Below are positions 1 through 64,000 of a stretch of DNA of 64,000 nt, one piece after another. The notes under the pieces are model-generated. The model did not search any database, was not told where the DNA came from, and saw nothing but the letters and a program-made list of their open reading frames with translations. The DNA comes from an uncultured Ruminococcus sp. (GTDB lineage: Bacteria; Bacillota; Clostridia; Oscillospirales; Acutalibacteraceae): positions 1,492 to 65,491 of the forward strand of contig CADBCC010000008.1 of NCBI GenBank assembly GCA_902793125.1. The letters are read 5' to 3'. The position numbers and the translations under genes were made by a program. The stretch's first letter is position 1. The number at the start of each line of letters is the position of its first letter.

Positions 1-32
1 ATCAAGCCTATAGAGAGATAAAAAAACGATAT

Positions 33-944
33 TTGATTCCACTAACACCATATAGTATTAAATTTAACAGTTTAAGGAAAAACAACATTAAAACTATTCT
101 TTTAAGTTTTAAATCTGTCGAAAAAAACAATAACGATTATTTGTTTTATTATGATAATGATATCCTTTTAAAAGGTCTACTTGGAGATATTGAATTGTTT
201 TTTATCAAAGCATTATTACAAAAGAATGATGCACTAATATGCAACTCGTTGGAATTATCTGCAAATTGGAATATAGTCACATACTATTATTATTCGTTTT
301 TTTATGCATCTCTGTTTTTACGTTTATGTTTTCGTGGTAATATTTTTTTAGAGGATAGTATACGCAAAACTCTTGAGGAATTAATAAAAACAGTATTAAA
401 CGAAAGCAACATTTTGCTTGACTCCAATATGTTTTACACAGTCGAAAAGAAAGATAATGAATATGTATTGCGACTGTCTAAAAGTGAGTTAAACACACAT
501 GAAGTTGTGTGGAAAAAACTTAACGAATTAATTAAAGAGATAAAAACCTATTCGGACCTAAAAACAGACGAAAACACTATTTTGAATAATATTATTAATA
601 TTAATTCAAAAATCGGAGCTACTTATCCATCAAAACTAAGAAACAAAGTTAATTATCAACCGTTATTTGGTTTAGATAGTATAAATAAGAATATACATAA
701 TATAAGTCAGACCGAAAACTGGGGACAATTCTTCCTAATGCCTTCGAAAGATTTGACAATAGGAGGTAGTATAGATTCTCATTCAAATGCAATGTACTCA
801 TATACAATGTATATAGATTCATTCTGTAATAATCTTATTTGCGAGTATTATGAAATACAAGGCAAAGAAAATGGTATACTAAAAAATATTAATAAAAATA
901 GAGAAAAAAAGATAGTGTTACCTGAATTGAGAATGACATATTAG
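33..944 (+). CDS. hypothetical protein (5' end possibly outside window)
   Basis: 303-codon ORF in strongly AT-rich DNA. The frame stays open back to nt 3, so the true start may lie upstream of the window. No assignable motif. A convergent hairpin follows. Confidence 0.5.
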   Translation: MIPLTPYSIKFNSLRKNNIKTILLSFKSVEKNNNDYLFYYDNDILLKGLLGDIELFFIKALLQKNDALICNSLELSANWNIVTYYYYSFFYASLFLRLCFRGNIFLEDSIRKTLEELIKTVLNESNILLDSNMFYTVEKKDNEYVLRLSKSELNTHEVVWKKLNELIKEIKTYSDLKTDENTILNNIININSKIGATYPSKLRNKVNYQPLFGLDSINKNIHNISQTENWGQFFLMPSKDLTIGGSIDSHSNAMYSYTMYIDSFCNNLICEYYEIQGKENGILKNINKNREKKIVLPELRMTY

Positions 945-954
945 ATACGAAATA

Positions 955-990
955 AAGCAGTTGCTATCTGAAATATTATAGTAACTGCTT
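955..990. terminator. hairpin between convergent genes
   Basis: AAGCAGTT (955-962) pairs with AACTGCTT (983-990). Flanks are A/T-rich on both sides. Confidence 0.45.
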
Positions 991-991
991 A

Positions 992-2968
992 TTATATTTT
1001 CTCAATTCCCAGCTCTTTGAGATAGTTATACGTCTCATCATAAAACTCGCGTTTACGAGAGTGGTCGGAATCAGAACCTTCTGGGATGAAGATTACCATA
1101 CCCTGTCTGGCGCGGGTTAGAAGAACGCGGTAGGCGTTTTTGAGGTAGAGGCGCCGGTCCTCGTTGTTAACGTTCTGCCATTTGTTACCTGAAAAGTTAT
1201 TGTATGTCCACTTGCCATTTGTCATACGGAAGTCGGCATCCCAAGCGACAATAGTGTAATCAAGCTCCAACCCCTGAATGTCAAACTCCGTGACAACATC
1301 TTCCAGAGCATAACTGCTGCGAACATCATCTTTGCCGTTAAGGAACCAGTTTGCAACGTTAATATCATTTTTAACGAAGATGCCATCAGGTTTTAAGCGA
1401 ATTGCGCCGGAGCTTGCAAGCAGGCCATAACGTGTTGTTCCTTGACCTTTGCTCCGCACCCATTCCTTTGCCACGTTAATATTACGTGTAATATAAATCG
1501 GATATTTATCCCTAATATGATCATATAGTTCCTTTGCAGCATCAGTATCAATATCGAGTAAAGCCTTAACAAATGCTGCAAGGTCAGGTGTTCTAAATGA
1601 TCGCACTGAGGTTGCGAGGTGAAGCTTTTTATTTTCAGTTACATTAAGCCCGCCAATCATATCCTGCCATTCTCTGTCGCGGCGATACTCTTCGTCGTTT
1701 AGCTGCGGTGTGATATAGACATCCCAATCAGGGAAAGCCCTGCGAAGTGAATCAAACCATTCCGGCAATCCAGCCTCACCAGTGTTAATTTCTTGACCGC
1801 CGCCGACTAAACAAATAATAACCGACCAATCCGCGTGACGGTCCATTGTGCTAATCAAAAACTCGGGCTCGCTGTACTCAAAGTTGGCGACGCCCTTTTT
1901 TGTCGCCATAAAACTTGAAATCATCTCGCGGGTCCACGCTCGTTGAGCTTCATCGAAAATCGCGACGCGCTCAGGAGGAACATTATCATTACCAACAAAG
2001 GAATCGCGATACTTGTGAATAATCTGAATAAACGCAGAGGTTGAACGCAAGGCGTCCTTCTTAGTAAGCCTTTCGCCATTTTGTTTTGCCTGTTGAACAC
2101 TATCACGTGCGAGAGCTTCCTGCAAAACCTGTACAAGCGGGAAGTTACCGGAAAGGAAAACTGCGTGTTCACCCTCAGCCGCGTTTGATCGCTGAATTGC
2201 GATGTTAAGACCGACCAAGGTTTTTCCTGCTCCGGGAACTCCGGTAACAAAGCAAATGGTTTTTCTATGATAAGCTTTGCTGTACTCTATAATATTGTTA
2301 ATCTCGTCTGTCGTTACAGTAAGGTTTTCAACTCCAGCGTCACTACGCGTAATATCCTCAACATTGTGTCCGCGGTAGAGCGCTTGCGCAGCCTCAACGA
2401 TAGTCGGCGTCGGCAAATATTCAGAATTAACCCATTTGTTATAGTCAAAGTCTTGTTCATTATATTTCTCTACAACCTGTAAAATAGAGCTTCCAATGTT
2501 GCTCGCGTTGCAGCGCAGCGGCTCAATTATCTTCTCATTTTCTATAATTTGATTGTCAACTGCTGGCGCATTAGTAGAAATCATTATAGGGACAAGCAGC
2601 TTATCGTGGCTTTCCTTCTGGAAGTTACGCAAATCAAGTGCGTAATCGTAAACTTGGTCGTATGTAGATGCGCGGTACTCGCGGTCCCCGCACTTGAACT
2701 CAAGCAGAAAAACAATATTGCGATACAACACAACGTTGTCGACGCGCTTACCCATTCGCGGAATGCTGTACTCGAAAATCAACTCGCCTTCCTCGAGCTC
2801 TGAAAGCTGATCCTTAAGAATCGCAATCTCCTGCTGCCACGTGTTACTCTGCTGGATACGCGTATCGGCCGAGATGTCATTTGAATGGATAATACCGATA
2901 ATCTCAGCCTCGCTCTGCCGCATAAATTTTTCAGTTTTCGCGTGATAATAACACCTTAAATTGCGCAT
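992..2968 (-). CDS. PD-(D/E)xK nuclease-like domain fused to DUF2075/Schlafen-type P-loop helicase-like ATPase
   Basis: AGGAG RBS 6 nt upstream of the ATG. N-terminal D...EFK core (VDNVVLYRNIVFLLEFK). Walker A GVPGAGKT, Walker B-like IFDEAQR, C-terminal LLTRARQGMVIF (SF1 motif VI-like). Confidence 0.75.
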   Translation of the reverse strand: MRNLRCYYHAKTEKFMRQSEAEIIGIIHSNDISADTRIQQSNTWQQEIAILKDQLSELEEGELIFEYSIPRMGKRVDNVVLYRNIVFLLEFKCGDREYRASTYDQVYDYALDLRNFQKESHDKLLVPIMISTNAPAVDNQIIENEKIIEPLRCNASNIGSSILQVVEKYNEQDFDYNKWVNSEYLPTPTIVEAAQALYRGHNVEDITRSDAGVENLTVTTDEINNIIEYSKAYHRKTICFVTGVPGAGKTLVGLNIAIQRSNAAEGEHAVFLSGNFPLVQVLQEALARDSVQQAKQNGERLTKKDALRSTSAFIQIIHKYRDSFVGNDNVPPERVAIFDEAQRAWTREMISSFMATKKGVANFEYSEPEFLISTMDRHADWSVIICLVGGGQEINTGEAGLPEWFDSLRRAFPDWDVYITPQLNDEEYRRDREWQDMIGGLNVTENKKLHLATSVRSFRTPDLAAFVKALLDIDTDAAKELYDHIRDKYPIYITRNINVAKEWVRSKGQGTTRYGLLASSGAIRLKPDGIFVKNDINVANWFLNGKDDVRSSYALEDVVTEFDIQGLELDYTIVAWDADFRMTNGKWTYNNFSGNKWQNVNNEDRRLYLKNAYRVLLTRARQGMVIFIPEGSDSDHSRKREFYDETYNYLKELGIEKI

Positions 2969-2981
2969 AATAACTCCTATA

Positions 2982-3263
2982 TTAATTGCATTTTGAAATC
3001 TTTAAAGATAAAATATCTATTTGCATTTGAAGTTCAGTGGCGATTGCTTCATCAGTTGCCTTATCAAAAGGAATTGAACTGACAATCAATCTTTCTGTTG
3101 TGACTTTACTCACATCCGGATCCGAACTCCGTAGTTCCATAATTTTTTTGATTGCGTCCTCTCTATTTAGATAACCTTTTGCCTTGTATTCTTCAATTAG
3201 TTTTTTTCTCTCTGAAATATCTTTTAACATTGATTCTTTATCATAAATGTTTTTTTTATTCAA
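2982..3263 (-). CDS. small hypothetical protein (93 aa, start uncertain)
   Basis: ORF ends 13 nt upstream of the DUF2075 gene. TTG start with a poorly spaced GGAG; an internal ATG at 3230 is possible. AT-rich, charged helical sequence. Confidence 0.4.
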   Translation of the reverse strand: MNKKNIYDKESMLKDISERKKLIEEYKAKGYLNREDAIKKIMELRSSDPDVSKVTTERLIVSSIPFDKATDEAIATELQMQIDILSLKISKCN

Positions 3264-3288
3264 TATTAATCATCTCCATAATTATTTA

Positions 3289-3825
3289 TCACTTATCAAA
3301 CGAGCAAGTTCTTATGTACTGCTGTATATCAGCGCCTTGTTTCAGGTAGCGCAGGAGTATCTCGGCGCAGGCGCGGCTGTCGCTGTCCGCCTGATGATGG
3401 TTCAGGCTGATACCCAAGCGGTCGCAGTCGTCGTTCAACCTGTGGCTTACTCCGGGGTAAAGCCTTCTGCCAAGCTGTACGGTGCAGGTGTAGCGGGTGT
3501 ATGGCTTCCAGTTTATCCTATAATCGCGCAGGCATTTTTTCAGCACGTTCATATCAAATACGGCATTGTGCGCGACAAGCAACCCGCTCGACATAATCGG
3601 CTCTATCTCTTTCCAAAGCTCGGGAAAAGTCGGCGCGTTCGCAACCATTTTCTCGTCGATTCCCGTTAAATCAATATTGAAAGCGTCGAACCGCTGCTCG
3701 GGATTTACGAGCGAATAAAACTCGTCGACAATCTCGCCGTCCTCAATGACGGTGATTCCGATAGCGCTCATCCGATTGTTATAGCTATTCGGCGTTTCAA
3801 CGTCAAGCACAATAAATCGCGACAT
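3289..3825 (-). CDS. DEDDh 3'-5' exonuclease (DnaQ/epsilon-like)
   Basis: ExoI VLDVETP, ExoII AHNAVFDMNVL, ExoIII HHQADSDS. Start set at MSRFIVLDVE (AGGGGA RBS 7 nt upstream); in-frame ATGs at 3855 and 3936 are less likely. Confidence 0.8.
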   Translation of the reverse strand: MSRFIVLDVETPNSYNNRMSAIGITVIEDGEIVDEFYSLVNPEQRFDAFNIDLTGIDEKMVANAPTFPELWKEIEPIMSSGLLVAHNAVFDMNVLKKCLRDYRINWKPYTRYTCTVQLGRRLYPGVSHRLNDDCDRLGISLNHHQADSDSRACAEILLRYLKQGADIQQYIRTCSFDK

Positions 3826-3859
3826 TCTAAAGTCCCCTGAATCTTCACTTTCCATTGTT

Positions 3860-4612
3860 TTATAATTCTCTGGAAAATGGTTCTTTCTTTCCGTCAACTT
3901 TAACTGTTCCCCAATTTGTTGACAGGAACTGTTCAATTAATTCGTTATATTTTTCATAACGCTTAGGATGAATTGCAAATATATAAGAGCGCTGTGTTCC
4001 TCGATGAAAAGTTAGAACTATGATTTTAGCGCCAATCGACTCCAATTCACGCATTTTTGATTCCCATACCGATTGTTTTCTTCGGGCTTTGTGGCAATAA
4101 TATACAATATCTTTTTTGGCATTATAATAGTCCGCTAACTCACCGATACCTGCGTACTTTTCTCCGTTTTTTCTTGTGAGCTTATTATCCACAGCAGAGC
4201 CATTATCGGGATCGGCAAAAACAAGCTCAACACCATTTAATGCTTTCAACGCATTGTTATGCCAAGTATCTCTGATTGATTTTCTTTCTTGGCGAGCTGT
4301 TTCTGAAACAGTCGGAATTATATCGTGATAGTAAACCGCGTTAGGAATTATATTATTATCTTCTAATTGTTCGACTTTTTTATCATCCCTGAAAGCGAAC
4401 CTTTTTAGTATGTCGAAAAGCTCTGGATCATAACATTTGTCGCCATTCTCCCTTTCATTATTAAGATAGTTATTGATATTACCGTCAATAACTATTTTAT
4501 CGTTTTCACTTAGATACCAGTTAACTCCGATCTTTATACCGTGTTCAGAAAGAAATCGCAGAAGTCCATATTTCCCATAATCGCCGATGTCACCAATATA
4601 CTGATTTTTCAT
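3860..4612 (-). CDS. conserved-looking hypothetical protein (GDIGDYGKYGLLR and FADPDNG motifs)
   Basis: 250-aa ORF with AAGAGG RBS, immediately upstream of the exonuclease gene. The N-terminal GDxGDxxK..LL and central DPDNG motifs faintly recall the RlmJ-like methyltransferase-fold motifs GNxxDxxKH and DPPY. This is from memory and low confidence. Confidence 0.6.
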   Translation of the reverse strand: MKNQYIGDIGDYGKYGLLRFLSEHGIKIGVNWYLSENDKIVIDGNINNYLNNERENGDKCYDPELFDILKRFAFRDDKKVEQLEDNNIIPNAVYYHDIIPTVSETARQERKSIRDTWHNNALKALNGVELVFADPDNGSAVDNKLTRKNGEKYAGIGELADYYNAKKDIVYYCHKARRKQSVWESKMRELESIGAKIIVLTFHRGTQRSYIFAIHPKRYEKYNELIEQFLSTNWGTVKVDGKKEPFSREL

Positions 4613-4630
4613 AATTTGCCTCTTTCTAAA

Positions 4631-4726
4631 TCAATCCCCTCTTACCATCTTGAACATACCGGGACCGTCCCAGTCGCAGGGGCGTTCCTCAAAGCCGTAT
4701 TTCTGATAGAAACCGACAGTTTCCTT
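4631..4726 (-). pseudogene. 3' remnant of a GNAT-type acetyltransferase gene
   Basis: The minus strand reads ..VGFYQKYGFEERPCDWDGPGMFKMVRGD*, a typical GNAT C-terminus. It is preceded by in-frame stops and has no N-terminal part. It overlaps the read-through tail of the hydrolase ORF. Confidence 0.45.
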
Positions 4727-5315
4727 TCATTACCCAAGAGTCCAAAAACCGCATCTGCTCGTCGGTGTGGAACCAGTGCTCGCTGTTCTCCATAACGGTC
4801 AAGCTTGCGCCGTGCTTTTCGGAAAACGCGGAAATCGTATCATAGGAAGTCAGCTCGTCACGGCTCCCGTAAAGAATTTCAGTGGGAACAATCCACTCGA
4901 CAGTGTGCTCCCTGACGTAACACAGATAGTCCCATGACAAGTCCTCCCCGAACGAGGTGGAGATTGTTCCTTGGGATTTGAGCTCGTCCTCGGTGACATT
5001 CGCCCATGACATCATATCGGTAATCAGCTTTTCCATATCGACAATCGGCGAAATAAAAAACGCCTTTTTAATCATCGAATCAATACCGGCTTTCATAGAG
5101 AAAAACGCGCCGATGCTGTTCGCAATCAGGATTACGCTGTCGTATTCGGTTTTCAGCTTTTCTACGGCGGAGTGTATTTCTTTTCCCGTTTCCCACGGAG
5201 TAAAGGTCTTGTAGTCCAGACCGATAACATCGCAGTTGGGGAACAAGGGCTTGTAATGCTCACTCTCGGACGCGCTGCCGCCCTTGCCGTGTATGTAAAT
5301 AACAGCGGTTTTCAT
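4689..5315 (-). CDS. alpha/beta hydrolase (serine esterase-like)
   Basis: MKTAVIYIHGKGG N-terminus and nucleophile elbow ANSIGA (GxSxG-like). AGGAG RBS 9 nt upstream of the ATG at 5315. The extreme C-terminus may run into the GNAT remnant. Confidence 0.75.
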   Translation of the reverse strand: MKTAVIYIHGKGGSASESEHYKPLFPNCDVIGLDYKTFTPWETGKEIHSAVEKLKTEYDSVILIANSIGAFFSMKAGIDSMIKKAFFISPIVDMEKLITDMMSWANVTEDELKSQGTISTSFGEDLSWDYLCYVREHTVEWIVPTEILYGSRDELTSYDTISAFSEKHGASLTVMENSEHWFHTDEQMRFLDSWVMKGNCRFLSEIRL

Positions 5316-5332
5316 AGCATTATCTCCTAAAA

Positions 5333-5851
5333 TCATTCACCGTTCTGAACACACAATTCTCCGTAAAGCTCTTTGCTTAAGCTGAAGATATCCTTGTCAA
5401 ATAAAACAATAAATACATTCATTTCGTTTGCTGATAAAAAATTACATATTTCATTTACCGCTATTTGCAGCGCTTGTTTTTTCGGATAACCGTACACTCC
5501 TGCCGATATCAGCGGAAAAGCAACCGTACCGCAATGACTCTGCTTTGCGAGTTCAAGAGAGTTTCTGTAGCATGCAATCAGTTTTTCTTCCTCGTGATTG
5601 CACCCTCCTCTCCAGATAGGTCCAACCGTATGAATAACATACTTACAGGGGAGATTATACCCGTTTGTGATTTTTGCCCCACCCGTCTTGCAGCCTCCCA
5701 GTTCTCTGCATTCTCTCAGCAAATCGGGACCGGCAGCTCTGTGAATAGCTCCGTCAACGCCTCCGCCGCCGAGCAATGTAGTATTCGCGGCGTTTACTAT
5801 AGCGTCACATTTAATTTTTGTTATATCATTTCGGATAATCTGAACAGGCAT
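5333..5851 (-). CDS. macrodomain protein (ADP-ribose binding / O-acetyl-ADP-ribose deacetylase-like)
   Basis: [26 protein letters not shown] and YVIHTVGP motifs, typical of YmdB/MacroD-type macrodomains. Confidence 0.88.
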
Positions 5852-5909
5852 AATTTATCTCATCTCCTCGGGGACAGAGTTAATAATATTTATTTTACAC
5901 TGCGCCAAG

Positions 5910-6068
5910 CTATATGTCAAAGAAATCTTCGTCATAAAAGTTCGGCTCATTATCCGCATCGTCATTCATAATTTCCTCCATAACGGCAAAGCCTGTGGCT
6001 TCTTCCATAAAGTCTGTATGACCGTCGCCGTCAAAGTCAAACATACCGCCGAAAATATCATCAAACAT
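5910..6068 (-). CDS. 52-aa highly acidic microprotein
   Basis: Not in the ORF track (<60 aa). ATG at 6068 is preceded by a strong AAGGAGG RBS. Sequence: MFDDIFGGMFDFDGDGHTDFMEEATGFAVMEEIMNDDADNEPNFYDEDFFDI*. Confidence 0.6.
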   Translation of the reverse strand: MFDDIFGGMFDFDGDGHTDFMEEATGFAVMEEIMNDDADNEPNFYDEDFFDI

Positions 6069-6225
6069 AGTGTACCTCCTTGCAATTCAGGTTGATATTT
6101 CTTCTTATACCCATTATATAAAAATCGCTGTCCCATAAAACTCCCTGTGATTTTACAAGCAAGGTTACAAGCAAGAATGCCAGGCACGACATTGCGTCAC
6201 ACCTGACCTGTTTTGTTATATATAA

Positions 6226-6480
6226 TTATTTTGGATAAATCTCCGCCATAATCTTTATGCCGAGCTTGAAACTGGCGAGGAAGGCGTCCTTTTCCGTTAG
6301 GGCGATGAGGGTACTTTGATTGTCAATCAGCTTATCCAAAGCGTACCGCTGTAAATCGGAATGAGATAATCCTGAAGTACAGCAAACTTTTTATTATTCT
6401 TCTTTATTGCGGTTACGGTTTCTTTACTGTGTTCATACTCATTCAGGGGAGAAAGGTTCCCGTATTGACACTGATAAGTG
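6226..6480 (-). pseudogene. frameshifted remnant of a small helical protein gene
   Basis: The minus strand reads ..QYGNLSPLNEYEHSKETVTAIKKNNKKFAVLQDYL, then a frame change, then DLQRYALDKLIDNQSTLIALTEKDAFLASFKLGIKIMAEIYPK*. From memory it resembles small proteins common on clostridial mobile elements. No intact start. Confidence 0.35.
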
Positions 6481-6675
6481 TGACATGATTTTCGCTTATA
6501 ATCAGTTTATAAAATGCCGGAAAGACCCTTGCGAGTAAAAACTCAAGCAAGTCATCAAAGTCAAAAGCCGGTAAGACTTTAGCTAATCATAAAAACACTA
6601 AGCACAAATAATTAAATTTGCCCTTGATTGTAAATTGCAGTCAGGGGTATTTTTACCGCGGAAAAGTCCTATTCC

Positions 6676-6791
6676 CTCATAAAAGTGTAGTGAACCGCTG
6701 ATAATTCACTCATAAAACGTGCTAAATCTTTAAAAATTCGCTCATAAAATGTGATTTAAGTATTGATAATTCGCTCATATTTTGTTATACT
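6676..6791 (+). promoter_or_regulatory. promoter with four phased direct repeats upstream of the AAA ATPase gene
   Basis: CTCATAAAAGTG / CTCATAAAACGTG / CTCATAAAATGTG / CTCATATTTTGT start at 6676, 6709, 6741 and 6774 (about 32-33 bp phasing). Putative -35 TTGATA (6763-6768), 17-nt spacer, -10 TATACT (6786-6791). Confidence 0.45.
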
Positions 6792-6811
6792 ATCTGTAAA
6801 GGAGTGATTGT

Positions 6812-8146
6812 ATGGCTTATCTAAAGCGCAGAATAGACGTATTTCTTACTGAATGGAAGGAAGATGCGGACAGAAAGCCTCTGATTGTCAAAGGTCCCCG
6901 CCAAGTCGGCAAGACCGAGTCCATAAAAAAATTCGCCGACGCCAACTACGAAAGTGTTGTTGAAATAAACTTCTACGAGGAGCCCAAGTACAAGAGCATT
7001 ATAAACGACGGCTACAGCGCCGCAGATATTATCAAGAACATCTCTCTGCTCGACCCGTCCAAGAGTTTTGTAGAGGGCAAAACCCTGCTCTTCTTCGACG
7101 AAATCCAGGAGCTTCCCGAGATTGCCACATCGCTCAAGTTTTTCAAAACCGACGGCCGCTTTGATGTAATCTGCAGCGGTTCTCTGCTCGGAATCCACTA
7201 CAAGCGTATCGAGAGCAACAGCGTCGGCTACAAGACCGACTACGAGATGTACTCGATGGATTTTGAGGAGTACCTGTGGGCGCTCGGCTACGGCGACAAC
7301 TTCATTGAGGATATGCTCGCTCACATGAAAGAACTCAAGCCGTTCTCGGATGTCGAGTTCAAGGTTTTCGACAGGCTGTTCCTCGACTACTGCGTTCTCG
7401 GCGGTATGCCCGCGGTTGTTCGTGACTTTGTCGAAAAGAAAAGCTTTGAGGGCAGTCTCGCTACTCAGCGTCAGCTTATGCTCGACTATGAGGAGGACAT
7501 CCGTAAGTATGCCGAGGGGCTTGACCAGGGCAAAATCCTGAGTGTTTTCCGCAGTATTCCCGCGCAGCTCGCTAAGGATAACAAGAAGTTTCAGTTCACA
7601 AAAATTTCAAAAGGCGCGAGAGCGAAGGACTACGTGGACTGTATTGAGTGGCTGAATGACGCGGGGCTGATTAACATCTGCTACTGTCTCAACTTCCCCG
7701 AGCTGCCGCTCAAGGGCAACTACGACAGCTCTAAGTTCAAGATATATCTCCGCGACACGGGACTGCTGATTTCTATGCTCGACGAAGAGGCGCAGGACGA
7801 CCTGAGAGCTAATCAGAATCTCGGCGTTTACAAAGGCGCTCTGTACGAGAACATCGTCGGCGAGGCGCTCGTGAAATCGGGCTGTCAGCTTTACTATTAC
7901 AAGCGGGATAACTCCACCCTGGAGGAGGACTTTTTCGTAAGGACAAAAGACTCGCTCGTCCCGGTAGAGGTCAAGGCGGGCAACAACCGCTCCAAGTCCC
8001 TGCAGACGCTGATTTCAGGCAAAAATTACAGTGACATAAACTTCGGAATAAAACTCTGCCGCGCCAATATCGGATATCAGAACGATATCTATACCTTCCC
8101 CTACTTCTGTGCGTTCCTGCTGAAACGCTTTTTGAAGGGGAAATAG
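6812..8146 (+). CDS. AAA+ ATPase of the AAA_14/DUF4143 type
   Basis: Walker A GPRQVGKT and Walker B LLFFDEIQ. The ~440-aa length and overall sequence are typical of DUF4143 ATPases. AAAGGAG RBS. Confidence 0.8.
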   Translation: MAYLKRRIDVFLTEWKEDADRKPLIVKGPRQVGKTESIKKFADANYESVVEINFYEEPKYKSIINDGYSAADIIKNISLLDPSKSFVEGKTLLFFDEIQELPEIATSLKFFKTDGRFDVICSGSLLGIHYKRIESNSVGYKTDYEMYSMDFEEYLWALGYGDNFIEDMLAHMKELKPFSDVEFKVFDRLFLDYCVLGGMPAVVRDFVEKKSFEGSLATQRQLMLDYEEDIRKYAEGLDQGKILSVFRSIPAQLAKDNKKFQFTKISKGARAKDYVDCIEWLNDAGLINICYCLNFPELPLKGNYDSSKFKIYLRDTGLLISMLDEEAQDDLRANQNLGVYKGALYENIVGEALVKSGCQLYYYKRDNSTLEEDFFVRTKDSLVPVEVKAGNNRSKSLQTLISGKNYSDINFGIKLCRANIGYQNDIYTFPYFCAFLLKRFLKGK

Positions 8147-8190
8147 TTGGTAGAGTCGGAAAAAAATCAAAAGAATGAAAAGGAAACGTC

Positions 8191-9081
8191 ATGGAAGAGA
8201 ACAGGAAAGCAATTATCAATGGATTTCTCGATATTACCAAACATTGGAATAACCCGAGAAAGTTTCTCAAAGATAATTATGATAAAGCAATCTGGTGTGC
8301 AATCGCAGACTTTACTTTTAGAACTACGGATAGAGTGCCTGAGAGTACTGCTGATAAAGTCGGAATGGAAGGCTTGTTCAATGCTTTGTGCCCTGAAAAC
8401 AGCGAGGATTCGTTGAAAAAGAGATTTATACATTATTTTGAAGAGGAGCAGAGGGAAGAAACGGAATTTGACACATGGCACGATACAACTTGTGGATATG
8501 TTTTGGACACTCTTCAAAAAATGTATAATGTACATTATGGGAAAGCACAAAAAATTGTAAATATGACATTTAAATATCTTTATTGTGTTATGGATGATAA
8601 AGAGGATTATTTTATGTTCTGTCATGTTCCTCTTGATTCTATCATCCTTGACTGGATATGGAGCATAAAAGATCAGATGAGCGACGCTTATCAATCTATC
8701 ATAGAAAATAATCCCAACCAAAAGAATCTGCCACAGAAACTACAGCATGGTTACTTTAAATCCTGGAGTAATCTAGATAATGACGGTGGTTTGGTTATAA
8801 AGGATAAAAAGCATTATTCATATCTATTTTATCAGAAGTTGCTCAGAGCATATTGCAAAGAGAAAGGAAACAAATACACGCCGCTTCAGCTTGAATTCTG
8901 TGCATGGACACAATTCCAATGGGAGCGTGCAGCCACAGAAATGTGTAAATATTCGCACTGGTTGTTGAAAGAAAAGAATTTGGGAAAAAAATATGGGGCA
9001 AAAGACTTGAAAAATGTATTAACAGAAGTACTGAATCAAGAATTAAAACTCATAGATTGGAATACACTTTCTTACGAATAA
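8191..9081 (+). CDS. hypothetical protein
   Basis: 296-aa ORF 44 nt downstream of the ATPase gene with an AAGGAAA RBS. No assignable motif. Confidence 0.55.
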   Translation: MEENRKAIINGFLDITKHWNNPRKFLKDNYDKAIWCAIADFTFRTTDRVPESTADKVGMEGLFNALCPENSEDSLKKRFIHYFEEEQREETEFDTWHDTTCGYVLDTLQKMYNVHYGKAQKIVNMTFKYLYCVMDDKEDYFMFCHVPLDSIILDWIWSIKDQMSDAYQSIIENNPNQKNLPQKLQHGYFKSWSNLDNDGGLVIKDKKHYSYLFYQKLLRAYCKEKGNKYTPLQLEFCAWTQFQWERAATEMCKYSHWLLKEKNLGKKYGAKDLKNVLTEVLNQELKLIDWNTLSYE

Positions 9082-9316
9082 TCCCATATTGACGATAAAA
9101 ATATAATTTGATAAAATTACAGTGTAATATTATTGATAATCAAGCGGACATAGATTATTAATAATTTGCTCCAAACCCACAGATGTTAATATTTGCAGGA
9201 GTTGTTTCGAAGTAAAGTGTTCGTGATTCGAAACTTCTGACTTAAAAATGGCTCTCGGTAGCCGGTTATCTCATTGCGGTATTAGTTAGTGAATCCGTGG
9301 AGAAAGGAGACAGGCT

Positions 9317-9502
9317 ATGGCTAAAAAGAAAGGCGTATCAGGTAAAACGCATACTCAGAAACAACTTGATGATTACGCTAACCAGAATAACCCTAATAAC
9401 AAAGCTTACAAAGCCAAAAAGAAAAACCGCAGGGTACAGAAAGAAAAAAAGTACGACTACGGTATTCTTGAAGGCGAAAGCTACGGTTGGTGTGACGACT
9501 GA
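9317..9502 (+). CDS. small basic protein (61 aa)
   Basis: GGAGAAAGGAGA RBS and a downstream intrinsic terminator. Contains a QLDDYANQNNPNNKAYKA motif seen in many small bacterial proteins of unknown function (from memory). Confidence 0.55.
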   Translation: MAKKKGVSGKTHTQKQLDDYANQNNPNNKAYKAKKKNRRVQKEKKYDYGILEGESYGWCDD

Positions 9503-9544
9503 TTTCAGGGATTTTTAGTTTAGCAACAAAGAAATAATTCTTTA

Positions 9545-9575
9545 GCGCCATAGGAAACTATGGCGTTTTCTTTTT
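9545..9575 (+). terminator. rho-independent terminator
   Basis: GCGCCATAG-GAAA-CTATGGCG followed by TTTTCTTTTT. Confidence 0.8.
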
Positions 9576-9603
9576 CTGCACCTTTTCGCCGTAGAAATAC
9601 CTT

Positions 9604-9642
9604 TAGAAGAAAACAGGCTGTACCCCGAAAAGGAGCACAGCC
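9604..9642 (-). terminator. terminator of the three-gene operon
   Basis: The minus strand reads GGCTGTGCTCC-TTTTC-GGGGTACAGCC followed by TGTTTTCTTC, directly downstream of the RES gene stop. Confidence 0.6.
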
Positions 9643-9650
9643 ATAATTTA

Positions 9651-10751
9651 TCATTTTACAACATTATAATCATATCGTAGATTATCAATTTTAAAAGTTT
9701 TTACAGATGTACATTTGAATAAATCTGGATAGAATACTGCTAAATTATATCCGCCTTGATTTAGTGTGCTTGTATATTCCACCCCTTCAAAAGGTTTTCC
9801 TTTTTCATATTCAAGTGTTTTTATAAAATCACATAAATACTGAGTTGGGACATAATCAAGCGGATTATCACTGCTCCTTAATGCTCGACCCATTTCCTGA
9901 TCGATTTTTTGGAGAACCGGCTTATTAATCAAATATTCCAGAAAATCAAAATCTTCATTAAAAGGACTAAATTGACTAATAAGTTTAAAATCAATAACCG
10001 ATATATCTTTTTGTAATTTAAATCGTCCAATATTGATAACATCAAATGCACCGGACCGTATTTCATGTATACATGTTTGTTCGCTATCCGCTAGATATAA
10101 TCTGCTTACTCCACTGGAATTTGCTCTACCTTCTCGAGCAAATTGTACGGGAGGGGCTCCCATTTCTTTCCGAGTATACTTTGTGTTTCCATGTCTCAAA
10201 CGTCCGCGAAATAGAATTACATTTTTTCTATAATCTTTTCGTAAATACGAAAGATAGGTTTTTAATTTATCAAGATTAATATAATCTGTATGGAATCGAT
10301 TATCGTGTTTTATGGAAGCAACAAAATCTTCCCAAGTATGATCTGATAAAATAGAGTGTTTTATTTTATAATCGTTATCGTATTTTTCAGGTACACCTAC
10401 AGGTGCATCAAATAGTTTGGGCGTATCAATGTATAGTGAGGAAGAAAGATTTATGATTATATCATAAATACTATGAGAATCTAATGATTCAGAAAAAATA
10501 TTCCATTCGTTTTTTAGCTCATCTGCAATCATATGTACATCCGCAGTATCATACCCTGAGGGCAACAACTCTTGTGGAGTATATATTGAAATCAAATCAT
10601 TTAAAAAATCTTTTAGGCTAATATTTTTATCTGTATCATATAAAAACACATTCTTTTTTCCGCAAACAGGACAATTCCCTTTTGCTTTTGAAGAACTTTC
10701 AATAATAGCTCTTACCTGACGATCTCTAAAACATTCATTGCAAAAAATCAT
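9651..10751 (-). CDS. zinc-ribbon N-terminal domain fused to a RES domain (predicted NAD+-consuming effector)
   Basis: N-terminal CNEC...CPVC zinc ribbon. C-terminal RES signature: REGRANSSGVSRLYLADSEQTCIHEIR (Arg, Glu) and EGVEYTSTLNQGGYNLAVF (Ser). GAGGAG RBS. The start overlaps the upstream stop (ATGA). Confidence 0.8.
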   Translation of the reverse strand: MIFCNECFRDRQVRAIIESSSKAKGNCPVCGKKNVFLYDTDKNISLKDFLNDLISIYTPQELLPSGYDTADVHMIADELKNEWNIFSESLDSHSIYDIIINLSSSLYIDTPKLFDAPVGVPEKYDNDYKIKHSILSDHTWEDFVASIKHDNRFHTDYINLDKLKTYLSYLRKDYRKNVILFRGRLRHGNTKYTRKEMGAPPVQFAREGRANSSGVSRLYLADSEQTCIHEIRSGAFDVINIGRFKLQKDISVIDFKLISQFSPFNEDFDFLEYLINKPVLQKIDQEMGRALRSSDNPLDYVPTQYLCDFIKTLEYEKGKPFEGVEYTSTLNQGGYNLAVFYPDLFKCTSVKTFKIDNLRYDYNVVK

Positions 10752-11698
10752 GACTGCTCCTCAATTTCGTCTAGCATTGTGCCAACCATTTCTATATGAT
10801 GCATGATAGATAATCTTTTTATAACTCCTAATCCAGAATAGGATTGTTGTTCGTACATCTCATTAAATTTTTGAATTGCAAGAGTATTTAATTTTTGTTC
10901 TTGATTCCATTTAACCAATTTTGTTAATGCTTCGTAAAACTTATTTGCTGGGTCAGAAGTATCTGTGTTACTATCAGAGACAAAATGATGTATTCTTAAG
11001 GATTTTTCTTCACCCTCGGAAGGATATACTATATGAATTGCGACCGCATAAGGTGCAAACCCTGACTCATAATAATCCTGCCCAACGATCGAAAAATCCG
11101 AAAAGCCAGTATATCCGTCCTCAGAATAATAAATATGATCATCAGAAAAAAACTCATCTTCACACAATAGATAATCATTATTACGAGCCAGCTTATTAAA
11201 CTTATCATCTATCATTATTCGATCGCCTTTGCGAACACGCCTAAATGAAGGTGAATAAGGTATAACACAGTATTTTGGATTGTTTTCAGAAAATGCAGAA
11301 AGCAAGTAATCAATATTATCATTGTTCATACAAATGGCAACCATTCTATCAAAAGGAATATTTTTTTTGCGTAAGCCACTTACTTCCTCGCTGCACCGAT
11401 GATTAACAATTATACCGGATAATACAGATTCTTTTATTTCAACAGAGCTAAATTGTTCCTTCAATTTAGTATTTTTATCCAGTTGCAAATCTGTGACAAA
11501 ACTTCCAACCGAAGGATTAACAATTAGAATAATAGGTTTTTTGTTTTCAATAAAAGTTTGGAGAGTGTTAATTAATGTCGATGTTACTTTTACCGGCTCA
11601 ACAATAGGTATAATCTTTTTGCTTAATCTTCCGTTAGTAATTAATTCACGTAAGGCTATTAATTCATTTTGTCTACCTCTTAAATATGGAAAATACAT
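10748..11698 (-). CDS. Beta-protein / sce7725-like family protein
   Basis: The N-terminus MYFPYLRGRQNELIALREL matches my recollection of the Pfam Beta_protein / NCBIfam sce7725 family start (YxPxLRGKxxELxAL). AGGAGG RBS 9 nt upstream. Confidence 0.6.
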   Translation of the reverse strand: MYFPYLRGRQNELIALRELITNGRLSKKIIPIVEPVKVTSTLINTLQTFIENKKPIILIVNPSVGSFVTDLQLDKNTKLKEQFSSVEIKESVLSGIIVNHRCSEEVSGLRKKNIPFDRMVAICMNNDNIDYLLSAFSENNPKYCVIPYSPSFRRVRKGDRIMIDDKFNKLARNNDYLLCEDEFFSDDHIYYSEDGYTGFSDFSIVGQDYYESGFAPYAVAIHIVYPSEGEEKSLRIHHFVSDSNTDTSDPANKFYEALTKLVKWNQEQKLNTLAIQKFNEMYEQQSYSGLGVIKRLSIMHHIEMVGTMLDEIEEQS

Positions 11699-11704
11699 AA
11701 AACA

Positions 11705-12556
11705 CTATCCTCCTATAATGCTACCAGATAAAAAGGTTGCCAGTTTTGTATAATCATTCTTATTATAGTGTGAAAAATAAACCAAAGACTTCAGTTCTTT
11801 CGGTACTTTTTCAAAGGATAAAATATCAGATACTTTGTTCCTAGTTTTTAATGTTTCCAGAAACAACTTATATGCTTTGTCTTTGGGAATATCTAAAAAA
11901 AGATCTTTACATTTAGAGTAATACTTTACCTGAGTAGTTACCGGTAATTTACCGTAATAATTCATAATAATTTGTTCATATTCAGGCTTATTTAAAATCT
12001 TAAACATAATTTCTAAGTCTAAAGCGTCATTATTGGGATTAGGGTCTTTCAGTTTTTGTATTCTATCTTTTGATGATAAAACATAAATTCCAACATCGGT
12101 ATTTTTATATTTTTCAAGCAATGTTTGTGCAAACTCGTTACAAGTAATAACACACACATGATTAAATGCCGTGTAATAGTTTTTTATCTGACTATCTAAT
12201 CTTTCAAGATTATCAAGTTCCGTTTTTATTTCATAAACAACTGCTTTTCCGTTTATTAATATAAAGTCAGCTTTAGATGTAGAAACAGGAATTTCTGTTA
12301 ATGCTGTGGTCGTGTTGATATTATGTACTCCCAGTAATAGTTTATTTAAAATTGTATTTTTATAGTAATACTCATTTCTATATTTTTTTCGCATAAAATC
12401 ATATATTCTGTTAATGGCGTCAGCATTTGTTTTTGCCGCTTCAGGGTCAACGTATCTTTTAACAATATTAGTGTATACCCCGCTATCCATTTTTTCAATC
12501 AACTCATGGAATACGGCTATTGTAAACAGCCGATTTAATATTATATTGTTTGCCAT
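11705..12556 (-). CDS. PD-(D/E)xK nuclease-fold protein (sce7726-like)
   Basis: Start set at the internal ATG preceded by AAAGGAGGA. Has a SKADFILINGKAVVYEIKTELDNLERL (D...E.K) core. The position next to a sce7725-like gene fits the sce7725/sce7726 pair (from memory). Confidence 0.6.
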   Translation of the reverse strand: MANNIILNRLFTIAVFHELIEKMDSGVYTNIVKRYVDPEAAKTNADAINRIYDFMRKKYRNEYYYKNTILNKLLLGVHNINTTTALTEIPVSTSKADFILINGKAVVYEIKTELDNLERLDSQIKNYYTAFNHVCVITCNEFAQTLLEKYKNTDVGIYVLSSKDRIQKLKDPNPNNDALDLEIMFKILNKPEYEQIIMNYYGKLPVTTQVKYYSKCKDLFLDIPKDKAYKLFLETLKTRNKVSDILSFEKVPKELKSLVYFSHYNKNDYTKLATFLSGSIIGG

Positions 12557-12595
12557 AGCCGAATCCTCCTTTTTAAGCAATATTTCCTTAAAATA

Positions 12596-12624
12596 ATTAT
12601 ACCAAATAAAACCTCTTTATGCAA
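12596..12624 (-). promoter_or_regulatory. sigma-A type promoter of the three-gene operon
   Basis: The minus strand reads TTGCAT, 17 nt, TATAAT, about 40 nt upstream of the first ATG. Confidence 0.65.
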
Positions 12625-12720
12625 TATTAATAACTCAATTGATACTATAGTTTTCATTTTTATAATATATTTTTCTTATAAACATCAAATCCTCAAAAAC
12701 CTAATATAACGGCAAAAAGA

Positions 12721-12763
12721 AAAATCGCTTAGATACCAATGAATGGCTTGTCTAAGCGATTTT
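12721..12763 (-). terminator. hairpin terminator following the duplicated tRNA 3' fragment
   Basis: 13-bp stem AAAATCGCTTAGA / TCTAAGCGATTTT. The minus strand continues TTTTTCTTTTT. Confidence 0.65.
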
Positions 12764-12764
12764 T

Positions 12765-12778
12765 TGGAGCTGATAGGC
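12765..12778. repeat. direct repeat copy of the tRNA-Thr 3' end (att-like)
   Basis: TGGAGCTGATAGGC is identical to 13009-13022 inside the tRNA gene. Confidence 0.8.
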
Positions 12779-12963
12779 GAGGTTTTATTAATAGAAAACA
12801 CCTGCCTCGTTTGTGGGGTTCACGTAAAGAGATTATGTTTCATCTTCGCGGCGGGCTAAAAACGGGCTAAAAACATTTCCCCGAAATGTTTTTACCGTCG
12901 GACTGCGGCGACTTCGCGCCTTGTCCTCGGCACGCCCTGTTCGAGCCTGCCTCTCATCTCTGA

Positions 12964-13006
12964 ACGTAAAAAGAAAACAGAGCAGTCGGGTGACTACTCT
13001 GTTTTC
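12964..13006 (-). terminator. terminator immediately after tRNA-Thr
   Basis: The minus strand reads GAAAACAGAG, a 14-nt loop, CTCTGTTTTC, then TTTTT. Confidence 0.65.
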
Positions 13007-13008
13007 TA

Positions 13009-13084
<76 letters not shown>

Positions 13085-13113
13085 TAATCGACTGTTTTTT
13101 CAGTCCGTCTAAT

Positions 13114-13142
13114 ATAATAACACAATCGTTTATTAATTTCAA
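13114..13142 (-). promoter_or_regulatory. putative tRNA-Thr promoter
   Basis: The minus strand reads TTGAAA, 17 nt, TATTAT, about 30 nt upstream of the tRNA 5' end. Confidence 0.45.
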
Positions 13143-13212
13143 TAGTTTTCTTTAAGTAATGAGAAATAACTGTCGGTATCTTGAATTTAAAAATTTTAGA
13201 TTATAAAAAGAC

Positions 13213-13911
13213 TTAATGTTTATACTGATAAATATATCCCGTTACGATATTTCCCTCATATGTAAATGTCAGCGTAAGCGAGCCTGAACCGAAAACATAC
13301 TCGGTGTCGGTCATTTTATTCGCGTCGCCGTAGTATCTTTTTAGTCTTGAGGCATACATTCCGATTTTTGCGCCTTTGGTTGTAGTTACTCCTTCGCCGA
13401 CTATTTCAATAGAATCCACCCGCTCGGTTTTACCGTCTTTATACGTTGTAATAATAAAGTCATCGTACTCGTATTCCATCCTGTTGTTCGAAAGCTCGCC
13501 CTCGGCGTAGTCGTCGCCGAACCACTTAAAGATTTCTTCAACCTTCTGTTTCAGTTTAAGCGTTTTCTTTTTATAAACAAAATTTAAATCATTAGCGGAA
13601 AAGCTTCCCTTTTTCGGCTGAGTTACGGCAACGTGGGTATTAGGCTTTGTTTTCCCCTGTGTCGGAGGTTTGGTTGTCGGGGCTGTAGTTGTTTTCTTCT
13701 CTTTCTTTTCGGTGGGTTTGGTTGTAGCTTTCTTTTTTGAATTTTTAACCTTTTTATTCTCGACTTTTACTTCTGTAGGTTTTTCGGAAGCGGTTTCGGA
13801 AGCGGGAATATCGGTTACCGTCGGTTCGGCTTCCGCAGACTGTCCGTTTGAACAGGACGCCGCTGTTATTATTACCGTAAGAAGCATAAAGAGCGTTATC
13901 AGTTTTTTCAT
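13213..13911 (-). CDS. lipoprotein, unknown function
   Basis: Signal peptide with lipobox (LTVIITAASC), Lys/Thr/Pro-rich linker and a C-terminal globular domain. Confidence 0.75.
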   Translation of the reverse strand: MKKLITLFMLLTVIITAASCSNGQSAEAEPTVTDIPASETASEKPTEVKVENKKVKNSKKKATTKPTEKKEKKTTTAPTTKPPTQGKTKPNTHVAVTQPKKGSFSANDLNFVYKKKTLKLKQKVEEIFKWFGDDYAEGELSNNRMEYEYDDFIITTYKDGKTERVDSIEIVGEGVTTTKGAKIGMYASRLKRYYGDANKMTDTEYVFGSGSLTLTFTYEGNIVTGYIYQYKH

Positions 13912-14048
13912 ATTCTTTCTCCCTAAAAGTTCTGGTAGTTATTATAACATAAACATTTTTATTTAACAACATTTTATTGCGCACAAATCTTGAAATAATA
14001 AAATTATAATAGTATAATGAGGGTGGATTAAATTTGGGAGTGTATGAA

Positions 14049-14771
14049 ATGTTAAAATATATCTTTTTCGATTTAGACGGGACTATGCTTCCGATGGATC
14101 AGAATTATTTTATTAAAGTTTATTTTACCGAGCTTTCCGAGCGTTTTTGTCCGGTACTGAAGCTTGAAAGCGAACAGCTTGTAAAAGCGGTTTGGAAGTC
14201 GACTTCTTCTATGATTAAAAATGACGGAAGCAAATTAAACCGCACGGCTTTCTGGGAAACTTTCGCTAAAATATACGGTAAAGATATTTTAAAGTACATT
14301 AAAGATTTCGACGATTTTTATGTTAACGAATTCAACGAATGTAAAAAAGCCGTAAAATACAACGCGAATATGCCCGAAATTATAAAAACACTTAAAAATA
14401 AAGGGTATAAACTTATCGCCGCGACAAATCCCCTCTTCCCCGAAATCGCGACTAAAAACCGCATAGGCTGGGCGGGAGTTGACTTTAACGATTTTGAGTT
14501 GATTTCAACCTACGAAAACTTCTCAACCTGCAAGCCTAATCCGAAATATTATTTTGAAATATTGGAAAAGATAAAAGCCGAGCCCGAGGAATGTCTTATG
14601 GTCGGCAACGACGTCGACGAGGATGTTCTTTCTTCGGAAAAAGCCGGTATAGACAGCTATCTTGTCACCGATTGCATTATCAACCGTTCGGAATCCGATT
14701 TTTCAAATTATAAACACGGAAGTTTAAGAGATTTCTTAGTTTACTCAAGAACTCTTACGGATGTAAAATAA
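14049..14771 (+). CDS. HAD-superfamily hydrolase
   Basis: Motif I FFDLDGTML and motif IV-like VGNDVDED. ATG at 14049 lies 8 nt after GGGAG; the track start at 14034 is TTG. Confidence 0.85.
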   Translation: MLKYIFFDLDGTMLPMDQNYFIKVYFTELSERFCPVLKLESEQLVKAVWKSTSSMIKNDGSKLNRTAFWETFAKIYGKDILKYIKDFDDFYVNEFNECKKAVKYNANMPEIIKTLKNKGYKLIAATNPLFPEIATKNRIGWAGVDFNDFELISTYENFSTCKPNPKYYFEILEKIKAEPEECLMVGNDVDEDVLSSEKAGIDSYLVTDCIINRSESDFSNYKHGSLRDFLVYSRTLTDVK

Positions 14772-14784
14772 TCAGGAGCTATCA

Positions 14785-15222
14785 ATGTTAAAACTTATAA
14801 AACAGTATTTACCGTTCGCTGTTGTTATCGCGTTTATTTATCTTGTAACGCCTGCGTTTTTTCACAGCGACGAAAGGTTCCACCCGCTCGCGTACCAGTT
14901 TGCTTTTCCGGCAACCGCGCTGCTTTCGGGACTCGCTTTTTCCTGGAAAAGAGGAGTAGACTTTACTTTTCCGCTTATCGCGCCTATAATTTATATCGGC
15001 AGCGTACTGATATACAGCCACTTTTACCATTGGACAATTTACGTATTTATTTACCTTATTGTAGGTATGCTCGGCTGTTTTATCGGAGATATGGTCTACA
15101 AAAACAATCTAAGGGAAAAACAGAAAAAAAAGAACTCTCATACCGACAGCTATAAAATCAAAATCAGCAATATATCGGTAGAGAAAAAAGAGGAGGAAAA
15201 AGAAAATGAAAAGGAAAACTAA
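14785..15222 (+). CDS. membrane protein with Lys/Glu-rich tail
   Basis: Four hydrophobic segments. Co-directional with its neighbours. Confidence 0.65.
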   Translation: MLKLIKQYLPFAVVIAFIYLVTPAFFHSDERFHPLAYQFAFPATALLSGLAFSWKRGVDFTFPLIAPIIYIGSVLIYSHFYHWTIYVFIYLIVGMLGCFIGDMVYKNNLREKQKKKNSHTDSYKIKISNISVEKKEEEKENEKEN

Positions 15223-16405
15223 ATATATTTTTACCTTTTTTCTCTCTTTGGCTGTAGCTTTTTCGGGCATTTACGCGGTATCCGCCTCGGAAAACGCCGT
15301 ATACAATGAACGCGGAAACCGAATTTGCGGCTATCGCCAAAGCGACGGAAGTATTCTTTTTAAACCCTCCGCAACTCCCCGCGAAACGGGAAACGACCTG
15401 CATTATCTTCTCTGCGGAAACAATAAAAAAACTATCGTCCTTCCTAAGAAAAAGATTACTATAATCAGAGTTCTTGAAATCGGCAGCAATACAACTCTAA
15501 TCGCAAACGGCGCCACCGTATATCAGCAGGATAAGAAAAAGCCTTTGCTTCTTAATCGCTGCAGCAAGGTAAATTACTCAGCCGTAAAAAACATAAAAAT
15601 CACCGGCGGAAAATGGTATATTAACGGAAACAAACAAAACAAGCGCCCGACTTCAACTTTTAGATTTGCCCACGCGAGCAATATTACCGTCAAAGGCTGT
15701 TCGATTGACACCAACTACCGATGCCACGCTCTCGAGCTCATAGCCTGTAAAAATGTAACGGTTGACAAATGTAAGCTTTTAGCTAAAGGTAAGAAAGTTT
15801 CGAACTCTCTTGAGGAAGCTTTACAGATTGATATCGCGACAAGAAAAACTTCCCCGACCTTTAAAGATTCTCCGCAAAAATACGTAAATGGTCAGACCTG
15901 TAAAAATATCACCGTTAAAAACTGCACTATTAGGGGCAGCCGCGGAGTCGGCACAAACAGAACCGACACAGAAAACAACAGGTGGCTTAAAAAACACCAC
16001 AGCAATATAAAGATTATAAACAATACCATAACCGGCACAACTTCCGAAGCGGTTGCTCTGCACAACGCCGCGGGAGTTACCGTAAAAAACAACAAAATCT
16101 TTTCGCAGGGAAAACGCACCGGCTCAACATACTCAATCGGTCTTAATGTCGCAAGTTTCGGCAAGACGAGCCTTATTTCAAAAAAGAGCGTAACAATTAC
16201 CGGCAACACAATTAAAGGCGGCCGCCAGGCGATTCAGGTTGTAACATACAAAAACACAAAATCGGGAGCTTACGGCAGCCACAAATTCGGAACGGTAACG
16301 ATAAAGAACAACAAGCTTTATTGTAAGCGCGGTAAAAGCAATTGTATTCTTACAAAATGCTGTAAAAAAGTAAAGAAAAGCGGAAATAAAAACCACGGAT
16401 GGTAA
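15206..16405 (+). CDS. secreted right-handed beta-helix repeat protein
   Basis: Signal peptide. Repeated N(I/V)T(V/I)xxNxI motifs (NITVKGCSI, NVTVDKCKL, NITVKNCTI, IKIINNTITG, VTVKNNKIF, VTITGNTIKG, VTIKNNKLY). Confidence 0.75.
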   Translation: MKRKTKYIFTFFLSLAVAFSGIYAVSASENAVYNERGNRICGYRQSDGSILFKPSATPRETGNDLHYLLCGNNKKTIVLPKKKITIIRVLEIGSNTTLIANGATVYQQDKKKPLLLNRCSKVNYSAVKNIKITGGKWYINGNKQNKRPTSTFRFAHASNITVKGCSIDTNYRCHALELIACKNVTVDKCKLLAKGKKVSNSLEEALQIDIATRKTSPTFKDSPQKYVNGQTCKNITVKNCTIRGSRGVGTNRTDTENNRWLKKHHSNIKIINNTITGTTSEAVALHNAAGVTVKNNKIFSQGKRTGSTYSIGLNVASFGKTSLISKKSVTITGNTIKGGRQAIQVVTYKNTKSGAYGSHKFGTVTIKNNKLYCKRGKSNCILTKCCKKVKKSGNKNHGW

Positions 16406-16411
16406 AAATTT

Positions 16412-16453
16412 TGAGGTTGGTTAAAAAACCAACCTCAGTTTATTTTCTTCGCA
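16412..16453 (+). terminator. rho-independent terminator
   Basis: TGAGGTTGG-TTAAAAAA-CCAACCTCA followed by a T-rich tract. Confidence 0.8.
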
Positions 16454-16529
16454 AATTTAAGTACCGTACATAATTTTAGGGAGTTAACTCTTTCTCGTTT
16501 TCGAGTTTTGAGCCACTCCCGTTTTTTAT

Positions 16530-17375
16530 TTATTTTTTAAGCGCGTCAATAATTGAATAAGCGTAGCTTGAGAAAATAATCGGAGAAACTACGATAAAGG
16601 TTACTATTACGGCTACCGCAATTACAATTATCAACATAAGGAAAAAGCTCCAAATTGGTTTTTTCCCGTTAATAGTCCTGCTTATTCCCGAGAACAGCAT
16701 CATAAACATCGCTAAAAGACCGAGGGTCGCAAGCGGGTTTATTATAAACGAAAGCGCTCCGCCTGTAATCACATTAAGCAGATACAGCATTATAATCGGC
16801 AAGGTCGCCGCCGAAACGAGGTTAGCGCTGTTGGAAAAATGTCCGTCGCCCTTATGATATTTTATAAACGACCTTACGCCTAATATAAGCGCAAAGGAGT
16901 AAACTATCTCGAAAGCTAACGTAATAAAGAAGATTTCGCCTGAACCAAAAGAACCTTTGGAAAGGAATCCTCCTAAAACTATAGAAAACTCGTGGGAAGA
17001 ATTAAATGTTGCCGTTTCGCTCGCGGAACATAAAAGCACATAAGCGGGAAGCAGAATCGCCCATATCGGCAGCTTTTCGCTGTAGCAGGATGAAACCGTT
17101 TCCACAGCGTTCTTTGAAAAAAATCCCGATATTACTTTCCAAGTCTGCTTTACTGTCATCGCGAATTTAGCGCTTTGGTCATTCTCGTCGGATTCCCGCG
17201 TAACATCAGCTTCGGGTTTTTCCCCGGGCTTTACTTCGGCTTCGGCGGGCTTTTCGGGCTTTTGTTTTTCTTCCGCTTCGGGCTCGGCTGTTTCGGAAGC
17301 CGGGGCGGTTTTTTCTTCTTTTATTTCTTCGGAAACACTCTCGGTTTCCTGAACATTATTTTTCTTATCTTCCAT
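16530..17375 (-). CDS. polytopic membrane protein with acidic N-terminal region
   Basis: Start set at MEDKKNN, preceded by GGAGGT. Glu/Lys/Pro-rich N-terminus followed by several TM helices. Confidence 0.7.
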   Translation of the reverse strand: MEDKKNNVQETESVSEEIKEEKTAPASETAEPEAEEKQKPEKPAEAEVKPGEKPEADVTRESDENDQSAKFAMTVKQTWKVISGFFSKNAVETVSSCYSEKLPIWAILLPAYVLLCSASETATFNSSHEFSIVLGGFLSKGSFGSGEIFFITLAFEIVYSFALILGVRSFIKYHKGDGHFSNSANLVSAATLPIIMLYLLNVITGGALSFIINPLATLGLLAMFMMLFSGISRTINGKKPIWSFFLMLIIVIAVAVIVTFIVVSPIIFSSYAYSIIDALKK

Positions 17376-17484
17376 ACAATACCTCCGTATCCTATATAGG
17401 CATTTTAACACCGTATTAAAAATAATACAATGGTTTTAAGTGTATTTTCAGGAGAATTTCAGAAAATCATCACATAATCCTTTA

Positions 17485-18081
17485 TTAATAATTTCTGATA
17501 AGTGAAATAACCTTACCCAAAAGGATAACGTCATCAACAATTATCGGCTCATAATCATCATTTTCGGGCTGCAGACGAAAATGACCGTCCTCTTTATAAA
17601 AGCGTTTAACCGTAGCGCTGTCGTCAACCAGCGCGACAACAATCTCGCCGTTTTCCGCAACGGGAGTACGGTTTACTATAAGAATATCATCGGGTAAAAT
17701 TCCCGCGTTTATCATACTTTCGCCGCGTACTCTGAGCGCGAAAAGCTCCTTACCGCGTGAAAGATTTTTATCAACTGTTACATAGCATTCAACGTCCTCA
17801 ATCGCGACAATCGGGTTGCCCGCTGCGACTTTACCGACAACAGGTACGCTTTTCGCCGTTGTTTCACCAACAATACGGATACAGCGGTTTAGCCCCGGGT
17901 CACGTTCAATAAGTCCGTGATCCTCAAGCGCCTTTAAATAAAGATGCGCGGTAGAGGTTGATTTAAGACCGACATCCTTGCAGATTTCTCTTACGGACGG
18001 GATTCTTCCGTCTTTTGTACATTCAACAAGATATTCGTAAACTGCTTTCTGTTTTTTTGTCAGCGGTTTTTTCTCCTTCAT
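17485..18081 (-). CDS. lexA: LexA repressor
   Basis: wHTH (SVREICKDVGLKSTSTAHLYLKALE), Ala-Gly cleavage site (VAAGNP), S24 peptidase Ser (GESM) and Lys (TVKRF). The start at MKEKKPL follows AGGAGGTG, and the promoter -10 lies downstream of the track's first ATG. Confidence 0.93.
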   Translation of the reverse strand: MKEKKPLTKKQKAVYEYLVECTKDGRIPSVREICKDVGLKSTSTAHLYLKALEDHGLIERDPGLNRCIRIVGETTAKSVPVVGKVAAGNPIVAIEDVECYVTVDKNLSRGKELFALRVRGESMINAGILPDDILIVNRTPVAENGEIVVALVDDSATVKRFYKEDGHFRLQPENDDYEPIIVDDVILLGKVISLIRNY

Positions 18082-18109
18082 AAAAGCACCTCCTGCTATA
18101 TATACAAAC

Positions 18110-18149
18110 ATAATATCATATCAGCTTATTTTTGTCAAACATTTGTTTA
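18110..18149 (-). promoter_or_regulatory. lexA promoter with overlapping SOS (LexA) box
   Basis: The minus strand reads TTGACA (18133-18138), 17 nt, TATTAT (18110-18115). The palindrome AAACATTTGTTT (18137-18148) overlaps the -35 and resembles the Firmicutes GAAC-N4-GTTC/T box. Confidence 0.6.
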
Positions 18150-18286
18150 AGTGCGAAAATTTTGCTTTTTTTATTTTTCAACGTAATTTCAATCAAAATT
18201 CACATAGTCATCATAATTGAATGTTTTAATATAGACGTACTCAATAGCAGAACCGCAACTGCTGAGTACAGTTCTACCCCTCCTCT

Positions 18287-18314
18287 GTAAGTCGATTCAG
18301 AGACTTACATTTTT
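18287..18314 (+). terminator. plus-strand intrinsic terminator with no annotated gene
   Basis: GTAAGTC, an 8-nt loop, GACTTAC, then ATTTTT. The T-run is present only on the + strand. Confidence 0.55.
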
Positions 18315-18337
18315 GTACCCCTCATTTTCTTTTTTTA

Positions 18338-18374
18338 GAACAGAGAAAACGCCGAGTTTTTACTCGGCGTTTTC
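18338..18374 (-). terminator. terminator after pbp2
   Basis: GAAAACGCCGAG / CTCGGCGTTTTC stem, T-rich after it on the minus strand. Confidence 0.75.
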
Positions 18375-18382
18375 GTATTTTA

Positions 18383-20554
18383 TCAGTTATATTCGCTGTA
18401 TTCATTATTCTCGTTATAGTCGTTATAATCTTCGGAGTCGTTATTCTCGTTATAATCATTATCATAATCGTTGGACGGAGGAGCGGAAGTTTCTTCGACT
18501 TTTTTCTTTTTATTAAGCTTAAAATACTCATCCAAAAGCGCTTTAGCGACGTTCATACTGTAACGTCCCTGGGCGCCGTGTTCAAGAACTACCGCTATAG
18601 CAACCTTGGGCTTATCGTACGGCGCGTAGCAGATAAATACCGTATGGTCGGAGCCGGCGTTCTCGGCTGTACCTGTTTTTGCCGCTACGGGAACACTGTA
18701 GTTTCCGAATACCGAATAAGCTGTTCCTCCGGGATCCACGACAACATTTCTCATCGCGCTCTGAACTACCGAAAGATTGTATTTAGACACACCGCAGGTA
18801 TCCTCAACCTCGGGCTTTTTGGTATTGTATTTAAACACGGTTTTTGTACGTTCGTAGTTTTTTATTTCTTTAATAAGATGGGTGCGGTATCTTTTTCCGT
18901 TGTTGGCGATTGTCGCCGTATAGGTTGCAAGCTGCACGGGTGTAAAAGCGTTGTCCGACTGACCGATAGCTGCCTGAACCGTATTACCTTCCTGCCAGGT
19001 TTTGCTGTCTCGTCCCGCTAAGATACCGTTGCTCTCCTCGATTTCTACTCCTGTTTTTTCACCGAGTCCGAATTTTTCGGCGTAAAGATACATTGTGTCG
19101 ATACCGAGTCTGCGTCCTGTTTCGGCAAAATAATAGTTACAGCTCTTTGTAATCGCTGTTCTGACTCCTATTGAACCGTGCGTACCCAAACATTTTACGG
19201 GGTTGGTGGGATAATGGTCGTAAACCCTTGTACAGGTTATAAACGTTCCCTCGTCGATAATATTTTCCTGAAGCGCCGCGGCGGCTACACAGGGTTTAAA
19301 TACCGAACCGGGCGCGAACGAACCGACGAAAGCGCGGTTATAAATCGGAGAATACTTATCAGTCGAAAGTTTTACATAATACTTTCCGTACTTGGAATAT
19401 TTATTTAAATCGAAAGTCGGATAGCTCGAAGCCGCTAATACCGAGAAATCTTTTACATTAAGCATTACAACCGCGCCTGTGTGGCAGTCGGCTCCGACTC
19501 CGTCGCCTCTGCTCTGACCGTAGTTTCTCGCCGCGTTTACTTCTTTTTTAAGCGCGTCGTTGGCAACTTTCTGGAGCTTGCTGTCGAGCGTAAGGTAGAG
19601 TGTGTTTCCGGGTTTCGCGTTAACAGATTCAACAACCTTTGTAACTTTACCGTCGGCATTTTTTTGAACAATTCTTTCGCCGCCGGTGCCTTTAAGCTGG
19701 TCTTCGTAAGAAAGCTCCAGTCCGAATTTTCCGATACTGTCGTTAAGGCCGTATTCCTTGCCTTCTTCTTTTTTCTTATCGTATTCTTCTTTTGTAATGC
19801 TTCCGAGCGAGCCTAAAATATGCGGCGCGATTTTTCCTTTCGGATTATAGCGGGTAAGGTAGGTCTGGATTTCCACACCGCTTACGCTCTGCATATTTTC
19901 GCTAACAATCGCGAGCATATCGGAGCTTATTCCTTCCGCGAAAATATACGGATTAGTGTTGGAATACCACATTCTCTCCATATTGTACCGTACCGAAGCG
20001 ATATTTCTCAGCGCTTGTCTTGTACGGTATTTTTTTACGTCGATTTTATAACGCTCCAATAAAAGACGCATACAGGTTTCGGCGCTGTCGGAATCATTAA
20101 GATTTAAATAATCTTTTGATTTAAGCACCTTGATTTCGTCTTTTTTACTTGTTTTGAATTTAAATTTTCCGTTGCTTATTTTTATCGGAAGTTTATCTAT
20201 CCATTCTTCTTTTCTGATTTTTAAAAGTTTAATTAATGACGTAATTGTATCGTCAAGCTTATCTTCGTCAATATAAAGCTTATCGAGTACAATGCGGTAG
20301 CCGGTGCGGTTTACGGCAAGGCCTTTTCCGTTACGGTCTAAAATCTCTCCGCGGGTAGCGTCGGTTGTTACGGTATAGGCGGTAGATGTATCGGCAAGTT
20401 TTGAATAATCTTTTCCCTCAACAATCTGCCACATAAACAGCCTGCAGGCAAAACCGCAGAAAATCACAAGAAGTATAAGCACGCAAATAATCGCTCTTTT
20501 ATTTAAAAAGCGTTTTTCCTCAGCTTGTTTTTCTTTATCGTCAATTTGAATCAT
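18383..20554 (-). CDS. mrdA: penicillin-binding protein 2 (elongation transpeptidase)
   Basis: N-terminal TM, SxxK (SVFK), SxN (SCN) and KTG (KTGTA) motifs. Located downstream of mreBCD. Confidence 0.92.
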   Translation of the reverse strand: MIQIDDKEKQAEEKRFLNKRAIICVLILLVIFCGFACRLFMWQIVEGKDYSKLADTSTAYTVTTDATRGEILDRNGKGLAVNRTGYRIVLDKLYIDEDKLDDTITSLIKLLKIRKEEWIDKLPIKISNGKFKFKTSKKDEIKVLKSKDYLNLNDSDSAETCMRLLLERYKIDVKKYRTRQALRNIASVRYNMERMWYSNTNPYIFAEGISSDMLAIVSENMQSVSGVEIQTYLTRYNPKGKIAPHILGSLGSITKEEYDKKKEEGKEYGLNDSIGKFGLELSYEDQLKGTGGERIVQKNADGKVTKVVESVNAKPGNTLYLTLDSKLQKVANDALKKEVNAARNYGQSRGDGVGADCHTGAVVMLNVKDFSVLAASSYPTFDLNKYSKYGKYYVKLSTDKYSPIYNRAFVGSFAPGSVFKPCVAAAALQENIIDEGTFITCTRVYDHYPTNPVKCLGTHGSIGVRTAITKSCNYYFAETGRRLGIDTMYLYAEKFGLGEKTGVEIEESNGILAGRDSKTWQEGNTVQAAIGQSDNAFTPVQLATYTATIANNGKRYRTHLIKEIKNYERTKTVFKYNTKKPEVEDTCGVSKYNLSVVQSAMRNVVVDPGGTAYSVFGNYSVPVAAKTGTAENAGSDHTVFICYAPYDKPKVAIAVVLEHGAQGRYSMNVAKALLDEYFKLNKKKKVEETSAPPSNDYDNDYNENNDSEDYNDYNENNEYSEYN

Positions 20555-20610
20555 TATTTTTAATTCTCCTCGTCAAACCGTGAGTCCCTGTTTAAATGCT
20601 TTCTCTGCTC

Positions 20611-21120
20611 TTAATAATCAAGCAGGCTTCTGAACAGTCCTTTGTTAACAAAATAAAGAATTACTCCGCACAATATGGTGTAAATAATTTTTGAAACATA
20701 ATGATTTAAAAAATACATTCCGGGTTCGGCTTTTCCCGCGAAAACATAGAAAAATAAAAAATTAACGCAGATAAGCACGGTTATTATTACCGCGGAAAAC
20801 GCTGTGGCGTTTAAAAAACTTACCACCATATAATCTCTGAATATCCAGCCCAGCAAAAAGCAGATAACTCCGAGCAGGACTGTATAGTATCCTAAATTAT
20901 CGCCGTAGCCTAAATCAAGTAAAATTCCGCAGGAAAGCCCGAAGAACATAGCGGGAATCTCGGGTTCAAAATATGCTATTGTAAGCGCCGCGGGAATCAG
21001 CAGCAGCGGCCGTCCGCCCATAACTTCGGGAATCAGGTTCGGGGTTGACTGTATAATAAACAGCAGGAGTATCTCAAGACCGAAAGCAAAATAACGGACA
21101 ACTGTAAATTTTTTGTCCAC
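20611..21120 (-). CDS. mreD: rod shape-determining protein MreD
   Basis: 169-aa polytopic membrane protein directly after mreC. Confidence 0.85.
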   Translation of the reverse strand: MDKKFTVVRYFAFGLEILLLFIIQSTPNLIPEVMGGRPLLLIPAALTIAYFEPEIPAMFFGLSCGILLDLGYGDNLGYYTVLLGVICFLLGWIFRDYMVVSFLNATAFSAVIITVLICVNFLFFYVFAGKAEPGMYFLNHYVSKIIYTILCGVILYFVNKGLFRSLLDY

Positions 21121-21122
21121 TA

Positions 21123-21962
21123 TTATTTCTCCTTTTCCGAAATCCTTTTTATTTCGCCTTTATTCTTAAAATCTGTAAGAACTACTACGTCCGTTACCTT
21201 TTTTATGTTTTCATACGGAGTTACAACGGCGTATTTTGTAGCGTCGTATTTATCGTATTTAATATCGCTTACTTTTCCGACGATAAGATTTTCGGGGTAA
21301 ATTCCGCCGATACCCGACGTTGTAATTATATCGTCTTTTTTAATCTTCGCGTTCGCGTCGATTTTTGAGAGCGTTGTTTTATTATCGTCCGCGTAAAGCG
21401 CGCTTCCGGCTATAACTCCGCTGTCCTTAGTACGTTTATCGAGCGCTCCCGCCTGTAAATCGGGCGAAAGAATTGTTGTAACTTTACTGCTTACGGCGTT
21501 CGCGGAACTGATAAATCCGACAAGTCCGTTTTCCGTAATTACGGGATCCTGTACGTAAACCCCGTTAGTCGTTCCGACGTCTATCGAGAACGAGTAAAAG
21601 TCCTGGCTCGAGTCGCGGCGGATTACCGACGCGGGCATAATCTCATAATCGCTGTTGCCTTTTTTTATTTTATAATATTTCCAAAGCCGCGCGTTTTCGT
21701 CTTTTAGGTCGTAGTAGTCAACCAACTGCGTACGTAAATTCGCGCTTTCTTTTTTAAGAGCTTTATTTTCTTCTAATAATTCGTCATAGGTTTTCTCTCC
21801 CTGAGAGGCAGCGGCCGCGCTTACCTGGGAAAGGCCTTTTGTAAGAAAGTTTACTCCCGATGACAAAAACGGTCTGCCTGCCGCGCTGATTATCATTACT
21901 AAGATAACCGCCGCTATTGTTATCGAAACTATTTTTACTTTTTTGTCAGAAAAAAACTCCAT
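21123..21962 (-). CDS. mreC: rod shape-determining protein MreC
   Basis: N-terminal TM, coiled coil, and beta-barrel domains ending in GGIYPENLIVGKV. Confidence 0.9.
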   Translation of the reverse strand: MEFFSDKKVKIVSITIAAVILVMIISAAGRPFLSSGVNFLTKGLSQVSAAAASQGEKTYDELLEENKALKKESANLRTQLVDYYDLKDENARLWKYYKIKKGNSDYEIMPASVIRRDSSQDFYSFSIDVGTTNGVYVQDPVITENGLVGFISSANAVSSKVTTILSPDLQAGALDKRTKDSGVIAGSALYADDNKTTLSKIDANAKIKKDDIITTSGIGGIYPENLIVGKVSDIKYDKYDATKYAVVTPYENIKKVTDVVVLTDFKNKGEIKRISEKEK

Positions 21963-21971
21963 TTTTTATTG

Positions 21972-22350
21972 TCCACGTCAAGCGTGAACGTTCCTTTCTT
22001 AATTGTGTTGTCCCCCGCACATTTAGTGTCCTGTGAAATTTTGGATAGAGAGGACAGGTTCTGCGTTTTAACTCCACGTCAAGCGTGAACGTTCCTTTCT
22101 AAATTGTGTTATCCCCCGCACGTTCATTGTCCTGTGAAATTTTGGATAGAGAGGACAGGTTCTGCGTTTTAGCTCACATCAAGCGTAAACGTTCCTTTCT
22201 TAATTGTGTTGTCCCCCGCACGTTCATTGTCCTGTGAAATTTTGGATAGAGAGGACAGGTTCTGCGTTTTAACTCCACATCAAGCGTAAACGTTCCTTTC
22301 TAAATTGTGTTATCCCCCTAAGGTTTATAATTCTGTGAAAAACTGACAGG
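21972..22350. repeat. tandem array of a ~101-bp unit (3 full copies plus 1 degenerate)
   Basis: Units start at 21972, 22073, 22174 and 22274. They are near-identical through TCCCCCGCAC...TGTCCTGTGAAATTTTGGATAGAGAGGACAGGTTCTGCGTTTTA. The last copy decays after 22318. Confidence 0.9.
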
Positions 22351-22460
22351 GATAATCCGAGGTTATAAATCAAGCCGAGCTTTCTTCCCGACCGCAATTC
22401 TCAATTCATAATTGCAACGGGCTGACCTAAAACTAAGCCAGCCCTTTACTTTTCAGCTTA

Positions 22461-23471
22461 TTACTCGCGGTTATGCTTATACTCCGCTCTTGTGCCGTCA
22501 AGGCGTTTTCCCGTACCTTCGACAACGCAATCGAGCGGACGGCTGGCAACGTGCACAGGCATACCTGTCTCTTCCATAACAAGACGGTCAAGTCCGCGAA
22601 GCATTGCTCCGCCGCCTGTAAGCATAATTCCATGGTCAATAATATCCGCGGAAAGCTCGGGCGGAGTTTTCTCTAATGTATCTTTAATCGCGTCAATAAT
22701 AATCATCAGCGGGTCGGCAAGCGCGTCGCGGATTTCAGCCGCTGAAATTGTAATATCCTTGGGAAGTCCCGATTCTAAGCTTCTGCCCTTAATAAGCATA
22801 TCTTTTTCGTCGGGATACGGATACGCCGAGCCGATTGAAAGCTTAATTTCCTCGGCGGTTCTGTCGCCTATGAGCAGGTTATATTTCTTCTTAATATAAG
22901 TAACAATCGCTTCGTCAAATTTATCTCCCGCAACTCTTACGGAACAAGCTGTTACAATATCTCCGAGCGAGATTACGGCAACTTCCGAAGTTCCGCCGCC
23001 GATATCAACTACCATTGAACCTGTGGGCTCGTCTACGGGAAGTCCCGCGCCGATAGCCGCCGCCATAGGCTCTTCTATCAACATAATGTTTTTACTTCCG
23101 CTTGCGGATACCGCGGCGTTCTCAACCGCGCGGCGCTCAACTTCGGTTACGCCTGTAGGCATACAGATAATTATTCTCGGCTTGCTGAAGAAAGAGGGCT
23201 TTGCCGCTTTTCTTATAAAATGCTTCAGCATAGTAGCGGTAATATCAAAATCAGCGATAACTCCGTCTTTAAGCGGGCGAACCGCTACAATTGAACCCGG
23301 AGTTCTTCCTATCATATCCCTTGCCTGCTGACCTACGGCTAAAACTGTATCGTTGCGGATATCAACCGCCACAACCGACGGCTCGCGCATTACGATTCCT
23401 TTGCCTTTCATACAAACGAGGGTATTAGCTGTACCTAAGTCAATTCCTATATCTTTTGAAAATGAAAACAT
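22461..23471 (-). CDS. mreB: rod shape-determining actin homologue MreB
   Basis: [25 protein letters not shown] and [14 protein letters not shown] motifs. Confidence 0.96.
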
Positions 23472-23550
23472 ATTGTTACTCCTTTCGGAATTAAACTATC
23501 ATATCTTTATTATTATAGCTGATTATGCCCTGTAAATCAACCTTAATTTG

Positions 23551-23991
23551 TCATTTTTTGCCCGTTGAGCCAAAACCGCCTTCCCCGCGGTCGGTTTTGT
23601 CGAGATTTTCGGCGGGTTTAAATTCGGGAATAATTACGGGAGATATTACCATCTGGCAGATTCTTTCATTCGGACTGATGGTATAAGGCTCTTTGCTTAC
23701 GTTGCAAAGCCCGACCATAATCTCTCCGCGGTAGTCGGAATCAATTACGCCCACTCCGTTCGCGAGGCAGATTCCGTGTTTTACTCCGAGCCCCGATCTC
23801 GCGTATAAAAAAGCTGCCGCCGTACTGTCCGGCAAAGCTATGGCGACTCCGGTCGGAATCTTTTTTATCTCTCCGGGATTTATTGTAACGCTTTCCTCAA
23901 TACACGCGTACAAATCCGCGCCCGCCGAGCCCTCTGTAGCCCGGGTAGGCAAAACCGCGTTTTCTTTAAGTTTTTTTATTTTTACTTCCAT
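23551..23991 (-). CDS. dut: dUTP diphosphatase
   Basis: GSAGADLYA, GVIDSDYRGEI and RGEGGFGSTG motifs. Confidence 0.95.
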   Translation of the reverse strand: MEVKIKKLKENAVLPTRATEGSAGADLYACIEESVTINPGEIKKIPTGVAIALPDSTAAAFLYARSGLGVKHGICLANGVGVIDSDYRGEIMVGLCNVSKEPYTISPNERICQMVISPVIIPEFKPAENLDKTDRGEGGFGSTGKK

Positions 23992-24157
23992 TTTCGTTCT
24001 CCCGAATAAATATTTGCTTTTTTATATAAACTTGCAAAAATATAAAAATCCTGCAAAAATACATTAAGTAAATATTTATTCATTTTTTATTATTCTTATA
24101 GGTAAAAATAGTATTTTCTTATCGGGAATTTTCAAAAATTCCCTTGCGGAATATTAT

Positions 24158-26221
24158 CTAAAATACTCCCCTTTTTAACAATCCGTGTGTCTTTTCGGTG
24201 GAATTAAGGCAATCACTAATGAAATCGGCTATGTTTTCCACGTTTTCCACAGAGTTTTCCACAGAAAAACGGAAAAAAGAAATGTCTATGTTTTTGCTGT
24301 GTCTTACTTCGTTTATCTCCTCAACCTGCACGTTGTTGAGCACTTCCGAAGCATAGCCGTCGCAGTAAAAAATGAAAGTTTTACCTAATCTGTCCTTCAT
24401 TTTTCCGCTTCCAGAACAGTTTTTACAATCCGCGTCCGCGCTTTTATTCGGGCAGTTTCTAACGAGCATAACGGGAAGATAACCGAAGCTTATTACTCCC
24501 CTCGGAATATCTCCGCCGAGTTTTTCCGCCTGATTAAGCGTAAGCTCAAAACTCAGTTCCGTATCTGTAAAACCGGTTTTTCGCGCCCAGTTTAAATCCA
24601 AAGTGTTTGTTAAATTGAGCCCGAAGCCGCCGTGGATTCTCAAATTCAGTTCTTTCGCGATATAAACAGCGGCTAAACTGTTGCAGAGAACATCGTTTAA
24701 ACCGATGTCTTTAAACTCTTTAAGTTTACTTATAACCTTTTCTTCTCTTGAAAACAGCGCTCTCGGAATTTCTATTCCGATTTTAAAACCGCTTTTTACA
24801 AGGTCTTTTACTTTTGAGATTTCGGTATTCACGGGTACAAAACATAAATCAAAACTCTTAAAGCCTGTACCGATTGACGCGCCGTTAAACCGCGCGTAAT
24901 ATAATTTTTTCTCCGCTTTATGGGGATTAATTTCGGGAATCTTAATTTTATTAATTTTATAGGATTTTGCGTTTGCCCTTTTTTCGCCCAGCAAATCGAG
25001 CGCGTCGCGCCTGAGTTTATTAAGCGCGGACATACGAAGCGAGATATTTTCTTCCGCGTTTATTATCAGCTCAACTATATTATAGGGCGTACCGCCTGTT
25101 TTTAACAGCTGAGTTCTTATTTTTTCTTCGCCGATTTTTACTTTTTCCGCTTTTTCGCAGCTTTCTTCGCTTATAACTTCAACCTTATTTTTTCCGTCGC
25201 TTATTTTCAGTTTTGCTTTTTCACCGATTGCGGCAAAAAATTCCGCGCTGATATCAACCCTTTTCAGTTCGTCTTTATAGCTGTTTTTTATTTCGCTGAG
25301 AAGTTTAGGGGTTGCCGAAACAACGTCATCTTTACGGCGGTAACCGAACATCTCGTACCCTCTTTTTGAGGTATAATAACCGTCTGTGAAACCTGTACGG
25401 GAAAAAACGCTCTCGAGATTTTCTTTTGTTTTTTCGTCTACCGCGCCGTTATCTCTTGATTCAACGCAGGCTCTTGTCGCGGCGGCTACATATTCGGGAC
25501 GTTTAAGCCTTCCCTCTATCTTCGCCGAGGCGACTCCGATTTCTTCTAAATCACGGATATAATCAATTATGCTGTTATCCTTTAAGCTGAGCGCGTATTT
25601 GCTTTTTCCGATTTTAAAGGGAAGTCTGCAAGTCTGGGCACAGCGTCCGCGGTTTCCGCTTCTTGAGCCTATAACCGCGCTGAAATAGCATTGTCCCGAA
25701 ACGCTCATACACAGCGCTCCGTGCACAAACACCTCAAGCTCTATCGGACAGCTTTCGGCTATTTCGATAATTTCCTCGCGGCTCAGCTCGCGCGCCAAAA
25801 CAACCCGCTTAAAACCCTGTTCATAAAGAAGCTTCGCTCCGCTCGGAGAATGTACGCTCATCTGGGTTGAGGCGTGCAGAGGAAGTTCGGGTGCGATTTT
25901 TTTAGCGAGCGACGCTATTCCCATATTCTGAACTATCAGCGCGTCAACGCCCGCTTTCGCGCAGAGAGTTATAACTTCCTTCGCTTTTTCGAGTTCGCTG
26001 TCGAAAACAACGGTATTCACCGTAACGTAAACGCGAACTCCGCGGATATGGCAATACTGAACAGTCTTTTTTATTTCATCTTCGTCGAAGTTCTGAGCTC
26101 CCGCGCGAGCGGAAAGTTCCTTTGCTCCGATATAAACAGCGTCGGCTCCGCTTCTTGCCGCGGCAATTACGGAGTCAAATCCTCCACAGGGAGAAAGTAT
26201 CTCAATTTTTTTCATCTTCAA
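24158..26221 (-). CDS. peptidase U32 family protein (long fused form)
   Basis: U32 signature EVFVHGALCMSVSGQCYFS and an N-terminal TIM-barrel-like region. Confidence 0.85.
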   Translation of the reverse strand: MKMKKIEILSPCGGFDSVIAAARSGADAVYIGAKELSARAGAQNFDEDEIKKTVQYCHIRGVRVYVTVNTVVFDSELEKAKEVITLCAKAGVDALIVQNMGIASLAKKIAPELPLHASTQMSVHSPSGAKLLYEQGFKRVVLARELSREEIIEIAESCPIELEVFVHGALCMSVSGQCYFSAVIGSRSGNRGRCAQTCRLPFKIGKSKYALSLKDNSIIDYIRDLEEIGVASAKIEGRLKRPEYVAAATRACVESRDNGAVDEKTKENLESVFSRTGFTDGYYTSKRGYEMFGYRRKDDVVSATPKLLSEIKNSYKDELKRVDISAEFFAAIGEKAKLKISDGKNKVEVISEESCEKAEKVKIGEEKIRTQLLKTGGTPYNIVELIINAEENISLRMSALNKLRRDALDLLGEKRANAKSYKINKIKIPEINPHKAEKKLYYARFNGASIGTGFKSFDLCFVPVNTEISKVKDLVKSGFKIGIEIPRALFSREEKVISKLKEFKDIGLNDVLCNSLAAVYIAKELNLRIHGGFGLNLTNTLDLNWARKTGFTDTELSFELTLNQAEKLGGDIPRGVISFGYLPVMLVRNCPNKSADADCKNCSGSGKMKDRLGKTFIFYCDGYASEVLNNVQVEEINEVRHSKNIDISFFRFSVENSVENVENIADFISDCLNSTEKTHGLLKRGVF

Positions 26222-26744
26222 AAAGCGAGTACTGCCTCATAGGTTTGTATCCTTTATTTTTCTTTTTCTTTTTTCTGCCCATAGGTTTTTCAGCCTTGGG
26301 GGGTTCTTCCGTTTTTACTTCGGTTTTTTCTTCGGGCTTTACTTCTTCTTTTACGTCTTCGGCGGCGTCGAGAGTTTTCAGCTCGTCGGCGGATTCTTTT
26401 TTCACTTCTTCTTTTTGATTTTTAAGCTCCGCGATTTCTTTATCTTTCTTCTCAATCAGTTCTTTAAGCTCGCGAATCTGTTTGGACTGCTTGTCCGCCT
26501 GGGCGATAAACGGCTGAGCGCTGTTGGAAAGGCTTTTATTTCGAGTCTTTTCCTTTTCTAAATCGTCGGCGTAATCAAGAGCGCAAAGAAGCGCCGCGGA
26601 ACGTCTGTCGAGCGTCGGGTTTTCCTCGCCGATTTTTAAAATCGTATTGCTGACGTCCTCAGCTAACTTTTTTACATATTCTTCTTTGTCATCGCTGAGA
26701 AGAATAAATCTTTTTCCGGCGACAAATACAGTATGCTTGTTCAT
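26202..26744 (-). CDS. zapA: cell division protein ZapA with Lys/Glu-rich C-terminal extension
   Basis: The N-terminal ~90 aa are ZapA-like (VFVAGKRFILLSDD...AALLCALDYADDL). The 3' end overlaps the U32 gene start by 20 nt. Confidence 0.8.
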   Translation of the reverse strand: MNKHTVFVAGKRFILLSDDKEEYVKKLAEDVSNTILKIGEENPTLDRRSAALLCALDYADDLEKEKTRNKSLSNSAQPFIAQADKQSKQIRELKELIEKKDKEIAELKNQKEEVKKESADELKTLDAAEDVKEEVKPEEKTEVKTEEPPKAEKPMGRKKKKKNKGYKPMRQYSLFEDEKN

Positions 26745-26934
26745 AATCTACCTCCAAGATAAGTCTCCTTTTTATCCATAGTAATTATAGTATAAATCTT
26801 AAAAAGAAAAAAGATATGTAAATACAATGTAAATATAAAAAACGGATTTGTAACCCGGGAGCCAAAGACGCCTTCGGAAAAGTTTTTCAATAGAAACTTT
26901 CATCAACGTCTGTTCGTTTAATTCGAGCCTGTAC

Positions 26935-26966
26935 GCAAAAAACGCCGGTGCAAAAACACCGGCGTT
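26935..26966 (-). terminator. terminator after guaB
   Basis: AACGCCGGTG / CACCGGCGTT stem followed by a T-run on the minus strand. Confidence 0.8.
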
Positions 26967-26975
26967 AAATATTTT

Positions 26976-28590
<1,615 letters not shown>

Positions 28591-28619
28591 TATATAGTAA
28601 TTTCTTTCGGAGGTTAAAT

Positions 28620-29351
28620 ATGAAAAAATTTTTAATAACAGCAACCGCTTTGCTTCTTGTTTTTTCCTTAGCTTTACTTTGCGGCTGCGATAATAAAAAA
28701 TCAGGCGGTAAATCCCAGACTAAAGCAACCCAGACTCAGTCTGAGCCGGATACGACAGGTTCCTCTCAGCTTAAAACTTACTTAGACAGCTATGTAACGG
28801 GAGATAATCCTCTTTACGGAACGTGGAAAGTAAAGGGAATTAAATCTTTCTGTTATATTTTCCGCAACGATAATTTAGGCGAGATAGCGATGGGAACCGA
28901 AGCGGATTTCGCTAAACTCAGTATCGATACAAAAAAGCAGACTTTAAGCGTTGCGTTCGTTCTCGGATTAAACGGAACATATAATTATACTTTGTCAAAG
29001 GACAATAAAACTTTAACTCTTAAAAATGATAAAGATTCCTACACCCTTTTAAAACAGGATAATTACAGCCTTATTCCAAAGGCAAAACCGAACCCGAAAA
29101 TAGATAAAGATATTCTCGGATGGTGGCAGAGTGACGGCAATATCTATTATTTCGGCGACGACGGTATTATGTACTCAAACACAATTACTATGGAAACCTG
29201 CTACACCTACAACGCCGAAAACGGTAAAATCAACGCGGTTTATGATTACGCGGGAGACGTTAAAATCAGCTTAAAGTATTCTTACAAAAACGACAAGCTT
29301 AATATTGATTCAATTGAATTTACAAAATTTACTCCCGACTGTTTAAAATAA
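28620..29351 (+). CDS. lipoprotein, unknown function
   Basis: Signal peptide with lipobox (ALLCGC). GGAGG RBS. Confidence 0.75.
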   Translation: MKKFLITATALLLVFSLALLCGCDNKKSGGKSQTKATQTQSEPDTTGSSQLKTYLDSYVTGDNPLYGTWKVKGIKSFCYIFRNDNLGEIAMGTEADFAKLSIDTKKQTLSVAFVLGLNGTYNYTLSKDNKTLTLKNDKDSYTLLKQDNYSLIPKAKPNPKIDKDILGWWQSDGNIYYFGDDGIMYSNTITMETCYTYNAENGKINAVYDYAGDVKISLKYSYKNDKLNIDSIEFTKFTPDCLK

Positions 29352-29396
29352 AAAAATTACAGGGAAGATAGCCAACCGGTTATCTTCCCTGTTTTC
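29351..29396. terminator. bidirectional terminator
   Basis: ACAGGGAAGATA / TATCTTCCCTGT stem flanked by an A-run and a T-run. Confidence 0.8.
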
Positions 29397-29405
29397 ATAT
29401 TTCGC

Positions 29406-30113
29406 TTACGAATCTTTGCTTTTAATTAAAAACTTATGCACAAGTCCTGCTACAACCGCGCCTACAAGCGGAGCGATTATAAACACATAAAGCTGGCGAA
29501 TTGCGATTCCGCCCTGAAGTATCGCGGGGCCGAAGCTTCTTGCGGGGTTAACGGATGTTCCTGTAAACGGAATACCGATAAGATGTACAAATACCAGGCA
29601 GAGAGCTATTACTATTCCCGCTACGGCGCCGTTTTCAACCTTTGAGGTTACGCCGAGCACCGTAAGTACAAAAATAAATGTAAGTACAACCTCTACAATA
29701 CCCGCGGCAACCGCGCTTAATCCGAGAGCGCTGATTCCGCCGCCGTAACCGTTAGCGCCGAGACTTTCGTTGCTTCCGAAAATCAGCCAAAGACCTGCCG
29801 CGCCCGCGGTTGCTCCCAACAGCTGCGCGATAACATAACCCACAAAATCTTTAGCGCTGATTTTTCCGTTAATAAGCATACCGAGCGATACGGCGGGGTT
29901 GATGTGGCAGCCCGAAACATTTCCGATTGAGTACGCCATAGCGACAATCGAAAGACCGAACGCGAAAGCTATAGCAATAATCGTACCGGTTGAGGGCAAA
30001 GATACTCCGTGTGTCTTTGAAACCGTATTGACCGCTACAGCTGTTCCGCATCCGCCGACCACAAGTACCGCGGTACCTATAAACTCAGCGATATACTTTT
30101 TAATACTTTCCAT
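29406..30113 (-). CDS. MIP-family channel (aquaporin/glycerol facilitator-like)
   Basis: Two NPA boxes (HINPAVS, SVNPARS). Start set at MESIKKY after AAAGGAGGT. Confidence 0.92.
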   Translation of the reverse strand: MESIKKYIAEFIGTAVLVVGGCGTAVAVNTVSKTHGVSLPSTGTIIAIAFAFGLSIVAMAYSIGNVSGCHINPAVSLGMLINGKISAKDFVGYVIAQLLGATAGAAGLWLIFGSNESLGANGYGGGISALGLSAVAAGIVEVVLTFIFVLTVLGVTSKVENGAVAGIVIALCLVFVHLIGIPFTGTSVNPARSFGPAILQGGIAIRQLYVFIIAPLVGAVVAGLVHKFLIKSKDS

Positions 30114-30136
30114 ATATTTACCTCCTTTTATTTTAT

Positions 30137-30225
30137 ATGTCCACGTCAAGCGTGGTAGTTACTGTTTTATAATATGCTCTTTTTTTCAGGTTTAGTATCC
30201 TGTAAAGAATCGGATTTTGAGGAAA
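30137..30225. repeat. diverged single copy of the ~100-bp repeat family
   Basis: Starts with the identical TGTCCACGTCAAGCGTG. Then ...TTTAGTATCCTGTAAAGAATCGGATTTTGAGGAAA aligns with TTTAGTGTCCTGTGAAATTTTGGATAGAGAGGACA. Confidence 0.6.
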
Positions 30226-31512
30226 TTAATTCTTAACTTTTATCTCCTCTTGTCCTCCCATATACGGTCTTAATACTTCGGGAATGCTCACCGAGCCATC
30301 TTCCTTTAAGTTGTTCTCAAGGAAAGCGATTAACATTCTCGGCGGAGCAACAACCGTATTATTAAGAGTGTGAGCAAAATATTTTCCTTCTTTTCCTCTT
30401 ACTCTGATTTTAAGGCGGCGGGCCTGAGCGTCGCCTAAGTTCGAGCAGGAACCGACTTCAAAATATTTTTTCTGTCTCGGCGACCACGCTTCTACGTCAA
30501 TAGAACGTACTTTTAAATCTGCCAAATCTCCCGAACAGCATTCAAGCGTTCTTACGGGAATATCGAGAGAACGGAATAAATCAACCGTATTCTGCCAGAG
30601 TTTATCGAACCATACTCTGCTTTCTTCGGGTTTACAAACAACAATCATTTCCTGTTTTTCAAACTGATGTATTCTGTAAACTCCGCGCTCCTCGATTCCG
30701 TGAGCGCCTTTTTCTTTTCTGAAGCAGGGCGAGTAGCTTGTTAAAGTTTGCGGGAGGTCTTCTTCCTTTACCATGGTGTCGATAAATTTACCGATCATAC
30801 TATGCTCGGAAGTTCCGATAAGATAAAGGTCTTCTCCCTCAATTTTATACATCATCGCGTCCATTTCGGCGAAACTCATAACTCCTGTTACGACATTTGA
30901 ACGAATCATAAACGGCGGTACGCAGTAGGTAAAACCGCGGTTAATCATAAAGTCGCGCGCGTACGCGATTACCGCGCTGTGGAGTCTTGCGATATCTCCC
31001 ATAAGATAGTAAAATCCGTTACCCGCAACCTTACGCGCGGAGTCAAGGTCAATTCCGTTGAATTTTTCCATAATCTCGGTATGATAAGGCACCTCGAAAT
31101 CGGGCACAACGGGCTCTCCGAATTTTTCAACCTCAACGTTTTGTGTATCATCTTTACCGATAGGCACACAGTCGTCGATTATGTTCGGTATCTTCATCAT
31201 TATCTCCGTAACCTTGGCGGAATATTCCGCTTCCTGCTTTTCAAGGTTTTCGAGCTGTTCGCCCTGAGCCTGAACGTCTGCTTTTAAGGCTTCGGCTTCT
31301 TCTTTTTTACCCTGGCCGTAGAGCGCGCCAATCTGCTTTGAAAGCTTATTGCGGTTTGCTCTTAAAGCGTCCGCGTCACCCTTAGCTTTACGGCTTTTTT
31401 TATCAAGTTCAATTACTTCGTCAACAAGCGGAAGCTTATTGTCCTGAAATTTTTTCTTTATGTTTTCCTTTACCGCGTCGGGATTTTCTCTTAAAAATTT
31501 AATGTCAATCAT
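30226..31512 (-). CDS. serS: seryl-tRNA synthetase
   Basis: N-terminal coiled-coil arm and class II motifs (FRKEKGAHG..., GSCSN...ARR). Confidence 0.96.
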   Translation of the reverse strand: MIDIKFLRENPDAVKENIKKKFQDNKLPLVDEVIELDKKSRKAKGDADALRANRNKLSKQIGALYGQGKKEEAEALKADVQAQGEQLENLEKQEAEYSAKVTEIMMKIPNIIDDCVPIGKDDTQNVEVEKFGEPVVPDFEVPYHTEIMEKFNGIDLDSARKVAGNGFYYLMGDIARLHSAVIAYARDFMINRGFTYCVPPFMIRSNVVTGVMSFAEMDAMMYKIEGEDLYLIGTSEHSMIGKFIDTMVKEEDLPQTLTSYSPCFRKEKGAHGIEERGVYRIHQFEKQEMIVVCKPEESRVWFDKLWQNTVDLFRSLDIPVRTLECCSGDLADLKVRSIDVEAWSPRQKKYFEVGSCSNLGDAQARRLKIRVRGKEGKYFAHTLNNTVVAPPRMLIAFLENNLKEDGSVSIPEVLRPYMGGQEEIKVKN

Positions 31513-31598
31513 TTTCTGCTCCTTAGTTTTTATCGCGTTAAGCGCGTACCTTTTTTAACCGATACTCATTATTTATCTATCGTTTTGAAACATATGTT

Positions 31599-32453
31599 TT
31601 ATTTATCTTCTAACTTGGAAGCTAAATCTTTAAGCTCTTCATCGCTGTAGAACTCAATTGAAAGCGTTCCGCCCTTTTTATTCGCAAGCGGTTTTACGTT
31701 AACCTTTTTACCGAGATATTCGGATAAGGTTTGCTCAACCATTTTATAGTAGCTCGGCTGTTTAGGTGGTTTTTTGCTGTTTGTTTTCTTTGCGGATTTC
31801 TTCGCTAACTTTTCAGCCTCGCGTACCGATAAATCCGACTTGATTATTTCTTCCGCGAGCGCTTCCATATCTTTTTTATTTTCCATTCCCAAAAGAGCTC
31901 TCGCGTGGCCGGAAGAAAGCTTTCCGTTCTTCACCATTTCGCCGACGCTTTCCGGAAGATTTAAAAGCCTTAATGTATTTGCTACCGCCGGGCGGGATTT
32001 TCCGACCGCTTCGGCTACATCTTCCTGAGTTAATCCGTGCTCATCCATCAGCGCCTTGTATCCCTTCGCTTCTTCTATCGGATTCAGGTCTTCGCGCTGT
32101 AAGTTTTCTATAAGCGCGATTTCCATTGTTTCCTGATCGGTTAGTTCACGGATAGTTACGGGCACTTCCGTAATTCCCGCAAGCTGACAGGCGCGGTATC
32201 TTCTTTCTCCCGCTACAATCTGATAACCTCCGCCGAAAAGCGGTTTAACGAGTATCGGCTGGATAAGCCCGTGGGTTTTTATGCTTTCGGCAAGCTGATT
32301 TAAACTGTCCTCGTCAAATTCACGTCTCGGCTGGTTATGGTTCGGTTCAATTTCCGATATTTTTAATGTTACTGTATTTCCTCCGTCCTCGGTTTCGTTC
32401 TGGATGAAAATCGCGTCCAGCCCTTTACCGAGTCCGCCTTTTCTTTTTGCCAT
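31599..32453 (-). CDS. spo0J: chromosome partitioning protein ParB/Spo0J
   Basis: LIQPILV, GERRYRA and HTH motifs. Located downstream of soj. Confidence 0.94.
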   Translation of the reverse strand: MAKRKGGLGKGLDAIFIQNETEDGGNTVTLKISEIEPNHNQPRREFDEDSLNQLAESIKTHGLIQPILVKPLFGGGYQIVAGERRYRACQLAGITEVPVTIRELTDQETMEIALIENLQREDLNPIEEAKGYKALMDEHGLTQEDVAEAVGKSRPAVANTLRLLNLPESVGEMVKNGKLSSGHARALLGMENKKDMEALAEEIIKSDLSVREAEKLAKKSAKKTNSKKPPKQPSYYKMVEQTLSEYLGKKVNVKPLANKKGGTLSIEFYSDEELKDLASKLEDK

Positions 32454-32456
32454 ATT

Positions 32457-33218
32457 TTACCCCTTCCCCGCTATTTCTTCGGCAAGCTGAGTATACGCTA
32501 TACTTCCCTTGCAGGATTTATCGTAATAGATTACGGGCATTCCGAATGACGGCGCCTCAGAAAGTCTTACTCCGCGCGGAATAACGGTTTTAAATACTTT
32601 ACGCGGGAAGAATTTTTTAACTTCTTCTACAACCTGCTGGGTTAAATTTAATCTTCCGTCGTACATTGTAAGAAGTACGCCTTCGAGTTCAAGTCCCGAA
32701 TTGTACTGGCGTTTTACACGCCTTACCGTACTCATAAGCTGTGAGAGTCCTTCGAGCGCGTAATATTCGCATTGAATAGGAACTAAAATTGTATCCGCAA
32801 GAGTCATAGCGTTCGCGGTTATAAGTCCCAAAGACGGCGGACAGTCAATTATTATATAGTCGTAGTTGTACTTTATCGGCAGTACGGCGTTCTTTAAAAG
32901 CGCCTCTCTGTGCGGTTTTTCTACGATTTCAAGCTCCGCCGCGGCTAAATCGAGCGAACTCGGGAGAATGTGCAGGTTTTTAAACTGGGTTGAATATAAA
33001 CAATCCTCCGCTTTCATTCCGTCAACAAGGATATTGTAGGTTGATTTTGTAAGCTTGCGCTTATCAACCGCTACACCGCTCGTTGCGTTTCCCTGGGGGT
33101 CAACGTCAATAAGAAGAACCCTTTTTCCTAAATCTCCGAGGCAAGCCGCAAGGTTTACGGAAGTGGTAGTTTTTCCTACTCCGCCCTTTTGGTTTGCTAC
33201 AGCAATTACCTTTGCCAA
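32457..33218 (-). CDS. soj: chromosome partitioning ATPase ParA/Soj
   Basis: Deviant Walker A NQKGGVGKTT. Confidence 0.95.
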   Translation of the reverse strand: MAKVIAVANQKGGVGKTTTSVNLAACLGDLGKRVLLIDVDPQGNATSGVAVDKRKLTKSTYNILVDGMKAEDCLYSTQFKNLHILPSSLDLAAAELEIVEKPHREALLKNAVLPIKYNYDYIIIDCPPSLGLITANAMTLADTILVPIQCEYYALEGLSQLMSTVRRVKRQYNSGLELEGVLLTMYDGRLNLTQQVVEEVKKFFPRKVFKTVIPRGVRLSEAPSFGMPVIYYDKSCKGSIAYTQLAEEIAGKG

Positions 33219-33300
33219 ATTATCAAATCCCTTTTTTTAATATCTAAAAAGATTTTACCATAATCTTAAAAAAAATAAAAGAGTTTTATTATAATTTTTT

Positions 33301-33316
33301 TGTTTCACGTGAAACA
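33301..33316. promoter_or_regulatory. parS site (perfect palindrome)
   Basis: TGTTTCACGTGAAACA matches the TGTTNCACGTGAAACA consensus. Confidence 0.9.
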
Positions 33317-33420
33317 TAATTTAGGGCAAAGAGAAATATCTATGTTTTCTATATTTCGGAATTTATTTTTATTAGTTAAATTTACGAAGATAAATTTAAT
33401 AACTGTATAGATGAGCTTTT

Positions 33421-33500
33421 CTCAAGGCTCCAAAGCTTGATAGTAACTTAACGGTACGGGGGACATCACTTCTCAAACAGGGAATGCACGGATTGACGAG
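33421..33500. repeat. partial copy of the repeat family in inverted orientation
   Basis: The reverse complement ATTCCCTGTTTGAGAAGTGATGTCCCCCGTACCGTTA aligns with GGTTCCTGTATGAAATGTCATATCCCCCGTACCTTAG at 58200-58236. Confidence 0.45.
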
Positions 33501-33504
33501 GATA

Positions 33505-33545
33505 ATTAAAAAGCCGAAAGCCGCGCAGTAAAGCGCGGCTTTGGC
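33505..33545 (-). terminator. terminator after the noc-like gene
   Basis: GCCGAAAGCCGCGC / GCGCGGCTTTGGC stem followed by TTTTT on the minus strand. Confidence 0.7.
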
Positions 33546-33609
33546 AAGGGGTTAGATAAGGAAATGGGTATGAGTGGATTGGACGCATAGCGTCCGTCCG
33601 GAAAGCAAT

Positions 33610-34482
33610 TTAAGCAGGTTTATCAACCCGGTTTTTTGGGATTTTAACAGTATATTCAATATAATCCCCGCTGTCTTTGTGTTTGCAGACGGCTTTTATT
33701 CCCGCCTGCTGCATTGTCATAACAGCTTTATTTATCGTATTAACAAAAATTCTTATATCTCTGATTATTATTTTGCGAGTTATTTTTTTATCTTTTTCCG
33801 AAATGTTCGAATTGTAAAGCAGATTTTCAACCAGTTCTTCGGTCTGGGCAACATTGAGATTATCGGCAATTATTTTCGAGAGCGCTTCTTTTCTAAGCTC
33901 CTGGTCATAAATTCTGAGCAGAGCTCTTGCGTGGCGTTCCGAAAGACCTGCCTGAACTATCCAGTCCTGCTCATCATAAGAAAGATTTAAAAGCCTGAGT
34001 TTATTGGCTATGGCGCTCTGGCTTTTTCCTAACTTCTCCGCCGCCTGCTCCTGGGTTATTCCGTAGCGTCTTATAAGACGGGAAATCCCTCTTGCCTCTT
34101 CAAAAATTCCAAGGTTGCATCGCTGCAGGTTTTCTATAAGAGCAAGCATCGCGGATTCCCTGTCGTTGCATTTTAGCACAATACAGGGCACTTTTATATA
34201 TCCGGCGATAACCGCGGCGCGCAGCCGTCTTTCTCCCGCAATTATTTCGTACTCCGACTGGCTGACCTTCCTGACAGTCAACGGTTGCAGGATTCCGTTT
34301 TCCTCTATCGACTTAGCTAAATCCCGAAGCTTTTCTTCTTCGAATATCTTTCGGGGCTGGGTTTTGTTTGGACGTATTTTTATTGTCGGGATATCAACTA
34401 TTCGATTTTCTGATTTATTAAGGTAATTCAATACTTCACCTCGCTTTGAGGTTTGTCCCTTTCGGTGAATATATAATATCAC
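33610..34482 (-). CDS. noc: ParB-family protein (nucleoid occlusion Noc-like)
   Basis: ILQPLTV and GERRLRAA motifs. Sits between rsmG and soj as in Bacillus. The start is uncertain (GTG at 34482, or TTG at 34431 after GAGGTG). Confidence 0.8.
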   Translation of the reverse strand: MILYIHRKGQTSKRGEVLNYLNKSENRIVDIPTIKIRPNKTQPRKIFEEEKLRDLAKSIEENGILQPLTVRKVSQSEYEIIAGERRLRAAVIAGYIKVPCIVLKCNDRESAMLALIENLQRCNLGIFEEARGISRLIRRYGITQEQAAEKLGKSQSAIANKLRLLNLSYDEQDWIVQAGLSERHARALLRIYDQELRKEALSKIIADNLNVAQTEELVENLLYNSNISEKDKKITRKIIIRDIRIFVNTINKAVMTMQQAGIKAVCKHKDSGDYIEYTVKIPKNRVDKPA

Positions 34483-34579
34483 AATAAAATTAAAAAGCGT
34501 GTCGAAGTTTGAACGATTATTTTAAAATATTATCCCGTTTAATGTAAAAAAACGCCGAACCGTTTGGTTCAGCGTAATT

Positions 34580-35284
34580 TTATAAAGGTTTATTCTTTAT
34601 TCTCTTTGAATTGCGGGGATATTTTTCAGGCGTCGGGCTAATCTTTTTAATTACAATAACCGCTCTCTCCCCTGCTCCGTTTAAATTAAAATCATTAACC
34701 GATGAGATTTCTCCGCCTAAAACTTTTATCGCGTTTTCGGCTTCTTTGATTTCGTCTTTATAATCAGCCGCTTTCATCGCGATAAAACTTCCGCCGGGTT
34801 TTACAAACGGCAGACAGTATTCGCAAAGAGTGTTCAACCTCGCGACCGCCCGGGAAACCGCCACATCGTAGCTTTCCCTTTGAGATTTATCTTTTCCCGC
34901 GTCTTCGGCTCTCGAATGAAGCGTGTTTACCTGCGCGTTAATTTTTTCTGCGGTTTCCTGTAAATAAACAAGCCGCTTGTTTAAGCTGTCGAGGAGCGTA
35001 AGATTTATATCGTCACGATATATTTTCAGGGGTAATCCCGGAAATCCCGCGCCTGTTCCGACATCAATAACTTTCGCATTCTCGGGAATATCGAAATATT
35101 TTATTACAGATAAGCTGTCCGCAAAATGTTTCAGCGCGACTTCTTCGGGCTCGACTATACGGGTAAGGTTAATTTTTTCGTTCCACTCGATTAGCGTATT
35201 ATAATATTTTTCAAATTTTTCAGCCTGGAGTTCGGATAATTCTATTCCGATTTCAGAGCAGGCTTTTATTACTAATTCTTTCAA
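34580..35284 (-). CDS. rsmG: 16S rRNA m7G527 methyltransferase
   Basis: SAM motif VIDVGTGAGFPGLP. Conserved position after mnmG. Confidence 0.94.
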   Translation of the reverse strand: MKELVIKACSEIGIELSELQAEKFEKYYNTLIEWNEKINLTRIVEPEEVALKHFADSLSVIKYFDIPENAKVIDVGTGAGFPGLPLKIYRDDINLTLLDSLNKRLVYLQETAEKINAQVNTLHSRAEDAGKDKSQRESYDVAVSRAVARLNTLCEYCLPFVKPGGSFIAMKAADYKDEIKEAENAIKVLGGEISSVNDFNLNGAGERAVIVIKKISPTPEKYPRNSKRIKNKPL

Positions 35285-35285
35285 A

Positions 35286-37151
35286 TTATCTCCTCTGTGA
35301 CAGCCAAATCAAAAGCACGTTTATATCAGCGGGAGATACTCCCGAGATTCTTGACGCCTGGCCTATGTTCAGCGGTTTTATTTTATTAAGTTTCTCCTGA
35401 GCTTCAAGCCTTAAACCCTTTATTTCATTATAATCAAAGTTTTCGGAAAGCTTTTTCTTTTCGAGTTTCTGCATTTGCTCAACCTGTTTAAGTTGTTTTT
35501 CAATATAGCCCGAATATTTAACTTCTATTTCAACCTGTTCGAAAATATTTGCGTCGAGTTTCGGTCTTGTGCTGTCAATCGGTTCTAAGTCTTTATAGCT
35601 TAATTGCGGACGTCTTAATAAATCAATCAACTTTGCTCCCGTGGAAAGCGGAGTTGTTTCACGTGAAACAAGTATCTCGTTTATTTTCTCTCCCGGCGGA
35701 ATAACGGTTTTGCTGATGCGTTTTATTTCCTGTTCTTTAAGCTTTTGCTTTTCATTAAATCGTTCCCAGCGGTCGTCTGAAATAAGTCCGATTTTTCTTC
35801 CGATCGGCGTAAGTCTTACGTCGGCGTTATCCTGCCTTAAAATAAGGCGGTACTCGCTTCGGGAAGTCATCATACGATAAGGTTCGTTCGCTCCTTTTGT
35901 TACAAGGTCATCTATAAGCGTTCCGATATATGAACTCGAGCGGTCAAGAATCATCGGCTCTTTTCCTTGTATTTTTAAAGCGGCGTTTACTCCCGCGACG
36001 AAACCCTGAGCTGCGGCTTCTTCATATCCTGAGCTTCCGTTGAACTGTCCCGCGCCGTAAAGTCCTTCGAATTTTTTAAATTCCAAAGTCGCGTTCATTT
36101 CGGTCGGATCAACGCAGTCGTACTCAATCGCGTAAGCGGGACGCATAATAACCGCGTTCTCAAGTCCTTTTATAGTATGGTAAAACTTCAGCTGAACTTC
36201 CTCGGGCAAAGAGGAGCTCATTCCCTGCAAATACATTTCTTCGGTATCAAGTCCGCAGGGCTCAATAAAAAGCTGATGTCGTTTCTTTTCGCTGAAGCGC
36301 ACAATTTTATCTTCAAGGCTCGGACAATAACGAGGCCCTACGCCCTCTATTTTTCCTCCGTAGAGCGGTGAGCGGTGGATATTTTCAAGAATTATATTCT
36401 TTGTATCTTCATTAGTCCAGCTTATATGGCATTTAACTTTATTTTCTCCCAAATTTTCGGTATCGTAGGAAAACGGAATCGGCGGTTCGTCTCCCAACTG
36501 TTCCTCAAGCTGCGAGAAATCAATACTGCTTCTAAGAACTCTTGCGGGAGTTCCTGTTTTAAAACGGCGTAATCCTATTCCTAATTTTTTAAGGCTGTCC
36601 CCTAAAAATGTCGCCGCGAAAATTCCGTCGGGGCCGCTTTCGTAACTTACCTCGCCGACAAAAATCCGTCCGCCCAAATATGTGCCCGTAGCTATAATTA
36701 CGGCTTTTACTTCATATTCGGCGAGCATCCGGGTAGTTAAAATATAACCGTCTTCGGATTTTTTAATATCGGTAACTTCCGCCTGATGCAGTTCAAGATT
36801 TTCCTGGAGCTCAAGCTTATGCTTCATAACATCGGAGTACTTTCTCCTGTCAATCTGAGCCCGAAGCGAATGAACGGCGGGGCCTTTGCCCTTATTAAGC
36901 ATACGGCTTTGTAAAAAACATTCGTCAGCTGTTTTTCCCATCTCACCGCCGAGCGCATCGATTTCTCGTACAAGATGTCCTTTAGCTGTTCCGCCGATTG
37001 ACGGATTACAGGGACAGTTTCCGACCGCGTCCATATTAATCGTAAATATAACAGTGCTGCATCCGAGACGCGCCGAAGCGAGCGCGGCCTCTATTCCCGC
37101 GTGCCCCGCTCCGATTACTGCAACATCAAATTTTCCCGCGTTGTATTTCAT
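35286..37151 (-). CDS. mnmG: tRNA uridine 5-carboxymethylaminomethyl modification enzyme MnmG
   Basis: FAD motif VIGAGHAGIEAA, ~620 aa, GidA family throughout. Confidence 0.97.
   Translation of the reverse strand: MKYNAGKFDVAVIGAGHAGIEAALASARLGCSTVIFTINMDAVGNCPCNPSIGGTAKGHLVREIDALGGEMGKTADECFLQSRMLNKGKGPAVHSLRAQIDRRKYSDVMKHKLELQENLELHQAEVTDIKKSEDGYILTTRMLAEYEVKAVIIATGTYLGGRIFVGEVSYESGPDGIFAATFLGDSLKKLGIGLRRFKTGTPARVLRSSIDFSQLEEQLGDEPPIPFSYDTENLGENKVKCHISWTNEDTKNIILENIHRSPLYGGKIEGVGPRYCPSLEDKIVRFSEKKRHQLFIEPCGLDTEEMYLQGMSSSLPEEVQLKFYHTIKGLENAVIMRPAYAIEYDCVDPTEMNATLEFKKFEGLYGAGQFNGSSGYEEAAAQGFVAGVNAALKIQGKEPMILDRSSSYIGTLIDDLVTKGANEPYRMMTSRSEYRLILRQDNADVRLTPIGRKIGLISDDRWERFNEKQKLKEQEIKRISKTVIPPGEKINEILVSRETTPLSTGAKLIDLLRRPQLSYKDLEPIDSTRPKLDANIFEQVEIEVKYSGYIEKQLKQVEQMQKLEKKKLSENFDYNEIKGLRLEAQEKLNKIKPLNIGQASRISGVSPADINVLLIWLSQRR
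35655..35670. promoter_or_regulatory. second perfect parS site, inside the mnmG coding sequence
   Basis: TGTTTCACGTGAAACA. Confidence 0.88.
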
Positions 37152-37157
37152 CTTTTC

Positions 37158-38525
37158 TTACTTTCCTACACAAAAATTATGGAATACATTATCCACAACA
37201 ACTTCGCTGACTCTTTCTCCCGTAAGTTCAAGAATGTTCTCGATTGCTTCTTCTATGCTTACGGTCACAGCGTCAAAAGTCATTCCCGAATTCAGCGCGT
37301 TCTTCGCTTCCGTTAAAGCTTTTTCCGCGTTTAAAACCGCGTTGCGCTGACGCTCGTTCGCGAGTATTCCCTCGCTCGGATTAAATTTTTCAGTTCCGGC
37401 TATTTTCTCAATTTCTTCTTTTAGTTGTTCAAGACCGTCTCCGCTTTTTGCGGAAATCTTTATTGTTCTTTTTATATTTTTTTCAATATAATCTGTGTCT
37501 AATTTTTTCTCTAAATCTGTTTTATTTATTACCGCGATAACGGGAGCTTCTTTTACGCTTTGGATTAAACGTCTGTCATCTTCGTCTATCTCTCGTCCGT
37601 TATCAAATACAGCTAAGACAAGCCCGCAGTTTTTTACGCGGCTTTTTGCGATATCCACACCGATTTTTTCTACTTTATCTTCCGTATCTCTCATTCCCGC
37701 GGTATCGCTTAATCGTAAAATAACATCTCCTACACTAACGGTTTCTTCAATAATATCGCGCGTAGTTCCGGGAATATCGGTTACAATGCTTCGGTTATGT
37801 CCCGATAAAAGATTCATTAGTGTGCTTTTTCCCGTATTCGGTTTTCCCGCGATTACGGTATCCAATCCTTCTTTTACAACCTGACCGACATCATAAGTGG
37901 AAAGAAGCTTTTTAATATCGAACAAACATTCGTCAAAAACATTGTTTAAATGTTCTTCGCTTACTTCCTCAATATCTTCTTCGGGATAATCTGCCCACGC
38001 GCTGAAGTGAGCCGCGGTTGAAACAAGTTTGTTTTTTATAATTTCAATTCTTCTCCAAAGCGCTCCGTCTTTAGCGAGCATTGCCGCTCTTACGGCGCTC
38101 TTTCCTTTTGCGGATATAATATCAATAACAGCTTCCGCTTCGGTAAGATCCATTTTTCCGTTTATGAACGCTCTTTTTGTAAATTCTCCCGCCTGAGCCG
38201 GAACAGCGCCCGCCTCCATAACAATTCTGAGAACTTCACGGGTAATAAAAATACCTCCGTGACAGGAAAGCTCAACTACATTTTCACCTGTATAACTGTG
38301 CGGTTTTCTGAAAACCGAAGCTATAACTTCGTCTAATTTTTCTCCGTCTTTTTTTACGCAGCCGAAAGCCGCCGAATATCCTTTCATTTCGCTGAGAGCT
38401 TTTCCGGATACCGACTCAAAAACTTTATCGCAAATATTTATAGCTTCATCTCCGCTTACGCGGATAACGCCGATTCCGCCTTCTCCCTGTGCGGTGGAAA
38501 TAGCGCAAATTGTACTGTTACTCAT
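37158..38525 (-). CDS. mnmE: tRNA modification GTPase MnmE
   Basis: G1 GKPNTGKST, G3 DTAG, NKTD, C-terminal FCVGK. Confidence 0.97.
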   Translation of the reverse strand: MSNSTICAISTAQGEGGIGVIRVSGDEAINICDKVFESVSGKALSEMKGYSAAFGCVKKDGEKLDEVIASVFRKPHSYTGENVVELSCHGGIFITREVLRIVMEAGAVPAQAGEFTKRAFINGKMDLTEAEAVIDIISAKGKSAVRAAMLAKDGALWRRIEIIKNKLVSTAAHFSAWADYPEEDIEEVSEEHLNNVFDECLFDIKKLLSTYDVGQVVKEGLDTVIAGKPNTGKSTLMNLLSGHNRSIVTDIPGTTRDIIEETVSVGDVILRLSDTAGMRDTEDKVEKIGVDIAKSRVKNCGLVLAVFDNGREIDEDDRRLIQSVKEAPVIAVINKTDLEKKLDTDYIEKNIKRTIKISAKSGDGLEQLKEEIEKIAGTEKFNPSEGILANERQRNAVLNAEKALTEAKNALNSGMTFDAVTVSIEEAIENILELTGERVSEVVVDNVFHNFCVGK

Positions 38526-38674
38526 AAGGATTTCTCCCGATTATTACAAGAAAGCGCGCGATTAGCTCGTCCGCTTTTTTTAAAAATTTTCTTTTTTACA
38601 AAAGTTAAACTTTCCTATCTATAATAAAAGGCCGGGTGACTGAGGTTAACGCCTGTCTGCCCGACCTAAAATTA

Positions 38675-39451
38675 TTAATCTATTCTTCCGTAAAGACCTG
38701 CACCGCCGCTTTCGTCAAGCGGTTTTCTATCGGGGTTAGCTTCAGGCATAGGGGTATTATTATTTCTGCCTCTGTAATTTCTTCCGCCTTTACCGCCTCT
38801 GCGGTAGTTTCTTTCCTTGGGATCGGGACCGATTACAACGTGTCTCGCTGTATTTTCTCCCTCGCTCCAGGATGTGGCTCCTCTAACCTTCTGTACGGAT
38901 GTATGAATTATTCTTCTCTCGTAAGGATTCATCGGTTCAAGAGAAGTTTTTCTTCCTGTTTTAACAGCTTTAAAAGCTAACTTACGGCCGAGAATTTCAA
39001 GAGTTTTTTCTCTTTTTTCTCTGTAATTACCTGTGTTTACAGTAATTTTAAAATAGCTGTTATCTACGTGATTGGCTACAAGACTTGTAAGATACTGGAG
39101 AGCGTCAAGAGTTTCTCCGCGGCGTCCGATAATATATCCTACGTCCTCGCCCTCAATATCAAAGGTGGCGCTTGTTTCGGTTTTTTCAACTTCAACTTCA
39201 ATAGAGTCAAGCTTCATAGCCTTAATTACATCTTTAAGGAAAGCTTCCGCGACGTCCGCGGGATTGTCTTTTTCTTTAACAGTAACTTTTACCTGAGCCT
39301 GTTTTCCTCCGAAAAGACCTAAAACTTTTTTTTCCGCTCTTTGTACAACCTCAAAATCAAATTCCGAGTCTTCATCTAAACCTAACTGAGCTTTAGCGTT
39401 TTCTAAAGCTTCCTGCTCGGTATCGCCTGTACCTATAACTTCTTTAATCAT
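38675..39451 (-). CDS. jag: Jag/KhpB RNA-binding protein (KH + R3H)
   Basis: Jag N-domain, KH region, and R3H motif (ERRIIHTSV). Located downstream of yidC. Confidence 0.9.
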   Translation of the reverse strand: MIKEVIGTGDTEQEALENAKAQLGLDEDSEFDFEVVQRAEKKVLGLFGGKQAQVKVTVKEKDNPADVAEAFLKDVIKAMKLDSIEVEVEKTETSATFDIEGEDVGYIIGRRGETLDALQYLTSLVANHVDNSYFKITVNTGNYREKREKTLEILGRKLAFKAVKTGRKTSLEPMNPYERRIIHTSVQKVRGATSWSEGENTARHVVIGPDPKERNYRRGGKGGRNYRGRNNNTPMPEANPDRKPLDESGGAGLYGRID

Positions 39452-39478
39452 TTTATACCTCTTGATTTGTAGTTAATA

Positions 39479-40480
39479 TTATTTCTTTTTCTTGTTATTC
39501 TTTTTAGACTGTTTATTATCTCCCGAATAAACAACGGGCGCGTATTCATATTTTACCTGAGCTTCCTGCTGTTCCAGTAAAGCGATATGCTGAGCTTCCG
39601 ACTTCGCGGTTAAAATCGCCGGGCTGTAGAATTTACCCATAATCAGCGACTGGACAAGTGAAAATACCGAGTTGCAAATCCAGTAAAAACCAACTGCGGC
39701 GGGTACAGAGTAAGCAATCCACGCCGAAAACAGCGGCAATCCGATAAACATAATTTTCATACATCCCTGCTGCGACTGCGCGCTGCCGTTGAGTTTCATT
39801 GTAATCAGCGAAGTCGCTACCGAAGTAACAAAACAGAATACGGGAATTAAAATATAAATCGAAAAGAATCCCTGACTGCTCGGACTGATAAGCAGGTTAA
39901 ATCCCGCAAAATTAAATCCGTTTACAAACATTTCAACATTCGCGGCGTCATTACCCGTAGTAAAAAGTTGATTAATCAGTTCTTTTGAGTCAGCCAAAAT
40001 TCTTACAAGGTTAATTTCCTGATAAGTAGCGCCTGTTCCCATTACAGCTGATCCTGTCGCCGAAAATCCGGGAATGGAATTAATAAAATCAGTCGCCTGT
40101 TTTACAATATCCGCGTTGATATGAAGTGTATTTGTAAGAGGATACGCAACACAATAGAAAATTCCGAGCATAATAAACATTGGAACTATGCTTGTAAGGC
40201 ATCCGCCCGCCGGGCTTACTCCTTCTTTCTCATAAAGTTTTTGTACCTCTTCGTTTGCTTTCTGCTTGTTGTTAGCGTATTTTTCTCTTATTTCCTTTTG
40301 TTTTTTCTGGAGCCTTGCTGTACTTGCCATACTTTTCTGCTGTTTGATTGAAAAAGGAAATAAAACAACTTTAACTATAATTGTAAAAATTATAATTGAA
40401 ACTCCGAAGTTCTGAAATACGTAAAATAAACCCCAGAGTAAGTATCCCATGATACTACCGAAAAATCCGAAAATTTGCAC
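39479..40480 (-). CDS. yidC: membrane protein insertase YidC/SpoIIIJ
   Basis: Polytopic, with a basic C-terminal tail. GTG start after GAGAGGT. Conserved position. Confidence 0.9.
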   Translation of the reverse strand: MQIFGFFGSIMGYLLWGLFYVFQNFGVSIIIFTIIVKVVLFPFSIKQQKSMASTARLQKKQKEIREKYANNKQKANEEVQKLYEKEGVSPAGGCLTSIVPMFIMLGIFYCVAYPLTNTLHINADIVKQATDFINSIPGFSATGSAVMGTGATYQEINLVRILADSKELINQLFTTGNDAANVEMFVNGFNFAGFNLLISPSSQGFFSIYILIPVFCFVTSVATSLITMKLNGSAQSQQGCMKIMFIGLPLFSAWIAYSVPAAVGFYWICNSVFSLVQSLIMGKFYSPAILTAKSEAQHIALLEQQEAQVKYEYAPVVYSGDNKQSKKNNKKKK

Positions 40481-40486
40481 TAAGGG

Positions 40487-40726
40487 TTACCTCTCTTTTT
40501 TCCCTTTAATTACTTTTTGCGGCACAGGGTCAACCCCGCCTCTTGAAAAGGGATTACATCTTAAAATCCGCCATATTGAAAGAAAAAAACCTTTAAAAGC
40601 TCCGTGCGTTTGTATTGCTTCTACCGCGTAATGCGAACAAGTAGGATAATATTTACACTTAGGCGCCGTTCTTACGGAAATGTTTTTCTGATAAAATCTA
40701 ATTGAACCTATAAGTATTCTTTTCAT
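40487..40726 (-). CDS. yidD: membrane protein insertion efficiency factor YidD
   Basis: [19 protein letters not shown] motif. Confidence 0.93.
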
Positions 40727-41055
40727 ATCAGATTATTTTCCTTAAATTTATTTTGCATAGCTTTTTTTACGTCGCGGCTTTTTACATAAGGAGTTTTTAC
40801 TCTCGCTACAAAAACAAAATTATAACTCCCTTTTATTTCCGGCGCTAATTCCTCAAACGCCGCTCTTATAATTCTTCTTGCACGGTTGCGCTTTACTGCG
40901 TTTCCTATTTTTTTGCCGGTGGTTATTCCGTATCTGTTTACATTGCTTTTATTTTTTTTATAATAAATAACTACTAAAGGAGTTACTAAGCTTTTTCCTT
41001 TTCTGTAAAGAAAAGAAAACTCCCTGTTTTCTTTCAAGGTTTTAGCCTTATTCAT
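40723..41055 (-). CDS. rnpA: RNase P protein component
   Basis: Basic ~110-aa protein with [11 protein letters not shown] (RNR motif). Located downstream of rpmH. Confidence 0.93.
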
Positions 41056-41108
41056 AATAACCACCCGATCTTATTATTTTACTTTTAAAAACTATCCAAA
41101 AGTAAAAT

Positions 41109-41133
41109 AAAGACCACAAAAAAAGTGGTCTTA
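41109..41133 (-). terminator. hairpin/attenuator between rpmH and rnpA
   Basis: AAGACCAC-TTTTTTT-GTGGTCTT followed by a T-rich tract on the minus strand. Confidence 0.55.
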
Positions 41134-41135
41134 TT

Positions 41136-41270
41136 TTAATATGACAACTTTTTTCTTCCTTTAGCTCTTCTTCTTGCCAATACTTTACGTCCGTTACGGG
41201 TTGACATTCTCTTCATAAATCCGTGTTCTTTTTTTCTGTGAAGTTTCTTAGGTTGATATGTTCTCTTCAT
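41136..41270 (-). CDS. rpmH: 50S ribosomal protein L34
   Basis: Not in the ORF track (44 aa): [44 protein letters not shown]. Confidence 0.97.
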
Positions 41271-41621
41271 AATTTTTACCTCCTTTCGGACATAGTATTA
41301 CAAATACATGTACTAAGCTATTATAGTATAAAAACGCAAATTCGTCAACTAATTTTTTTACAAAATTTTATATTTTAAAAATACACAATATATAGTGTTT
41401 TTGCTGATTTATAACCACAATTTTTCGAATTAATAAAAGCGCTGTAATCAACTTATTAAAAATTTTATATATATACTATTTATATTACAATTTTTTAATT
41501 GCTTTTTTTAAGATAATTTGATATAATAACAATGGATTATAGTGGAGTAGTTTGGACTGTTTTTTTATGTCCTTAAAATAATCTTCACTAAAAGTTTTTT
41601 AATTAACGCAGAGGTCAAAAA
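41271..41621. other. oriC part 1 (rpmH-dnaA spacer)
   Basis: 350-bp AT-rich non-coding spacer in the canonical position. Only weak DnaA-box-like 9-mers (e.g. ATAACCACA). Confidence 0.5.
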
Positions 41622-42932
41622 ATGGAAAATTTTAAAGAAGCTTGGGTAGTTATTTGTGACTACTGTAAAAGAGAAATGACAGATATTGCTTATAATACCT
41701 GGATTAGTAAAATTGAGCCTGTCGGACTTGATTTCGATAAAAAAGAAGCCGTTCTTCTTGTTCCGAATGATTTCCACAGACAGACTTTAGAACGCTGCTA
41801 TAAAGTTCTTTTGGAAGAATCTTTTAAAGCTGTTTTTGATTCTGAAATAAAAGTTGAATTTATTGTTCCGAGTGAAGAAACAAAAGAAGAGGAAAAAGAA
41901 AACGAAAATATTGATAACGGATATGAATATACTTTCGATACATTTATCGTAGGCAACTCAAATAAATTTGCCCACGCAGCATGTTTGGCGGTAGCCCAGA
42001 ATCCTTCGAAAGCATACAACCCTCTTTTTCTTTACGGAAATTCCGGACTCGGAAAAACTCATCTTCTTTACGCTATAGGAAATGAAATAAAGAAAAATGA
42101 TTCATCAAAATCAATCTGCTATGTAAAGGGTGACGATTTTACAAACGAGCTTATCGAATCTTTACACCGCGCCAATATGTCCGAATTCAGACAAAAATAT
42201 CGCTACGCCGACGTTCTTCTTGTAGACGACGTTCAGTTTATCGGCGGTAAAGAAAGTACACAGGAAGAATTCTTCCATACATTCGAAACACTTTACCTCG
42301 ACCAAAAGCAGATAATATTAACATCGGACAGACCTCCCAAAGAAATAAAAACTCTTGATGACAGATTAAGAGGAAGATTTGAAATGGGACTTATCGCGGA
42401 TATTCAGCCGCCCGATATTGAAACAAGAATAGCCATTATTAAACGTAAAGCCGAAATAATGGATATTGAAATTCCGAATGAAGTCTGCGAATATATTGCA
42501 AATAACGTAAAGAGCAATATACGCCAGTTAGAGGGAACAGTTAAAAAGATAAAAGCAAAAAATAATTTAGACGGAGAAAAACCTTCTATAAAATCCGTTC
42601 AGAATATTATAGCCGATATTCTTAATAACGAAACTCCTCCCGAAATAACGGTAGAAAAAATTACGGAAGAAGTTGCGAGAACTTTCAATGTTAATGTAGA
42701 TGAGCTTAAAAATTCAAATAACCGAAGCGCTTATATAAGCGGTCCGCGCCAGGTTGCAATCTACATTATAAACGAACTTACAACATTAACTCAGGAAAAA
42801 ATAGGGCAGGAGTTCGGAGGAAGAGATCATTCAACTATTAAATACGCAATAGACACCACAGCTAAAAAAATGAAGAAGGATTCAAAACTTCGTTCAATAG
42901 TTGATGATATTATTAAAAATTGCAGTAATTAA
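41622..42932 (+). CDS. dnaA: chromosomal replication initiator DnaA
   Basis: Walker A GNSGLGKTHL, box VII/sensor motifs, and a C-terminal DNA-binding domain (GGRDHSTI). Confidence 0.98.
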   Translation: MENFKEAWVVICDYCKREMTDIAYNTWISKIEPVGLDFDKKEAVLLVPNDFHRQTLERCYKVLLEESFKAVFDSEIKVEFIVPSEETKEEEKENENIDNGYEYTFDTFIVGNSNKFAHAACLAVAQNPSKAYNPLFLYGNSGLGKTHLLYAIGNEIKKNDSSKSICYVKGDDFTNELIESLHRANMSEFRQKYRYADVLLVDDVQFIGGKESTQEEFFHTFETLYLDQKQIILTSDRPPKEIKTLDDRLRGRFEMGLIADIQPPDIETRIAIIKRKAEIMDIEIPNEVCEYIANNVKSNIRQLEGTVKKIKAKNNLDGEKPSIKSVQNIIADILNNETPPEITVEKITEEVARTFNVNVDELKNSNNRSAYISGPRQVAIYIINELTTLTQEKIGQEFGGRDHSTIKYAIDTTAKKMKKDSKLRSIVDDIIKNCSN

Positions 42933-43171
42933 TTTAACCAAACTTTTAACAATCAACATTTTATTTTCCACAGGGTGTTGAAAGATTTTATTATATTTAA
43001 AATTTATCAACATATTTAACATTCCGAGCAAGAAAACTTATTCCTTATTTTTCCAATTATTATCGAAAAAAAAGAAATTATTAACATTTCAACACTCCCT
43101 ACTACTACTACTAAATAAATATATATAATTATTGTTAAAAAATATACAAATCAGGATAAGGAGAAATAAAA
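42933..43171. other. oriC part 2 (dnaA-dnaN spacer) with DnaA-box-like 9-mers and an AT-rich unwinding region
   Basis: TTTTCCACA (42964-42972) and TTATCAACA (43004-43012) each match 8/9 of TTATCCACA; TTATTAACA matches 7/9. An AT-rich tract lies at 43100-43150. Confidence 0.6.
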
Positions 43172-44275
43172 ATGAAAATTAACGTAATGAGAACGGATTT
43201 AGCTAACGCGGTTTCCGTAGTATCAAGAGCTGTTTCAAGTAAAGCGTCAATTCCCGCTTTGGAGGGAATACTTCTTAAAGCATACGGATCAAAATTAACA
43301 ATATCGGGATATGACCTTGAAATAGGAATAAATACAACCATAGACGCTTCGGTTTCCGAACAGGGCGAAATTGTTGTCAGCGCGAAATTTTTCTCCGAAA
43401 TAGTAAGAAAGCTTCCGGAAGAAGTTGTTTGTCTCGAGACTGACGAAAGAATGATTACTTATATTACAAGCGGCCACGCCGAGTATCAGATTGTCGGAAT
43501 GAATTCAGCCGAGTATCCGGACTTACCCGCGTTTGAGGAAAATGAAGGATTTGAAATTGACGGAGAAATTTTAAAAGAGATGATTCGTCAGACAGTTTAC
43601 GCGGTTTCCGATAATAACGCCAAGCCGATTTATACGGGTTCTCTTTTTGAAATAGAGAATAAAATATTTAAAATTGTAGCAATCGACGGTTACAGAATGG
43701 CAATCCGCCAGGAGAATGTCGACAGCGAGGTAAATTCTCAGTTCGTTGTTCCCGGAAAAACCCAGCAGGAAGTTTTAAGAATTATCGGTGGTGACGAGGA
43801 AAAAGTTTATATAAGCGTCGGCCAGAGAAATATTATGTTTAAAATAGGGGACTACTCAATAATTTCAAGACTTATTGAGGGAACTTTCCTTGATTATAAC
43901 AGCACAATCCCGAAATCGGGAAAAACCGAAGTTGTAGTAAATACAAGATTATTAATAAACGCTGTTGACCGTATGTCTCTTTTAAACAGCGATAAACTGC
44001 AAAGCCCCGTAAGATGTAATTTTGTGGGAGAAGAAATTCAACTTTCCTGTACATCAACAATAGGAAAAGCGAACGATGTAATTTCCGCTCCGATAAACGG
44101 GGAAGAAGTTGAAATAGGATTTAATAACCGTTATTTGCTCGAAGCGCTTAGAAATATTGACGCGGACGAGGTAAAAATTACTCTTAACGGCGGACTTTCT
44201 CCGATGATAATTACACCTTTGCAGGGAGACAGCTTTATTAACTTAGTTGTTCCGATGAGGCTCGCTAATGGATAA
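43172..44275 (+). CDS. dnaN: DNA polymerase III beta sliding clamp
   Basis: 367 aa, three-domain clamp, conserved position. Confidence 0.97.
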   Translation: MKINVMRTDLANAVSVVSRAVSSKASIPALEGILLKAYGSKLTISGYDLEIGINTTIDASVSEQGEIVVSAKFFSEIVRKLPEEVVCLETDERMITYITSGHAEYQIVGMNSAEYPDLPAFEENEGFEIDGEILKEMIRQTVYAVSDNNAKPIYTGSLFEIENKIFKIVAIDGYRMAIRQENVDSEVNSQFVVPGKTQQEVLRIIGGDEEKVYISVGQRNIMFKIGDYSIISRLIEGTFLDYNSTIPKSGKTEVVVNTRLLINAVDRMSLLNSDKLQSPVRCNFVGEEIQLSCTSTIGKANDVISAPINGEEVEIGFNNRYLLEALRNIDADEVKITLNGGLSPMIITPLQGDSFINLVVPMRLANG

Positions 44276-44480
44276 TATAAAAATTCAGGGAGAATTTATA
44301 AAGCTTCAGGATTTACTTAAATATTCAGGTCTTTGTATGACGGGCGGCCACGCTAAAATTGTTATACAAAACGGCGAGGTTGAACTTAACGGTGAAGTTT
44401 GTACAATGAGAGGAAAAAAAGTTAAAGACGGAGATATTGTTAAGTATAACGATAAAGAGATAAAAGCGGTTTTTGTTTAA
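44268..44480 (+). CDS. yaaA: S4-domain RNA-binding protein YaaA
   Basis: 70-aa S4-like protein between dnaN and recF, as in Bacillus. Confidence 0.85.
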   Translation: MDNIKIQGEFIKLQDLLKYSGLCMTGGHAKIVIQNGEVELNGEVCTMRGKKVKDGDIVKYNDKEIKAVFV

Positions 44481-44494
44481 AAGCAGGAAATAAA

Positions 44495-45592
44495 TTGAAT
44501 GTAAAAAGTTTAGAATTTAAAAATTACAGAAATCTTATTGACGGAAAAATAGAGCCGTCCGAAAAAATAAATATCATTTTCGGGAATAACGCGCAGGGTA
44601 AAACGAATATTATCGAGGCGCTGTGGTTATTTTGCGGAGGACACAGTTTTAAAGGTTCAAAAGAAAATGAATTTATTAAATTCGGAGAAAAGTTTTCAAG
44701 AATAAAAGCTCTGTTCTTTTCTCAGAACAGGGAACAGGAAGCGGAAATAATTTTTACAGGCAATAAAAAGGAAGTTATTATAAACGGAGTTAAAAAAAAT
44801 TCTTCGGCTTCTCTTATAGAAAAATTTAACGCCGTAGTTTTTTCGCCCGAAGATTTAACATTGGTTAAAAGAGGTCCTTCTGCAAGAAGAAGATTTATCG
44901 ACAGCGCGATTTGCAGGGAAAAGCTGAGAAACGCCGTTCTGATTTCAAAATATAATCAGACTCTTAATCAGAGGAACGCTCTTTTGAAAGATATTTACAG
45001 ACACCCCGAATTAAAAAATACTCTCGGAATCTGGGACGAAACCCTATGTCATTTAGGATCAAAAATAATTTTTCAGAGACTTTCGTATATTAATAAGCTT
45101 TCAGCCGACGCGGAAAAATATCATTTCGGTATTTCCGATAATACTGAAAAATTAGAGATTAAATATATTTCAAACTGCTCGGCGGTTTTCGGAGATGATG
45201 AAGAAGTTATTTTCGAAAAATTAAAAGCATCATTAAAAGAGAGCAAAAGGGAAGATATAGGAAGCGGATTTACAAATATCGGTCCGCACAGAGATGATTT
45301 CAATATTATAATTAATAACAGAAAAGCTAAAGTATTCGCGTCGCAGGGACAGCAGAGAAGCGCGGTACTTTCTCTTAAATTAGCGGAAGCGAATGTGCTC
45401 AGCGATTTAACGGGGGAGAACCCGGTAATTTTACTTGACGACGTGCTTTCCGAACTTGATAAGAAAAGAAGAGATTTTCTTATGAATGAAATAAAAAATT
45501 ATCAGGTATTTATAACAACCTGCGAATTAAGCGGGGAAGAATATCTTAAAGAAGGAAAGAAGTTTTTTGTTGAGGAAGGAAAAATCAGCTGA
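44495..45592 (+). CDS. recF: DNA replication/repair protein RecF
   Basis: Walker A GNNAQGKTN, signature SQGQQRS, Walker B ILLDDV. TTG start. Confidence 0.96.
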   Translation: MNVKSLEFKNYRNLIDGKIEPSEKINIIFGNNAQGKTNIIEALWLFCGGHSFKGSKENEFIKFGEKFSRIKALFFSQNREQEAEIIFTGNKKEVIINGVKKNSSASLIEKFNAVVFSPEDLTLVKRGPSARRRFIDSAICREKLRNAVLISKYNQTLNQRNALLKDIYRHPELKNTLGIWDETLCHLGSKIIFQRLSYINKLSADAEKYHFGISDNTEKLEIKYISNCSAVFGDDEEVIFEKLKASLKESKREDIGSGFTNIGPHRDDFNIIINNRKAKVFASQGQQRSAVLSLKLAEANVLSDLTGENPVILLDDVLSELDKKRRDFLMNEIKNYQVFITTCELSGEEYLKEGKKFFVEEGKIS

Positions 45593-45846
45593 TGTATCTT
45601 CATTTAGGTGAAAAAACTGTTATAAGAACCGAAGAAATAATAGGAATTTTTGATCTTGATAATACAACGCTATCCAAACATACAAGAAATTTTTTAGCAG
45701 AATCCGAAAAAAACGGAGAAGTAATAAATGTAAGTTTTGAATTACCTAAGTCTTTTATAGTTTGTGTTGAAAATGAAAAGAAAAAAGTATATATAAGCCA
45801 AATCGCGGCTTCAACGCTTTATAAAAGAATAAGAACAGGAAAATAA
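45592..45846 (+). CDS. remB: DUF370 protein (RemB/YaaB-like)
   Basis: The MYLHLGEKTVIRTEEIIGIFDL N-terminus and the position between recF and gyrB match Bacillus yaaB/remB (from memory). Confidence 0.75.
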   Translation: MYLHLGEKTVIRTEEIIGIFDLDNTTLSKHTRNFLAESEKNGEVINVSFELPKSFIVCVENEKKKVYISQIAASTLYKRIRTGK

Positions 45847-45962
45847 ATTTTAGATAATAAATTTTAGATAAAATAAAAAGAAATTTTTAGAAAGAAATAT
45901 CCGCATTATTTACCAAAGCGCAGATTCTTTCTTTTTATCCAAAAAACGAGGAGATATAAAAA

Positions 45963-46661
45963 ATGGGAAAACATTGTCCTTACTGCGGAAGAAGAATTTC
46001 GTATTTTACAACTTTTCATGAAAAGAAAAGAGGTATACATACCTGCACTCGTTGTAAAAGGGAAAGTAAAATAAAAACAGATATAAGATTAATGCTCGCC
46101 TTCTTAGCGGTTGTCCTTATTGTACTTATGTTTATGGTTGTCTGGAACGGATCGCAGAATTATAATAACTTTTTAGGCGTTATAATCGTAGCTTTAATAT
46201 TAATTGCTTTTTATTTTATAACACCTCTTTTTATAAGATTCGTTCCTCTTAAAAAATACAGACATCACGAAACCGCGAGGGAAGAATTTGAGTATGAATA
46301 CGAACCTCTTCCGGATGAGGATGATATGGACGCGAATAAAGACTTTACTTTTAACCGCGATATATTTGAAAAAATAAAAGAAAAAAGACATTCAACAATT
46401 GTAAGAAATAATGCGGAAAACGCGGATAATTTAGGCGATACTAAGATAGCGGATAAAAATTATGTGCCGATAATTAAAGATGTAACCGAAGCTCACGCTT
46501 CATCTTCCGATGAACCGCTTAAAAAAGTGACTAATCCGAATTACAATTACTCCCAGTATATTGAAAGAGAAAATTTTGACGATGAAATGCCGGTTAATCC
46601 CGCAAGAAGACAAAATCAAAAACCCGACGGAACAAAATACACCGCTAACAGGAAATTTTAA
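45963..46661 (+). CDS. zinc-ribbon membrane protein
   Basis: CPYCG...CTRCK followed by two TM helices and a charged tail. Confidence 0.7.
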   Translation: MGKHCPYCGRRISYFTTFHEKKRGIHTCTRCKRESKIKTDIRLMLAFLAVVLIVLMFMVVWNGSQNYNNFLGVIIVALILIAFYFITPLFIRFVPLKKYRHHETAREEFEYEYEPLPDEDDMDANKDFTFNRDIFEKIKEKRHSTIVRNNAENADNLGDTKIADKNYVPIIKDVTEAHASSSDEPLKKVTNPNYNYSQYIERENFDDEMPVNPARRQNQKPDGTKYTANRKF

Positions 46662-46663
46662 TT

Positions 46664-49031
<2,368 letters not shown>

Positions 49032-49045
49032 TGTGAGGAAATATT

Positions 49046-49468
49046 ATGCATACAAGATCATATTTAACAGTCCGTTACGCTGAAACCGACCGTATGGGAT
49101 TTGTCCACCATTCAAATTATCCAATCTGGTACGAAGTCGGAAGAACAGATTATATAAAAAGTTACGGAATCAGCTACAGCGATATTGAAAAAGCAGGAAT
49201 TCTTATGCCGCTTACAAACCTCAGCTGCAATTTTTTAAAACCCGCTAACTACGAAGATAAAATAGTTGTAAGAACTTGGGCGATTGAGCTTAAAGCGGCT
49301 CATATCCAGTTTACCTATACGGTTAAGAAAATAAACGAAGACGGTACCCAGGAAGAGTTGGGCTACGGTTCAACCGAACACGGAATAATCGACAGCAAAA
49401 CGCTGCGCCCCGTAAGTCTTAAAAAGCGTATGCCTGAGCTGTACGAAAAAATAAAAGCAACATTTTAA
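49046..49468 (+). CDS. acyl-CoA thioesterase (YbgC/4HBT hot-dog fold)
   Basis: VRYAETDRMGFVHHSNY motif, 140 aa. Confidence 0.85.
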   Translation: MHTRSYLTVRYAETDRMGFVHHSNYPIWYEVGRTDYIKSYGISYSDIEKAGILMPLTNLSCNFLKPANYEDKIVVRTWAIELKAAHIQFTYTVKKINEDGTQEELGYGSTEHGIIDSKTLRPVSLKKRMPELYEKIKATF

Positions 49469-49525
49469 AGCGAAAAAATATTGACGGAACGAACTTAAGT
49501 AATATTTAAAAATGGAGTGAATACG

Positions 49526-52036
49526 GTGGATAATCAAATTGAAGAAAAAACATTAAACGGAAAAATAATAGACGTCGACGTCGAAAAGGAAATGAAACAA
49601 TCCTTTTTGGACTACTCAATGTCGGTAATTGTAAGCCGAGCTCTGCCTGATGTACGCGATGGTTTAAAGCCCGTACACAGACGTATTCTTTATACAATGT
49701 ACGAAAGAGGTCTTGAGCCGAATAAACCGTATCATAAGTGCGCAGATACAGTCGGCGCGGTTCTCGGCGCGTACCATCCGCACGGCGACGCCTCGGTTTA
49801 TGACGCGCTCGTAAGACTTGCGCAGGATTTCTCGATGAGATATATGTTAGTTGACGGTCACGGAAACTTCGGTTCGGTTGACGGAGATCCGCCCGCGGCC
49901 TACAGATACACAGAAGCGCGTATGAGTAAAATCTCAACCGAAATGCTCACAGATATTGAGAAAAAGACGGTTGATTTTGTTCCGAACTATGACGACAGAC
50001 TCGAAGAACCCACAGTTTTACCGAGCCGTTTTCCGAACCTGCTCGTAAACGGTTCGAGCGGTATAGCGGTCGGTATGGCGACAAATATTCCTCCACATAA
50101 TATGGGCGAGGTAATTGACGCAATTGAACTTCTTATAGATAATCCCGAAGCAAGCGTCGCGGAAATTATGGAGTGTATTCCCGGTCCCGATTTCCCGACA
50201 GGCGGTATAATTATGGGAAGAAGCGGAATAAAAGCCGCTTACGCTACAGGAAGAGGACGAATAATTGTCCGCGCTAAAACCGAAATAATCGAAGCGAAAA
50301 ACAACCGCTTTAAGATTATCGTTACCGAACTTCCTTACGGAGTAAATAAAGCGCGCCTTATCGAGCATATCGCCGATTTGGTTAAGGATAAGAAGATAGA
50401 GGGAATTACCAATATCGAAGATCACTCCGACCGAAACGGAATGCATATCGAAATCGATATCCGACGCGACGCGTCTCCTCAGATTGTACAGAACCAGCTG
50501 TTCTCATATACCCAGCTGCAAACTACGTTCGGAGCGATAATACTTGCGATTGTTAACGGCGAGCCGAAGATTTTAACCCTTAAAGAATGTCTTGAACACT
50601 ACATAGATTTCCAGGTTGAAATTATTACACGCCGTACTCAGTTTGATTTAAAGAAAGCTCAGGACCGCTGTCATATTTTAGAAGGATTAAAAATAGCTAT
50701 CGACAATATCGACGAAGTTATTAAAATTATCCGCGCAAGTAAAGATACAGCTACAGCGAAAGCAAATTTGATGGAGCGTTTCGATCTTGACGAAGCTCAG
50801 GCTCAGGCGATTGTGCAGATGCGTCTCGGCCAGCTGACAAATATGGAACGCGGAAAAATCGAAGACGAAATCGCTGCGCTTCTTGCAAAAATTAAAGAAT
50901 ATACCGAGCTTTTGGGAAGCCACCATCTCCTGCTTGAAAAAGTTAAGGAAGAAGCAATTGCGCTTCGAAATAAATATTCCGATCCCCGCCGTACCGAGAT
51001 TTGCCACGTAAGCGGAGAGGTCGATATCGAAGATCTTATCCCCGAAGAGGACTGTGTTGTTACGCTTACACGATTTGGTTACGTTAAGCGTATCGCCGAG
51101 GATGAATACACAATCCAGCACCGCGGCGGCAGGGGAGTCAAAGGTATGTCTACCCGCGAAGAAGATGTCGCGACGGAAATGTTTATCTGTAATACTCATA
51201 ATTACATTCTCTTCTTTACCGATAAGGGCAGAGTTTACAGGATTAAATGTTACGCTATTCCCGAAGGCACCCGCCAGAGCAAGGGTATGAATATCGCGAA
51301 TATTCTTCCGATTGCAACGGATGAAAATGTAACTTCTATGATTCCGGTTAAGGAATTTGAAGAAGATAAATACCTTGTTATGGTAACGAAACACGGAATT
51401 ATTAAACGTATTGCGTTAAGCGCTTATGATACCGCGCGTAAGGGCGGACTTATCGCGCTCGACCTTAACGAGGGAGATGAACTCGCCTGGGTAAGAATGA
51501 CTAACGGCGAAAACGAAATAATTGTCGCTACACGCGAAGGTATGTCTATCCGATTTAAAGAAAGCGACGTTCGTCCGATGGGACGCCAGGCTCGCGGAGT
51601 TAAGGCAATGAAGCTTAAAGAAAACGACATAGTTGTCGGAATGAGCGTAATTGACGAAAACGCGCTTATTCTCACGGTTTCCGAAACAGGATACGGAAGA
51701 TTAAGTAACCCCGATAACTACAGAGTTCAGTCAAGAGGCGGAAAAGGACTTACTAACTACCATACCGCAAAATACGGTAAAGTCGCGGGAATCGGAGTTA
51801 TTAATACGGATGACGATATTATTCTTATCAGCGAGGAAGGCGTTGTAATTAGAATCAACGCCGCGGACGTAAGAATCTGCGCCCGTCCGAGCAAAGGTGT
51901 AACGCTTATGCGTATTAAAGGCGATAACAGGGTTGTAAGCTTTGCTCATCTTCCGCACGAGAATGATGAAGAAACCGAAAAGCCCGAAGATAATTCGGCT
52001 CCCGAAGAAGAAATTCCCGAAGAGGAAAAAGAATAA
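49526..52036 (+). CDS. gyrA: DNA gyrase subunit A
   Basis: [12 protein letters not shown], the QRDR-type region ([14 protein letters not shown]) and a C-terminal beta-pinwheel. GTG at 49526 is correctly spaced from GGAG; the track start at 49517 overlaps the RBS. Confidence 0.97.
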
Positions 52037-52088
52037 AAATTAAGTGGTAAGCAGATTTTGCTTACCACTTTCCCTATGGAGATAAACT

Positions 52089-52643
52089 ATGGATATAATT
52101 TTAGCGTCCGCGTCGCCGAGAAGACAGGAACTTCTTAAAACAATTTTCAGTAAATTTACGGTTTTGCCCGCTGATATCGACGAAAGCCTGAGCGGAGATA
52201 TAAATGCCGAAGCCGCGGCGGAATATCTTTCCCGAAAAAAAGCGGAAAGCGTAGCGAAGAAAAATCCGGATAAACTGGTAATCGGCAGCGATACAACCGT
52301 TGTTTTGAATAATACTATTTTAGGAAAACCGAAGGATAAAAGCGACGCCCGGAATATGCTCAATATATTGAGCGGAAAAACACATAAAGTTATTACGGGA
52401 GTTTGTGTTTGTGCTAACGGAAAAACACATTCTTTCAGCGAGATAACGGAAGTTTCTTTTTATAAGCTCAGCGACGGGGAAATAGAAGATTATCTTGAAA
52501 CCGATGAATGGACCGATAAAGCAGGCGCTTACGGAATCCAGGGAAAAGCGGGCCTTTTTGTAGAAAAAATTAACGGCGATTATAATAATGTTGTCGGTCT
52601 GCCCGTATCGAGATTAAAACGTGAGCTGAAGGGATATATATAA
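52089..52643 (+). CDS. maf: Maf-like nucleoside triphosphate pyrophosphatase
   Basis: ILASASPRRQELL and AGAYGIQG motifs. Confidence 0.93.
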   Translation: MDIILASASPRRQELLKTIFSKFTVLPADIDESLSGDINAEAAAEYLSRKKAESVAKKNPDKLVIGSDTTVVLNNTILGKPKDKSDARNMLNILSGKTHKVITGVCVCANGKTHSFSEITEVSFYKLSDGEIEDYLETDEWTDKAGAYGIQGKAGLFVEKINGDYNNVVGLPVSRLKRELKGYI

Positions 52644-53346
52644 TGAAAAGAGTAATAGCGGGAATATTGATTTTAGTTTTTGTTTTCTCTTTTTCCGCCT
52701 GCGGTGAAAAGGAAAAGGTAAAAAACTTCCCAAAGGAGCAACCGAAGACCAGGCAAACTATCCGAAAAGAGATAAAAATAAATTTATCGAAAACGATAAC
52801 GAAACAGGAATGATTTATAATTTTACGCTCGATAAATATACAACCGAGTTCAATACGATGTATGAGAAAATCGGCGGAAATTATAAGGATTTTCCTTATA
52901 AAATGTGGAAAAAACAGTCGAGCGAAAGACAGTCCAACGGAAAACTATATAATTTTTATTATCTTAAAAACAAGTATGTTACTCTTACCGCGACCGAGGA
53001 AGACGAAAGCCGTCATATTGTAAATGTCGGATGCGGAATAACGGTAAAAAAGTTCAACTCGGATGAAAATAAAAAAAGCAAAGTTATGACAATCTGCGGA
53101 ATAATGGCGGCGGTTGCGGGAGGTTACACAAGCGACGACGTAAATTTTTTCGGGAACCTTTTTGCTGATACAATTTCCGCTAAGGATAACAGCTTCTGGT
53201 ATGAAAACTGTATTTATATCTTTGAAAAACAGGAAGCCTCAAACGGAGAAAACACGATTCTTTTCCGTACAATGCCCGCCGAAAAAAATATTCAGAGCGA
53301 ATGGAATTTAATAGACTATAAAGAATACTGGTTTGAGAAAAAATAA
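52643..53346 (+). pseudogene. lipoprotein gene split by a frameshift at an A6 tract
   Basis: The ATG at 52643 gives the lipoprotein signal MKRVIAGILILVFVFSFSACGEKEKVK.. and stops at 52813. The +2 frame is open from 52708 and continues into the 52810-53346 ORF. One extra A in AAAAAA (52720-52725) would fuse them. Confidence 0.6.
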
Positions 53347-53536
53347 AAGACGGAAAGTTTAGCTTTCCGTCTTTTAATATTTCTTGTTCGTTAAACAACT
53401 TTGGATAAAAAAGACGACATAAAGCCATAAACCCGAGAAATCATAGTAAACTATATACAAATTAAATATTACTCTTTACAAATTATTATTTATATATTAC
53501 AATAAGGAATACAGGATATAGAAAGGAGAGGTTTTT

Positions 53537-55861
53537 ATGAAAAAAACTATATCTTTAATCTTAGCGGCGCTTATGCTTTTATCGGTATTAAGTGTAACTG
53601 CTATGGCGGCAAACGGACCGAATCCGGACAGGAATGAATATGAAGAGTATACTGCTCATATTTTCTTTTATAATGTAAAGACCGACGGCGGAGATGTAGG
53701 TATCTTTTATGATAACGAACTGAAGGATACAATAGAAGGCGCGGAGTATGACGTGGAAACAAATACTCTTACCCTTACTGATTTTAACCACCCCGAATTT
53801 TCTCTCAGTATAGCAGATATGGGGGATGACTTTAAACTCAATATCCAGGGCGAGTGTGTTCTTCAGAACATTATAGTAAATACGGAAACTTACGGCGGAA
53901 GCCTTACTGTTACCGGAACAGGACTTCTTACAGTTAACCCCGAAAGAAGCGATGAAACAGCAGTAAGACTCTGGGCTGACGGCGCTGACGCTACACTTCA
54001 TATTGACGATACTGTAAGCGTTAAGTTCCTCAGCAGCTGGAACGCTGTTGCTTTCGACGGAACAGCCCACGCTGATAAAGATTCTGTATTTACACAGGGC
54101 GATAATACCGTTAAGGTTAAAGGCGAGAAAGCAAAAACTGTTTTATGTGTTGACGGCGCTTATGTAGATTATGATAATATGGAAAGCGTTGGCTATAAAG
54201 CTCACCAGATTAACGATCCCGATTGTTTATATGGAGTTTACGTAGTAACTGTTTCTGAGAGCGCGGGAGCCGGAGAAATCTATCACGTTGAAAGATATGT
54301 TGTCGACGAAAAGACCGGAAGATATGTTAAAGACGAAAGCTTCGATGCTTTAGATTTGACTAAAGAAGACTTCGAAGCTGAATACGTGCTTGAAAAAACA
54401 TCCTCAACCGAACCGAAAACTATAGAGTATTTAGACGAAAACTCAGAAAAGCAAACAGGATATTTAGTAGAGGTTCCCGGCCAGACTCCCGGCAGCGAAG
54501 AACTTTATGTAATTGATATCAACTATAATAAAGATTCGGATGATGGCTTTATTCATCGTATAAAACCTGTAGTATTAAACGTAACGGGCGAGTATGAGAT
54601 CGTTGCAACCATGGGCGGATACGAAGTAGATTTTGATTCTTTCTTTAACCGCGGCTATAAGTACGTTTACGAAGATGTAAATGTTGAATTCACAATTCCG
54701 ACAATGCAAACCGGAAATTATCCTGTAAGAGAAGATGAAGACCACAACCAATATATCTTCAATAACGATACTTTTTACAGAATCGACGAAAACCAGAAAA
54801 TTGAAATCGGCGGAGAAGAATATTATTTTATGACTCCCTGGCAGGGAATAACTGAAGATAATACTTCATTTATCGAAATCGAAGAAGATAAGTACAATTA
54901 TCTTTATGAAGGTGAAAAAGAAGGCGTCGAGGATGACGAGGACTATATCTACATAGCTCAGATTGCGACTCCCGACGAAACGGCAACATCCGAACCCGCT
55001 ACTTTTGATTCCGAACCGTCAACTGAAGATATTACCTCGGAAACAGGCGACGCAACAGAACCGCAGACAGGAAATCCGACCGATCCCACAGGTTCTCCCG
55101 AATCAACCGAACCTGTAACAGGTGAACCCGTAACACCTACAGCTGCTCCCACGGCTGCTCCTACAGCGGCGCCCACAGCAGCACCCGCGGCGACTCCGAA
55201 AGCTACAGATCCCACAGTTAAGGAAATTAAACCCGGCACACCCGAAAAACAGGTTGATAAGTATGTTTCTTCCTTAAAGACCGAAAACGACGCTAAGGGT
55301 ACAACCTTCGGACTGCTCTGCGCTCGTCAGAAGAAAGCAACCAAGAAATCCGTAACCGTAAAATGGAATAAGCTTAAGAAAGCTAAGTCATACATTGTAT
55401 ACGGCGCAAAATGCGGAACAAAGAAAGGTCAGATTCCGCCTTATAAAAAGATTAAGACTGTTAAGAATAATTCCTACACCAAGAAGGGATTAAAGAAAGG
55501 CACATACTTTAAGTTTATAATTGTAGCTCTTGATAAGAACAAAAAGGTACTTGCGTCTTCAAAGACAGTCCATATCGCGACCAAGGGCGGAAAAGTCGGC
55601 AACGACAAGACCGTAAAGGTAAATAAAACCAAGGTAACTCTAAAAGTTAAAAAGACGTTTAAGATAAAAGGCAAGGAAGTTGCCCAGTCCAAGAAGTTAA
55701 AGGTAAAACGCCACAGAAAGCTGAGATACGAAAGCTCCAATAAAAAGGTAGCTAAAGTAAACGGCAAAGGTAAAGTAACCGCGAAGAAGAAGGGCACAGC
55801 TTATATCTACGTATACGCCCAGAACGGACTTTATAAGAAAGTAAAGATTACCGTAAAATAA
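53537..55861 (+). CDS. large secreted/cell-surface protein with Pro/Thr/Ala linker and C-terminal Big_2-like Ig domain
   Basis: Signal peptide, (APTA)n repeat, Lys-rich region, and a terminal segment (YESSNKKVAKVNGKGKVTAKKKGTAYIYVYA) typical of Big_2. Confidence 0.8.
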   Translation: MKKTISLILAALMLLSVLSVTAMAANGPNPDRNEYEEYTAHIFFYNVKTDGGDVGIFYDNELKDTIEGAEYDVETNTLTLTDFNHPEFSLSIADMGDDFKLNIQGECVLQNIIVNTETYGGSLTVTGTGLLTVNPERSDETAVRLWADGADATLHIDDTVSVKFLSSWNAVAFDGTAHADKDSVFTQGDNTVKVKGEKAKTVLCVDGAYVDYDNMESVGYKAHQINDPDCLYGVYVVTVSESAGAGEIYHVERYVVDEKTGRYVKDESFDALDLTKEDFEAEYVLEKTSSTEPKTIEYLDENSEKQTGYLVEVPGQTPGSEELYVIDINYNKDSDDGFIHRIKPVVLNVTGEYEIVATMGGYEVDFDSFFNRGYKYVYEDVNVEFTIPTMQTGNYPVREDEDHNQYIFNNDTFYRIDENQKIEIGGEEYYFMTPWQGITEDNTSFIEIEEDKYNYLYEGEKEGVEDDEDYIYIAQIATPDETATSEPATFDSEPSTEDITSETGDATEPQTGNPTDPTGSPESTEPVTGEPVTPTAAPTAAPTAAPTAAPAATPKATDPTVKEIKPGTPEKQVDKYVSSLKTENDAKGTTFGLLCARQKKATKKSVTVKWNKLKKAKSYIVYGAKCGTKKGQIPPYKKIKTVKNNSYTKKGLKKGTYFKFIIVALDKNKKVLASSKTVHIATKGGKVGNDKTVKVNKTKVTLKVKKTFKIKGKEVAQSKKLKVKRHRKLRYESSNKKVAKVNGKGKVTAKKKGTAYIYVYAQNGLYKKVKITVK

Positions 55862-55870
55862 GTAAATAAG

Positions 55871-55904
55871 AAAAACACCGATGAATTTTCATCGGTGTTT
55901 TTTA
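55871..55904. terminator. bidirectional terminator between convergent genes
   Basis: AAACACCGATGAA / TTCATCGGTGTTT stem with flanking A/T runs. Confidence 0.85.
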
Positions 55905-55912
55905 TGTAAGAT

Positions 55913-56800
55913 TTAAAAATGTTTATAAATTTTAAGTTCATTGTTTTTAACTATACCGAGCCCGAAAAAACCGCCGTCATATTTTACCCTGTATATTTTT
56001 TTCTCAATATTTTCTTTGCCGCTAAGCGGGGTTCGGGTTATATCAAGCGCGCCGCCGTTTTGAAATCTCTGCGCCTGCGCTTTACTTACTTTTAATTCGG
56101 GAAAACTTAAAAACAGTTTTTCGGTTGAGATAAGCTTTTCCTCGATTTCGGTGGGGGAGAGTTTTTTTAATTTCTCTAAAGATAGACATTCTTCCTTAAG
56201 AAAGCCGCAGGCTTTTATACGGTCGAGCGAAGTCATAACCGCGCCCGCTTTAAGACTTGCGCCTATATCGTCAATTAAAGTGCGGATATAAGTACCCTTG
56301 GAACAGCTTACTCTTAACTTTCCGCTCTGAGTTTTTTCGTCAAAGTTCAAAAGATCCAACTCGTAAATTGTAATTTTTCTTGATTTTCGTTCAATCTCGA
56401 TTCCTTTTCGCGCTAAAGAGTAAAGGCGCTGTCCTCCGACACTTACTGCGGAGTACATCGGCGGAAGCTGTTCAATTTCTCCTCGGAAGTTTTTTAAAAG
56501 ATTTTCAAGTTCAGTAAGTTTAACCCCGCTTTTAATCTCACTTTTAATTTTGCCCCAGATATCGAGAGTATCGCTCGTGACACCTAACTTAAACCCGGCG
56601 ATATACTCCTTATCGTGGTTCGGAATAATATCCTGGGCTTTAGTCGCGTTTCCGAGCAAAAGCGGAAGAACTCCCGTCGCGTTTGGATCGAGAGTTCCGG
56701 TATGTCCTATCTTTTTTTGTGAAGTAAGCTTCCTTGCGATTGCTACAATATCAAAGGAAGTAAAGCCCTCCGGCTTATCAACTAAAAGTAATCCGTTCAT
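55913..56800 (-). CDS. truB: tRNA pseudouridine55 synthase
   Basis: GHTGTLDP catalytic motif and a PUA-like C-terminus. Confidence 0.96.
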   Translation of the reverse strand: MNGLLLVDKPEGFTSFDIVAIARKLTSQKKIGHTGTLDPNATGVLPLLLGNATKAQDIIPNHDKEYIAGFKLGVTSDTLDIWGKIKSEIKSGVKLTELENLLKNFRGEIEQLPPMYSAVSVGGQRLYSLARKGIEIERKSRKITIYELDLLNFDEKTQSGKLRVSCSKGTYIRTLIDDIGASLKAGAVMTSLDRIKACGFLKEECLSLEKLKKLSPTEIEEKLISTEKLFLSFPELKVSKAQAQRFQNGGALDITRTPLSGKENIEKKIYRVKYDGGFFGLGIVKNNELKIYKHF

Positions 56801-57723
56801 ATAAACATTTCCGCGGCTTCAATAAGCGTATTTAAAACGCTGTTTAAATCGCCGTTTAAAGTACAGCCCGACGCCGCGGTGTGGCCGCCTCCGCCGAATT
56901 GACGGCAGAACTCGCACGCGTCAACATCGTCGTTAGTGCGGACTGAAATTTTATAGTCCTTTTCTTTTTCACGAACGGTAATCCCCATTTTTACGCCTTC
57001 AATCTGGCGGGGGATAGAAGCGATTCCCTCGGTTTCGTCGTCGCTGAGTCCGTCGGTCATTTCTTTTGTTGTATAGATAATCGCGCATTTATCGTCGGCG
57101 CAGAATATCATTTTTTCGAGTATTTCTTTCTCGAGTTCGACTCTCGCTTTTGACTTGGATTCGAACATAACTTTATTGATGTAAGCGCTGTCGCATCCCA
57201 AATCGATTAAATCCGCGGCAATCCGCATAGTGCGGGAAGTTGTATTTGTATAACGAAAACAACCCGTATCCGTGCTGATCGCGGTATAAAGGCAGTCGGA
57301 AATATCCTTTGTATATTCAGCTCCCAAAAGAGGAATAAGCTCATATATTATTTCGCCGGCCGCGGCGGAGTTTTCGTCGACGTATTTATTGGGAGCGTCA
57401 ACGCGGTTGCTTTTGTGGTGGTCGATACAAAGGTCAATTCTGCCTTCGTATTTTTTTCGGTTAGCGCCTAAAAGCTTTTCGTCCGCAACATCCGCGGAAA
57501 TAACATATTCGCAGTCGAATTCGCTTTCTTCATAGCGGGAGAAAATAAACTCAAATTTTTTCTGGCGGTCGGTTGTAATTACTCTCGCGTTTTTTCCGAG
57601 CTGTTTTAACGCGTGCGCAAGCGCGAAGGCGCTTCCGATACAATCGCCGTCGGGATAGTTGTGAGTTAATATATCAAAATTATTATGTTGTAATATTAAA
57701 TTCGCAACTTCTTTTAATTCCAT
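56797..57723 (-). CDS. nrnA: DHH/DHHA1 phosphoesterase (NrnA-like oligoribonuclease/pAp phosphatase)
   Basis: DGDCIGS, DHH (IDHHKSN) and GGGGH motifs. Confidence 0.9.
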   Translation of the reverse strand: MELKEVANLILQHNNFDILTHNYPDGDCIGSAFALAHALKQLGKNARVITTDRQKKFEFIFSRYEESEFDCEYVISADVADEKLLGANRKKYEGRIDLCIDHHKSNRVDAPNKYVDENSAAAGEIIYELIPLLGAEYTKDISDCLYTAISTDTGCFRYTNTTSRTMRIAADLIDLGCDSAYINKVMFESKSKARVELEKEILEKMIFCADDKCAIIYTTKEMTDGLSDDETEGIASIPRQIEGVKMGITVREKEKDYKISVRTNDDVDACEFCRQFGGGGHTAASGCTLNGDLNSVLNTLIEAAEMFI

Positions 57724-57732
57724 AATTTTACC

Positions 57733-58071
57733 TTATTTTAAATCGTTTAATATTCGGGATATATTCGCGCTGTACTCAATACTGTCGCTTGCGGTGAAGA
57801 TAAGCTCGGGTACGTGGCGGAGCTTCAGGCGATGACCTAACTCACGCCGAATAAAACCCTTTGCGCTGTCGAGCCCTTTACAGGCTAACTTACAGCGTTC
57901 CATTCCCTCTATCGCGCTGACATAAACCGTGCAGTAGGAGAGGTCGTTCGTTACCTCAACGCGGATTATCGAGATAAACGCGTCTTTAACTCTCGGGTCT
58001 TTAAGTTCCCTGAAAATCGCCGTTAACTCGCGCTTTATATCCTCGGTTGTTCTTTCAATCTTATGTCCCAT
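57733..58071 (-). CDS. rbfA: ribosome-binding factor A
   Basis: ~112 aa, LKDPRV...VEVTNDLSYCTVYV motif. Located downstream of infB. Confidence 0.94.
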   Translation of the reverse strand: MGHKIERTTEDIKRELTAIFRELKDPRVKDAFISIIRVEVTNDLSYCTVYVSAIEGMERCKLACKGLDSAKGFIRRELGHRLKLRHVPELIFTASDSIEYSANISRILNDLK

Positions 58072-58082
58072 TTTTTATATTT

Positions 58083-58282
58083 CCTCGTCACCACTTGCAG
58101 TCCCTGTATAATATGTCATATCCCCCGCACCTTTGTGCCTATGTGAGGTTTTGGATAAAGAGGACAGGTTCTGCGTTTTGGTTTTTAGTCACCACATGCG
58201 GTTCCTGTATGAAATGTCATATCCCCCGTACCTTAGCGCCTATGTCAGGTTTTGGAAAAAGAGGACAGGTTCTGCGTTTTAG
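58083..58282. repeat. two tandem diverged copies of the ~100-bp repeat family
   Basis: Both copies contain ATCCCCCG(C/T)ACC...GGTTTTGGA(T/A)AAAGAGGACAGGTTCTGCGTTTT, shared with the 21972-22350 array. Confidence 0.8.
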
Positions 58283-58331
58283 TGATTAAAGTGAAAGTTC
58301 CTCTCGTAAATGATAATTACTTGTTTAATGC

Positions 58332-58374
58332 CTGTCATTTTGAATAAATAACGATGAAAATTTCAAAATGACAG
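58332..58374. repeat. perfect 13-bp inverted repeat (hairpin, 17-nt loop)
   Basis: CTGTCATTTTGAA (58332-58344) and TTCAAAATGACAG (58362-58374). Confidence 0.85.
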
Positions 58375-58491
58375 ACTAAATAACATGGTTAAACCCGCCG
58401 TTTATAGAGTTTTGGTTAAATGAAAAGCGTTTCCATAGGCGGCATTGGCTCCACGGGCTCCGTGGCGGTTTTGGCTGTCGGGGCACCCGAC

Positions 58492-60855
58492 TTAATCTCT
58501 GTATTCCTCAATCTCGTAAACCTCAAAGATATCTCCTTCTTTAAGGTCGCTGAATTTTTCAAGACAGATACCGCATTCATATCCTTCGGCAACTTCTTTT
58601 ACCGAATCCTTGAATCTCTGGAGAGAAGCTATGTTATCGTCGGCGATAATAATACCGTCGCGGACAACTCTAACCATACCGTTTCTCTTGATTTTACCTT
58701 TCTTAACGTACGAGCCCGCAACAGTACCGACGCTCTTAATCTTAATAACATTACGCACTTCGGCAGTACCGAGTTCAACTTCTCTTGTTTTCGGAGCGAG
58801 CATACCTTTCATAGCGCTTTCGATTTCCTCGATGCAGTCGTAAATTACTCTGTACATACGCATATCTACGCCGTCGCGCTCGGCGATACTTTGCGCGTTT
58901 GCGTCGGGACGCACGTTAAATCCTACTATAATAGCGTTTGAGGCGTTTGCGAGCATAACGTCGCTTTCGTTAACAGCTCCTACTCCGCCGTGAATTACGT
59001 TAACACGTACTTCTTCGTTTGTTAATTTTTCGAGACTCTGGCGTACGGCTTCAACAGAACCCTGTACGTCTGCTTTAACGATGATTTTAAGCTCTTTCAT
59101 CTCGCCCTGTTTCATCTGGTCAAAGAGGTTATCCAATGTAACCTTGGTCTGGGCGTTAAAGATTTCTTCCTTACGTTCGTCCTTACGCTGCTGCACAAGC
59201 TGGCGGGCAAGATGCTCGTTTGTTACGGAGTTGAATACATCTCCGCCTACGGGAACTTCGTCAAGACCTGTAATCTCAACGGGAACAGACGGGCCGGCGC
59301 TCTGAACCGCTTCGCCCTTATCGTTTGTCATAGCGCGCACACGTCCGAGACATGTACCCGCGACTACGATATCTCCCGCGTTTAATGTACCGTTCTGTAC
59401 GAGCACGGTAGCGATAGGACCTCTGCCCTTATCGAGACGCGCTTCGATAACAATACCTTTAGCCGCTCTGTCGGGATTGGCTTTAAGCTCTTTCATTTCC
59501 GCGACAAGAAGAACGTTTTCAAGAAGGTCGTCAAGTCCTTCTTTAGTTTTTGCGGAAACAGGCACACATATTACATCGCCGCCCCATTCTTCGGGAATAA
59601 GCTCATATTCGGTGAGTTGCTGTTTAACCTGTTCGGGGTTAGCGCCCGGTTTATCCATTTTATTAATTGCGACAATAACGGTAACTCCCGCCGCCTTGGC
59701 GTGGTTGATAGCTTCAATTGTCTGAGGCATAATACCGTCGTCCGCGGCTACAACGAGGATAGCGATATCCGTCGACTGAGCGCCACGGGCTCTCATTGTT
59801 GTAAACGCTTCGTGTCCGGGAGTATCGAGGAAAGTAATCGGCTGGTTATTAACCATAGTTCTGTACGCGCCGATATGCTGGGTAATACCGCCCGCTTCGC
59901 CTTCGGTAACGTTGGCGTGGCGGATTGCGTCGAGTATAGATGTCTTACCGTGGTCAACGTGGCCCATTACAACAACTACGGGAGCTCTGCTTTCGAGGTT
60001 AGCCTCGTCGTCTTCGCTGTCGTCAATAATTTTTTCCTCGATTGTAACGATAACTTCCTTTTCAACCTTTGCGTTGAACTCCATAGCGATAAGCTCGGCT
60101 GTATCGAAGTCGACCGTATCGTTAGCAGTAATCATAGAGCCCATCATAAACGCCTTTTTAACAACTTCGGCTACCGTAGCTTTAAGTCGGGAAGCGAGCT
60201 CGGAAACAACGATTTCCTCGGGAACGGTAATTGTGATTGAGCGTTCCTTGCGCTGTTTCTCGATACGAGCGAGTCTCTGCGCTTCGGTTTCGCGTTTTCC
60301 GCCTCTGCGCTGACGCTGTTTGCGGGCGCGGTTTGTAAACTTCTGCTTCTTACTTGTATCCTGATTACGGCGGAGTTTTTCGTTCGCCATATCGTCGTAT
60401 TTCTGGTTATATCTTTCGACGTCAACGTTCGTCTGGCGTGTATCGATTACACGGCGGTTTGAACGGTGGTCGGTGCCTTCTTCCTCGATTGTATTAACAA
60501 CCTCAACCTTTTCCTTCTTGCCTTTAGCGGGTTTGGTTTTGGAAGATTCTTTTTTAGCTTCTTTCTTTTCGGTTTTTTCAACGGGAATTTCTTTACGCTT
60601 GGATTCTTCTTCCTTAACTTCGTCAATCTGCTTTTCGTATTCTTCGACAGCTTTGTCGCGTACGGCAAAATATGAGTTGAAGTCTTCGAGCGCGTTTTCG
60701 CTCGTCATAACGTCAAAAATAACGTTAAGTTCATCAACCTCAAGAGTAGTCATAGACTTTTTATTTACACCGCATTTTTCCGAAAGAATTTCCGTAATTT
60801 TTTTACTTTTTACGTTAAAATCATCAGCTACTTCTTTTACCTTATATTTTATCAT
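58492..60855 (-). CDS. infB: translation initiation factor IF-2
   Basis: G domain ([18 protein letters not shown]), Lys/Glu-rich N-terminus, 787 aa. Confidence 0.98.
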
Positions 60856-61177
60856 AGACAGTTACCTCCTGATTCTCACTTTTAATAAGCTGAGTAAGCT
60901 TTTTTGCGAATCCGTCGTCAAGTACCGCGATAACCACGCAGAATTTTCCGAGAGCCGTCGAAAGCTCGTCGCGCGAGCGGTTGAGTTTTAAGCACTCAAC
61001 ATTAGCATATCCGCACGCTTTTTTCAGCTTTTTTTCTGTATTTGAAGAGATGTCAACGGAAACTATTACAAGTTTAGCTTTGTTGTTTTTGATTTCGTCA
61101 ACAACGGCGTCGTTGCCGACGGTAAGTTTTCCCGCTCTGCGGCAAAGTCCGAGGAAATTTAAAATTTTATCATTCAA
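60842..61177 (-). CDS. ylxQ: L7Ae-family RNA-binding protein YlxQ
   Basis: ~110 aa, [12 protein letters not shown] motif. Lies between ylxR and infB. Confidence 0.88.
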
Positions 61178-61472
61178 AATTTTTCAGCTCCTCTTTTATA
61201 CCGTCAAAAATCTCGTCGGGAATCTGTCTTTGAAAAGCGCGCTCAAAACGCTTCGCCTTAACCGCTTTTTCAAGACATTGTGTGCTTTTGCATACATATG
61301 CTCCGCGTCCCGGCATCTTTCCCGAAAGGTCTAAACTTAAACCGCCTTTTTCGAGAATTTCGCCGTTCTCGTTTTTTTTATCGGGAGCTTTTACTACGCG
61401 AGCTAAATCTCGTTTTGGTTTCATTTCGTTGCAGCCGATACATTTGCGCATCGGTATTTTTTTCTGTTTCAA
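61170..61472 (-). CDS. ylxR: YlxR/RnpM (DUF448) RNA-binding protein
   Basis: RKCIGCNEMKPKRDLARVV and GRGAYVC motifs. Confidence 0.9.
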   Translation of the reverse strand: MKQKKIPMRKCIGCNEMKPKRDLARVVKAPDKKNENGEILEKGGLSLDLSGKMPGRGAYVCKSTQCLEKAVKAKRFERAFQRQIPDEIFDGIKEELKNFE

Positions 61473-61477
61473 ACGAA

Positions 61478-62566
61478 TTACTCCTCAGTTTTTTCTGTTT
61501 CGTCCTCGTCTTCATCCTCGCCGTAGAAGCCCGATTCGGGGCGGATGTCGATTTTCCAGCCTGTAAGGCGAGCGGCAAGTCTTGCGTTCTGTCCTTTATT
61601 GCCTATAGCGAGCGAAAGCTGACCGTCGGGTACGGTAACCTTACAGCTTTTAGCGCTTTCGTCGAGAATTTCAACCTTTAAAACGGTAGCGGGGGAAAGC
61701 GCCGCGGCAATATATTCCTCGGGAATTTCGCTGTACTCGATGATATCGATTTTTTCGCCGCCTAATTCTGCTACAATTTCGTTTACACGGTCGCCTCTTG
61801 TACCGATACAGGAGCCGATAGCGTCGATATCTTCGTCGTTGGAAAGAACAGCCATTTTTGTACGGCTTCCGGCTTCTCTCGCGATGGACTTAATTTCTAC
61901 AACACCGTCGTAGATTTCGGGAACTTCCTGCTCAAAAAGACGCTTTACAAGCTCGGGGTTTGTTCGGCTGATCATAGCGCGGGGACCTCTTTCGTTGTCC
62001 TTAATATCGGCAACTAAAACTTTAATATTATCGCCGTCTTTAAGAACGCGGTCGCCGACCTGTTCGCTCTTGGGAAGAGTCGCTACAGCTTTGCCTATAC
62101 GGATAGTAGCCATTCCGTTTACGGGGTCAACTCTTTCAACTACAGCGGTAACAAGTTCGCCTAAGCGGCTTTTGAATTCCTGGAGCATCTGGCCTTTTTC
62201 GCCGTCGCGGATTCCCTGACGGATAACCGATCTTGCTGTCTGAACCGCGATACGTCCGAGCTGTTTCGGATCAAGGGGTACGTCGTATTCATCGCCGACG
62301 TTAATTTTCTTTCTCTTTTTGCGAACTTCTTCGAGAGAGATTTCAAAGTTGGGATCTTCAACTTCTTCAACAACGGTTTTTGTAAGTTTAACGTCGAAAG
62401 AGTTTTTCTCGGGATTTATTTTAAATACCACATTTTCGTTGCCGCCGTAAGAGTTCTTACACGCAACCTTAATCGCTCTTTCAATCTGCTCAAGCATATA
62501 GTCCATAGGGATTCCTTTTTCTTTTTCGAGCAGTTTAAGAGATGTAAATAATTCTTTGTTATTCAT
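61478..62566 (-). CDS. nusA: transcription termination/antitermination factor NusA
   Basis: NTD, S1 and two KH domains (CIGTRGDRV..., AIGNKGQNARLA). Confidence 0.97.
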   Translation of the reverse strand: MNNKELFTSLKLLEKEKGIPMDYMLEQIERAIKVACKNSYGGNENVVFKINPEKNSFDVKLTKTVVEEVEDPNFEISLEEVRKKRKKINVGDEYDVPLDPKQLGRIAVQTARSVIRQGIRDGEKGQMLQEFKSRLGELVTAVVERVDPVNGMATIRIGKAVATLPKSEQVGDRVLKDGDNIKVLVADIKDNERGPRAMISRTNPELVKRLFEQEVPEIYDGVVEIKSIAREAGSRTKMAVLSNDEDIDAIGSCIGTRGDRVNEIVAELGGEKIDIIEYSEIPEEYIAAALSPATVLKVEILDESAKSCKVTVPDGQLSLAIGNKGQNARLAARLTGWKIDIRPESGFYGEDEDEDETEKTEE

Positions 62567-62619
62567 TTTCCTATCATCCTTTCTGAAATTACGGGCTGAG
62601 AAAACTTCAGCAAAAATAT

Positions 62620-63090
62620 TTAATCAAAATCGTCAAGTTTTATCCAGGCGGCGTCTTTTTTATTAATTGTAACCTGATTTTCACCGCTGTGGTCTGTTAT
62701 TGTAACTTCGCCGTCGTTGAAATCGGAAAGAACTCCTTTGAATTCCTTGCCGATGTTTTCAATCGGACGAATCATTTTAACCATAATATCCGCGCCGATA
62801 AACCGGGTAAAGTGATCATCCCGAATCAGCTGTCTTTCGAGTCCGGGCGAACAAACCTCTAAAATATACGCTTCCGAAATCGGGTCGGCGTCGTCAAGAG
62901 GTTTATCAAGCGCTTTCGACATTTTTTCGCAATCGTTAATATCAACGCCGTTTTCCTTGTCGATAAAAATCCGCAAATAATAATTGGCGCCTTCTTTAAC
63001 GTAACGAACGTCCCAGAGATCAAGCCCCAGTTCGTGCGCAATAGGTTCGGCAATATTCCAAACCTTCTGTACGGTATTAAGTTTAGCCAT
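62620..63090 (-). CDS. rimP: ribosome maturation factor RimP
   Basis: ~156 aa, LEVCSPGLERQL motif. Located upstream of nusA. Confidence 0.94.
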   Translation of the reverse strand: MAKLNTVQKVWNIAEPIAHELGLDLWDVRYVKEGANYYLRIFIDKENGVDINDCEKMSKALDKPLDDADPISEAYILEVCSPGLERQLIRDDHFTRFIGADIMVKMIRPIENIGKEFKGVLSDFNDGEVTITDHSGENQVTINKKDAAWIKLDDFD

Positions 63091-63207
63091 ATTGTCCTCC
63101 TTTACAGAGTTTGAAGAAAACTTTTAAGGCTGCGCTCCTCGGCTTTTCTAAAGATAAAGGAGCAAGCTGTTCGCTCACTCCTCATACTTTCAATATTCAA
63201 CAATGGA

Positions 63208-63236
63208 ATTATAACACTTTCTTTTTATAAATGCAA
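63208..63236 (-). promoter_or_regulatory. promoter of the rimP-nusA-infB operon
   Basis: The minus strand reads TTGCAT, 17 nt, TATAAT. About 115 nt of leader precede the rimP ATG. Confidence 0.65.
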
Positions 63237-63254
63237 GTGTTTTAACTTATTTTT

Positions 63255-63815
63255 TTAGAAAACTATCTCGTTTTGGTCGTCTTTATATGCTTTCGGTTCT
63301 TTTTCCCCGCGGAAAACTATTCTGTACATAATTTCAAATACAAGGAAAACTAATTTCATAAACATAAATATCGACAAAGCTATTACTATAAAATAACCGA
63401 GTCCGTTTGTTATCAAGGGCTTTACAATCACTACGCCGTTCGAAATAGTTGTAACGGGAAGAAACAGAGCGATATAGTAGAAAACTCCGCTGATAGCAAA
63501 TTCGCAGAAAGTCGCGAATCTCGGCAGGAAAATCAGAATAGCCAGGAAAATAAGCAATGAAACAAGCCAGAAAGCTATCATTGCCGCGTTATCGTTCGGG
63601 TCTAAAATTCCGCTTAAAAATCTTGTAACCACGGATTTGTAAACACGCGCCGCGACAATATTGATAGGGATAATGAAAAGTAAAAACGGTAAAATAATAC
63701 GTACAAAAAGAGTGTACCATTTTCCCATATCTTCCTTATAACTGTCTATCTCATCAAGATACCAGCCGATTTTTTCTTTTCGATCTTTAAATTGATGTTT
63801 ATGTCCTTCAGCCAT
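63255..63815 (-). CDS. polytopic membrane protein, unknown function
   Basis: Start set at MAEGHKHQF after GAGGTG. Four or five TM helices. Confidence 0.7.
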   Translation of the reverse strand: MAEGHKHQFKDRKEKIGWYLDEIDSYKEDMGKWYTLFVRIILPFLLFIIPINIVAARVYKSVVTRFLSGILDPNDNAAMIAFWLVSLLIFLAILIFLPRFATFCEFAISGVFYYIALFLPVTTISNGVVIVKPLITNGLGYFIVIALSIFMFMKLVFLVFEIMYRIVFRGEKEPKAYKDDQNEIVF

Positions 63816-64000
63816 AATATTCACCTCGTTAGCAGTTTCTATATTTAACTTTATCAAATTAAAGGCTAAAAGTCAATAAAAAACAAGGGTGAAAAATATA
63901 AAAATGCAGGAGCAGAAAGCCCCTGCGTAAAAATTTTGATAATTTTTTGATTTACCGTTGGTTTATTAAAGCGTTTCACCGCAGACCGTAAATACTGTCG

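Follow-up and report, generated by a model that had tools for sequence, protein, structure and literature searches.

A conserved three-gene operon joining sce7726/cII-family and sce7725-family proteins to an aRES-type RES protein is a predicted variant of known anti-phage systems

A tightly packed operon in an uncultured Ruminococcus sp. encodes a RES-domain protein beside members of the sce7726 and sce7725 families, which raises the question of whether it is a new defence system or a form of one already described. The original prediction was of an uncharacterised abortive-infection module with a NAD+-targeting RES effector. The window analysed here, the whole stretch of 64,000 nucleotides, contains three adjoining ORFs on the minus strand: gene 1 (11705-12556), gene 2 (10748-11698), and gene 3 (9651-10751). 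Their products of 283, 316, and 366 aa, respectively, are also obtained from independent gene calls on identical metagenome contigs. The start of gene 1 is taken as the ATG after AAAGGAGG, giving 283 aa; the mechanical ORF begins upstream with a TTG at 12580. Gene 1 stops 6 nt short of where gene 2 begins, gene 3 overlaps gene 2 at an ATGA, and GGAGG-type Shine-Dalgarno sites lie upstream of all three starts, bearing out the single tight unit and the strong ribosome-binding sites first described.

A putative promoter was read directly at 12596-12624 on the minus strand, with a TTGCAT -35 element, a 17-nt spacer ending in TGG (an extended -10), and a TATAAT -10 element. It had been described as near-consensus. 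Its sequence and position are as claimed and the -10 is perfect, but the -35 matches TTGACA at only 3/6 positions, so the description is true of the -10 only. The weak -35 is also the reason that the site is absent from the consensus-scan list, a scan in which promoter-like sites were unenriched in the AT-rich stretch (21 vs. 20.9 expected). An intrinsic terminator at 9606-9642 (minus strand) lies 3' of gene 3, with an 11-bp stem containing 7 G-C pairs followed by a T-run. The scan thereby recovered the terminator placed at 9604-9642, with the hairpin itself at 9642-9616, and found five terminator-like sites in the region vs. 1.7 expected. The motifs quoted for all three translations (the D...E.K core, the start of gene 2, CxxC...CxxC, and both RES motifs) are present.

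The surroundings are those of an accessory region. A tRNA-Thr(GGU) gene at 13009-13084 on the minus strand (ARAGORN; Rfam tRNA, 61.5 bits) is the likely integration target that bounds it. Pattern searching located a 14-nt sequence identical to the 3' end of tRNA-Thr, GCCTATCAGCTCCA, at 12765-12778 (minus strand). This att-like scar lies a short way upstream of the promoter of the operon, and the 14-mer occurs twice in the window vs. 0.17 copies expected. G+C content is 31-34% over 9-13 kb vs. about 37-52% in most of the neighbourhood. It falls to 26.5% at positions 1-1000, so that the original description of the operon as the most AT-rich block is not strictly correct. Neighbours of the operon in the window match the PADLOC candidates PDC-S41, PDC-S48, and PDC-S01. 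These data support an accessory, defence-like setting next to a tRNA, as a qualitative judgement.

Gene 1 matches the NCBIfam sce7726 model (NF033832) at 6.5e-55 and 185.9 bits against a cut-off of 70, as predicted, and the PADLOC 'cll' model at 4.1e-17. Precomputed Pfam annotation gives PF26915 (Phage_P4_cII), and BLASTP aligns it to P4 cII with 28% identity (E=2e-11). The sce7726 model also recognises P4 cII, at 151 bits (cut-off 70). These matches place gene 1 firmly in the cII/sce7726 family, and sce7726 is the family to which cII of satellite phage P4 belongs. The D...E.K motif quoted in the original prediction, ADFILINGKAVVYEIK, was located in the translation, and the D97-x11-E109-x-K111 motif DFILINGKAVVYEIK (12224-12268, minus strand) marks a putative PD-(D/E)xK catalytic core. 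These three residues are invariant in two homologue sets (n=77 and n=37), and BLASTP aligns the motif with ADLAIANGSLQAFEIK of P4 cII. The AlphaFold2 (AF2) model (pLDDT 82) comprises N-terminal helices, a predicted nuclease-like core of low model confidence (pLDDT 56-61), and a helical C-terminal half. Foldseek returned no match to it below E=0.02, with weak and non-significant nuclease matches that include CinB, Cas4-family ACE1, YaeQ, CdiA-CT, and influenza PA-N. The proposed PD-(D/E)xK fold is putative, drawn from the invariant motif, with the structure search giving it only these non-significant matches.

Gene 2 belongs to the sce7725 family, as had been recognised (NF033831, 2.5e-100, 336.2 bits, cut-off 60). 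Genes 1 and 2 are therefore an adjacent sce7726/sce7725 pair, each above its curated NCBIfam cut-off. The quoted N-terminal motif of gene 2, MYFPYLRGRQNELIALREL, is present, but the claim that it is a Beta_protein signature does not hold at the level of the family: Pfam Beta_protein (PF14350) matches the N-terminal 36 residues only, with E 0.037 and 13.9 bits vs. a cut-off of 27, and the PADLOC 'beta' model does not match gene 2. The same models find P4 Beta at 4e-56 and 8e-188, respectively. Profile comparison with hhalign links gene 2 to the Beta family at 79-84% probability (E=7.7e-6 to 1.6e-5). The alignments cover no more than 37-92 residues at the N-terminus, where both have the motif YxPxLRxRxxE...P, and the sce7725 and Beta families each neighbour a cII-family gene. 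Gene 2, and sce7725 with it, is probably related to P4 Beta at a distance, through a remote link confined to the N-terminal third. AF2 predicts an alpha/beta, TIM-barrel-like fold (pLDDT 89, pTM 0.89). The closest PDB structures are TIM barrels, none below E=1e-3, with weak likeness to the barrels of transaldolase, TrpA, and GGGP synthase, and invariant polar residues are numerous in homologue alignments of the family.

Gene 3 encodes an aRES-type protein with a zinc ribbon, a HEPN/RES-NTD1-like helical region, and a RES domain. The zinc ribbon (10662-10742, minus strand) is a CxxC-x19-CxxC arrangement of C4, C7, C27, and C30, all invariant in two homologue sets (n=74 and n=31). The RES domain spans residues 198-355 (9687-10160, minus strand) and carries GRAN..G..RLYLA....E and YTS....GYNLAVF, with R209, N211, Y219, E230, S328, and N336 invariant. 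The RES assignment of the original prediction is upheld by Pfam RES (PF08808; 2.8e-13, 50.6 bits, cut-off 23.2), which also matches 31/31 homologues. Of the other profiles anticipated, sce7725 and sce7726 were recovered, Beta_protein fell below its cut-off, and PF18870 (HEPN_RES_NTD1) gave no match to gene 3 of the window at E<=0.1 with Pfam profiles, where the authors of aRES used an HHsearch probability of >80%. PF18870 does match 11/31 aligned homologues (best 7.7e-9), and the NTD1-like region aligns with RefSeq plasmid proteins annotated as 'HEPN-associated N-terminal domain-containing', having W83, F86, W140, and N151-R152 in common. All invariant residues of gene 3 are common to standalone RES proteins of like architecture, and standalone zinc ribbon-NTD1-RES proteins with these residues occur on plasmids of Bacillus, Enterobacter, and Comamonas; identity to the enterobacterial plasmid proteins is 22-24%. 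In the ORF list and profile searches, genes 1 and 2 and their neighbours contain no Xre/HTH (DUF2384) match, in line with the predicted lack of an Xre partner.

The trio is a widely conserved, mobile, and cohesive three-gene operon. All three genes are present in 79/80 related genome loci (78 full-length trios and one cut by a contig end), with junctions mostly of -4 to +5 nt. At 27-36% identity it occurs on plasmids of Rhizobium, Shinella, Moraxella, and Ralstonia and on one Salmonella ICE, and identical trio proteins are found between different flanks. These flanks contain recombinases, integrases, conjugation genes, methylases, and an HD-domain gene, a defence setting by qualitative judgement; the flank survey found no conserved metabolic neighbours. 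Divergence is closely matched among the three genes (Mantel r 0.92-0.95), a pattern that linkage alone can yield for adjacent genes. The RES-linked sce7725 branch spans Bacillota, Pseudomonadota, and other phyla. In the searches made, it yielded 1464 clusters at the 50% identity level and 3439 at 90%, vs. 268 at 90% for the Beta branch. Two viral (IMG/VR) contigs (L109, which has a terminase, and L110) carry the cII-like/sce7725 pair but no RES gene, and sce7725 occurs without either partner at locus L078 and on an E. faecium plasmid, showing that the modules are separable. A third gene that can be swapped, as envisaged earlier, is seen between distant branches only, with Gop in P4 and RES in this operon; RES is fixed (79/80 loci) inside the sce7725 clade.

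With moderate confidence, the operon can be read as an anti-phage abortive-infection cassette, its cII/Beta-like core either controlling an aRES-type NAD+ phosphorylase or working beside it, with this enzyme in place of Gop. Genes 1 and 2 would be the counterparts of P4 cII and, probably, Beta, the conserved core of Gop-beta-cII. The RES enzyme would fill the slot held in P4 by the small two-transmembrane toxin Gop, making the system a hybrid of two known kinds that travels as one mobile unit. The TIM-barrel-like sce7725 and nuclease-like sce7726 proteins may keep the RES enzyme inactive, detect infection, and then free it, and coupled translation of gene 3 with gene 2 would mean that it is never produced without its partner. 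Once activated, gene 3 is expected from its family to phosphorolyse NAD+ to nicotinamide and ADP-ribose-1''-phosphate (ADPR-1''P), and the loss of NAD+ would arrest the infected cell. The abortive-infection role originally proposed is in this way supported by homologues in two defence systems that experiments have validated.

An unlikely but substantive alternative is that two autonomous defence modules share one transcript with no cross-talk, a self-sufficient aRES and a cII-like/sce7725 system with the gene 1 nuclease as its effector. The standalone proteins on Bacillus, Enterobacter, and Comamonas plasmids would fit this, as would the pair without RES on L109 and L110. As aRES works alone and outside operons (bioRxiv 10.64898/2026.01.28.702374), gene 3 may need no partners. 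However, gene order is fixed and junctions overlap or nearly abut in 79/80 loci, and the arrangement is kept across phyla at 27-36% identity, steadier than is usual for neighbouring defence genes, which tend to be shuffled. The ATGA overlap also suggests that the products of genes 2 and 3 are made together in stoichiometric amounts.

It is improbable that the trio is instead a tripartite toxin-antitoxin or addiction module that stabilises its mobile element, with RES as toxin, sce7725 as antitoxin, sce7726 as regulator, and phage defence as a secondary effect. Type II toxins of the classical kind include RES domains, Gop behaves towards Beta as toxin to antitoxin (PMC9122126), and the trio is found on plasmids and ICEs and beside recombinases. 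Against this, phage protection has been shown for both related systems, Gop-beta-cII and aRES, and the trio is also chromosomal, beside defence candidates. The two roles are, moreover, not mutually exclusive.

That the RES domain instead transfers ADP-ribose to a protein or nucleic acid, with no NAD+ depletion, is very doubtful. ParT provides at least one RES toxin that modifies a protein, and RES falls within the ADP-ribosyltransferase superfamily (PMC9503650). The architecture and invariant residues of gene 3 are nonetheless of the aRES type, for which NAD+ phosphorolysis was measured. Least credible is a non-defence metabolic or housekeeping operon with sce7725 as a sugar-phosphate-type TIM-barrel enzyme, since the weak transaldolase, TrpA, and GGGP synthase likeness and many invariant polar residues that favour it are set against a patchy mobile distribution, low G+C, a toxin-type partner, a gene 1 homologous to a phage-satellite defence gene, and no conserved metabolic neighbours.

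To our knowledge, the sensing mechanism is known for neither Gop-beta-cII nor aRES. If the abortive-infection reading is correct, the natural joining of cII/Beta and aRES would give the opaque cII/Beta module an enzymatic read-out (NAD+ loss and ADPR-1''P), which would make the role of cII and Beta directly testable. PADLOC 2.0.0 sees only the cII component of the large RES-linked branch, and a common cassette of predicted defence function is therefore probably missed or mis-scored in genome surveys. Tallies of aRES may likewise contain members that are not standalone. Going by homology, the trio would illustrate cleanly how effectors can be exchanged while the core is conserved. More tentatively, the sce7726/sce7725 pair might be a widespread, effector-agnostic chassis for sensing infection, with the TIM-barrel-like Beta component licensing unrelated toxins, either as an enzyme or as a ligand-binding switch. 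The toxins would be Gop in P4, the HigBA-peptidase module in PD-lambda-2, and the aRES-type NAD+ phosphorylase here. The RES-coupled form would then be by far the commonest natural version and would show external control of an otherwise 'standalone' NADase.

Among known systems, the RES-Xre type II toxin-antitoxin pairs (MbcTA, NatTR, Res-Xre) have the RES catalytic domain and NAD+ substrate in common with gene 3. They differ in their Xre/DUF2384 antitoxin, to which the partner proteins here are unrelated, and their toxins lack the zinc ribbon and NTD1 region of gene 3, which is about twice as long. PD-lambda-2 is also a three-gene toxin-antitoxin-like defence system with a Beta-related protein. 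Its third protein, 'related to a P4 phage antitoxin', is needed for defence but dispensable for toxin neutralisation (Vassallo et al. 2022, PMC9519451). P4 Beta matches PADLOC PD-Lambda-2_C at 8e-14, gene 2 does not match the PD-Lambda-2_C models, and the other partners in that system are HigB-like and HigA-peptidase proteins, neither cII-like nor RES.

The P4 gop-beta-cII locus (DefenseFinder 'Gop_beta_cll', PADLOC 'gop_beta_cll') is a validated anti-phage system effective against lambda and P1, in which Gop becomes toxic when Beta is absent, a toxin-antitoxin-like behaviour (Rousset et al. 2022, PMC9122126). Its cell-death activity is set off by the phage gene orf184 (bioRxiv 10.1101/2023.04.06.535777). 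Like it, the trio is a three-gene, toxin-antitoxin-like, mobile cassette in which gene 1 is of the cII family and gene 2 is near Beta in size, N-terminal motif, and cII-family partner. Unlike P4 Beta, which both models recognise, gene 2 falls short of the Beta_protein cut-off and has no PADLOC 'beta' match, and the gene order is cII-like, beta-like, RES on one strand, where P4 has gop then beta with a convergent cII. P4 Gop has 133 aa and two hydrophobic segments at its N-terminal end, while gene 3 is a 366-aa RES enzyme with no similarity to Gop and no PADLOC 'gop' match, and the operon has no small ORF in Gop's place. In PADLOC, gene 1 matches 'cll' and the trio gives no 'beta', 'gop', or PD-Lambda-2_C match, so that it goes undetected as a system.

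aRES is defined by PF18870 plus RES in proteins of 300-600 aa and defends E. coli by NAD+ depletion, with measured conversion of NAD+ and Pi to nicotinamide and ADPR-1''P; its authors describe it as standalone, not operonic, and active alone (Osterman et al. 2026, bioRxiv 10.64898/2026.01.28.702374). At 366 aa, gene 3 lies within this range, has a RES domain behind a probable HEPN/RES-NTD1-type region, and would be expected to phosphorolyse NAD+, a likeness drawn from architecture and standalone RES proteins rather than from the tested aRES sequences themselves. It departs from aRES in ending a conserved three-gene operon, overlapping gene 2 by ATGA. The original statement that no named defence system has this composition is correct for the trio as such, for which no name was found in the literature searched, but not for its parts, as the gene 1 family is that of Gop-beta-cII and the gene 3 architecture that of aRES. 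Both halves, the cII/Beta-type core and the aRES-type RES, are already known and only their three-gene combination is unnamed. As it joins relatives of cII and, probably and at a greater distance, Beta to an aRES-type RES protein, the operon, with its predicted defence role, is most likely a variant of known anti-phage systems and not a wholly new one.

The three minus-strand genes form a single operon with low G+C content (31–34%). Gene 1, a member of the sce7726/P4 cII family, lies at 11705–12556 (−) and encodes 283 aa counted from the ATG behind AAAGGAGG. Gene 2, a Beta-like sce7725 protein of 316 aa, lies at 10748–11698 (−), and gene 3, which encodes a zinc ribbon and RES domain protein of 366 aa, at 9651–10751 (−). 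The same three products are found in the gene calls of identical metagenome contigs. The junctions read from the sequence, a 6-nt gap followed by an ATGA overlap, are as the original prediction described them, and each of the three starts has a GGAGG-type ribosome-binding site. A terminator scan places a hairpin with a T-run at 9642–9606 (−). The promoter that had been proposed, TTGCAT-17-TATAAT at 12596–12624, holds in part: the −10 is perfect and is directly preceded by TGG, making it an extended −10, but the −35 matches at only three of six positions. As promoter-like sites were also not enriched in the region relative to shuffled sequence, an operon promoter here is plausible, not demonstrated.

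A tRNA-Thr gene (13009–13084, −) is situated just upstream of the operon. Its 3' end (GCCTATCAGCTCCA) forms an exact 14-nt direct repeat at 12765–12778 and 13009–13022 (−), the copies being 230 bp apart and the former just upstream of the operon promoter. This looks like an att scar of integration at the tRNA. Neither a third copy nor an integrase was found in the window, and an Rfam search returned the tRNA only.

Gene 1 matches NCBIfam sce7726 (6.5e-55) and the PADLOC model 'cll' (4e-17), which represents cII of satellite phage P4; precomputed annotations assign it to the newer Pfam family PF26915, Phage_P4_cII. The sce7726 model scores P4 cII at 151 bits, and the alignment of P4 cII with gene 1 (E=2e-11) spans the D...ExK segment, in which D97, E109, and K111 are invariant across 77 homologues. 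The AF2 model of gene 1 has a pLDDT of 82 overall and 56–61 in the core. It has no significant match in the PDB, several PD-(D/E)xK nucleases being among the weak ones, and a profile search of PDB sequences likewise gave nothing significant. PadR-like matches to residues 166–218 were set aside as weak (E 0.2–0.5).

In gene 3, a zinc ribbon (CxxC-x19-CxxC, invariant) and a helical region accompany a RES domain (2.8e-13), in which R209, N211, Y219, E230, S328, and N336 are all invariant. The gene 3 profile had no significant match among PDB sequences. The HEPN/RES-NTD1 domain (PF18870) is not detected in gene 3 of the window at E≤0.1 but is matched by 11 of 31 aligned homologues (best 7.7e-9), and a 2013 account of this domain included RES fusions with an additional N-terminal zinc ribbon (PMC3710099). 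The Sorek laboratory, in a preprint of January 2026, gave the name aRES to standalone proteins of 300–600 aa that combine PF18870 with RES and are found in defence islands (bioRxiv 10.64898/2026.01.28.702374). Upon infection these cause growth arrest and NAD+ depletion with production of ADPR-1''-phosphate, and are countered by phage Macro-domain phosphatases and by proteins that block the active site (bioRxiv 10.64898/2026.01.28.702374). Phage factors known to counteract aRES are NARP2, NARP1 together with the Macro phosphatase Adpp, and aRad1. The authors describe aRES as not operonic (bioRxiv 10.64898/2026.01.28.702374), whereas gene 3 is part of a three-gene operon. Standalone proteins with the gene 3 architecture, present on plasmids of Bacillus, Enterobacter, and Comamonas, contain every invariant residue of gene 3 and intermix with the RES proteins of the trio in a small tree. 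From its family we infer that gene 3 performs NAD+ phosphorolysis.

Gene 2 matches sce7725 at 2.5e-100 and is modelled by AF2 with high confidence (pLDDT 89, pTM 0.89). The model is closest to TIM barrels (transaldolase, TrpA, GGGP synthase), none with an E-value below 1e-3. Many invariant polar residues suggest catalysis or ligand binding by sce7725 proteins. Pfam Beta_protein scores gene 2 at 13.9 bits, and the PADLOC 'beta' model, which detects P4 Beta at 8e-188, does not detect it. Profile–profile comparison of sce7725 with Beta gives 79–84% probability (E ~1e-5) over 37–92 N-terminal positions, a region in which both have the motif YxPxLRxRxxE. Global hhalign failed, a long alignment forced with a low MAC threshold was without confidence past the first ~100 residues, and reciprocal hmmsearch reached only 8–17 bits. 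Remote homology of gene 2 and P4 Beta is probable, not proven. A Foldseek search of BFVD with the gene 2 model did not return P4 Beta; its top match was A0A5J6TRS2, an uncharacterised 379-aa protein of Gordonia phage Powerball (E=2.6e-9, TM 0.64). BLAST reached this protein from neither sce7725 nor P4 Beta, and it may represent a third branch of the sce7725-type fold family, in phages.

The trio is conserved and mobile. Scanning one genome per GTDB species identified 80 loci with sce7725 at 44–55% identity. In 78 of them a gene 1 homologue precedes sce7725 and a complete gene 3 homologue directly follows it; in one more the trio is cut by a contig end, one locus has a truncated RES gene, and one a lone sce7725. 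The original prediction had raised the question whether the third gene is swappable, an idea rejected within the sce7725 clade by the presence of RES in 79 of the 80 loci. Junctions are mostly −4 to +5 nt, and pairwise divergence is tightly correlated among the three proteins (Mantel r 0.92–0.95). They are inherited as a unit; linkage alone could give the same correlation. At 27–36% identity the trio occurs on plasmids or megaplasmids of Rhizobium, Shinella, Moraxella, Pseudorhizobium, and Ralstonia, labelled in RefSeq as 'sce7726 family', 'sce7725 family', and 'RES family NAD+ phosphorylase', and a Salmonella ICE also carries it. The family comprises 3439 clusters at 90% identity, and 1464 cluster representatives at 50%, 621 of them below 1e-30. 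MAGs assigned to Anaerolinea and to Oscillospiraceae share identical RES proteins, which points to a recent horizontal transfer or to an error in binning.

The flanks of the trio differ even between identical proteins, and contain resolvases, integrases, conjugation genes, DNA methylases, an HD-domain gene, and MNT-type genes. In the window, PADLOC reports three defence candidates: PDC-S41, a Schlafen-group-3 helicase (992–2968, −; 1e-282), PDC-S48, a DEDDh/RNase_T exonuclease (3289–3936, −; 1e-32), and PDC-S01, an AAA_14 and DUF4143 ATPase (6812–8146, +; 7e-160). An AAA_14/DUF4143 gene also lies near the trio in two unrelated contigs. A Macro-domain protein is encoded ~3.8 kb from the RES gene (5333–5851, −; Pfam Macro 1.6e-48). 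The phage Macro phosphatases Adpp strip the phosphate off the RES product ADPR-1''P (Osterman 2026), and this nearby host copy could be for detoxification or a coincidence. A 61-aa lysine-rich ORF (9317–9502, +) is convergent with the RES gene, and a nearby 296-aa ORF (8191–9081, +) is matched by no model of Pfam, NCBIfam, or PADLOC; the identical metagenome contigs retain the two ORFs.

We infer an anti-phage function for the trio, in which genes 1 and 2 would both restrain RES and trigger it. Its main rival has two autonomous modules that do no more than share an operon, which is possible because each also occurs alone; against this, the gene order is fixed and the junctions are coupled across phyla. 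Two IMG/VR contigs encode a cII-like/sce7725 pair with no RES gene or remnant (L109, 5146–6939; L110, 553–2303), the former with a terminase and a VRR-NUC-like protein, so on phages the two genes can form a unit of their own. On E. faecium plasmid p114-2 (L088, 4306–6513), the neighbours of sce7725 (339 bits) are an unclassified protein of 229 aa and a GNAT acetyltransferase, in place of sce7726 and RES. The GNAT gene follows sce7725 and was not counted as an alternative effector, since it matches no toxin model and the upstream gene is not sce7726. The same gene set occurs in a contig labelled 'Listeria phage LM 4-14-1', a record that may be mislabelled.

The reading of the trio as an RES effector controlled by genes 1 and 2 can be compared with named systems. 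In the P4 defence hotspot, gop-beta-cII confers protection from lambda and P1, Gop being toxic when Beta is absent (PMC9122126); the cell-death activity of the system is triggered by orf184, a phage accessory gene (bioRxiv 10.1101/2023.04.06.535777). Gop is 133 aa long, has two hydrophobic segments in its N-terminal part, and is not related to gene 3. PD-lambda-2 has a Beta-related protein as its third component; this protein is dispensable for toxin neutralisation but required for defence (PMC9519451), which favours sensing or licensing over a simple antitoxin role for Beta-like proteins. P4 beta (L007, 651–1718) itself matches the PADLOC PD-Lambda-2_C models (8e-14, 1.7e-8), so two named defence systems, at least, make use of Beta-family proteins. 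The exact trio is not named in the literature searched: sce7725/sce7726, PF14350/Beta_protein, and NF03383x gave genome-annotation mentions only, and searches for RES domains in defence and RES family NAD+ phosphorylases did not name it, aRES being reached only via PF18870. PADLOC 2.0.0 detects only the cII component. Both halves are members of named, validated systems and all three genes are family-labelled in RefSeq; the trio is not a categorically new system. It pairs a core of the cII/Beta type with an effector of the aRES type, which takes the place that Gop has in P4.
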